Source: a bacterium (GTDB taxonomy: Bacteria; Bacillota; Clostridia; Christensenellales; Aristaeellaceae). From it: DNA of 11,548 nucleotides. The notes under the pieces were generated by a model. It had not been told where the DNA came from. It did not search any database and saw only the letters and a list, made by a program, of their open reading frames with translations. Below, piece by piece: positions 1 to 11,548 of the stretch. Each line of letters opens with the position of its first letter. Within the stretch, counting starts at the first letter, position 1. The translations under genes were made by a program, and so were the position numbers. The stretch covers positions 1-11,548 of the forward strand of contig CAVIWF010000063.1 of NCBI GenBank assembly GCA_963646285.1, written 5' to 3'.

Positions 1-81
1 GAAGGGGCTCGCCGATTTTCGATCTAGAGTTGAAGGGCTTGCGAGCCCTCCAACGTCACCCAGGGTTTGTTGATGGTCTGG

Positions 82-120
82 GCACCCCACGGTCAGTGTG
101 ACCATGGGGTGCCTTTTGTG
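82..120 (+). terminator. Probable rho-independent terminator of a + strand gene lying upstream of the window
   Basis: Stem 82-95 (gcaccccacggtca) pairs with 99-112 (tgaccatggggtgc): 14 bp with one mismatch and a 3-nt loop. It is followed directly by the T-rich 'cttttgtggttgtg'. Confidence 0.45.
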
Positions 121-249
121 GTTGTGAGAAATAGGTGGTTGATGCGGTAATTTGGTTTTGGGAGATGGCTGCTTCTGGGCTGCAATGGCGCAATATGCAG
201 CACGTTTTTGAAATGGACAAGTGAGGATAAAAGTACACTTTTGTAAACA

Positions 250-293
250 CCAAACCCACCGTAAATTCCCAAAGTAAGTTCCAAACCCACCGT
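250..293. repeat. 13-bp direct repeat CCAAACCCACCGT, two copies (250-262 and 281-293), 31 bp apart, upstream of the operon promoter
   Basis: Exact match read directly from the sequence. Spacing is about three helical turns. Function unknown. Confidence 0.5.
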
Positions 294-322
294 CGAAATC
301 AGGAAAATTGTTCCACAAATAG

Positions 323-351
323 TTGATTTTCTTGATTGCATTTGGTATACT
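323..351 (+). promoter_or_regulatory. Sigma-70-like promoter: TTGATT (323-328), 17 nt spacer, TGgTATACT extended -10 (343-351)
   Basis: Consensus-like -35, 17-nt spacer and a TG-extended -10. Predicted TSS is near 358, leaving a leader of about 190 nt before the gene-1 start at 546. There is no other promoter-like sequence closer to gene 1. Confidence 0.4.
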
Positions 352-545
352 TGAGTCGATGATTAGCGTTTTCAAGCTGATTGAGCATGTGTCGATAGCT
401 GGTTACAAAAGTGTGCTTTAGTAGACACATTTCTTGGAAAAGCAGCGCTTGTGCTGGGCAGAGATCGGCATGTGGTTCGGTGCATTCTGTGAGCGGAATA
501 CGAAAGTCCGCCTTCTTATCATATCAATCAAAAAAGGAGTCATGC

Positions 546-2285
546 ATGATGAGCAAGTTCATGATTGCCTGCCCGGTTTGCCACAGCTATGCGGAGGCAT
601 CGACTGGATTCTTTGCCAGCAAGCACATTCGGTGTTCTTGCGGCAATGTGATTCACGTAAAAACAGATCGGATGGCGACAAAGCGCTGCCCCAGCTGCGG
701 CAACGATGTGGTCTATGATCAGGCAGCAGGGAAGGACGCCAAGTGTCCTGTTTGTCATGCCCCGCTGTTGACCGATAAGGAGATGAATCATCTTGTCTCC
801 TTCCGGTGCACCACTTGCGGATGCCGCCTGCAGGCGGATAAGTGTGCGCAGCAAATCACCTGTCCCGTGTGCGATACGGTGTGCGACGTTCAGCAGGAAG
901 TGAAAAAGGCCGAAGTGCGTGATGCTGGCGTTCCTGCGGTCATCAGCTATGAAGGGGATAACAAAACCTTCGTGTGGAAGCATCCCGTTACGGACTTTGT
1001 GACGGGCAGCCAGCTGATTGTTCACGAAAGTCAGGAGGCTGTTTTCTTCCGCAACGGCGAAGCACTGGATTCCTTCGGCCCAGGCCGTTACACGCTGGAA
1101 ACGGGGATTCTGCCCAAGATGAGTAACCTGTATCCTTTGCCTGTGCAGGGGCAGCCCTTCCATGCAGAAGTCTATTTTGTGAACCTGACCACGCAAATGG
1201 GCATTAAGTGGGGAACGCCCAGTAAGGTTGGCCTCTTTGACCCTGCCACGGGCATCCATGTGGAGCTTGGTGCTTCTGGCTCCTTCAACATGAAGGTGGC
1301 AGATGCACGCCGCCTGCTGATTCGTGTGGTTGGCACCTCTGGCAGCCTGAAGCAGGAAGATATCTTTGGCCAGAATGGCACAGGCTATTTCCGCACCATT
1401 GTAATGACGCAGGTCAAGGCCAATCTGGCGAAGATCATCAAGGCAAACCGCATCAATGTCCTTGAACTGGATGAGCATGTGGATACCATCAGCCGTGCCC
1501 TGCGGGAGGCCATCAATCCGGAGCTTGCAGAATATGGTCTGGAAATGCCGGAGTTTTATGTCAGCAACATTGTAACCCCGGATGAGGATCCCAATCTCCG
1601 CCGCATGAAGCAGCAGCATGCAGATCTCTACCTGAAAACCCGTGAAGAGGAAATCAAGAAGGCCGAGGCAGAAGCCGCATTCGAACGGAAGGCTGTGGAA
1701 GCCCAGACCAAGGCACGGATGAACGTCATCGAAGCCCAAGGGGCAGCAGATGCGGCACGTATTGCAGGGCAGGCACAGGCGGACATTTACCGCATGCAGT
1801 CCGAAGCAGAAGCCCAGGAAATGCGCATGAAGGGCTACACCTACCAGCAGGAAACCGCCCGTCAGGTAGGCGTGGAAGCCATGCGAAACGGCGGCGCAGG
1901 GGTAACAGGCTTTGCCAGCGAGGCCATGCAGCTGGGCATCGGCCTTGGCACGGTGGGCAGCGTCATTGGCATGACGAAGGAAGCCATTCAGCCGGTGATG
2001 CAGGGCGTCAGCAGCATGGCACAGCCCACGCCTCCTGCGGAAAATGCAGGCTGGACGTGCACTTGTGGTCAAAGGAACATCACCAGCAAGTTCTGCCCTG
2101 AGTGCGGCGCAAAGAAGCCGGAGCCGCCTAAGCCTTGGGATTGCACTTGCGGACAGACGGGCATCACCAGCAAATTCTGCCCCAATTGCGGCAGCAAAAA
2201 GCCTGAAACCTGGGACTGCAGCTGCGGTCAAAAGCATATTACCAGCAAGTTCTGCCCTGAATGCGGCAGGAAGCGGGAGGATTAA
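546..2285 (+). CDS. SPFH/band-7 (COG4260, flotillin/'virion core protein'-like) protein with three N-terminal and three C-terminal zinc ribbons
   Basis: Start chosen at ATG 546 (MMSKF...), which follows the RBS AAAAAGGAG (533-540). The upstream extension to 411 has no RBS. Residues 9-109 carry three CxxC...CxC(x)C ribbons. The SPFH core (…ISYEGDNKTFVWKHPVTDFVTGSQLIVHESQEAVFFRNGEALDSFGPGRYTLETG…YFVNLTTQMGIKWGTP…) matches the COG4260 / B. subtilis YdjI-type family. This is followed by an Ala/Glu-rich coiled-coil segment and a Gly-rich hydrophobic patch. The C-terminus is three repeats of W(D/T)C(T/S)CGQ..ITSKFCP(E/N)CG(A/S/R)KK (double zinc-ribbon type). Confidence 0.85.
   Translation: MMSKFMIACPVCHSYAEASTGFFASKHIRCSCGNVIHVKTDRMATKRCPSCGNDVVYDQAAGKDAKCPVCHAPLLTDKEMNHLVSFRCTTCGCRLQADKCAQQITCPVCDTVCDVQQEVKKAEVRDAGVPAVISYEGDNKTFVWKHPVTDFVTGSQLIVHESQEAVFFRNGEALDSFGPGRYTLETGILPKMSNLYPLPVQGQPFHAEVYFVNLTTQMGIKWGTPSKVGLFDPATGIHVELGASGSFNMKVADARRLLIRVVGTSGSLKQEDIFGQNGTGYFRTIVMTQVKANLAKIIKANRINVLELDEHVDTISRALREAINPELAEYGLEMPEFYVSNIVTPDEDPNLRRMKQQHADLYLKTREEEIKKAEAEAAFERKAVEAQTKARMNVIEAQGAADAARIAGQAQADIYRMQSEAEAQEMRMKGYTYQQETARQVGVEAMRNGGAGVTGFASEAMQLGIGLGTVGSVIGMTKEAIQPVMQGVSSMAQPTPPAENAGWTCTCGQRNITSKFCPECGAKKPEPPKPWDCTCGQTGITSKFCPNCGSKKPETWDCSCGQKHITSKFCPECGRKRED
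2052..2282 (+). repeat. Three tandem, about 75-bp DNA-level repeats encoding the C-terminal zinc-ribbon modules of gene 1
   Basis: The peptides WTCTCGQRNITSKFCPECGAKKPE, WDCTCGQTGITSKFCPNCGSKKPE and WDCSCGQKHITSKFCPECGRKRED are encoded by clearly related nucleotide units: tgcacttg(t/c)gg(t/a)ca…atcaccagcaa(g/a)ttctgccc…. Confidence 0.7.
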
Positions 2286-2288
2286 GCA

Positions 2289-2930
2289 ATGAAGATGACC
2301 AAGCGTGCATGGATCATTTGGGGAATTTCTCTGGCAGTTGTGCTCGTGCTGATGGCTGCCATTCCTTTCGTCCGCACGGCAGCGTGGTGGATTGGTGCCG
2401 CTTGCACGGTGGTGATGTTTGGCCTGTGCGCCTTCACGTTCCATCTGGCCTTCCGAAAAGGCGGCGACATCGAAAGCAAGCTCCTTGGCTGGCCCATCTT
2501 CAAGGTGGGTTACACGGCGTTGATTGCCCAGGTGATGGTTGGGGGCATACTCATGGGGATTGCAGCCTTCTGCCCGGCGTGGCCGGCAGTGATTGCGGAG
2601 GTGCTCCTGTTTGCCGCAACAGGCATTTGCCTGACCTTGAAGGAAGCCTCCCGCACGGTGGTGACCCATGGAGAAGCAACCGTGCAGGACAGAACCCAGG
2701 GCTGGAAGGCCATCCGTGCCAAGGCCAACGCCCTGGCAGCATCCAACGGCAATAGGGACATGAAGAAGCTGGCGGAAGAAATCCGCTATGCTGACCCTGC
2801 GCCCACAGAGATGGATGGGAAGATAGCGGAGATGCTGGAGCAAATGACGGGAGAGGTCACGGAACAGAATGTGACGATGGTGAGGCAGATGGTGATGGAG
2901 AGGAAAGAAATGGGGAAGGGGAATAAGTAA
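2289..2930 (+). CDS. Small integral membrane protein (four predicted TM helices plus a charged C-terminal tail of about 90 aa), function unknown
   Basis: ATG 2289 lies 8 nt after GGGAGG (2275-2280) and 3 nt after the gene-1 stop. Four hydrophobic stretches are visible (AWIIWGISLAVVLVLMAAIPFV; WWIGAACTVVMFGLCAFTFHLAF; ALIAQVMVGGILMGIAAF; AVIAEVLLFAATGICLTL), followed by a K/E-rich tail. It may be a YdjH-like partner of the SPFH protein; that link is inference only. Confidence 0.75.
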   Translation: MKMTKRAWIIWGISLAVVLVLMAAIPFVRTAAWWIGAACTVVMFGLCAFTFHLAFRKGGDIESKLLGWPIFKVGYTALIAQVMVGGILMGIAAFCPAWPAVIAEVLLFAATGICLTLKEASRTVVTHGEATVQDRTQGWKAIRAKANALAASNGNRDMKKLAEEIRYADPAPTEMDGKIAEMLEQMTGEVTEQNVTMVRQMVMERKEMGKGNK

Positions 2931-2953
2931 AAAAGTGATTGAGGATGAGAAAA

Positions 2954-3637
2954 ATGGTTAGAAATAGCGTAATCCTGTATAAGTATATATCACGCCAATA
3001 CCTGATGGAGACGTTAAGAAACCAACAGTTGTATCTTGACGATGGTTCGAATTTTAATGATCCATTTGAATTGCTGATTGTAAGCAAAAGCGAGACCAAC
3101 GATAGACGAGTACAAGGGTTACATATACTCTGCCTGACAAATAGCTACAGAAAAAAACTGATGTGGTCTTATTATGGAGAGTCACATAAAGGTGTTTGCT
3201 TAACGATTGAAGTACCGAAAAAAATTGTCTACCCTGTATGCTACACTTCAGCGAGAGTGTATGAAAACAGCAATTTGGATGAGATCATTGCACATAGTAA
3301 CATAAATAGGAGGAAAAACACGAACTGCGATTATTCCACATTGAGCACAGAAAAAAAGATTGCTTTCATCAAGGATAAAAAGTGGAAAGACGAGAAAGAA
3401 TACCGTATTGTGCTCGATGGGAATGATGAAAAACTGCTGACGAATGAAGGCGGTAGATGGTTCTTGAAGGTGAAAATAAAGAACGTGTATCTGGGGGCAA
3501 GGTTTGCAGATGATGGGCAATGTACAGCGTCTGCAATTGAAGAAATATGCAAAGAAAAAAGGATAACAGTCAAGTATATGACACTTTCAAGAAGGAACTA
3601 TGGTCTAGACATAGCAAAGGAGCGTAAACTACCATGA
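2954..3637 (+). CDS. DUF2971-family protein
   Basis: The N-terminus 'ILYKYISRQYLMETLRNQQLYLDDGSNFNDPFEL' matches the hallmark DUF2971 start (LYKY…L…FNDPFE), followed by 'YYGESHKGVCL'. The start could instead be ATG 2945 or TTG 2939; 2954 gives the best spacing to GAGGA (2941-2945). The stop TGA 3635-3637 overlaps the ATG of gene 4. The gene is visibly AT-rich compared with its neighbours. Confidence 0.7.
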   Translation: MVRNSVILYKYISRQYLMETLRNQQLYLDDGSNFNDPFELLIVSKSETNDRRVQGLHILCLTNSYRKKLMWSYYGESHKGVCLTIEVPKKIVYPVCYTSARVYENSNLDEIIAHSNINRRKNTNCDYSTLSTEKKIAFIKDKKWKDEKEYRIVLDGNDEKLLTNEGGRWFLKVKIKNVYLGARFADDGQCTASAIEEICKEKRITVKYMTLSRRNYGLDIAKERKLP

Positions 3638-6600
3638 TCATCAAGTGCAAGATGTGCGGTGGAGACATCGAATTCACCCCGGGTGCGACCTACGGAACGT
3701 GCGAATATTGCGGCAGTACGTCCACCATCCCGAAGGCTGAGGACGAAGTGACCTTGAACCGCTACAACCGTGCGAACCATTTTCGCCGGCAGTGCGAATT
3801 TGATAAGGCTGTTGCGGCCTATGAGAAGATTCTCGAGCAGGATGACACGGATGCTGAAGCCCATTGGGGTGCGGTGCTGAGCCGCTATGGCATCGAATAT
3901 GTGGAAGACCCGACAACCAAGAAGCGCATTCCCACTTGCCATCGGCTGCAGGTGGCATCCATTTTGGCGGATGCGGACTATCTGGCTGCTGTCGAGCATG
4001 CACCTGACGAGGAAAGCCGCAGCCTTTATGAAGAACAGGCAGCGCAGATTGCGGACATTCAGAAAGGCATTCTCGCCATTTCTGCAAACGAGAAACCCTA
4101 CGATGTATTCATCTGCTACAAGGAAACGGATGAAAACGGTCAGCGTACCCGTGACTCGCAGTGGGCGCAGGACGTGTACTATGGCCTGACAGATGCAGGC
4201 TACAAGGTGTTCTTCAGCCGGATTACGCTGGAAGATAAGCTCGGCCAGCAATATGAGCCGTACATCTTTGCTGCACTGAATTCCGCAAAGGTGATGGTGG
4301 CCATTGGCAGCAAGGCAGAATACTTCAATGCCGTGTGGGTGAAGAACGAGTGGAGCCGTTACCTTGCCCTTATGGCCAAGGATCGCAAGCGTCTGCTGAT
4401 CCCTTGCTACCGGGATATGGATCCTTATGACCTGCCTGAAGAACTGTCTGCCCTGCAGAGCCAGGACATGAGCAAAATCGGCTTCATGCAGGATCTGCTC
4501 CGTGGTGTGAAGAAGGTGCTGGAAGCAGATAAAAAGAGTGAGCCGGTGAAACAGTCTGCACAGGTTGTCACCGCAGCATCAACAGCGGCGGTTTCTCCCG
4601 GTGTGACCAGCCTTATGGAGCGGGCTTATCTTTTCATGGAAGACGGCAATTTCGCAAGTGCAGAAGAATATCTGGATCGTGTGCTGGACATTGATCCCAA
4701 GTTTGCTTCAGCTTATGTGGCCAAGGTGTGCGTGACCTTCCAGTTGCGCAGAGAAGCTGAACTGGCGGAAACTACTTTCCAGTATGAGGACAATGCCGAT
4801 TGGCGGAAGGCTATGCGCTTTGCCAACCCGCAGCAGAAAGCTGTCTATGAGAACTATGCAGCAAAGGTAAAGGAACGCACAGAGCGTCAGATCCGGGATT
4901 ATTCCTACGATTGTGCCATGGAAATGGCAGTGAACCCCTATGCCAATAAGAACAAACTGGACAAAGAATTATCGTACTATAAGGTCTCCTGCACCCATTC
5001 TGACGGCTGCAGGGCTGACGGCAGCCGCCGAAAGAACAGCCAGATGAACGAGGACGCATTCAGACAGAATTTGAAAAGCAATGAGCCCGGCGATTTGAGT
5101 GAGCAAAACTTCAATACGGCCGCCGCCATGTTCGATGAAATTAAGGATAGCGATGCAGCCGAATGTGCCGGACAATGCCGCACGCTGGCGGAACAGGCAC
5201 GGCAGAAGAAAATCTACAAGGAAGCGGTAGCTGCATCGCAGAGCAACAGGGTACCTGATTTGCGGCAGGCGCAAGTGCTTTTTGCAAGCATTCCGCAGTA
5301 CAAGGATGCTGAGATGCGTGCAAAAAAGACGCAAGAAAAGATTGATAACATTCAGGCAAGCATCTATGCGGAAGCCGTGCAGGCTATGCAGAACGCAAAA
5401 GGAAACAGCTGGGATTGGTTAAATGTTAAGCATAAGCTGAGCAATAGGGTACTGGACAATTACCGTGATGTGGCTGCTTTGCGGATTCAGGCAGAAAAAC
5501 AGTATCATGAGAGCATTGCCAAGGAAGATGAAATGAGGCGCCGGCAGGCGGCCAGGAAAAAGAAGATGACCATCCTCGGCAGCACTGCCGCAGCAGTGGT
5601 AATTGCAATCATCCTGCTGGTAACGCAGGTGATTATCCCGTCTAATAATTATAACCATGCAGTGTCGTTGCGTGCAGCAGAAGATTGGGATGGAGCACGT
5701 GAAGCCTTTGCGTCTGCCGGCGACTACAGCGATGCGACAACGCAAATCAAGGCCACTTACTACGCCGAAGGCGAGGCCAAGCGGGCAGCAGGCGAGTGGA
5801 CTGAAGCCGTGGAAGCTTTCACGAATGCCGGCGACTACAGCGATGCGGCGACGCAAATCAAGGTCATCTACTACGCAGAAGGCGAAGCCAAGCGAGAAGC
5901 AGGCGAGTGGACTGAAGCCGTGGAAGCTTTCAAGAATGCAGGCGACTACAGCGATGCGGCAACGCAAATCAAGGCTACCTATTACGCCGAAGGCGAGGCC
6001 AAGCGGGCAGCAGAAGATTGGGATGAAGCACGTGAAGCCTTTGCGTCTGCCGGTGACTACAGCGATGCGGCAACACAAATCATGGTCACCTACTACGCAG
6101 AAGGCGAAGCCAAGCGAGAAGCAGGCGAGTGGACAGAAGCCGTGGAAGCTTTCACGAATGCAGGCGACTACAGCGATGCGGCAACGCAAATCAAAGAAAC
6201 TGAATATCAGAAAGCGCAGGCTCTGTATGCCTCCGCTGACTATGCAAATGCCTACACCACCTATAAGAGCATTTCTGGGTATAAAGATGTTGACAATCTA
6301 CTGGAAACAGACGAAAATCTAAAAGCAGCACTCGAAGCAAAGTTTACGGTTGGAAACTACGTAGAATTCGGTACCTATCCGCAAACAGCATCCGGCACGG
6401 ATAGCACACCCATCGAGTGGCTGGTGCTGGCGAGAGATGGGAACAAGGCACTGCTGATCAGCCGTTATGGCTTGGATACGCAACCATACAACAAAAAGAA
6501 GACGAATGTCACCTGGGAGGAATGCACGCTGCGCACCTGGTTGAACGGCACATTCATGAACAAAGCCTTTACTGCGAACGAACAGACCGGCATCCTGCTG

Positions 6601-6984
6601 ACAAATGTAGACAACAGCAGCAGTCAAGGATATAGCGGGTGGAGCACGAGCGGCGGAAACAATACCCAGGATAAGATCTTCCTGTTGAGTTATGCGGAAG
6701 CAAATCAATACCTGGATGTCACTTATGATGATAGCAATAACATGAAATCCAGGGTAGCGCCGACAGCGTATGCGAAGAAACAGGGAGCTGTTACATCCGA
6801 CTATGATAAGACAGCAGATGGTGATGAGTCCGGGTGGTGGTGGCTGCGTTCGCCGGGCAAAAAGCTGAGCGCCGCCGCGCGCGTGTACTACGACGGCTCC
6901 CTCAGCAACAACTACTATGTCAACAGTGGCAGTATTTGTGTCCGCCCCGCTTTGTGGGTTGATCTGGAATCTGGCATCTTCTGA
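3634..6984 (+). CDS. Single-pass membrane TIR-domain protein. The N-terminal Zn ribbon, TPR-like region and TIR are cytoplasmic; one TM helix follows; the 37-aa tandem repeats and DUF6273-like C-terminal domain are extracellular.
   Basis: RBS AAGGAG (3617-3622) precedes ATG 3634. Residues 5-27 form a CxxC…CxxC ribbon. Residues 153-290 form a TIR fold: 'KPYDVFICYKETDENG' is the betaA strand and 'AVWVKNEWSRYLALMA' carries the W…E motif, with Glu239 encoded at 4348-4350. Residues 300-640 are TPR-like and Lys/Arg-rich. The only long hydrophobic helix is 'MTILGSTAAAVVIAIILLVTQVII' (about aa 645-668, nt 5566-5637). Then come 4.6 × 37-aa repeats, and a C-terminal domain with 'GTYPQTASGTDSTPIEWLVLA…DKIFLLSYAEANQYL…WWWLRSPG…ICVRPALWVDL' that is typical of DUF6273. 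Confidence 0.9.
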   Translation: MIIKCKMCGGDIEFTPGATYGTCEYCGSTSTIPKAEDEVTLNRYNRANHFRRQCEFDKAVAAYEKILEQDDTDAEAHWGAVLSRYGIEYVEDPTTKKRIPTCHRLQVASILADADYLAAVEHAPDEESRSLYEEQAAQIADIQKGILAISANEKPYDVFICYKETDENGQRTRDSQWAQDVYYGLTDAGYKVFFSRITLEDKLGQQYEPYIFAALNSAKVMVAIGSKAEYFNAVWVKNEWSRYLALMAKDRKRLLIPCYRDMDPYDLPEELSALQSQDMSKIGFMQDLLRGVKKVLEADKKSEPVKQSAQVVTAASTAAVSPGVTSLMERAYLFMEDGNFASAEEYLDRVLDIDPKFASAYVAKVCVTFQLRREAELAETTFQYEDNADWRKAMRFANPQQKAVYENYAAKVKERTERQIRDYSYDCAMEMAVNPYANKNKLDKELSYYKVSCTHSDGCRADGSRRKNSQMNEDAFRQNLKSNEPGDLSEQNFNTAAAMFDEIKDSDAAECAGQCRTLAEQARQKKIYKEAVAASQSNRVPDLRQAQVLFASIPQYKDAEMRAKKTQEKIDNIQASIYAEAVQAMQNAKGNSWDWLNVKHKLSNRVLDNYRDVAALRIQAEKQYHESIAKEDEMRRRQAARKKKMTILGSTAAAVVIAIILLVTQVIIPSNNYNHAVSLRAAEDWDGAREAFASAGDYSDATTQIKATYYAEGEAKRAAGEWTEAVEAFTNAGDYSDAATQIKVIYYAEGEAKREAGEWTEAVEAFKNAGDYSDAATQIKATYYAEGEAKRAAEDWDEAREAFASAGDYSDAATQIMVTYYAEGEAKREAGEWTEAVEAFTNAGDYSDAATQIKETEYQKAQALYASADYANAYTTYKSISGYKDVDNLLETDENLKAALEAKFTVGNYVEFGTYPQTASGTDSTPIEWLVLARDGNKALLISRYGLDTQPYNKKKTNVTWEECTLRTWLNGTFMNKAFTANEQTGILLTNVDNSSSQGYSGWSTSGGNNTQDKIFLLSYAEANQYLDVTYDDSNNMKSRVAPTAYAKKQGAVTSDYDKTADGDESGWWWLRSPGKKLSAAARVYYDGSLSNNYYVNSGSICVRPALWVDLESGIF
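4090..4503 (+). other. TIR domain, predicted NAD+-hydrolase type with the catalytic Glu present, inside gene 4
   Basis: YDVFICY (betaA) and WVKNEW (alphaC 'W…E') motifs were read from the translation. Boundaries are approximate. Confidence 0.75.
5686..6196 (+). repeat. 4.6 near-identical in-frame tandem repeats of 111 bp (37 aa, TPR/Sel1-like 'W.EA.EAF..AGDYSDA.TQIK..YYAEGEAKR.AGE')
   Basis: The repeat-initial TGG codons sit at 5686, 5797, 5908, 6019 and 6130, exactly 111 bp apart. The units come in two flavours: A (WDGAREAFASAG…) and B (WTEAVEAFTNAG…). Their order is A-B-B-A-B(partial), which implies a duplication of a 333-bp A-B-B block. Confidence 0.85.
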
Positions 6985-7203
6985 TTTTTGATCCCGAATC
7001 TTGTGCACTGCATAAAAAGAGGGCAGGGTGGGGTGCAATCTTTGCCGTGCCCAAGTGTATAATCTTTCTCATGGAAGTCCCTCCTGCGTGTTGGCTGTGT
7101 ATGCCTATTCTGCACGCTGGAGGGGTTTCCCTTTTTGCAGAAAAGAGCCGCCCCATACGAGACGACTCCCATCATCCGCAAGGCGCTTCCCGCACCCCGC
7201 CTA

Positions 7204-8631
7204 TCATTCTTCTTCCTTCATCTTCAGCCCGCAGAAGTCGGCCATGGTCTTGACCAGCCCCCGTGCCCGGGCAGAGGTGGGCATTTCGCAGAAGATCCGC
7301 AGCCGGGGTTCCGTGCCAGAGAAGCGGGCAATGAGCCAGCCGTCGGCAAAGCGAACCTTTACCCCGTCCATGTAGCTGACGGAGGTGATCTCCTCGCTGA
7401 ACTGGGGCAGCTTCTTGTCCACCATCAGCAGCTGCTGCAGCCGATCCTTCATGGCCTGGTCGAAGGGCCAGTCAAACTCCAGCATCACCAGGTGACCGTA
7501 CCGCTTGTACAGGTCTTCCACCAGTTCGCTCAGCTTCTTGCCGGTTACGGCCAGCATTTCCACCAGCAGGGCAGCGGCATAAATGCCATCCTTGCCCTGG
7601 ATGTGCCCCCGAACGGTCAGGCCGCCGCTGGATTCGCCGCCGATAACCGCTCCGTGCTCCTCCATGGCGGAAGAAATGTACTTGAAGCCCACCGGCACCT
7701 CGTAGCACTTTTCCCCGTAGGCTTCTGCCACCTTGTCCAGCAGGTGGGTGGTGGCCAGGTTCCGCACGGCGCAGCCGTGCCAGCCCTTGATGCGCAGCAG
7801 ATAGTCGTACAGCAGCACCAGAATCTCATTGGGATGAATGAACCGACCCTTGTCGTCAATAATGCCCAGCCGGTCCGCATCGCCGTCGGTGGCAATGCCG
7901 ATGTCTGCATGATTCTCCTGCACGGCAGCACGGAGAGCGCCCAGAGTTTCCACATTGGGGGCAGGCAGGCGGCCGCCGAACAGGGTGTCGTGCCGCTCGT
8001 GAATCACATCCACATCGCACCGGGCCGTCAGCAGAATGGTTTGCAGGCTGGTGCGGCTTACGCCGTACATGGGGTCAAGGATAATGCGCAGCCCCCGGCT
8101 GCGAATGGCATCCATGTTCACCGCACGGATGATGCTGTCCAGATAAGCGTTCTGGGGATTGATCTCTTCGATCAGCCCGGTTTCAATACCCTTGGCATAG
8201 GGCATGGGATGGAGCTCCTCTTCCTTAATGGCGTTGGCAGCGTCCCCGATTTCGTTGGTGACTTCCTCCACAGCGTCCCGGCCGCCCTTGGTGAACAGCT
8301 TGATGCCGTTGTACAGAGCAGGGTTGTGGCTGGCGGTGACTGCCATGCCGTAATAAAGACCATAATCCTTCACCGTGAACATGATCAGGGGAGTGGGGGC
8401 TTCCCGGTCAATCACCCGGGTGTGAATGCCCTCGCTGGCCATGATTTCGGCAACCCATTCCGTGGCTTCTCTGGAAAGGAAGCGGCGATCATACCCGATA
8501 ACAAACCCCCGGCCGTCGCACTCTTCCGCCTTCATCCGCCGTGCCACAGCCAGTGCCAGCCGCTGAATATTCACACGGATAAAGTCGTCACCAATGATTG
8601 CACGCCATCCGCCGGTACCAAAATGAATCAT
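7204..8631 (-). CDS. Alpha-D-phosphohexomutase (phosphoglucomutase/phosphomannomutase family)
   Basis: All four family motifs are present: 'GMAVTASHNP' (phosphoserine loop), 'ATDGDADRLG' (metal loop), 'IGGESSGG' (sugar loop) and 'RFSGTEPRLR' (phosphate loop). The N-terminus is 'FGTGGWRA'. The RBS GAGGAGG sits about 10 nt upstream of ATG 8631 on the minus strand. The gene runs convergent to gene 4. Confidence 0.9.
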   Translation of the reverse strand: MIHFGTGGWRAIIGDDFIRVNIQRLALAVARRMKAEECDGRGFVIGYDRRFLSREATEWVAEIMASEGIHTRVIDREAPTPLIMFTVKDYGLYYGMAVTASHNPALYNGIKLFTKGGRDAVEEVTNEIGDAANAIKEEELHPMPYAKGIETGLIEEINPQNAYLDSIIRAVNMDAIRSRGLRIILDPMYGVSRTSLQTILLTARCDVDVIHERHDTLFGGRLPAPNVETLGALRAAVQENHADIGIATDGDADRLGIIDDKGRFIHPNEILVLLYDYLLRIKGWHGCAVRNLATTHLLDKVAEAYGEKCYEVPVGFKYISSAMEEHGAVIGGESSGGLTVRGHIQGKDGIYAAALLVEMLAVTGKKLSELVEDLYKRYGHLVMLEFDWPFDQAMKDRLQQLLMVDKKLPQFSEEITSVSYMDGVKVRFADGWLIARFSGTEPRLRIFCEMPTSARARGLVKTMADFCGLKMKEEE

Positions 8632-8777
8632 CTTACATACCTCCTCAGCTTCCCGCCTCAGGCAGGTCGTATCTAATCTCTACACCTATGGAATTCTCCG
8701 TAATTCAGGCTATTCCTTCTTTCTGAAAAAATGTTTCGGAAGTTGTATTATTCTTGTATTAAATATGACTAACGCCC

Positions 8778-8806
8778 TTGCCATCCCGGCGGCATGTTGG
8801 TATACT
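8778..8806 (+). promoter_or_regulatory. Candidate sigma-70 promoter TTGCCA (8778-8783), 17 nt spacer, TGgTATACT (8798-8806) for the MBL-hydrolase gene
   Basis: Good -35/-10 hexamers and spacing. The predicted TSS falls essentially at the RBS, giving a very short leader, so confidence is modest. Confidence 0.3.
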
Positions 8807-8826
8807 ATGCTTGGAGGTGTCGTTTT

Positions 8827-9576
8827 ATGCTGCATCAAATCACTGAGCACTGTTATGCGCTTCCCTTCGATGAACGGACGGATCGCCCTTCCCTGGGATA
8901 CGTGCGGGGAGATCGCTTCACCCTGCTGGTGGATGGGGGCAACAGTCCTGACCATATGGCATTGATGCACCGTGCCCTGGATGAGAAGGGTCTGCCCCGG
9001 GAGCAGCTGGTTGCCGTGACCCACAGCCACTGGGATCATACCTATGGCCTGTGCGCAACGGATGCCCCGGTCATCGCCTGCCGAAAGGCGCAAAAGGCAC
9101 TCCTTGCCATGCAGCACTGGGCATGGACGCCGGAGGATATGCAGCATCGGCTGGATACCCGGGAGGATATTCTCTTCTGCCACGACTTTATCCTGAAGGA
9201 ATACGCTGATCCCACCGCCATTCGGGTTCGTGCTGCGGATATTGTGTTTGATGAATTTCTGGAGCTGGACCTGGGGGGCGTGCATGCCCGGCTCATGCGG
9301 CTGAACAACAGCCACTCCCATGACAGCGTGGTGGTCTTTATCCCGGAGGACGGGGTGGTGTACCTGGGGGACATTGCCTACAAGGATCTGCACCACCAGC
9401 CCCCCTGCTGGCATGCCAACCGCCGGGCAGATTTGATGGGTGCACTGGATCGGCTGGATTTCCAGTGGGCAGTGCCCGGCCACCATGGCACCTGCCAGCG
9501 GGATGCATTCTTCCGGGGCATGGAGGAGGAGTTCGCCCAGGATAAGGCGGCGGGCATTCCTGTGCTGCAAGACTGA
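8827..9576 (+). CDS. MBL-fold metallo-hydrolase
   Basis: ATG 8827 follows GGAGGTG (8813-8819). The metal-binding motif 'THSHWDH' (HxHxDH variant) is present, along with a downstream His ('NNSHSHD') and Asp 'YLGDIAY'. These are typical of metallo-beta-lactamase-fold hydrolases. Confidence 0.8.
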   Translation: MLHQITEHCYALPFDERTDRPSLGYVRGDRFTLLVDGGNSPDHMALMHRALDEKGLPREQLVAVTHSHWDHTYGLCATDAPVIACRKAQKALLAMQHWAWTPEDMQHRLDTREDILFCHDFILKEYADPTAIRVRAADIVFDEFLELDLGGVHARLMRLNNSHSHDSVVVFIPEDGVVYLGDIAYKDLHHQPPCWHANRRADLMGALDRLDFQWAVPGHHGTCQRDAFFRGMEEEFAQDKAAGIPVLQD

Positions 9577-9651
9577 ATCCATCAGTGCAAGGGAGCATTT
9601 TCCCTTGCGCTTTCGTTTATTATGTGGATAGTTTTCGTGGAGGTACGTTTC

Positions 9652-11397
9652 ATGAAACGATGGTATTGCTGCCTTTTTTTGGCAGTGCTTTTCCTGTTGC
9701 CCATGGGGTGCAGGGCGGAAACCGCCATTTACGCCTTTGCTGATGCCTGGCCGGAAGCCCTTGCTTCTGCCGTGGCGGATACCCCCTTGGCTGCCGCCCG
9801 GCCGGTGGAAGGCTACGTGGCTTTCCGGGATGGGGCAACTTCCCACGGGGCAGCCGTTGCCCGGGATGATACCGGGTACCTGCTGGCGGTGTTCCACAGG
9901 GAAGGGGAAAGGTGGCAGGCTGATTATTCCCGGCAGGCCCTTCGGCAGGATGCGCCGCCCCAGATGTGGAATCAGGCCCTTTCCGAGGAGTGGAGCAAGG
10001 CAGACATTGCCGCCTATGATGGATCGGATCAGTTCGATTTGATTTATGCCGATGTGCGGTACACCTGGCAGGCGGAGGGGGATACCTGGCGCCTGACCCG
10101 TGCCCTGCTGCCTGTGGCCAACGTGGTAGTGAATGATCACCAGCTGTACTGGAACGAAGAGACGGTCTTTTATCCCCAGGAAACCACCCTGTCCGGTTTT
10201 GCGGAGGAAACCTTTCCCCGCACCCTGCTGGCAGCCCAGACCAATGCGGCTGCATCCCAGGAACAGGATCCTTCCCGTGGGGTGACCACCGGGGCAGGGG
10301 TGGGCACGGACTTCCCGGTAACCCTGTACGCCGCCCCTTCCAGTGGCAGCACGGTGGTGGGCTACTATGCCGCCGGGGTGGAAGCCCAGGTGCTGGATCA
10401 GGGCAGCGGCTACGTGAAGCTGGAGATAGGTGGCACCTTCTCCGGCTGGACGGAGGAGACCCATTTCCTTGCCGGTGCTTCGGCGGATGGTGCCGCTGAC
10501 CTTGCTGGGGAAATCACCATTCCTTCCCCCTTGAACGGCAAGTATTGTTCCCTGCTGGATGCCCCCAAGGCGGATGCTTCCTCCATTGCCCTGCTGGGGG
10601 TGCTGTTTCAGGTGCGTGTGCTGGGCATTACGGCAGATGGGGCCTACCTGCACGTGGCGCTGGCGGACGGGCAGACAGGGTATTTGCCTGCATCCTCCGT
10701 TTCGGCAGGGGAGGTGTGGATCACCAGTGATGCCCGGGAAAACCGGCTGAACCTGCGTCAATCCCCTTCCACCAAAGCCCAGACCCTGGGGAAGTATTTC
10801 GGCGGCGTGAAGGCTCAGCGGCTGTACGCCCCTCCGGCGGACACGGCGTGGATGCGGGTCAGCATTTACGGCTACACAGGCTGGATGATGAGTTCCTTCC
10901 TGGATACGGATGCATCTTCCGTGCCGGACATGCTGCCCCCTCTGGCAGTGGTGGATCCTGAAAACGACAGCACCCTGAACCTGCGCCTGGAGCCGGATCA
11001 GAAGAGCGACGCTCTTGCCCAGTACCCTTCCGGCACAGTGGTGGAAATTCTGGGGGTGAACAGCAACTGGGCTCATGTGCGGGTGGTGGACGGCAGTACC
11101 GGCTTCATGCTGCTGAAGTATGTGGGGGGCGAGCCTGTGTCCGCCGTGAAGAACGCCTTCCCTCTGGCGCAGGAGACTACCCTGACCGATGCCTTCGGCA
11201 ATGAAAATGTGACCCTGCCTGCCGGAACCGGTGTGGCCTCGGCAGAGGGACGGCTGTGCGCCCAGTGGCGGTACGATATCAGCAGCGGCGGCATGGTTTT
11301 CGCCCTGCCGGAGCAGGTGGAGCTTCACGCCGCAGACGCATGGGGCTATGTGCTGACGGAAAACGCCCCTGACATGTGGGCAATGGATGAAGAGTAA
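9652..11397 (+). CDS. Secreted protein with an N-terminal signal peptide and about four bacterial SH3 (SH3b/SH3_3) domains
   Basis: ATG 9652 follows GGAGGT (9639-9644). 'MKRWYCCLFLAVLFLLPMGCRAE' is a signal peptide; the lipobox is non-canonical. The segments 'LNLRQSPSTKAQTLGKYFGG…WMRVSIYGYTGWM' and 'LNLRLEPDQKSDALAQYPSGTVVEILGVNSNWAHVRV…GFM' are SH3b-like. Confidence 0.8.
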   Translation: MKRWYCCLFLAVLFLLPMGCRAETAIYAFADAWPEALASAVADTPLAAARPVEGYVAFRDGATSHGAAVARDDTGYLLAVFHREGERWQADYSRQALRQDAPPQMWNQALSEEWSKADIAAYDGSDQFDLIYADVRYTWQAEGDTWRLTRALLPVANVVVNDHQLYWNEETVFYPQETTLSGFAEETFPRTLLAAQTNAAASQEQDPSRGVTTGAGVGTDFPVTLYAAPSSGSTVVGYYAAGVEAQVLDQGSGYVKLEIGGTFSGWTEETHFLAGASADGAADLAGEITIPSPLNGKYCSLLDAPKADASSIALLGVLFQVRVLGITADGAYLHVALADGQTGYLPASSVSAGEVWITSDARENRLNLRQSPSTKAQTLGKYFGGVKAQRLYAPPADTAWMRVSIYGYTGWMMSSFLDTDASSVPDMLPPLAVVDPENDSTLNLRLEPDQKSDALAQYPSGTVVEILGVNSNWAHVRVVDGSTGFMLLKYVGGEPVSAVKNAFPLAQETTLTDAFGNENVTLPAGTGVASAEGRLCAQWRYDISSGGMVFALPEQVELHAADAWGYVLTENAPDMWAMDEE

Positions 11398-11418
11398 AGA
11401 AGAATAAAGACAATGAAA

Positions 11419-11454
11419 AGGGCTGATGTGAAGAATCAATTTCACATCAGCCCT
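11419..11454. terminator. Perfect 14-bp stem hairpin (agggctgatgtgaa / ttcacatcagccct, 8-nt loop) 22 nt after the stop of the SH3b gene
   Basis: The stem was read directly from the sequence. The T-rich run lies on the minus-strand side (11396-11418 reads aagaagaataaagacaatgaaaa on +). So it looks like an intrinsic terminator oriented for leftward transcription, or a bidirectional one lacking a + strand U-tract. Confidence 0.4.
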
Positions 11455-11461
11455 CAGGGCA

Positions 11462-11490
11462 TCGACAAAGTGGCCTTGCCACTTTGTCGA
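11462..11490. other. Second perfect hairpin (tcgacaaagtggc / gccactttgtcga, 13 bp, 3-nt loop), followed by (CACT)3 and further GAACGG/CCGTTC stems up to the window edge
   Basis: Read directly. It forms a dense structured region of unknown function, possibly a REP-like element, an ncRNA, or stacked terminators. Confidence 0.4.
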
Positions 11491-11548
11491 GTTGTGCACT
11501 CACTCACTGGTCGAACGGTTTCACCGTTCTCCCGGCCGTTCGTTCGTG

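Follow-up and report, generated by a model that had tools for sequence, protein, structure and literature searches.

The question raised by this locus is whether four adjacent genes of a gut clostridial genome, which encode an SPFH protein, a four-helix membrane (4-TM) protein, a DUF2971 protein, and a transmembrane TIR protein, constitute one conserved system and what such a system might do. In the window, by which we mean the whole 11,548-nt stretch of DNA analyzed, the four genes (g1 to g4) all lie on the plus strand with spacings of 3, 23, and -4 nt. An earlier sequence-only reading had described this layout, putting the second spacing at about 24 nt, and had g4 converging on the next gene; both descriptions hold, the latter because the PGM/PMM gene that follows is on the minus strand. 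The features referred to below are as follows.

80-120, plus strand: intrinsic-terminator hairpin on the left (hairpin 80-114; -28 kcal/mol, z -3.7), then a U-run UUUUGUGG
323-351, plus strand: candidate sigma-70-like promoter (TTGATT-17-TATACT, extended TG; 9/12 match)
546-2285, plus strand: g1, 579 aa; GGAG 5 nt upstream of the ATG
2058-2281, plus strand: three C-terminal Zn-ribbon repeats of g1
2289-2930, plus strand: g2, 213 aa; 3-nt gap to g1
2954-3637, plus strand: g3, 227 aa; 23-nt gap to g2
3634-6984, plus strand: g4, 1116 aa; ATGA 4-nt overlap with g3
4105-4476, plus strand: TIR domain of g4, residues 158-281
4348-4350, plus strand: GAG codon of g4 E239
5569-5637, plus strand: transmembrane helix of g4, residues 646-668
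5670-6224, plus strand: tandem 111-nt repeats (37-aa stalk repeats), copies 81-85% identical
6442-6963, plus strand: DUF6273 ectodomain (C-type-lectin fold), with a hypervariable tip at about 6781-6945
7073-7138, plus strand: terminator-like hairpin and T-run after g4 (hairpin 7073-7130; -31.8 kcal/mol, z -4.15)
7204-8631, minus strand: PGM/PMM gene, the next after g4

The single upstream promoter of the sequence-only reading survives in part: a site exists at 323-351, but because shuffles yield about as many such matches as the window does (8 found versus 7.3 expected), it is weak evidence by itself. Within the genes, our scan returned only short terminator matches, no more of them than chance would give (15 found versus 11.5 expected); a strong hairpin follows g4. 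Both bounding hairpins had been overlooked by the scan because of their loop size. The left one closes the upstream transcription unit and also marks the left edge of a cassette that is common to locus L166 and missing in L170, with junctions at window positions 80-84; junction comparison puts the right edge at 7140-7145. Among genomes of the same species with an identical PGM protein, this ~7-kb segment is either present or absent, with defined junctions, and domain searches place housekeeping genes on its flanks in the window. Window positions ~84-7144 are a strain-variable cassette of gut Clostridia, consisting of a conserved trio (g1, g2, and g4) and an add-on (g3). The four genes are gained or lost together in this species, as one unit with a terminator at either end, but elsewhere DUF2971 is only an optional recurrent partner.

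Profile searches assigned g1 to the Band_7_1 family (PF13421; E=5.9e-41, residues 151-347). An N-terminal Zn-ribbon module precedes this domain, and a coiled-coil and Gly-rich segment followed by C-terminal Zn-ribbon repeats succeeds it, with five CxxC motifs at the N terminus and three at the C terminus. No hydrophobic segment was found in g1, which is thus a predicted soluble SPFH protein. The features tested for the YdjI/SamI type (Band_7_1, no membrane anchor, Gly-rich segment, and C-terminal Zn-ribbon) are all present, and a single g1 copy occurs per locus across 109 related loci. The g2 gene, always straight after g1 or close by, encodes four hydrophobic helices and a helical, predicted cytosolic tail of ~95 aa with an invariant R-x-A-D-P motif; profile searches gave it no Pfam or NCBIfam match, and its family comprises 1708 cluster representatives, all of about 220-235 aa and none with a Pfam match.

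The g4 product matches TIR_2 (E=1.6e-14), TPRs, and DUF6273 (E=6.5e-31, residues 937-1110) in profile searches. A basic stretch, RRRQAARKKK, precedes its single transmembrane helix and by the positive-inside rule places the N terminus inside, so that its sequence identifies g4 as a probable single-pass type II receptor. The predicted cytosolic half starts with a Zn-ribbon (CxxC...CxxC) and continues through TPR, TIR, and alpha-solenoid regions; the predicted outer half is a stalk of 37-aa repeats leading to the terminal DUF6273 C-type-lectin domain. An AF2 model (pLDDT 82.5) retrieved TPR proteins, the SARM1 TIR, and TIR-STING in Foldseek. Conservation is highest in the 640 cytosolic residues, with 60-78% identity across families. 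In alignment with the flax L6 TIR, E239 coincides with the Glu of its S-x-W-C-x-x-E motif, the catalytic residue of L6 as a plant TIR NADase. This Glu is retained in 150/150 distinct homologous TIR domains and is invariant in a 48-sequence alignment, in agreement with the earlier claim of an intact catalytic Glu.

The constancy of this gene association was evaluated from each member. Metagenome loci selected by g1, namely, the 34 whose flanks extend 5 kb or more upstream of g1 and 3 kb or more downstream, contain g2 and at least one TIR receptor in 34/34 cases, over 46-76% identity on the g1 side. Genome loci selected by g4 include g1/g2 in 43/69 cases, and distant g2 representatives again have both partners on their flanks. 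Every locus has a single g1-g2 pair, accompanied by between one and five receptor paralogues that differ in the outer half, this being either a DUF6273 lectin fold or an RCC1-like propeller. Beyond g1, g2, and the receptor, no other gene family recurs in 71 related loci, and the other flanking genes all change while this linkage persists. The SPFH scaffold g1 and the 4-TM protein g2 are therefore genetically coupled to one or several g4-family receptors, and the co-localization that the sequence-only reading had named as its check is borne out for three of its four genes. Exceptions occur: g1/g2 are not found within reach of the receptor gene in 4/11 well-flanked loci, g1 is 5'-truncated in L001, and in the related cluster of L159/L160 a receptor-like gene lacks the TIR domain, which is therefore not indispensable to the module. 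No PADLOC-DB v2 model was matched by g1, g2, or g4, and we found no published description of the trio in the literature, consistent with the earlier statement that the combination matches no named system.

The position of g3 is different. It is a DUF2971 protein (PF11185; E=2.4e-7) that retains the ExE motif of the ART-like family (EKE, residues 147-149) and matches five models of the PADLOC candidate PDC-S31 (PDLC04990, E=9e-25). Hence DUF2971 cannot be called uncharacterized, as it had been: the family adopts an ART-like fold akin to that of DarT/AbiGi (PMC12522546) and constitutes the single-gene antiphage system Aristaios, which protects alone against phage in Lactococcus (PMC11381338). 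Relative to Aristaios (316 aa), g3 is shorter (227 aa) and, as known here from sequence, sits inside an operon and overlaps the next gene by 4 nt. Its GC content is 0.38 versus 0.52-0.58 in g1, g2, and g4, and it is missing in the nearest relatives (L003 and L004), where the g2-g4 gap is about 20-30 nt. Since its composition is foreign and it is missing from these relatives, the system is not an obligate four-gene one; by its sequence, g3 appears to have entered the g2-g4 spacer recently, as an optional accessory gene of foreign composition. The sequence-only reading would instead have it as an integral fourth component, for example, an effector downstream of the TIR protein. DUF2971-like genes do occur in 16/155 related loci from about 12 lineages (by our own grouping), in fixed slots that either immediately precede g1 or separate g2 from the receptor gene, and among non-identical g3 relatives with context, the closest (54% identity) lies in a distant cluster with the order g1-g2-DUF2971-receptor. 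The g3/g4 overlap suggests translational coupling, and TIR and ART enzymes alike use NAD+ (PMC12522546). Nevertheless, DUF2971 is missing from most clusters, the same slots are filled by other gene types, and 2/3 sampled g3 homologues lie in unrelated contexts outside such clusters, which is consistent with an autonomous single-gene activity like that seen in Lactococcus and implied by the PADLOC single-gene candidate. With the foreign composition of g3 added, we consider an integral role quite unlikely.

Comparison between strains points to rapid change at the lectin tip. Between the window and L001, positions 1226-5600 differ by 2.3% mismatches, 68% of them at codon position 3, whereas in the lectin domain (6450-6945) mismatches reach 11%, with 84% at codon positions 1-2; likewise, the last 200 nt hold 14/23 receptor-gene mismatches between L072 and L074. 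By these sequence comparisons, the tip is hypervariable between strains in a pattern like that generated by diversity-generating retroelements (DGRs). A mobile-element relative (L073) encodes bAvd and a reverse transcriptase (RT) with a TR/VR pair of 109 nt at 89% identity. All mismatches of the pair but one fall at TR adenines, and the receptor gene's 3' end constitutes the VR; the sequence thus marks the L073 lectin tip as a confirmed DGR target. The DUF6273 domain has a C-type-lectin fold known as a DGR target in phage receptor-binding proteins (PMC10743442), and g4 likewise ends in a variable region of this fold. Neither a repeat of the g4 3' end nor an RT or bAvd was found in the window or L001, leaving the cis TR/RT/Avd arrangement of DGR targets unrepresented in the window; a DGR may act on its g4 in trans.

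The cassette recalls several known systems. In Bacillus subtilis PspA-YdjGHI (SamGHI), as here, a soluble SPFH protein of the Band_7_1 family, which has a low-complexity segment as well as Zn-ribbon(s) at its C terminus, is encoded beside integral membrane partners, one of which bears N-terminal Zn-ribbons (YdjG there, g4 here, likened by architecture), and SamI/YdjI is recruited by these membrane proteins and restrains their signaling (PMC8581546; bioRxiv 10.64898/2026.02.06.704340). However, g1 has an extra N-terminal Zn-ribbon module, and g2 lacks the TPM domain of YdjH and has no detected Pfam family similarity. For YdjG, which combines Zn-ribbon, NTF2-like, and transmembrane parts, g4 may or may not be a counterpart: it has an N-terminal Zn-ribbon and one transmembrane helix, and its AF2 model shows no NTF2-like domain. 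The Zn-ribbon partner here combines a TIR with a lectin domain outside the cell, and its gene has expanded into arrays. No PspA domain occurs in any window protein and no pspA gene recurs in the 71 loci, so that the proposed PspA link falls away. With Thoeris and other TIR antiphage systems, the cassette shares the TIR catalytic Glu, an accessory and mobile context, and toxin-type neighbors (SIR2-like, HEPN, nuclease, and ART-like). It differs in that no ThsA/ThsB model is matched, g4 matches no PADLOC-DB v2 TIR model at E<=0.01, g1-g3 have no signal-binding domain (SLOG, Macro, etc.), and the TIR is part of a transmembrane receptor whose sensor lies outside the cell; SPFH/4-TM partners find no mention among TIR-system effectors in bioRxiv 10.64898/2025.12.03.692087. 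In the DGR "antigen sensors" of multicellular bacteria (VMAP/iSTAND ternary systems and STAND NTPases), a C-terminal lectin-fold variable region similarly follows conserved N-terminal effector or signaling domains, TIR possibly among them, and the tip is rewritten by a DGR (here in a relative); such lectins fused to TIR effectors provide a precedent (PMC7159879, PMC10907252). The present cassette has no STAND, MoxR, or vWA domain and no DGR in the window, and its sensor is extracellular, on a single-pass protein with SPFH/4-TM partners, in unicellular gut Clostridia. Animal Toll-like receptors offer an architectural analogy only, not implying common descent: an extracellular ligand-binding domain, one transmembrane segment, a cytosolic TIR, and paralogues with varied ectodomains are common to both, but in g4 the orientation is opposite (TIR N-terminal), a lectin or propeller takes the place of the LRR ectodomain, and the TIR, by its sequence, probably acts as an enzyme and not as a scaffold recruiting adaptors.

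Taken by its sequence features, the cassette looks like an undescribed immune-type sensor, and we infer that it is most likely a surface-sensing, TIR-based conflict or defense module. The ectodomain would recognize an external ligand that varies, the most plausible candidates being phage particles and other structures of invaders or cell surfaces. Receptors clustered by the ligand would bring their cytosolic TIR domains together and start NAD+ cleavage, and the ensuing NAD+ depletion or signal production would end in arrested growth or abortive infection. The SPFH/4-TM pair may serve, as SamI/YdjI of B. subtilis suggests by analogy, as a shared sub-membrane platform assembling or restraining the receptors; the earlier model of a flotillin-like platform that gates a TIR NADase would be a conjecture of the same kind. 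The later-inserted g3 could be an independent single-gene defense carried along by the operon, or else an optional effector that uses NAD+. The 34/34 linkage, the invariant Glu, the single-helix topology, and the lectin-tip diversification speak for this explanation, as does the accessory character of the cluster: besides presence/absence, serine recombinase, resolvase, or relaxase genes adjoin it in several lineages, several clusters are on mobile elements, divergent DUF2971, AbiH/SIR2-like, HEPN, and HNH genes are embedded in related clusters, and toxin-antitoxin (TA) modules are present in L156. Against it stand the want of PADLOC models for the trio, a cytosolic half unusually conserved for a defense gene, the exceptional loci noted above, the DGR or template repeat not found in the window, and the many embedded genes without annotation. 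We regard this explanation as a whole, a receptor-TIR defense trio with a later-inserted g3, as having an even chance of being right.

The same evidence bears on two other readings. The receptors might bind host or dietary glycans, matrix, or neighbor cells in non-immune surface sensing or envelope homeostasis, with the SPFH/4-TM pair working SamGHI-like in membrane stress and the TIR giving a physiological NAD-derived signal or serving solely in assembly. The YdjI/SamI-like architecture of g1 (PMC8581546; PMC11237479), the highly conserved cytosolic half, the large paralogue families, the housekeeping flanks in the window, and the near absence of the family from viral contigs and from phage and plasmid records fit such a role, and cellular DGR targets are generally membrane anchored and bind extracellular substrates (PMC8144416). 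Polymorphism within one species, carriage on recombinase/relaxase elements, repeatedly embedded Abi- and toxin-type genes, the strictly kept Glu, and the lack of a PspA or TPM partner among the window domains and related loci argue the other way, and we judge this reading unlikely. That the g4 family are merely DGR-diversified adhesins, with SPFH/4-TM genes as unrelated housekeeping neighbors by chance or hitchhiking, would accord with the lectin fold shared with phage receptor-binding proteins (PMC10743442) and with the receptor genes lacking g1/g2 nearby. It is already disfavored and highly improbable, given the g1-side linkage over such divergence and through the turnover of other flanking genes, and a conserved cytosolic half for which an adhesin has no need. 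Extending the defense reading, we tentatively suggest, though we hold it doubtful, that gut Clostridia possess "outside-in" innate immune receptors in arrays, single-pass proteins whose ectodomains, some DGR-diversified, recognize phage particles or other invaders at the cell surface and which signal through cytosolic TIR enzyme domains on a dedicated SPFH/4-TM raft with swappable toxin-type effectors (ART-like DUF2971, SIR2/AbiH-like, HEPN, and HNH). If true, bacteria would have their own counterpart of the Toll-like-receptor layout, one in which the receptors diversify in anticipation.

Smaller observations concern composition and strain variation. The sequence-only reading had not noted the foreign composition of g3, the 111-nt tandem repeats, or the DUF6273 domain on the outside of the cell with its strain-hypervariable tip, nor the receptor paralogue arrays around one SPFH/4-TM pair and the carriage of several clusters on mobile elements. 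The number of stalk repeats varies by strain, with homologues of 1006-1119 aa at 98% identity.

Four co-oriented genes lie in the window at spacings of 3 nt and 23 nt and with a 4-nt ATGA overlap between the third and the fourth, which converges with a phosphoglucomutase (PGM)-type gene on the opposite strand. This layout agrees with the sequence-only reading, whose domain assignments for all four genes were also reproduced; DUF6273 was additionally found in g4. The features are as follows.

80-114, hairpin with U-run, left bound of the unit (-28 kcal/mol, z -3.7)
323-351, promoter-like site
546-2285, + strand, g1, SPFH/Zn-ribbon gene, Band_7_1 (E = 5.9e-41)
2289-2930, + strand, g2, 4-TM gene, no family match, four hydrophobic helices
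2954-3637, + strand, g3, DUF2971 (E = 2.4e-7)
3634-6984, + strand, g4, TIR receptor gene, TIR_2 (E = 1.6e-14), TPRs, DUF6273 (E = 6.5e-31)
7073-7130, hairpin with U-run, right bound of the unit (-31.8 kcal/mol, z -4.15)
7204-8631, - strand, PGM-type gene

The promoter proposed upstream of g1 is present as a site but constitutes weak evidence, because matches are equally common in shuffled sequence; the bounding hairpins are stronger evidence for a unit. Scans of the window for tRNAs and Rfam families recovered none, and nothing in NCBIfam scored above the cut-off for g1 to g4. The g1 product lacks hydrophobic segments and bears CxxC motifs near its N terminus (five) and its C terminus (three), and its sole match among PDB sequences was a spurious Zn-ribbon. 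Three tandem 75-84-nt repeats (2058-2281) encode its C-terminal W-x-C-x-C-G-Q...F-C-P-x-C-G Zn-ribbon units, whose number differs among homologs (two to four in the alignment).

Scanning genomes with an alignment built on the cytosolic half of g4 recovered 69 loci, nearly all labeled as Clostridia or other Bacillota (Oscillospiraceae, Christensenellales, Lachnospiraceae, and others), with a few bins labeled otherwise, e.g., Alloprevotella or Chloroflexi. By tblastn and ORF clustering, only three families recur in these receptor-side loci, namely, the receptor (g4) family itself (116 ORFs in 66 loci, frequently in tandem arrays), a g2-like family (33 loci), and a g1-like family (31 loci); flanking genes other than this trio change from locus to locus. 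g1/g2 are present in 43 of the 69 loci and, where at least 6 kb is available past the outermost receptor on both sides (n = 11), in 7, being absent from 4. The g1-side metagenome scan yielded 80 loci (46-76% identity), and g2 plus at least one receptor gene accompanied g1 in 34/34 of those where its upstream flank is at least 5 kb and its downstream flank at least 3 kb. Chance adjacency of the SPFH/4-TM genes and the receptors is rejected because of this linkage, and the neighborhood check suggested earlier finds the trio co-localized elsewhere. There is one g1 per locus and there are one to five receptors. An HMM search places 1,708 cluster representatives at 50% identity in the g2 family, all of about 220-235 aa, and two distant ones likewise have a g1-like gene and TIR-DUF6273 genes on their flanks; at 90% identity, homologs of the g4 cytosolic half fall into more than 8,000 clusters, as a lower bound. 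The receptor/g2 family is very large, entirely unannotated, and abundant in the gut metagenomes of humans and animals. Of the four-gene system proposed earlier, what stands is the trio as a conserved core plus a variable accessory slot, of which g3 is one occupant.

Several loci depart from the basic arrangement. An extra gene between g1 and g2, encoding a 663-aa protein that matches RCC1 weakly, is seen in L105 (2825-4816) and five similar loci, and in L037 (15825-16529) the gene between g1 and g2 encodes a 234-aa YbjQ_1-domain protein. A cluster variant without TIR (L159, 5146-9480; also L160) comprises an HTH regulator, a Band_7_1+SHOCT protein (377 aa, no Zn-ribbons), a g2-like protein, DUF2971 (54% to g3), and a 585-aa protein that combines a Zn-ribbon/TPR N terminus like that of g4 with an RCC1-like propeller.

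g3 has a GC content of 0.382 and a GC3 of 0.42, against 0.52-0.62 and 0.60-0.75 in the adjacent genes, and it appears to be an insertion of about 700 nt, because in the nearest trio-bearing relatives (L003 and L004) g2 adjoins g4 across a gap of about 20-30 nt without g3. The PADLOC check was expected to be negative; this was so for g1, g2, and g4, for which PADLOC v2 has no model, but not for g3, which matches the candidate system PDC-S31 (E = 9e-25). The ExE motif is kept in g3. DUF2971 can no longer be regarded as an uncharacterized family, as had been supposed, since it has been placed in the ART superfamily, near DarT/AbiGi (PMC12522546), and the DUF2971 protein Aristaios is a single-gene antiphage system (PMC11381338). 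Despite the insertion status of g3, the association of DUF2971 with these clusters is recurrent. Of 155 loci examined by HMM iteration, 16 (about 12 lineages as we grouped them) contain DUF2971-like genes, mostly directly upstream of g1 and in some cases between g2 and the receptor. A 54% homolog of g3 lies in a distant cluster of identical g1-g2-DUF2971-receptor order, where the receptor-like gene has no TIR, and two further homologs occur in unrelated contexts. The slots used by DUF2971 are filled in other loci by AbiH/SIR2-like (9 loci) or HEPN (5+1 loci) genes and also by HNH, GNAT, and small unannotated genes.

The g4 protein has one transmembrane segment (residues 646-668), preceded by RRRQAARKKK, which places the N-terminal 645 residues in the cytosol and the C-terminal 450 on the outside. 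Among solved structures, its TIR domain is closest to that of flax L6 (E = 2e-4), and E239 falls in the equivalent of the L6 S-x-W-C-x-x-E motif, whose Glu is the catalytic residue in L6, a plant TIR NADase. Across a 48-sequence alignment this Glu does not vary, and it is kept in 150/150 distinct TIR domains from the related loci fetched, in line with the earlier prediction that the putative catalytic residue is intact. An AF2 model of residues 1-660 (pLDDT 82.5) comprises a beta Zn-ribbon, TPRs, the TIR, and a long alpha-solenoid; Foldseek searches with it recovered only TPR and TIR matches (TPR proteins, SARM1 TIR, and TIR-STING). The extracellular part consists of 111-nt tandem repeats followed by DUF6273, which has a C-type-lectin fold and serves as a target of diversity-generating retroelements (DGRs) in phage receptor-binding proteins (PMC10743442). 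Other receptor paralogs bear RCC1/WD40-like propellers in its place.

What the sequence-only reading lacked is above all this hypervariable, extracellular sensor, the key feature of the receptor. L072-L074 represent a mobile element met in many samples, with the order resolvase/serine recombinase, g1, g2, HEPN, receptor. In L073, on a relaxase/recombinase element, the receptor gene is followed by genes for the accessory protein bAvd (16925-17323) and a reverse transcriptase (RT; 17750-18799). There is a 109-nt repeat pair (16589-16697 and 17372-17480), and the template repeat (109 nt) matches the receptor gene's 3' end at 89% identity, with all mismatches but one at template adenines. By these features, L073 carries a bona fide, complete DGR, the target of which is the C-terminal DUF6273 of a 1,826-aa TIR receptor. 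L072 and L074 have an IS21-type insertion in place of the DGR, with a bAvd fragment left, and DGR remnants are seen in L042, L070, L072, L074, and L086. The window itself has no RT, bAvd, or template repeat and no remnants downstream of g4. Mismatches between the window and L001, a 98% relative, were counted by region and codon position; they amount to 2.3% in 1226-5600, with 68% at codon position 3, versus 11% in the lectin domain (6450-6945), with 84% at codon positions 1 and 2. The varying codons coincide with AAY codons of the L073 template, and L072 and L074 differ from each other in a like pattern. Together, these observations show that the sensor tip undergoes DGR-type or very strong diversifying change.

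Among contigs encoding a PGM protein identical to that of the window, L165/L001 and L166 have the four genes and L167-L169 and L170 lack them. GCA_963622715.1 and GCA_963630795.1 exemplify strains with and without the cassette, respectively. Homology to the empty sites starts at 7140-7145; L170 has, right at this junction, a repeat element of ~80 nt that is identical to window 1-83, so that ~84-7144 (hairpin, promoter region, four genes, and hairpin) constitutes a single indel. L166 has this cassette in a different left context. In L001 (7507-7656), loss of window ~80-1225 has removed the upstream hairpin together with the promoter region and ~226 codons from the start of g1, and a 542-aa gene is joined to a truncated 331-aa Band_7_1 ORF; in this strain, g1 may thus be decaying or dispensable. 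In several lineages, the clusters have recombinase, resolvase, or relaxase genes as neighbors. The family is nearly absent from viral contigs (1 match in 2.9 million) and has no matches among INPHARED phages and PLSDB plasmids, and a phage- or plasmid-borne family is ruled out within these collections.

Beyond the demonstrated genetic coupling, topology, conserved catalytic residue, sensor hypervariability, and mobility or accessory status, we infer a sequence of events in which the ectodomain would bind a variable external ligand, the receptors would then cluster, and the TIR NADase would be switched on, with growth arrest or abortive infection as the outcome. The SPFH/4-TM pair would be a common platform or restraint for the receptors, and the embedded toxin-type genes would be optional effectors or hitch-hikers. 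We take work on SamI (YdjI), an SPFH protein of Bacillus subtilis, as support (PMC8581546; bioRxiv 10.64898/2026.02.06.704340; PMC11237479), and a second published support comes from lectin sensors that are diversified by DGRs and linked to TIR effectors (PMC7159879; PMC10907252). The principal alternative is a surface-sensing or envelope module with no immune role. A PspA-type envelope-stress operon is rejected because both the PspA and the TPM partners are absent. The cluster was tested for the defining features of Thoeris and of the Psp/Sam module and has neither set, the latter being compared by domain content; hence, we group it with TIR-based or DGR-sensor conflict systems, outside these two. 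The original observation is therefore confirmed and its interpretation partly supported, as a trio core with a variable accessory slot. To our knowledge, known bacterial TIR systems detect infection intracellularly. If the inferred mechanism is true, a TIR enzyme coupled to an extracellular hypervariable lectin sensor and to a flotillin-like scaffold would represent a surface-sensing branch of bacterial immunity, SPFH proteins would gain a concrete client, and there would be a reason for the DGR diversification of membrane proteins in gut Firmicutes. Literature searches on SPFH+TIR, Band_7_1+TIR_2, and DGR+TIR in Firmicutes yielded no account of the cluster; together with the lack of a PADLOC model for the trio, this upholds the earlier view that the combination is not a named system. 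TIR goes unmentioned in a global survey of DGR targets, as do SPFH, flotillin, and DUF2971 partners in a recent systematic survey of TIR systems (bioRxiv 10.64898/2025.12.03.692087).

In L156, toxin-antitoxin genes (ParE/Phd, Fic/Phd, and MazE) and a gene for a WYL regulator (2132-2724, 8391-9007, 11909-12088, and 12803-13711) are interspersed in a g1-g2-receptor-receptor cluster. Both contig ends of the window (1-83 and 11451-11548) are short repeat elements that recur elsewhere and at contig ends of same-species assemblies (L166, 1-74; L168, 1-52; L167, 1-56; L170, 8873-8944 and 11484-11673). The 1-83 element, which sits exactly on the empty site in L170, may be a REP/MITE-like element that took part in the indel, or simply an assembly breakpoint. 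An imperfect GC(N)CCCCA motif is shared by the left end of the cassette, GGCACCCCAC (80-92), and the right-flank chromosome, AGCCGCCCCAT (7145-7155); it may represent a recombination core or a coincidence. The genes at 8794-11397, for a metallo-beta-lactamase-fold protein and for a secreted protein of 591 aa that has three SH3_3 domains, lie outside the cassette, as they are conserved in cassette-free strains.

Follow-up and report, generated by a model that had tools for sequence, protein, structure and literature searches.

What is the role of an SPFH protein that carries zinc ribbons at both ends and is followed by genes for a small membrane protein and a receptor-like TIR protein? The question is raised by the window, the whole stretch of 11,548 nt of DNA analyzed here. 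The preliminary description of this DNA had focused on the SPFH gene, read it as a YdjI-type protein fused to the zinc-ribbon function of YdjG, and proposed tethering of nucleic acids or proteins at the membrane. The comparison of related loci drew attention to the neighboring genes, and the whole cassette has the appearance of a membrane module for immunity or sensing that has not been described before.

The SPFH protein is of the YdjI/SamI type and has no membrane anchor of its own. Cassette gene 1 (546..2285; all features given here lie on the forward strand) encodes a soluble Band_7_1 protein of 579 aa. The open frame covers 411..2285, and the in-frame ATG at 546 is placed 7 nt past an AAGGAG motif (533-538); in the homologue alignment the SPFH homologues begin at the second Met (nt 549). 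The claimed YdjI-type core was borne out by the Pfam profile Band_7_1 (PF13421), which matched residues 151-347 with E 5.9e-41 and 140.9 bits against a cut-off of 24, by Band_7 (E 2e-10), and by direct comparison with the real Bacillus YdjI (BLASTP E 1e-18). The YdjI and YdjG sequences used for comparisons were those of a real Bacillus operon (locus L055), retrieved via a published primer. The SPFH protein lacks a TM segment, and no hydrophobic stretch was found in it.

The SPFH core (residues ~130-347; 933..1586), delimited with the use of PF13421 and Foldseek, is followed by a single long helix in the AF2 secondary structure (residues 349-428; 1590..1829), the coiled-coil "wall" element of SPFH assemblies, and by a Gly/Ala/Met-rich disordered linker (residues ~429-500; 1830..2045; pLDDT < 50 at 425-500). 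In Foldseek searches the model resembled subunits of stomatin, prohibitin, HflK/C, QmcA, and flotillin (E 1.6e-7 to 1e-4), and approximately 300 columns aligned with the cage-forming SPFH subunits, their helix included. The AF2 models of the SPFH protein and its 4-TM partner are of moderate confidence only (pLDDT 66). The sole NCBIfam match of the SPFH protein was a spurious TolA-like one on the helix, the full protein compared with PDB sequences gave only borderline ribbon matches, and neither the PADLOC models nor PHROGs matched the SPFH or the 4-TM protein.

Six predicted ribbons had been claimed, and the count stood, with all 24 Cys falling in CxxC/CxC pairs. The three N-terminal Cys4 ribbons (residues 5-37, 43-75, and 83-114; 558..887) were recognized by Cys conservation and AF2 hairpins. 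Their 12 Cys residues (9, 12, 30, 32/48, 51, 67, 70/88, 91, 106, 109) do not vary among 22 close homologues, and across 58 representatives from clustering at 50% identity their conservation is 90% or higher; it does not extend to C100 and C113, and C93 is invariant only within the 22 close homologues. Every N-terminal Cys pair was placed at a beta-hairpin turn in the AF2 model (pLDDT 59-77), in agreement with the ribbon arrangement expected of a structural model. Ribbon 2 gave clear zinc-ribbon profile matches, yet borderline in relation to the cut-off, and the matches of ribbons 1 and 3 were weak and below the cut-offs. This module, always located at the extreme N-terminus and accompanied by Band_7_1 in 53 of the 58 long representatives, marks an old subfamily (277 clusters at 50% identity).

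The C-terminal ribbons (2046..2273) form three tandem units of 75-84 nt with the Cys4 spacing CxC-x9-CxxC and the pattern W-x-C-x-CG-x7-KFCPxCG repeated three times (Cys 505, 507, 517, 520/533, 535, 545, 548/558, 560, 570, 573). The array exceeded the Pfam cut-off for Zn_Ribbon_1 (PF13240; 29 bits vs. 25, in three stretches). Four Cys per unit make them single ribbons, not the double-zinc-ribbon modules described previously. The tandem duplication at the DNA level is real (units 2042-2113, 2126-2197, and 2201-2272), even if Tandem Repeats Finder did not call it; its recent origin had to be given up, as the units are only 65-74% identical and the three-unit layout matches column for column in orthologues at 85-93% identity. 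Recent fusion or expansion of the ribbons was rejected on these grounds and on the age of the subfamily that the N-terminal module marks. In relatives, the C-terminal ribbon is present in one to five copies, with SHOCT as a substitute in some of them.

YdjG, YdjH, and YdjI are indeed separate proteins in B. subtilis (PMC8581546, PMC11237479), as had been stated; what had been missed is that YdjI itself ends with a zinc finger, which follows a low-complexity linker (PMC8581546; bioRxiv 10.64898/2026.02.06.704340) and was also observed in the Bacillus locus L055. The C-terminal FCPxCG motif is common to YdjI, and the ribbons of the window protein align with the YdjI FCPNCG with E 1e-5. Since YdjI already has one such ribbon, the C-terminal array represents the expansion of an ancestral feature and not a captured YdjG function. 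The reading of the ribbons as a fused YdjG fared no better at the N-terminus: the weak similarity to YdjG is carried by the Cys residues (pairwise E 5e-4), and the ribbon head of the TIR protein resembles the YdjG N-terminus about equally (E 1e-3). Relatives with one ribbon, or with SHOCT instead, retain the same partners, and relatives without any zinc ribbon still have the triad of SPFH, 4-TM, and TIR proteins, which makes the ribbons clade-specific, presumably adaptor, elements. Our guess is that the six ribbons would act as accessory protein-protein (or membrane-proximal) adaptors on the flexible ends of the scaffold.

The second gene (2289..2930) starts 3 nt past the SPFH stop, as described previously, and encodes a membrane protein of 213 aa with four hydrophobic helices followed by a predicted cytosolic helical tail of ~95 aa. 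Its conserved motifs are ESKLLGWPIFKVGY and KKLAEEIRYADPTPT. The 4-TM and SPFH genes are inherited together: a protein of the same layout is encoded directly after the SPFH gene in nearly all loci, and across loci its identity to the window 4-TM protein rises and falls with that of the SPFH protein (Spearman rho 0.95, n=26). The 4-TM protein matched nothing in Pfam, NCBIfam, PADLOC, PHROG, or among PDB folds; Foldseek of its model against PDB returned no match at E<=0.001, the weaker ones being mostly designed helical bundles. It is unrelated to YdjH (hhalign probability 0.6%).

The third gene of the window cassette (2939..3637) encodes a protein of 232 aa with matches to DUF2971 (Pfam, E 2.4e-7), to PDC-S31 profiles (a PADLOC candidate; E 9e-25 and 2.5e-24), and to PHROG 1762. 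Its G+C content of 0.386 vs. ~0.53-0.58 around it marks a low G+C insert, and in relatives this variable slot is occupied by HEPN, HEPN_RiboL-PSP, other unannotated genes, or nothing. The start of the receptor-like TIR gene (3634..6984; 1116 aa) overlaps the DUF2971 stop by 4 nt. The TIR protein consists of a ribbon head (Cys 5, 8, 23, 26), TPR, TIR_2 (residues 158-281), a second TPR region, and a TM helix (~645-667), after which 37-aa repeats and a C-type-lectin-fold DUF6273 domain (residues 937-1110) were found. RRRQAARKKK precedes the TM helix, and the predicted topology is N-in, C-out. Glu239, the candidate catalytic residue, corresponds in the alignment to the "CLMEL" Glu of the L6 TIR from flax, which we take to be catalytic there, and the corresponding Glu is invariant in 37/37 TIR proteins. 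Relatives of the TIR protein share the zinc-ribbon head, TPR, TIR, usually a TM helix, and a variable C-terminus (DUF6273, LRR, RCC1); the head is near-invariant, and the C-terminal domains are highly variable and mostly predicted to be extracellular. With PADLOC, the TIR protein gave only a weak Csx1 match (E 4e-4). The ThsA and ThsB models matched nothing in the window, so that membership in Thoeris proper is unsupported.

The association of the SPFH and TIR genes is widespread. A gene combining the ribbon head with TIR adjoins the SPFH gene, in one to three copies, in 33 of 36 informative GTDB-species loci; the adjacency persists down to 35% SPFH identity and spans Clostridia, Bacilli, Mollicutes, Lentisphaeria, and Coriobacteriales. 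The cassette was also present at all seven annotated metagenome/MAG places reached from SPFH homologues, and reciprocal look-ups starting from the TIR head returned the same neighbors in 3/3 cases, Lacrimispora aerotolerans among them. The TIR genes are shuffled and duplicated into paralogue arrays, and their identity correlates with that of the SPFH protein with a rho of only 0.54. Three loci (L036, L037, and L048) encode a ribbon-plus-TPR protein without TIR, therefore the core module may not be intrinsically TIR-based or immune. The flanks vary, comprising serine recombinases, RhuM, Mob, IS21, a plasmid, or housekeeping genes; the cassette is often a cargo of mobile elements and is mainly confined to gut anaerobes.

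In one related locus, L002, the sensor end of the TIR protein is the target of a diversity-generating retroelement (DGR). The variable repeat (VR, 18308-18417) is located at the 3' end of the TIR gene, the template repeat (TR) at 19108-19217, and an RVT_1 gene at 19467-20516; among 16 TR/VR mismatches, 13 fall at template adenines. Among all loci, a clean template/variable pair was found in L002 only, with none within the window. DUF6273 has already been recognized among the C-type-lectin targets of DGRs (PMC10743442).

We consider it an even chance that the product of the SPFH gene serves as the soluble scaffold in a membrane module of three components, in which it organizes or restrains TIR receptors. 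In the proposed mechanism, the 4-TM protein would dock an SPFH oligomer on the cytosolic side of the membrane, a task that YdjG/YdjH perform for YdjI, and the oligomer would corral or restrain the TIR receptors, paralleling the action of SamI on SamGH and of HflK/C on FtsH (for the SPFH proteins as scaffolds and regulators, see PMC8581546 and bioRxiv 10.64898/2026.02.06.704340). The TIR domains might then be released or clustered in response to membrane damage or to a ligand at the cell surface (phage or other), and could consume NAD+ or make a nucleotide signal, and the slot genes (DUF2971, HEPN) may provide extra effectors. Some TIR paralogues have no TM helix, therefore not all of them can be corralled in the membrane. 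A broader reading is more tentative and, in our estimation, possible but short of an even chance: that this is a widespread, mobile, and previously undescribed three-part immune module of gut anaerobes, in which arrays of TIR proteins resembling Toll-like receptors are under the control of the SPFH scaffold and its 4-TM anchor, with ectodomains (C-type lectin, LRR, RCC1) swapped, duplicated, and, in some loci, DGR-hypermutated. No such system was found in the literature on SPFH with TIR or anti-phage functions, PF13421, or COG4260.

The strongest competitor to immunity, which we nevertheless regard as unlikely, is a surface-sensing or adhesion-signaling module, in which the lectin, LRR, and RCC1 domains bind host or community ligands, TIR serves as a metabolic or signaling switch, and SPFH forms a receptor raft. 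The ectodomains would fit such a role, as DUF6273, BspA-type LRR, and Listeria-Bacteroides repeats are of the adhesion types in gut bacteria and phages (PMC10743442), some copies reside amid housekeeping genes, and the TIR-less variants exist. The frequent carriage on mobile elements speaks against it, and the slot genes (HEPN, PDC-S31) together with the invariant candidate catalytic Glu suit conflict systems better.

An exchange of roles was judged improbable: TIR would be both the sensor and the signal generator, and the SPFH/4-TM pair the membrane-perturbing effector. Bacterial TIR and CBASS signaling commonly acts through effectors that disrupt membranes, and it is the SPFH/4-TM pair that remains constant across the cassettes when the sensors vary. 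However, SLOG, SAVED, Macro, and CARF domains were not detected in the SPFH or the 4-TM protein, and the known roles of SPFH proteins are those of scaffolds and regulators rather than of pore formers.

Slightly less probable still is an envelope-stress module of the PspA/YdjGHI type, with YdjG-like ribbons fused to YdjI, recruitment of a PspA encoded elsewhere, and an incidental TIR neighbor. Like YdjI/SamI of pspA-ydjGHI (samGHI), the window protein has Band_7_1, no TM, a low-complexity linker, and a C-terminal Cys4 ribbon with FCPxCG, the core and this ribbon being homologous to those of YdjI; separately encoded membrane proteins are presumably needed in both systems; a soluble protein with a membrane partner is also the arrangement in B. 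subtilis (PMC8581546); a ribbon-headed partner is encoded in both operons (YdjG there, the TIR protein here), and the weak resemblance to the YdjG ribbons may be added. In the pspA-ydjGHI operon, however, YdjG is composed of two ribbons, an NTF2-like domain, and TM, and YdjH of a TPM domain, whereas here the membrane partner is an unrelated 4-TM protein and the ribbon-headed one carries TPR, TIR, and a variable ectodomain. YdjI has a single C-terminal ribbon and lacks the N-terminal ones, in contrast to three at each end of the window SPFH protein, whose cassette is mobile and found mainly in gut anaerobes. A nearby pspA gene had been considered; the annotated related loci, followed out to 8-10 kb from the SPFH gene or the query TIR gene, contain neither a PspA_IM30 nor a TPM gene. 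With 33/36 loci and 3/3 reciprocal look-ups, the TIR adjacency is not incidental.

Least probable is the tethering of nucleic acid (phage DNA/RNA or host transcripts) to the membrane by the six ribbons, for which nothing spoke apart from the general occurrence of zinc ribbons in many nucleic-acid-binding proteins and borderline matches to RNA polymerase subunit P (N-terminal ribbon 2), TFIIE, and ribosomal ribbons. Such matches are of the generic Cys-knuckle kind (E 0.016 to 0.7). PF13240, the family matched by the C-terminal units, presumably consists mainly of membrane-associated proteins, and the relatives with SHOCT or no ribbons keep the same partners.

The scaffold-and-receptor reading may also be set against other known systems. 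With the cage- or ring-forming SPFH complexes (HflK/C-FtsH, QmcA-YbbJ, stomatin, prohibitin, flotillin), the cassette shares the SPFH fold with the long helix and a scaffold paired to a small membrane protein dedicated to it, and in both an enclosed membrane client may be regulated. The window SPFH protein differs in lacking an intrinsic TM helix or hairpin and in bearing ribbons arrayed at its two ends; the partner is a protein other than NfeD, and the presumed client is a TIR protein instead of a protease or channel. Bacterial TIR defense systems (Thoeris ThsB, TIR effectors of CBASS and type III CRISPR) similarly have TIR_2 with the conserved Glu, are carried on mobile elements, and have HEPN-type accessory genes nearby, but the cassette has no ThsA-like or other known signal receptor and matches no PADLOC model of such systems, and its TIR is placed inside a ribbon-TPR-TIR-TM-ectodomain protein linked with an SPFH scaffold.

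DGR-diversified C-type-lectin sensors have been described in conflict systems (Kaur et al. 2020, PMC7159879; PMC10907252). DUF6273 of L002 resembles them as the VR target of an adjacent reverse transcriptase with an Avd-like gene, and in a protein that carries an effector domain (TIR). The published lectins are coupled to STAND or MoxR NTPases in multicellular bacteria, whereas here there is no NTPase, the partners are SPFH and 4-TM proteins, the hosts are gut Firmicutes, and DGR occurs in few loci. Animal Toll-like receptors in flotillin/stomatin microdomains offer an analogy only: like the TIR protein of the cassette, whose ectodomain is an LRR in L040, they combine an ectodomain, one TM, and a cytosolic TIR with the association of an SPFH-family scaffold. 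Here, in contrast, TIR is N-terminal, i.e., the order is reversed, and homology is limited to individual domains; the likeness is likely a convergence.

The SPFH scaffolds have been known for proteases, channels, and PspA, and a partnership with TIR, if conserved, would add immune or NAD+-signaling clients; if true, it would also provide a testable model for the silencing of membrane-embedded TIR receptors. The ectodomain-TM-TIR layout with interchangeable and sometimes DGR-diversified sensors would bear on the evolution of receptor-based immunity, and the immune-module reading, if correct, would give a bacterial counterpart of raft-organized receptor immunity with a diversifying sensor. A simple ribbon-free triad in cultured Lacrimispora species makes these ideas directly testable, and thousands of gut-metagenome entries named "SPFH domain-containing protein" or "TIR domain-containing protein" could be joined into one system.

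Scans of the window for tRNA and Rfam families returned nothing. Inverted-repeat arms were found upstream of the SPFH gene (230-249 and 400-419); no inversion of the segment between them was found, and its orientation is the same in four close relatives. Between these arms sits a candidate sigma-70-like promoter (323..351; TTGATT-17-TATACT with TG), the evidence for which is weak because promoter-like sites in this region are no more numerous than in shuffled sequences.

The main interest of the SPFH gene (546–2285, plus strand) lies in the cassette to which it belongs and not in the zinc ribbons themselves. All homologue neighbourhoods on long contigs showed the same gene order: the SPFH gene, a gene for an unannotated protein of approximately 213 aa, sometimes one small gene, and a gene for a large TIR_2 protein with TPRs. 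The synteny scan with one genome per GTDB species yielded 39 loci (numbered with the prefix L) from gut and rumen MAGs, spanning Clostridia, Oscillospiraceae, Christensenella, Bacilli, Mollicutes, Lentisphaeria, and Coriobacteriales. Among the 36 of the 39 loci with enough flanking DNA to judge, a homologue of the TIR-head gene was located downstream of the SPFH gene in 30, upstream in three, and was absent in three. The linkage held down to 35% SPFH identity and also in relatives without N-terminal ribbons (L034, L038, L039, and L041). Reciprocal look-ups started from the TIR head (at least 7962 homologues, Lacrimispora aerotolerans among them) and found a Band_7_1 gene and a gene for a protein of 214–229 aa adjoining it in 3/3 cases. 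Measured against the window copies, SPFH and 4-TM identities co-varied tightly (Spearman rho 0.95, n = 26), and TIR-head identity loosely (rho 0.54).

Two or three tandem TIR paralogues, with a common zinc-ribbon head, differing C-terminal domains, and in some cases no TM helix, accompanied a single SPFH/4-TM pair in L012, L014, L015, L018, L032, and L044; some of these copies appeared truncated or cut by the contig end. TIR-less variants in three related loci (Olsenella, Parvibacter, and plasmid pNP21) combined the SPFH gene and a 4-TM-like gene with a gene for a ribbon-plus-TPR protein. A minimal ribbon-free triad was found in cultured Lacrimispora (L056: 5990–7159; L058: 6101–7255), in which the SPFH protein ends in a SHOCT-like domain, the membrane protein has 229 aa, and the TIR protein 540–547 aa; this triad would offer a convenient experimental entry point.

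The small 4-TM protein noticed in the preliminary description was confirmed: its ORF (2289–2930, plus strand), 3 nt after the SPFH stop codon, encodes four hydrophobic helices and a helical tail of approximately 95 aa. The family comprises 278 detectable members of approximately 213 aa with the conserved motifs ESKLLGWPIFKVGY and KKLAEEIRYADPTPT; no Pfam domain was detected in it, and comparison of the model with the PDB found no solved structural relative. The TIR proteins possess a near-invariant head, CKMCGG-x12-13-CEYCG-x-QTIP, TPRs, and a TIR_2 domain. Glu239 of the window protein aligned with the Glu of the 'CLMEL' stretch in the flax L6 TIR, which we take to be the catalytic residue there, and was invariant in 37/37 distinct homologues. 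Computation showed that TIR proteins, with their invariant candidate catalytic Glu, are the conserved clients or neighbours of the SPFH protein.

Most TIR proteins carry one TM helix after the TIR region, and in the window protein the strongly basic stretch before this helix predicts an N-in, C-out topology. The C-terminus is variable, being DUF6273, BspA-type LRR with Listeria-Bacteroides repeats, RCC1 repeats, or nothing. In the window, the predicted extracellular part between the TM helix and DUF6273 contains a 111-nt (37-aa) unit repeated in tandem (4.3 copies, 83% matches; 5715–6194). DUF6273 adopts a C-type-lectin fold, and diversity-generating retroelements (DGRs) are known to target it (PMC10743442; bioRxiv 10.1101/2024.10.15.618418). 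A DGR targeting the 3' end of the TIR gene was found in L002, where the last 110 nt of the DUF6273 domain pair with a repeat (18308–18417 and 19108–19217) beside an Avd-like ORF (18746–19075) and an RVT_1 reverse transcriptase gene (19467–20516); 13 of the 16 mismatches fell at adenines of the template copy. L009 also contained a related RT and an Avd-like gene, and L013 a partial RT. The window contained no DGR template/variable repeat element. Other architectures in which TIR effectors accompany DGR-diversified lectin sensors have been described (PMC7159879, PMC10907252).

The preliminary assignment of the 579-aa product to the SPFH/band-7 proteins stood, residues 151–347 matching Pfam Band_7_1 (PF13421, E 5.9e-41) and Band_7 also being matched (E 2e-10). 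Its ATG (546) lies in frame within a long ORF (411–2285) and 7 nt downstream of AAGGAG; in the alignment, close homologues start at the second Met (nt 549). In the AlphaFold2 model (mean pLDDT 66; 59–77 at the N-terminus), the core with its long helix resembled subunits of stomatin, prohibitin, HflK/C, QmcA, and flotillin assemblies. The hydropathy scan detected no TM segment, and computation showed a soluble SPFH protein co-inherited with a private membrane protein.

The three N-terminal ribbons proposed earlier were also upheld. The first 115 residues contain three Cys4 sets (9, 12, 30, 32; 48, 51, 67, 70; 88, 91, 106, 109), invariant across 22 homologues of 69–93% identity and conserved to at least 90% in 58 representatives taken from 50%-identity clusters; C100 and C113 were not conserved. 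The model places each Cys pair in the manner of a zinc ribbon, at a turn that follows a short strand. Profile searches gave many zinc-ribbon matches for ribbon 2 and weak ones only for ribbons 1 and 3, and residues 44–75 gave a borderline match to RNA polymerase subunit P in the PDB sequence search (E 0.016). The full-length SPFH search of 5.8 billion proteins returned 7800 matches at E ≤ 0.001; the best 120 of these were nearly all full-length (approximately 570–630 aa) with at least 68% identity, and those with a name came from Clostridia MAGs and were called 'SPFH domain-containing protein'. A search with just the first 130 residues matched 277 of 1.84 billion cluster representatives, 146 of them at E ≤ 1e-10, and the match fell almost always at the very start of the protein; Band_7_1 was present in 53/58 long representatives with this module; hence, the triple ribbon marks an old, diversified SPFH subfamily. 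Among the loci examined it was kept in relatives at least 43% identical, and more distant ones (35–58% identity) begin directly at the SPFH core without it. The ribbon-decorated architecture is neither rare nor recent.

The C-terminus carries three units, W-x-C-x-CG-x7-KFCPxCG, which jointly exceed the PF13240 cut-off (29 vs. 25 bits, three stretches). As each has four Cys, they are three single ribbons and not the double ones first described. They are indeed repeated at the DNA level (2042–2113, 2126–2197, and 2201–2272; plus strand, 65–74% identical), although Tandem Repeats Finder did not call the repeat in the window. The supposed recent duplication did not hold, the layout being matched column for column in orthologues of 85–93% identity. 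Relatives have one to five C-terminal ribbons, or a SHOCT-like helix pair in their place (L038 and the Lacrimispora loci L056 and L058). The copy number does change over time, yet the triplication in the window is not recent.

The reference for comparison was the real Bacillus pspA-ydjGHI locus, retrieved via a published primer. The soluble SPFH protein YdjI/SamI contains a low-complexity region as well as a zinc finger at its own C-terminus, and depends on the membrane proteins YdjG and YdjH (PMC8581546; bioRxiv 10.64898/2026.02.06.704340); YdjG combines a TM helix with two ribbons and an NTF2-like domain, and YdjH has a TPM domain (PMC11237479). The earlier placing of the ribbon function in a separate YdjG was thus correct as to YdjG and overlooked the zinc finger of YdjI. 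The window protein, likewise a soluble Band_7_1-type protein with a C-terminal FCPxCG ribbon, matched YdjI (E 1e-18, 28% identity, 198 aa), the FCPxCG motif included (E 1e-5); hence, its C-terminal ribbons are a multiplied ancestral YdjI feature. The N-terminal ribbons gave a Cys-driven match to YdjG (E 5e-4), and the N-terminal ribbon of the TIR protein matched the YdjG N-terminus (E 1e-3); the former may or may not derive from YdjG. Unlike in Bacillus, the membrane partner is a 4-TM protein unrelated to YdjH (hhalign probability 0.6%). We regard the protein as a member of the YdjI family in a new, conserved partnership: full-text literature search found no paper linking SPFH/Band-7 proteins with TIR proteins in defence, and PADLOC models left the SPFH and 4-TM proteins unmatched and gave only a weak Csx1 match for the TIR protein (E 4e-4).

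From sequence, predicted structure, and synteny, from which all functional statements on the cassette are inferred, and by analogy with YdjG/H–YdjI, SamI–SamGH, and HflK/C–FtsH, the 4-TM protein may anchor an SPFH oligomer beneath the membrane, and this oligomer may organise or restrain the TIR receptors. A surface ligand or membrane damage would then cause TIR clustering and NAD+ turnover, with slot genes (between the 4-TM and TIR genes) as putative additional effectors. Less probably, the cassette could form a non-immune surface receptor, or the SPFH protein could itself be the effector. Tethering of nucleic acids by the ribbons is unlikely; in the model of restrained TIR receptors, their arrays on flexible scaffold ends would be adaptor modules, and in relatives the partnership survives their exchange for SHOCT or their loss. 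A PspA module is disfavoured, the search for a nearby pspA having found none in any annotated flank of the related loci.

The slot is filled here by a DUF2971 gene (2939–3637, plus strand; PADLOC candidate PDC-S31, E 9e-25) and in other loci by HEPN, HEPN_RiboL-PSP, other unannotated genes, or nothing. The DUF2971 gene, with a G+C content of 0.386 vs. approximately 0.53–0.58 in its neighbours, looks like a later insertion into the operon. The downstream flank (7204–11397) looks housekeeping-like, encoding a phosphoglucomutase/phosphomannomutase on the minus strand, a protein of metallo-beta-lactamase fold, and a secreted SH3-repeat protein, which places the cassette end at approximately 6984. 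Elsewhere the flanks vary by locus (serine recombinases, RhuM, Mob, IS21, a Butyrivibrio plasmid, or housekeeping genes), a pattern that fits a mobile cassette. In several otherwise different contexts, the SPFH gene is preceded, immediately or at a short distance, by a small serine recombinase/resolvase gene (L001: 9247–9777; L037: 9068–9814; L048: 4925–5599; also L002, L003, L046, and L047), which could be a mobility gene or an invertase travelling with the cassette.

In the window, the 545 nt upstream of the SPFH gene contain no visible recombinase gene. The arms of a 20-nt inverted repeat (230–249 and 400–419; 90% complementary) lie 150 nt apart on either side of the sole promoter-like site there (323–351), by sequence the layout of a putative invertible promoter; four close relatives (L049–L052) were all alike, with no flipped orientation. 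The perfect-looking hairpin at 81–113 (15-nt arms, 3-nt loop, then TTTTG) is probably the terminator of an upstream transcription unit cut by the window edge. Opposite the SPFH and 4-TM genes, the minus strand has an ORF of 767 aa (540–2843), a probable by-product of the G+C-rich coding sequence on the other strand.

Follow-up and report, generated by a model that had tools for sequence, protein, structure and literature searches.

The window, by which we mean the whole stretch of 11,548 nucleotides analysed here, contains four closely spaced genes on the same strand, in which a short AT-rich gene (gene 3) lies between the gene of a multi-pass membrane protein and the gene of a large TIR protein. 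The features, with their coordinates in the window, are as follows.

323..351, plus strand: promoter-like site upstream of the putative operon, TTGATT-17-TATACT with an extended TG (consensus match only)
546..2285, plus strand: gene 1, cytosolic SPFH protein (Band_7_1; Pfam PF13421, E = 5.9e-41)
2289..2930, plus strand: gene 2, 213-aa membrane protein with about four transmembrane (TM) helices and a soluble C-terminal tail, from hydropathy
2931..2953, plus strand: 23-nt spacer between genes 2 and 3, forming the 5' edge of the AT-rich block, from the sequence
2954..3637, plus strand: gene 3, 227-aa DUF2971 protein, predicted DarT/Tpt1-like ADP-ribosyltransferase, with the invariant E147-x-E149 at 3392-3400
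3617..3637, plus strand: coupling junction of gene 3 and the TIR gene, with AAGGAG (3617-3622) inside gene 3 and an ATGA stop/start overlap (3634-3637)
3634..6984, plus strand: gene 4, 1116-aa single-pass membrane TIR protein (Pfam TIR_2, E = 1.6e-14; DUF6273, E = 6.5e-31; TPR matches)

The gene 1 protein carries CxxC zinc ribbons at its N-terminus and three zinc-ribbon units in tandem at its C-terminus (2058-2281; repeat family D2), and it has no TM segment. It is 92% identical to the protein of the related locus L002, with a dN/dS of 0.038. Gene 2 accompanies the SPFH gene as a conserved partner, with homologues placed after that gene in L002, L003, L009, L010, L014, L016, L018, L021, L024, L038, and L041. 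Gene 2 matches no Pfam or PADLOC family, and genes 1-4 are all without an NCBIfam model.

Genes 2 and 3 are separated by 23 nt, and the gap between genes 3 and 4 is -4 nt. A terminator scan between genes 2, 3, and 4 returned none, but its counts are at chance level and cannot prove operon structure. The site at 323..351 is the sole promoter candidate 5' of gene 1, in a region whose number of promoter sites is likewise that expected by chance. Judged from this layout, genes 1-4 are plausibly co-expressed as one operon, in line with the co-expression of gene 3 and the TIR gene proposed in a preliminary description of this DNA. The ATGA overlap given there is present, the TGA of gene 3 overlapping the ATG of the TIR gene. 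The exact overlap is lineage-specific; in L002, a TAA is followed by two nucleotides and then ATG. In the spacer, GAGGA (2941-2945) is positioned nine nucleotides 5' of the ATG at 2954. The start at 2954 is supported because an extra A in L001 puts the upstream ATG (2945) out of frame. The spacer sequence differs in L002, whereas gene 2 ends in identical codons there. Rfam and tRNA scans are empty. A divergent HTH regulator, present 5' of gene 1 in L003, L009, and L014, was sought in the window and not found; an 82-aa ORF on the minus strand (93-341) lacks an HTH domain and does not resemble the regulator of L014.

The cytoplasmic part of gene 4 is built of Zn-ribbon, TPR, TIR (nt 4105-4476), and TPR segments. 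A TM helix (nt 5566-5637), assigned from TM prediction and the positive-inside signal, separates it from an extracellular part with five 37-aa repeats (5670-6224) and a DUF6273 domain (6442-6963), which is C-type-lectin-like (PMC10743442). A catalytic-type glutamate, Glu239, is encoded at 4348-4350. In the alignment to the TIR domain of L6, the segment WVKNEW aligns with WCLMEL, and residues W235, V236, N238, E239, and W240 are invariant across 28 homologues. No DGR template/variable repeat pair was found for the DUF6273 domain.

The gene 3 protein matches Pfam DUF2971 (PF11185) over residues 70-152 and the full 89-position profile, with 32.8 bits against a gathering cutoff of 22 (E = 1.9e-7), which bears out the family named in the preliminary description. 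It also matches the PADLOC candidate PDC-S31 (PDLC04990, E = 1.1e-24; PDLC04991, E = 2.6e-24, residues 7-222). The structure model, which is confident (pLDDT 90.8), adopts an ADP-ribosyltransferase fold. The nearest structures are Tpt1 and DarT, and the structural neighbours, which also include Rhs ART toxins and scabin, are nucleic-acid-modifying toxins. Only the fold comparison worked here; when PDB sequences were searched with a profile of the DUF2971 alignment, nothing matched even at E up to 10. Residues E147, E149, and Y74 are invariant across 37 sequences, as are N35, D36, W71, G80, C82, K140, and R151. DUF2971 is described as an ADP-ribosyltransferase-like superfamily with a conserved ExE motif III and a motif II tyrosine (PMC12522546). 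In agreement with this, gene 3 has the ExE (E147/E149) and a conserved tyrosine, Y74, which is probably the motif II tyrosine. Gene 3 is thus most likely the gene of a DUF2971-family, NAD+-dependent ADP-ribosyltransferase, with predicted enzymatic activity, and may serve in defence. That DUF2971 is ADP-ribosyltransferase-like was seen only recently, and abortive infection is reported for Aristaios only, a member with validated anti-phage action.

No signal-sensing domain or antitoxin is recognised for gene 3. Exact-sequence look-ups of the DUF2971 and TIR proteins of the window returned no record. Searches of phage and plasmid collections (tblastn) found distant proteobacterial DUF2971 genes only, with no close relative and no match to the lactococcal plasmid gene of Aristaios. 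A decaying pseudogene is ruled out by the intact ORF, the dN/dS of 0.16, and the conserved catalytic residues.

The preliminary description pointed out that gene 3 is far more AT-rich than its neighbours and rich in AGA, AGG, AAA, and ATA codons, and the counts agree. Gene 3 has a GC content of 0.382 (GC1/2/3 of 0.395/0.329/0.421), whereas the six other genes of the window range from 0.523 to 0.617 in GC and from 0.597 to 0.752 in GC3. AGA and AGG make up 12 of the 16 arginine codons, compared with 20 of 172 in the neighbours; AAA makes up 16 of the 24 lysine codons (33/168 in the neighbours), and ATA 7 of the 17 isoleucine codons (4/149). FYMINK residues account for 36% of the gene 3 protein, against 17-27%. 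When the same protein is re-encoded with host synonymous frequencies, the expected GC is 0.488 (sd 0.010), and the observed value lies at z = -10.5, setting 2954-3637 apart from its flanks and ruling out amino-acid composition as the sole cause of the AT-richness. Because the re-encoded GC is 0.488, the deficit divides into about 0.08 from amino-acid composition and about 0.11 from codon choice. The AT-richness therefore stems from a Lys/Asn/Ile/Tyr-rich protein together with AT-biased synonymous codons.

GC3 steps abruptly at both borders of gene 3, from 0.81 to 0.44 on the 5' side and from 0.31 to 0.81 on the 3' side, exactly at the TIR start codon. Therefore, the AT-rich block consists of exactly the spacer and gene 3 (2931-3633). 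The first 30 nt of the TIR gene had been placed inside the compositional transition, but its first 48 nt have a GC3 of 0.81, and its codons are host-like from the first one onward. The modest raw GC at this 5' end is traced to the conserved peptide MIIKCKM.

A low GC content is not peculiar to the window. The subfamily of gene 3 spans 39-67% identity and several families of Clostridia, and in 18/18 lineages its gene is AT-richer than the flanks, with GC offsets of -0.016 to -0.216. Among 134 distant DUF2971 loci, 94% show the same, with a mean offset of -0.083. AT-richness is thus a stable trait of the DUF2971 gene family and does not signal recent arrival. In addition, gene 3 occupies the same slot in the window and in L002, and L001 and L002 share the arrangement. 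Between the window and L002, dS is 1.29 for gene 3 and 0.79-1.06 for the flanks; dS values around 1 are close to saturation, and skewed composition biases the NG86 method. Since the L002 slot is the same and synonymous divergence resembles that of the flanks, gene 3 is not recent: it is long-resident and has been in the slot since before the window and L002 diverged. The more recent horizontal origin suggested earlier from composition is not upheld. Selection on gene 3 is purifying but relaxed (dN/dS of 0.163). As a lesson of method, a GC content 20 points too low tells nothing about when a gene was acquired; the present deficit outlasted a synonymous divergence near 1 and marks the gene family.

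The preliminary description further held that DUF2971 and TIR arrived together, which would mean recent insertion of both genes as a foreign cassette into a resident SPFH operon. The ATGA overlap, the recurrent adjacency of the two families, their co-divergence at deep timescales, and the somewhat lower GC (0.523) and less host-like codon preference of gene 4 relative to the other genes are in its favour. However, besides the leap in GC3 at the TIR start codon and the flank-like dS of gene 3, the TIR N-terminus is 96.5% identical to that of L002 (dN/dS of 0.017), whereas the DUF2971 protein is 67% identical. TIR modules 85-92% identical to that of the window sit in loci without DUF2971 (L035, L038), and L038 and L039 have a Band7 / 4-TM / TIR626 unit with an empty 3-nt slot, TIR626 being 60% identical to the window module. 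The SPFH / 4-TM / TIR unit is widespread and DUF2971 is a rare addition to it, with 61 clusters of the DUF2971 subfamily against >4127 TIR-module clusters. DUF2971 and TIR did not arrive as one cassette, since host-like codon usage begins with the first TIR codon and close relatives have the TIR gene but no DUF2971. Joint arrival is therefore highly improbable, and at the timescale tested it is already contradicted.

Recurrent adjacency itself, which the preliminary description raised as a point to survey, is borne out. In 13/18 independent lineages, a gene of this TIR family is found no more than 10 kb from the DUF2971 gene and on its strand, and among lineages with at least 5 kb of flank the TIR module is present in 10/12. 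DUF2971 is upstream in eight lineages, with TIR immediately downstream, and downstream in five. The SPFH gene and its 4-TM partner are present in 10 lineages, and SPFH alone in one more (L023). In one lineage, L005-L008, both TIR and SPFH are absent within 7 kb. In contrast to the subfamily, distant DUF2971 loci have no TIR module, SPFH, or 4-TM partner (0/116), the tblastn control detecting this TIR family only and not unrelated TIR domains. Nine junctions of DUF2971 with a downstream gene were counted, comprising eight TIR genes and one TIR-less paralogue (L003). Their stop-to-start distances are -4, +2, +14, +8, +5, -14, +55, +5, and -20 nt, so that 8/9 fall between -20 and +14 nt. The divergence of DUF2971 follows that of the TIR module next to it (Mantel test, r = 0.75, p = 0.003, n = 9, the points not being independent). 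We conclude that the TIR/SPFH linkage is real and specific to this DUF2971 subfamily, which is tied to one TIR/SPFH membrane locus in gut Clostridia and has tight junctions with TIR genes.

As an observation beyond the preliminary description, which overlooked it, the linkage partner is the whole SPFH / 4-TM / TIR locus and not the TIR gene alone. The comparison brings out a conserved SPFH / 4-TM / TIR-receptor locus, with >4000 protein clusters, for which we found no description. Searches of the open-access literature for PDC-S31 and for SPFH with TIR turned up nothing of relevance, an absence that is no proof of novelty.

More than 98% of TIR-module loci are without a DUF2971 gene, and the slot is empty in L014, L021, L035, and L038. 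Gene 3 is an accessory gene, probably of effector type, in a probable hot-spot slot just 5' of the TIR gene. Elsewhere, this slot is occupied by other AT-rich, effector-like genes, a point also overlooked earlier. In or beside such slots are SIR2_2/AbiH-like genes (three cases), a HEPN gene (pEK499_p136), and genes of unknown type of 179-277 aa, among them the 277-aa gene in the slot of L040.

We consider it fairly probable (about 60%) that gene 3 is a long-resident accessory DUF2971 ADP-ribosyltransferase of effector type, co-transcribed within a membrane-associated TIR/SPFH locus. The locus, conserved in Clostridia, would comprise a cytosolic SPFH protein, its 4-TM partner, and at least one TIR protein. 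In every such TIR protein, a single TM helix would join the Zn-ribbon-TPR-TIR module in the cytoplasm to an extracellular domain that varies. Gene 3 would be transcribed with genes 1, 2, and 4, and its translation would be tightly coupled to that of the following TIR gene. Upon phage infection, or upon an envelope signal picked up by the TIR/SPFH module, the enzyme may ADP-ribosylate a nucleic acid or a protein and thereby halt macromolecular synthesis in the phage or the host. The dependence of the transferase on TIR/SPFH is inferred, as is its target. This yields a testable hypothesis, namely an ADP-ribosyltransferase acting together with or downstream of a TIR protein. Against this reading, the position relative to TIR varies; the L005-L008 lineage has no TIR or SPFH; and a sensor domain or antitoxin is not recognised.

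Several of these points would also be expected if gene 3 were an autonomous single-gene abortive-infection ADP-ribosyltransferase, independent of TIR/SPFH function. The conserved TIR 5' ends, nearly identical in DNA across loci, and the SPFH/4-TM genes would then be recombination anchors between homologous loci, and junctions 5' of TIR genes would consequently behave as a defence-gene hot spot. Aristaios, which acts alone (PMC11381338), the entry of PDC-S31 in PADLOC as a single-gene candidate, the unrelated AT-rich slot genes (the L040 gene, the SIR2-like genes, and the HEPN gene), and the type I R-M system beside L038 are consistent with this, as are the inconstant position and the L005 lineage. 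However, a mobile autonomous gene is expected in many contexts, whereas the subfamily keeps to one locus type in 13/18 lineages over its range of identity, the rest of the family is never at such loci, tight stop/start junctions recur, and gene 3 co-diverges with the adjacent TIR module. Autonomy is possible but unlikely. Alternatively, the transferase could act on a component of the locus, be it SPFH, TIR, or a nucleotide made by TIR, tuning or restraining TIR activity without killing the cell or the phage. Both enzymes use NAD+ or ADP-ribose chemistry, tight translational coupling favours matched stoichiometry, a supposedly toxic enzyme has no antitoxin, and selection on gene 3 is purifying but relaxed. 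But most TIR-module loci manage without gene 3, its structural neighbours are toxins, and the same slot carries the classic killer domains SIR2 and HEPN, so that a regulatory role appears very unlikely.

Aristaios, encoded on Lactococcus plasmid pUCCL641_199, is an experimentally shown single-gene abortive-infection system (PMC11381338) and blocks phage transcription (PMC13064643). Aristaios and PDC-S31 share with gene 3 the DUF2971 domain, a predicted ADP-ribosyltransferase fold, the lack of an adjacent antitoxin, and a defence-type context. However, Aristaios is a plasmid-borne, self-sufficient protein of 316 aa, whereas the gene 3 protein (227 aa) is chromosomal, lies in a putative operon, and, unlike Aristaios, belongs to a subfamily tied to SPFH/TIR loci; the self-sufficiency of Aristaios and the lack of tblastn similarity between gene 3 and a lactococcal plasmid gene weigh against the preferred, TIR-associated reading. 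DarT of DarTG, a thymidine ADP-ribosyltransferase acting on ssDNA, has a similar fold at 8-14% identity. The motifs differ, DUF2971 having a modified H-Y-E pattern with ExE, and no Macro domain like that of the DarG antitoxin occurs in the window genes or in the listed neighbours of related loci.

Genes 1 and 2 resemble SamGHI (YdjGHI) of Bacillus subtilis, an SPFH envelope-stress module in which a Band_7_1-type cytosolic SPFH protein is encoded beside a small multi-pass membrane protein. Gene 2 could similarly recruit the SPFH protein to the membrane. In contrast to SamGHI, gene 2 shows no detectable similarity to annotated proteins, the gene 1 protein carries many zinc ribbons, and no connection with TIR genes is described for the B. 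subtilis module. The pspA operon feature has no counterpart, with no PspA-family gene in the window or the listed related loci.

A wider reading, which we regard as speculative and rather unlikely, is that this is a very widespread, undescribed immune-type locus of Clostridia, in which SPFH and 4-TM proteins organise TIR receptors that drive swappable AT-rich effectors. In topology, the TIR proteins would resemble Toll-like receptors: outside the cell a sensor of lectin-like, RCC1, or RHS type, then a single TM helix, and in the cytoplasm the Zn-ribbon-TPR-TIR module, whose catalytic Glu is invariant. On the surface of the cell, they might detect phage or envelope events. The slot effectors would be the DUF2971 ADP-ribosyltransferase, SIR2-like NADases, and HEPN RNases. 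If true, this would be outside-in, Thoeris-like signalling with the DUF2971 enzyme as a new effector class. Thoeris pairs a TIR signal producer, ThsB, with an NAD+-consuming or other effector (ThsA, ThsC). The PADLOC ThsA/ThsB models match none of genes 1-4, and the loci differ in that the window TIR protein is a large single-pass membrane protein with extracellular domains, the core of the locus is SPFH and 4-TM, and the DUF2971 protein has no recognised signal-binding domain. The likeness consists in a TIR domain with a conserved catalytic Glu, often several TIR paralogues per locus, small effector-like neighbours, and SIR2-like neighbours in sister loci, of which the slot gene of L009 has a weak match to the ThsA HMM (E = 1e-6).

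The window carries four closely packed genes on the + strand.

Closely packed genes of the window
546-2285, + strand, gene 1: cytosolic SPFH protein (Pfam Band_7_1, E = 5.9e-41) with several zinc ribbons and without a TM segment
2289-2930, + strand, gene 2: 213-residue protein with about four TM helices
2954-3637, + strand, gene 3: DUF2971 gene
3634-6984, + strand, gene 4: TIR protein of 1116 residues

Co-expression of these genes in one operon is quite probable. The zinc ribbons of gene 1 comprise about five N-terminal CxxC pairs and three tandem C-terminal units (2058-2281; 65-nt repeats, 77% identical), and gene 2 matches no known family. The genes 3' of the operon encode a phosphoglucomutase (minus strand), a metallo-beta-lactamase-fold protein, and an SH3-repeat protein, and are unrelated and of housekeeping type. 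The long antisense ORFs at 540-2843 (-), 7135-8676 (+), and 8710-11499 (-), of 767, 513, and 929 residues, are stop-poor shadow frames of GC-rich coding DNA, not genes. The region 5' of gene 1 (1-545) is AT-richer (GC 0.41-0.44 over 150-600), and its sole plausible promoter-like site is positioned at 323-351. It contains no gene for a divergent HTH regulator, which is present 5' of the SPFH gene at three related loci (L003, L009, and L014).

Gene 3 scores 32.8 bits against the Pfam model of DUF2971 (curated cutoff 22), the family assigned in the preliminary description. It also matches the candidate single-gene system PDC-S31 of PADLOC (E = 1.1e-24) and phrog_1762 of PHROGs, the annotation of which gives no function. 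Residues N35, D36, L61, W71, Y74, G80, C82, K140, E147, E149, R151, and G181 are invariant in a 37-homologue alignment. They include an ExE motif (E147 and E149), in agreement with a survey that describes DUF2971 as a DarT/AbiGi-like ADP-ribosyltransferase (ART) in which ExE is conserved and the H-Y-E pattern modified (PMC12522546), and with the paper on the lactococcal DUF2971 protein Aristaios (PMC11381338). By HMM, fold, and motif, the gene 3 protein is a DUF2971/PDC-S31 member, and it very probably has the ART fold with an intact active site.

The gene 4 protein has a single TM helix (residues ~645-668; nt 5566-5637), just preceded by RRRQAARKKK. Therefore, its N-terminus, consisting of Zn-ribbon, TPR, TIR, and TPR segments, is predicted to be cytoplasmic, and its C-terminus is predicted to be extracellular. 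The C-terminal part contains five 37-residue tandem repeats (5670-6224) and a DUF6273 domain (6442-6963), a C-type-lectin-like fold that occurs in phage receptor-binding proteins and as a DGR target (PMC10743442). At other loci, gene 4 paralogues carry RCC1/WD40-like or RHS/YD domains in place of DUF6273. The topology is of the Toll-like-receptor type with the order reversed. In the related contig L038, the ORF of the cytoplasmic TIR module (7885-9234) has a GC of 0.61, and the next ORF, encoding the extracellular DUF6273 part (9503-11287), has a GC of 0.46. The half of the TIR proteins that acts as sensor may undergo exchange on its own. In the window, gene 4 likewise has the least host-like composition among the GC-rich genes (GC 0.523, codon index 0.065).

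Gene 3 has a GC of 0.382 and a GC3 of 0.421, compared with 0.523-0.617 and 0.597-0.752 for the other six genes. The preliminary description noted a bias toward AGA/AGG, AAA, and ATA codons, and codon counts bear this out: AGA/AGG encodes 12 of 16 Arg in gene 3 versus 20 of 172 in the neighbours, AAA encodes 16 of 24 Lys versus 33 of 168, and ATA encodes 7 of 17 Ile versus 4 of 149. The codon-preference index is -0.31, the only negative value (others, +0.07 to +0.30). When the gene 3 protein is re-encoded with host synonymous frequencies, the predicted GC is 0.488 ± 0.010 (observed, 0.382; z = -10.5), indicating that ~0.08 of the GC deficit comes from protein composition and ~0.11 from the choice of synonymous codons. 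GC3 changes sharply at both borders. It is 0.81 in the last 48 nt of gene 2 and 0.44 in the first 48 nt of gene 3, and 0.31 in the last 48 nt of gene 3 and 0.81 in the first 48 nt of gene 4. The 5' end of the TIR gene is therefore not part of the compositional transition, in which it had been placed; its lower raw GC is due to the conserved peptide MIIKCKM, which is written in GC-ending codons.

The same gene arrangement is present in two related contigs, L001 and L002, the DUF2971 proteins of which are 96% and 67% identical to that of the window, respectively.

Divergence between the window and L002 (dS by NG86)
Gene 1 (SPFH): identity 92%, dS 1.06, dN/dS 0.038
Gene 2 (4-TM): identity 79%, dS 0.79, dN/dS 0.156
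Gene 3 (DUF2971): identity 67%, dS 1.29, dN/dS 0.163
Gene 4 N-terminus (TIR): identity 96.5%, dS 0.87, dN/dS 0.017

The synonymous divergence of gene 3 is about equal to that of its flanks, which is a consistency argument and gives no precise date, as dS values near 1 approach saturation. Gene 3 is under purifying selection, and its protein evolves several times faster than its neighbours. It very probably already occupied the slot, the position between the 4-TM gene and the TIR gene, in the common ancestor of the window and L002. The gene is AT-rich in both lineages (GC 0.38 and 0.35, respectively). In all 18 lineages of the subfamily, defined by <90% mutual identity, the GC of the DUF2971 gene is below that of its flanks, by 0.016 to 0.216 at host GC of 0.29 to 0.56. 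Likewise, of 134 distant DUF2971 genes taken from metagenomes and from viral contigs, 94% lie below their flanks (mean difference, -0.083; slope of gene GC on flank GC, 0.73). The GC deficit is thus a family trait with no dating value, and the recent horizontal origin first proposed for gene 3 is not supported, given the flank-like dS, the slot shared with L002, and the family-wide AT-richness. An AT-rich island is ordinary for defence genes, and its meaning here differs from that proposal. Slot genes might be kept AT-rich by steady renewal from a gene pool of low GC, by selection for poor codons as a brake on a toxic enzyme, or by silencing. In L001, whose DUF2971 protein is 96% identical, the TIR gene is called as two ORFs (2530-2769 and 2763-4814; 79 and 684 residues), the frame changing around residue 40. 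The cause is either misassembly or a recent frameshift inactivating TIR and leaving DUF2971 intact.

Genomic contexts were collected from exact-protein look-ups, a one-genome-per-species scan, and a metagenome scan, and all loci were annotated by tblastn with the proteins of the window. The suspected recurrence of DUF2971-TIR adjacency is found: 13 of 18 lineages have a TIR module homologue (the module being the cytoplasmic Zn-ribbon-TPR-TIR part of gene 4) at most 10 kb from DUF2971 and in the same orientation, as do 10 of the 12 with at least 5 kb of flank. The TIR gene is directly 3' of DUF2971 in eight lineages and 5' in five. An SPFH gene followed by a gene 2 homologue is present in ten lineages, and SPFH alone in one more (L023). 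L003, with at least 5 kb of flank, has SPFH and 4-TM genes and a TIR-less gene 4 paralogue with an RCC1 domain. The L005-L008 lineage, the last of these 12, has no homologue of the TIR module, SPFH, or 4-TM; there, a 1134-residue protein and an AT-rich 222-residue membrane protein precede the DUF2971 gene (e.g., L005 2689-8897), with SHOCT/Prok-RING genes 3' and a Ser/Thr kinase and FHA gene upstream. As a control, 116 distant DUF2971 loci flanked by 5 kb or more were compared; in all of them tblastn, which detects the TIR family of the window only, gave no homologue of TIR module, SPFH, or gene 2. Text searches of open-access papers found no account of an SPFH/4-TM/TIR locus or a DUF2971-TIR link. 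A known effector family appears here in a new, apparently obligate genomic partnership.

The ATGA stop/start overlap of genes 3 and 4 at 3634-3637 is real, and AAGGAG is positioned within gene 3, 11 nt 5' of it. The stop-to-start distances of nine DUF2971/downstream junctions (eight TIR genes and the L003 paralogue) are -4, +2, +14, +8, +5, -14, +55, +5, and -20 nt, indicating that tight coupling is recurrent. The exact ATGA is confined to the lineage of the window (TAA-CC-ATG in L002).

We give a probability of roughly 0.6 to the reading that gene 3 would encode a functional NAD+-dependent ART, share a transcript and translational coupling with the TIR gene, and act in the SPFH/TIR locus as its accessory effector. 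A role of gene 3 in defence is probable, functional dependence on TIR/SPFH is slightly favoured over mere co-location, and a nucleic acid target is a tentative suggestion. The main alternative, that gene 3 is autonomous and spreads among homologous loci by recombination via their highly conserved flanks, is rather unlikely. It has a precedent in Aristaios, of which one gene suffices for abortive-infection-type phage resistance (PMC11381338) and which disturbs phage transcription (PMC13064643). Gene 3, of the same family, sits in a probable operon with TIR/SPFH genes. The pairwise identities of DUF2971 correlate with the identities between nearest TIR modules (Mantel r = 0.75, p = 0.003, n = 9), and only weakly with those of SPFH (r = 0.28, p = 0.06, n = 11). 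A regulatory role, in which gene 3 would modify components of the locus, is improbable. The recent joint cassette of DUF2971 and TIR suggested in the preliminary description is contradicted at the timescale tested and is very improbable. Experiments would be worthwhile on the TIR/SPFH linkage, which is specific to this subfamily, and on the conserved receptor-like TIR locus.

Gene 3 is not part of a DarTG system, as the macrodomain gene of that system is absent, and the locus falls outside the recognised Thoeris types, as the ThsA and ThsB models find no match in the window. Genes 1 (without TM) and 2 (multi-pass) recall the logic of envelope-stress sensing in B. subtilis, where the membrane proteins SamG and SamH recruit SamI/YdjI, an SPFH protein of the cytosol, but a pspA gene is absent from the locus.

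DUF2971 is a rare accessory, and the SPFH/TIR locus is the conserved unit. The TIR module family has >4127 clusters at 90% identity, with members 63-90% identical across Clostridia, and the DUF2971 subfamily has 61 only. The module contains ~100 invariant columns, including the catalytic-motif residues W235, V236, N238, E239, and W240, which align with WCLMEL of plant L6 TIR. Such conservation of a ~295-residue cytoplasmic module is unusual for a defence gene. No DUF2971 gene is present in the loci with TIR modules close to that of the window (L035, L038, and L039). In L035, a 209-residue membrane protein lies 61 nt 5' of a TIR gene with a 92% identical module. L038 and L039 carry a TIR449 gene (module 85% identical) and a Band_7_1/214-residue/TIR626 unit with a 3-nt junction (TIR626, 60% identical to the module of the window). 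In L040, the sister of L038, the slot 3' of the 4-TM gene holds an unrelated 277-residue gene (GC 0.36 among genes of 0.60-0.63), followed by a 31-residue remnant of a TIR gene start. The slot is thus filled in L040 (8253-9461) and empty in L038/L039 (TIR 3 nt downstream; L038 12911-15439), indicating turnover of the slot in which the TIR gene was lost.

Other slot-associated genes, AT-rich relative to the core, encode SIR2_2/AbiH-like proteins (three cases, two with SIR2 or ThsA-type PADLOC matches, which are weak), a HEPN pEK499_p136 protein (one case), and several ORFs of 179-231 residues with no assigned function in or beside slots. The picture is of a conserved core of SPFH, 4-TM, and one to three TIR genes, at whose hot-spot junctions AT-rich effector-like genes accumulate. 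Small AT-rich genes lie between or before TIR genes at L009 3146-4048, L041 7060-7956, L010 2924-3970, L014 6139-6708, and L035 3886-5140. They include SIR2_2/AbiH-like and HEPN proteins and functionally unassigned ORFs of 179-220 residues, one of which matches phrog_18591. In L009, Rep and FtsK genes follow. L038 adjoins a type I restriction-modification system (28-6750), in which two AT-rich ORFs of slot-gene-like composition (220 and 187 residues, GC 0.35-0.39) lie between hsdR and hsdS.

What the first reader, a model, noticed from the sequence alone, without database searches (positions are those of the whole stretch)
3634..6984. Inside-out Toll-like-receptor topology: cytoplasmic Zn-ribbon/TPR/TIR, one TM helix, extracellular repeat array + DUF6273 domain
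The only strongly hydrophobic helix is at about aa 645-668 (5566-5637). The cytoplasmic side carries the TIR and is flanked by Lys/Arg-rich sequence ('RRRQAARKKKM' immediately precedes the helix). By the positive-inside rule, that places the N-terminal 640 aa in the cytoplasm. The 37-aa repeats and the WWWLRSPG-containing DUF6273-like domain then face outward; DUF6273 is usually found on surface proteins of Firmicutes. So an extracellular or cell-wall-sensing ectodomain is physically coupled to a cytosolic TIR enzymatic domain. This is a receptor logic analogous to TLRs and unusual among characterised bacterial TIR proteins.
Basis: partly seen in the sequence, partly recalled or inferred. Interest (0 to 1): 0.8.

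Follow-up and report, generated by a model that had tools for sequence, protein, structure and literature searches.

The report
Membrane-spanning bacterial TIR receptor with diversifiable lectin head
This gene encodes a single-pass membrane protein of gut Clostridia that joins an outward-facing, hypervariable lectin-like binding domain to an inward-facing TIR domain, so it looks like a bacterial counterpart of a Toll-like receptor whose sensor tip can be rewritten by a mutagenic retroelement in relatives.

Summary
ORF 3634-6984 (1116 aa) has an N-terminal Cys4 zinc ribbon, TPR, a TIR_2 domain (aa 158-281), a helical solenoid, one hydrophobic helix (aa 645-668), five 37-aa TPR-like repeats and a C-terminal DUF6273 domain. 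Flanking charge (7 K/R before the helix, 1 after) puts the TIR inside. That bias holds in 179 of 181 single-helix homologues.

Only the sequence order is reversed; sensor-out and TIR-in is the TLR arrangement.

New findings:
- DUF6273 is a C-type-lectin fold, the scaffold targeted by diversity-generating retroelements (DGRs).
- In six related loci, Avd lies directly downstream of the TIR gene. Five of these show an adenine-specific variable/template repeat pair, and four show a reverse transcriptase.
- Between near-identical strains, the window's own variable-region equivalent (6862-6936) differs by 24-32%, against 2.3% for the cytoplasmic part. No DGR lies in the window.
- The N-terminal module heads at least 4012 protein clusters with varied tails (DUF6273, RCC1 propeller, BspA LRR, RHS).
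- It sits in a conserved operon with an SPFH/zinc-ribbon protein and a 4-TM protein.

NADase activity, signalling and any defence role are inferred. I found no published description.

The parts
411..2285 (+). Partner gene 1: soluble SPFH/Band-7 protein. It has N-terminal zinc ribbons, a coiled coil and three C-terminal 'WxCxCG..TSKFCPxCG' ribbons. The real start is probably Met46/47, near nt 546.
   Evidence: Pfam Band_7_1 at aa 196-392, E 7e-41. No TM segment. A homologue lies next to the TIR gene in 56-58 of 80 related loci.
2289..2930 (+). Partner gene 2: 213-aa membrane protein with four predicted TM helices and a cytoplasmic helical tail of about 100 aa. It matches no known family.
   Evidence: Hydropathy peaks at aa 9, 38, 70 and 99. 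No Pfam, NCBIfam or PADLOC hit. A homologue sits between the SPFH and TIR genes in 53 of 81 loci.
2939..3637 (+). Accessory DUF2971 gene (PADLOC candidate defence family PDC-S31). It appears to be a low-GC insertion, and its stop codon overlaps the TIR gene start (ATGA).
   Evidence: Pfam DUF2971 E 2.4e-07. PADLOC PDC-S31 E 9e-25. GC 0.38 against 0.52-0.58 in the flanks. Found at this position in only a few loci: L005, L072 and L073 among the 80, plus the syntenic strain contigs L081 and L082.
3634..6984 (+). The TIR receptor gene, 1116 aa.
3634..3726 (+). Cys4 zinc ribbon (C5, C8, C23, C26), cytoplasmic.
   Evidence: Sequence. AlphaFold2 places short beta strands at aa 2-31. M7, C8, G9, G10, C23 and C26 are invariant and C5 nearly invariant in 54 sequences.
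3745..3885 (+). N-terminal TPR-like helices, aa 38-84.
   Evidence: Pfam TPR_2/TPR_1 at aa 44-72. PDB consensus-TPR hits at E 3e-08.
4096..4521 (+). TIR domain, aa 155-296. Pfam TIR_2 covers aa 158-281 (nt 4105-4476).
   Evidence: Pfam E 1.6e-14. PDB profile hits to TLR15, TcpB and L6 TIR domains. AlphaFold2 gives an alternating strand/helix pattern: strands 158-163, 192-197, 220-225 and 254-259; helices 173-187, 208-217 and 234-249.
4348..4350 (+). Codon of Glu239 in the motif W235-x-x-x-E239, the putative catalytic residue.
   Evidence: It aligns with the Glu of L6 'WCLMEL', TcpB 'WPAREL' and TLR15 'WCQYEL'. It is invariant in alignments A2 (54 sequences) and A4 (43 sequences). A WxxxE-type motif is present in 147 of 150 cluster representatives.
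4603..5556 (+). Cytoplasmic all-helical (TPR-like) solenoid, aa 324-641. It ends in the basic juxtamembrane stretch RRRQAARKKK.
   Evidence: AlphaFold2 pLDDT about 90, all helices. Pfam TPR hits at aa 326-363. Foldseek finds only TPR solenoids.
5566..5637 (+). The single transmembrane helix, aa 645-668.
   Evidence: Kyte-Doolittle peak 2.55, the only segment above 1.1. Conserved in 120 of 120 close homologues. Positive-inside bias.
5638..6342 (+). Extracellular stalk: five 37-aa TPR-like helical-hairpin repeats plus one degenerate copy, aa 669-903.
   Evidence: Tandem Repeats Finder: 111-bp period, 4.3 copies, at 5715-6194. Match to a designed consensus-TPR protein, E 9e-07. AlphaFold2 helical hairpins with pLDDT mostly 76-96, about 90 through the 37-aa repeats. 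Copy number differs between strains; L081 lacks three repeats.
6346..6969 (+). Extracellular DUF6273 domain with a C-type-lectin-like fold, aa 905-1112.
6835..6957 (+). Equivalent of a DGR variable region, running from WWWLRSPG to VRPALW. The hypervariable core is 6862-6936.
   Evidence: In relatives this same stretch is a variable region paired with an adenine-rich template repeat. Between near-identical strains it differs by 32% and 24%, with 21/23 and 15/17 changes at codon positions 1-2. The cytoplasmic part differs by 2.3%, mostly at position 3. No template repeat or reverse transcriptase lies in the window.

Best explanation
The gene encodes a type II (N-in, C-out) single-pass membrane receptor.

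Outside the cell, a stalk of TPR-like 37-aa repeats holds up a C-type-lectin-fold head (DUF6273). The ligand-binding tip of that head is the stretch that DGRs rewrite in relatives.

Inside the cell, a zinc ribbon, TPR helices, a TIR domain with a conserved WxxxE glutamate, and a long helical solenoid form a highly conserved signalling module.

The protein works in a conserved operon with a soluble SPFH/zinc-ribbon scaffold protein and a 4-TM membrane protein.

The most likely mechanism is as follows. Binding of an external, probably multivalent, ligand such as a phage particle or a foreign cell-surface structure clusters the receptors in the membrane. The SPFH scaffold may assist. Clustering brings the TIR domains together, which activates NAD+ cleavage. 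The result is NAD+ depletion or production of a nucleotide signal, leading to growth arrest or an envelope response.

Shown: the domain architecture, the conserved single helix and its charge bias, the lectin fold, the operon, ectodomain swapping among paralogues, DGR cassettes in relatives, and localised hypervariation in this lineage.

Inferred: actual topology in the cell, ligand identity, TIR enzymatic activity, activation by clustering, the role of the SPFH protein, and any defence role.
For: Architecture and topology:
- Domain calls and hydropathy.
- Ectodomains of paralogues are typical exported domains: DUF6273 in 36 of 54, RCC1 propeller in 9 of 54, BspA LRR_5 with Flg_new, and RHS.
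- Lectin fold: and PMC10743442.

DGR link:
- Adenine-specific VR/TR pairs in L022, L027, L048, L072 and L073: 21/21, 18/20, 18/21, 18/21 and 17/21 (two VRs in L072), and 16/17 mismatches at template adenines.
- bAvd and RVT_1 genes lie downstream in L027 and L073. Avd with or without RT also follows in L022, L043, L048 and L072.
- The window's VR-equivalent diverges 24-32% between strains that are 96-97.6% identical, with changes at codon positions 1-2.
- Protein P0001 is 99%, 97% and 100% identical in the cytoplasmic and TM parts but 46% identical in aa 1076-1102.
- A cognate Avd plus template repeat exists in a metagenome (L085). Against the VR of strain L082 it shows 13 mismatches at adenine sites and 3 at other sites.

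TIR competence:
- Glu239 aligns with the Glu of L6 and TcpB and is invariant.
- The cytoplasmic module is far more conserved than the tail: 71-100% identity in aa 1-300 against 37-91% in the repeats.

Operon: the SPFH protein and the 4-TM protein are the only other genes conserved across 81 loci.

Precedent for SPFH recruitment: YdjI/SamI-type soluble Band_7_1 proteins are recruited to the membrane by operon-encoded membrane proteins (PMC8581546).

Precedent for the concept: DGR-diversified 'antigen sensors' with TIR or peptidase effectors in other bacteria (PMC10907252, PMC7159879).

Defence hint: a PADLOC candidate defence gene (PDC-S31) is inserted inside the operon.
Against: - There are no experimental data of any kind for this family.
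- The window has no template repeat, Avd or reverse transcriptase. Neither do the syntenic strain contigs: L081 within 10 kb upstream and 4.5 kb downstream of the gene, L082 along its whole 8.5 kb.
- The window's VR allele has a 3-nt indel and about 8 non-adenine differences from the closest template found. It is shared almost unchanged with P0003. It may therefore be a frozen, no longer diversified copy.
- A Glu at this position also occurs in non-enzymatic TLR TIR domains, so it does not prove NADase activity.
- The AlphaFold2 confidence for the TIR region is only 60-80.
- No PADLOC defence-system model matches the TIR protein, the SPFH protein or the 4-TM protein.
- No recognisable sensor of TIR-made nucleotides (SLOG, Macro, SAVED) is encoded in the conserved cluster.
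- Some DGR-targeted lectin domains elsewhere are cytoplasmic (PMC10907252), so the DGR link alone does not prove surface exposure.
- Of the 150 best cluster representatives, 39 have no predicted TM helix.
Confidence: 0.5

Rival explanations
1. It is a surface adhesin or binding protein, like most membrane-anchored cellular DGR targets. The ectodomain attaches the cell to particles, mucus, other microbes or host molecules. The cytoplasmic TIR module reports or regulates attachment, for example through an NAD-derived messenger or the SPFH complex. It is not an immune trigger.
For: - Roux et al. (PMC8144416) find that most cellular DGR targets are membrane-anchored proteins with binding or adhesion domains.
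- The closest solved DUF6273 structure is part of an IgA protease of a gut bacterium.
- Ectodomains of paralogues (BspA LRR, Flg_new, RCC1) are typical adhesin modules.
- No known defence model matches the conserved proteins.
Against: - Adhesins do not need a 640-aa cytoplasmic module that is the most conserved part of the protein.
- The strictly conserved WxxxE glutamate points to catalysis.
- From my own knowledge, characterised bacterial TIR domains act almost exclusively in conflict systems.
- A candidate defence gene is embedded in the operon.
Confidence: 0.22
2. It is an envelope-stress sensor complex. The TIR domain acts as a non-enzymatic interaction scaffold that docks the SPFH protein and the 4-TM protein, by analogy with the B. 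subtilis SamGHI/YdjGHI membrane stress sensor. The ectodomain monitors the state of the cell wall or envelope rather than foreign ligands.
For: - The SPFH partner is of the Band_7_1 type with zinc ribbons, like YdjI (PMC8581546; PMC11237479).
- YdjG also begins with a zinc ribbon (MIISYKCPNC, read from the primer in PMC8581546), compared with MIIKCKMCGG here.
- The SPFH protein and the 4-TM protein are the only conserved neighbours.
- TLR-type TIR domains signal without catalysis and also carry the Glu.
Against: - No PspA gene lies in the window or the conserved cluster.
- The 4-TM protein has no TPM domain, unlike YdjH.
- Swapping of very different ectodomains and DGR hypervariation fit recognition of diverse, changing external ligands. 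They do not fit recognition of an invariant self envelope.
Confidence: 0.15
3. The topology is the reverse. The N-terminal Zn-ribbon/TPR/TIR part is exported and the DUF6273 domain is cytoplasmic, as some DGR-targeted lectin sensors are. Alternatively, the hydrophobic segment does not span the membrane.
For: - Cytoplasmic DGR-targeted lectin domains exist in other bacteria (PMC10907252).
- No dedicated topology predictor was run.
- AlphaFold2 confidence at the helix is low.
- 39 of the 150 best cluster representatives lack a TM helix.
Against: - The K/R bias is 7 against 1 here, and N>C holds in 179 of 181 single-helix homologues with none showing the reverse.
- There is no signal peptide, and 640 residues including a Cys4 zinc site would have to be exported.
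- There are 14 Cys on the N-terminal side against 2 on the C-terminal side.
- Paralogue tails are hallmark extracellular domains.
- The hydropathy peak of 2.55-3.6 is conserved in all close homologues.
Confidence: 0.04

Closest known systems
Animal Toll-like receptors (LRR ectodomain, one TM helix, cytoplasmic TIR)
   Same: A repeat-containing sensor outside, one membrane helix and a TIR inside. A Glu sits at the same position as in TLR15 'WCQYEL'. One paralogue (L052) even has an LRR ectodomain.
   Different: - The order along the chain is reversed: type II signal-anchor, no signal peptide, TIR at the N-terminal side.
- The ectodomain here is a TPR-like stalk plus a C-type-lectin head, not LRR.
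- There are extra cytoplasmic Zn-ribbon and TPR modules.
- The partners are an SPFH protein and a 4-TM protein, not TIR adaptors.
- The resemblance is an analogy of layout. There is no evidence of shared descent beyond the TIR fold.
DGR-diversified putative antigen sensors of multicellular bacteria (Thiohalocapsa PB-PSB1 and cyanobacteria; PMC10907252, PMC7159879, PMC7517822)
   Same: A C-terminal C-type-lectin variable domain is coupled to conflict-type effector domains, including TIR. Relatives of the window protein have canonical target-Avd-TR-RT cassettes.
   Different: - Those sensors are built around STAND NTPases or MoxR-vWA ternary systems and are mostly predicted to be cytoplasmic.
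- This family has no NTPase and is a single-pass membrane protein with the lectin head outside.
- It occurs in unicellular gut and rumen Clostridia and is linked to SPFH and 4-TM genes.
- The lectin domain is the DUF6273 type rather than the FGE/TvpA type.
Surface or phage DGR targets with a C-type-lectin fold (Bordetella phage Mtd, Treponema TvpA, tentaclins and Faecalibacterium prophage DUF6273 targets)
   Different: Those proteins are binding proteins only: tail fibres or lipoproteins. None carries a transmembrane link to a cytoplasmic signalling or enzymatic domain.
Bacterial TIR defence proteins (Thoeris ThsB, TIR-STING, TIR-SAVED, SPARTA TIR-APAZ, SpbK, AbTir/TcpB-type NADases)
   Same: A TIR domain with the WxxxE-type glutamate. 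It aligns with TcpB.
   Different: - All characterised examples are soluble and sense intracellular cues.
- No PADLOC model for these systems matches.
- No ThsA-like or other nucleotide-sensing effector lies in the operon.
B. subtilis PspA-YdjGHI (SamGHI) membrane stress module
   Same: The partner SPFH protein is a soluble Band_7_1 protein with zinc ribbons, like YdjI. It is encoded next to membrane proteins that could recruit it (PMC8581546; PMC11237479).
   Different: There is no PspA and no TPM-domain YdjH. The membrane partner here is a TIR receptor with a variable ectodomain.
Thomasclavelia ramosa IgA protease N-terminal domain (PDB 9qa6)
   Different: There it is the N-terminal domain of a secreted, cell-wall-anchored metallopeptidase. 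There is no TIR, no TM coupling and no reported DGR.

Membership tests
TIR domain superfamily (Pfam TIR_2, PF13676) | Sequence match above the curated threshold | tested here: met
   54.9 bits against a cutoff of 28, E 1.6e-14, aa 158-281.
TIR domain superfamily (Pfam TIR_2, PF13676) | Flavodoxin-like alternating strand/helix fold with a BB loop | tested here: met
   AlphaFold2 strands at 158-163, 192-197, 220-225 and 254-259 alternate with helices at 173-187, 208-217 and 234-249. The BB-loop region 198-207 has low confidence, and domain pLDDT is only 60-80. No domain-level fold search was done.
Enzymatic (NADase) TIR domains | Catalytic glutamate at the position of L6 E135, TcpB/BtpA E217 and SARM1 E642. 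The residue numbers are from my own knowledge. | tested here: met
   E239 aligns with the Glu of L6 'WCLMEL' and TcpB 'WPAREL'. It is invariant in 54 and 43 sequences. This feature is necessary but not sufficient, because TLR15 has the Glu too.
Enzymatic (NADase) TIR domains | NAD+ cleavage activity | not testable with these tools
   This needs a biochemical assay of the wild type against E239A.
DUF6273 / C-type-lectin-like fold | HMM match and C-type-lectin fold | tested here: met
DGR target gene | A variable region paired with a template repeat that differs almost only at template adenines | tested here: not met
   No second copy exists in the 11.5-kb window. The feature is met in relatives L022, L027, L048, L072 and L073. 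A near-cognate template (L085) exists in a metagenome, but it matches strain L082 better than the window.
DGR target gene | Reverse transcriptase and Avd accessory gene nearby | tested here: not met
   None is present in the window or in the syntenic strain contigs L081 and L082. Both are present directly downstream in L027 and L073. Avd with or without RT is present in L022, L043, L048 and L072. A DGR acting in trans elsewhere in the genome cannot be excluded.
DGR target gene | Hypervariation confined to the variable region, at codon positions 1-2 | tested here: met
   Region 6862-6936 shows 32% and 24% mismatches, with 21/23 and 15/17 at positions 1-2. The cytoplasmic part shows 2.3%, mostly at position 3. 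P0001 is 46% identical in the VR against 94-100% in the flanking regions.
Toll-like receptors | N-terminal signal peptide, LRR ectodomain and type I topology | tested here: not met
   There is no signal peptide and the orientation is type II. The ectodomain is TPR-like repeats plus a lectin fold. An LRR ectodomain occurs only in a paralogue, L052.
Known anti-phage TIR systems (Thoeris, CBASS/TIR, SPARTA and others in PADLOC-DB 2.0) | Match to a system protein model plus the cognate partner genes | tested here: not met
   The TIR protein gave only one sub-threshold match (Csx1, 18 bits, no significant domain). The SPFH protein and the 4-TM protein gave none. Only the inserted DUF2971 gene matches the candidate family PDC-S31.
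PspA-YdjGHI/SamGHI module | Band_7_1 SPFH protein with zinc ribbon, plus PspA, plus TPM-domain YdjH | tested here: not met
   Band_7_1 with zinc ribbons is present. No PspA and no TPM domain are present in the window or the conserved cluster.

The most novel reading that the evidence does not exclude
This family is a bacterial outside-in immune receptor system. An extracellular lectin-fold head, whose specificity is rewritten by a diversity-generating retroelement, recognises phage particles or foreign cells at the surface before genome entry. The signal crosses the membrane and switches on a cytoplasmic TIR NADase, with an SPFH scaffold organising the receptor clusters. In layout this would be a prokaryotic counterpart of Toll-like receptors combined with antibody-like diversification. 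Arrays of paralogues carrying LRR, propeller, RHS or lectin ectodomains would form a receptor repertoire.
Probability: 0.25. Interest if true: 0.92.

Novelty: new variant of a known kind. Interest (0 to 1): 0.8.

Why it matters
All characterised bacterial TIR immune proteins sense events inside the cell. A family that physically couples an exposed binding domain to a cytoplasmic TIR would be the first candidate for transmembrane, outside-in TIR signalling in bacteria.

The family is large: at least 4012 clusters at 50% identity and at least 586 species-level genomes. It is concentrated in gut and rumen Clostridia.

It shows three features expected of a receptor repertoire:
- a constant signalling module,
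- swapped ectodomains in tandem paralogues,
- retroelement-driven hypermutation of the binding tip in a subset.

It also links two fields that have been studied separately in the gut microbiome: DGR hypervariation, mostly attributed to phage tail fibres, and TIR-based immunity. It assigns a candidate function to the conserved SPFH and 4-TM gene pair.

The hypothesis is directly testable with an NADase assay, topology reporters and phage challenge.

Tried and rejected
1. PADLOC and NCBIfam scans of the TIR protein and its neighbours gave nothing beyond PDC-S31 for the DUF2971 gene. The locus therefore cannot be filed under a known defence system.
2. Foldseek of the full-length model against the PDB returned only TPR solenoids and was uninformative for the TIR and N-terminal parts.
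3. A search for a template repeat or reverse transcriptase in the window and in syntenic strains L081 and L082 found none. I rejected the idea that this copy has an adjacent DGR.
4. The metagenome scan with the 21-nt VR 5' end returned mostly unrelated or distant lectin genes. Only L085 (Avd plus template), L090, L111 and L114 were informative.
5. I considered that the 4-TM protein is a YdjH homologue. I rejected this because YdjH is a TPM-domain protein and p213 has no Pfam hit.
6. The literature hit for 'Band-7 + TIR' concerned CesT/Tir chaperones, not Toll/IL-1R domains.
7. Long antisense ORFs (540-2843 minus strand, 7135-8676 plus strand, 8710-11499 minus strand) gave no Pfam hits. I treated them as shadows of the real genes.
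8. The paper on the IgA protease gave no function for its DUF6273 domain that could be transferred.


Full report
**1. The observation**

The plus-strand ORF 3634-6984 encodes 1116 residues.

Pfam finds the following:
- TPR repeats at aa 44-72 and 326-363.
- A TIR_2 domain at aa 158-281 (E 1.6e-14).
- DUF6273 at aa 937-1110 (E 6.5e-31).

A Kyte-Doolittle scan finds one hydrophobic segment only, aa 645-668 (nt 5566-5637), with a peak of 2.55. Nothing else exceeds 1.1. Seven Lys/Arg lie in the 15 residues before it and one in the 15 after.

The N-terminus is a Cys4 ribbon (C5, C8, C23, C26), not a signal peptide.

Five 37-aa repeats follow the helix, with AGDYSDA cores at aa 695, 732, 769, 806 and 843. 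Tandem Repeats Finder reports a 111-bp period with 4.3 copies.

**2. Is the layout conserved?**

All 120 best database homologues (54-92% identity) have exactly one predicted helix at about aa 645-665. All but one, an N-terminally truncated entry, have WVKNEW or WVRNEW at about aa 235-240.

The K/R bias is conserved:
- It averages 6.5 against 2.2 in these 120, with N>C in 119 and the reverse in none.
- It averages 6.6 against 1.9 in 61 more distant single-helix homologues, with N>C in 60 and the reverse in none.

They come almost entirely from gut and rumen Clostridia: Oscillospiraceae, Christensenellales, Lachnospiraceae, Ruminococcus and Anaerovoracaceae.

An exhaustive HMMER search with aa 1-300 found 4012 clusters (50% identity) at E <= 1e-30. 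In the 150 best-scoring representatives listed, the match begins at or within a few residues of the N-terminus (one at residue 39, one at 12), and total lengths range from 424 to 1895 aa. Of the best 150, 84 have one helix, 27 have two to six, and 39 have none. A WxxxE-type motif is present in 147.

**3. What lies beyond the helix**

A Pfam survey of 54 post-helix tails from related loci gave:
- DUF6273 in 36.
- RCC1-like propellers in 9.
- BspA-type LRR_5 in 3.
- LRR_8 in 2.
- RHS repeats in 2.
- TPR-like repeats in about 17.

Individual examples include L009, L010, L026 and L028 (propellers), L040 (RHS) and L052. L052 carries four Listeria-Bacteroides repeats, an InlB B-repeat and BspA LRR_5 at E 1e-70.

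These are typical exported surface domains of Firmicutes. This agrees with the positive-inside argument. It also agrees with the Cys distribution: 14 Cys before the helix and 2 after it.

Many loci carry two or three tandem paralogues with different tails. In total there are 131 family members in 81 loci.

The cytoplasmic module is the constant part and the ectodomain is the variable part. In aa 1-300, homologues are 71-100% identical. In the repeats they are 37-91% identical.

**4. The DUF6273 head**

Published work reaches the same conclusion. It shows that DGR variable regions map to the C-terminal end of DUF6273 in phage proteins (PMC10743442, PMC11792537).

**5. DGR link in relatives**

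Self-comparison of the 80 loci found a characteristic pattern in L022, L027, L048, L072 (two targets) and L073. The last 120-160 bp of the TIR-TM-DUF6273 gene has a second copy downstream (about 700 bp in most; 0.7 and 4.5 kb for the two targets in L072). The mismatches fall almost only at adenines of the downstream copy: 21/21, 18/20, 18/21, 18/21, 17/21 and 16/17.

The downstream copy is rich in AAY codons. The homology runs from the WWWLRSPG codons to the VRPA codons.

The genes in between and after are bAvd and an RVT_1 reverse transcriptase in L027 and L073. tblastn finds Avd in all six loci (L022, L027, L043, L048, L072, L073) and RT in L022, L027, L043 and L073.

About 7 of 37 DUF6273-type genes with enough downstream sequence are therefore canonical DGR targets.

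**6. The window's own copy**

No template, Avd or RT lies in the window.

Two contigs from near-identical strains, L081 and L082, are 96-97.6% identical in DNA from nt 1226 onward. They have the same gene order and also lack a DGR in the sequence available: 10 kb upstream and 4.5 kb downstream of the gene in L081, and the whole 8.5-kb contig in L082.

Even so, divergence among these strains is sharply localised:
- In 6862-6936, 32% and 24% of bases differ, with 21/23 and 15/17 changes at codon positions 1-2.
- In the cytoplasmic part, 2.3% of bases differ, with 32 of 45 changes at position 3.

At the protein level, P0001 is 99%, 97% and 100% identical in the N-terminal, middle and TM parts. 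It is 46% identical in aa 1076-1102.

A metagenome scan with the 21-nt 5' end of the VR found L085, a short contig carrying Avd followed by an AAC/AAT-rich template:
- Against the L082 VR it differs at 13 adenine sites and 3 other sites.
- Against the window VR it differs at 13 adenine sites and about 8 other sites, plus a 3-nt indel.

Close relatives L090 and L111 (76-79% identity in the lectin head) have RT or Avd on the same short contigs.

The window's VR allele recurs almost unchanged in P0003.

My reading is that this lineage has been diversified by a DGR. The window copy is either diversified in trans or, more likely, currently frozen.

**7. The TIR domain**

A profile of aa 140-300 from 43 family members hits the TIR domains of TLR15, TcpB and L6 in the PDB. 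Glu239 aligns with the Glu of 'WCQYEL', 'WPAREL' and 'WCLMEL'.

From my own knowledge, these are the catalytic positions L6 E135 and BtpA/TcpB E217, equivalent to SARM1 E642. The W-x-x-x-E spacing is the motif described for AbTir-type enzymes.

E239 is invariant. The presence of the same Glu in a TLR shows that it is necessary but not sufficient for activity.

The full-length AlphaFold2 model has mean pLDDT 81. It shows:
- The expected strand/helix alternation in the TIR region, at moderate confidence (60-80).
- A disordered linker at aa 299-319.
- A confident helical solenoid at aa 324-641.
- Helical hairpin repeats outside the membrane.

**8. Genomic context**

Clustering all ORFs of 81 loci shows only two other conserved genes.

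The first is an SPFH protein, present in 56 loci. It has a Band_7_1 domain, zinc ribbons at both ends and no TM helix.

The second is a 4-TM protein of about 213-232 aa, present in 53 loci.

Both usually lie immediately upstream in the order SPFH, 4-TM, TIR gene or genes.

YdjI-type Band_7_1 proteins of B. subtilis are soluble and are recruited to the membrane by operon-encoded membrane proteins (PMC8581546). By analogy, the SPFH protein here may assemble on the receptor or on the 4-TM protein. However, there is no PspA and no TPM-domain YdjH.

In the window, a low-GC DUF2971 gene (GC 0.38) is inserted between the 4-TM gene and the TIR gene. It matches the PADLOC candidate defence family PDC-S31, and its stop overlaps the TIR start.

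**9. Mechanism and rivals**

The best-supported reading is a type II membrane receptor. Its exposed head is a diversifiable lectin fold, and its cytoplasmic TIR is activated when ligand binding clusters the receptors. The SPFH scaffold possibly assists.

The main rivals are:
- An adhesin with a regulatory cytoplasmic module.
- A non-enzymatic envelope-stress complex.
- A reversed topology, which is very unlikely.

No sensor domain for TIR-made nucleotides is encoded in the cluster. If the TIR is active, NAD+ depletion is the simpler output.

**10. Comparison with known systems, and novelty**

The layout matches TLRs topologically but not in chain order or ectodomain type, so the protein is not a TLR family member.

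Conceptually, it is closest to the DGR-diversified 'antigen sensors' with TIR or peptidase effectors described in multicellular bacteria (PMC10907252, PMC7159879, PMC7517822). Those are NTPase-based and mostly cytoplasmic.

The large survey of DGR targets does not mention TIR at all (PMC8144416). Seven full-text searches found no description of a TIR-TM-lectin family or of its SPFH linkage.

I rate it a new variant of a known kind and of high interest. The functional claims remain untested.

Noticed in passing
window 2939-3637: The DUF2971 gene has GC 0.38 against 0.52-0.58 in its neighbours. It matches the PADLOC candidate defence family PDC-S31. It occupies this slot between the 4-TM and TIR genes in only a few related loci. 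It looks like a recent insertion into the operon, with its stop overlapping the TIR start codon (ATGA).
   Followed up: partly
window 411-1225: The 5' half of the SPFH gene (zinc ribbons and the start of the SPFH domain) has no DNA counterpart in the otherwise 96-97.6% identical strains L081 and L082. Identity begins abruptly at nt 1226. In L081 an unrelated 542-aa ORF lies upstream, and the SPFH product is called as only 331 aa.
   Followed up: no
window 6715-6745: A second short hypervariable patch (23-35% mismatches between near-identical strains, almost all at codon positions 1-2) lies about 120 nt upstream of the variable-region equivalent. It is outside the stretch covered by template repeats in relatives. 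It may be a neighbouring loop of the binding surface.
   Followed up: no
window 5715-6194; L081 10001-13021: The number of 37-aa stalk repeats differs between strains. L081 encodes 1006 aa and lacks three repeats, so stalk length is variable.
   Followed up: partly
L072 8621-8780, 12406-12561, 13098-13257: One template repeat matches the variable regions of two tandem TIR-receptor paralogues in the same locus. A single DGR therefore appears to serve two receptors.
   Followed up: partly
L052 4092-7850: A paralogue has the same cytoplasmic Zn-ribbon/TPR/TIR module and one helix. Its ectodomain consists of four Listeria-Bacteroides repeats, an InlB B-repeat and a BspA-type LRR (E 1e-70). This is literally LRR outside and TIR inside.
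   Followed up: partly
L102 26-3562: A compact DGR (Avd, a template at 580, RT) with two short lectin-only targets shares the exact 21-nt 5' end of the window's variable region. The same template family therefore seems to be used by small, possibly phage-borne targets and by TIR receptors.
   Followed up: no
protein P0003 compared with window 3634-6984: The identity pattern is mosaic: 98% in aa 1-300, 77% in aa 301-640 and 57% in aa 641-670, 90-94% in the repeats and lectin head, and 93% in the variable region. This suggests recombination between alleles and a stable variable-region allele.
   Followed up: no
window 540-2843 (-), 7135-8676 (+), 8710-11499 (-): Three very long ORFs lie on the opposite strand to real genes (SPFH/4-TM, phosphoglucomutase-type mutase, SH3 protein). 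They have no family matches and appear to be antisense shadows in GC-rich coding sequence.
   Followed up: partly
L012, L014, L024, L029, L034, L050, L057; P0126 and others: Some relatives with the same N-terminal TIR module have no predicted membrane helix, and others have two to six. Soluble and multi-pass versions of the family therefore exist. Some of the helix-free cases may be truncated gene calls.
   Followed up: no
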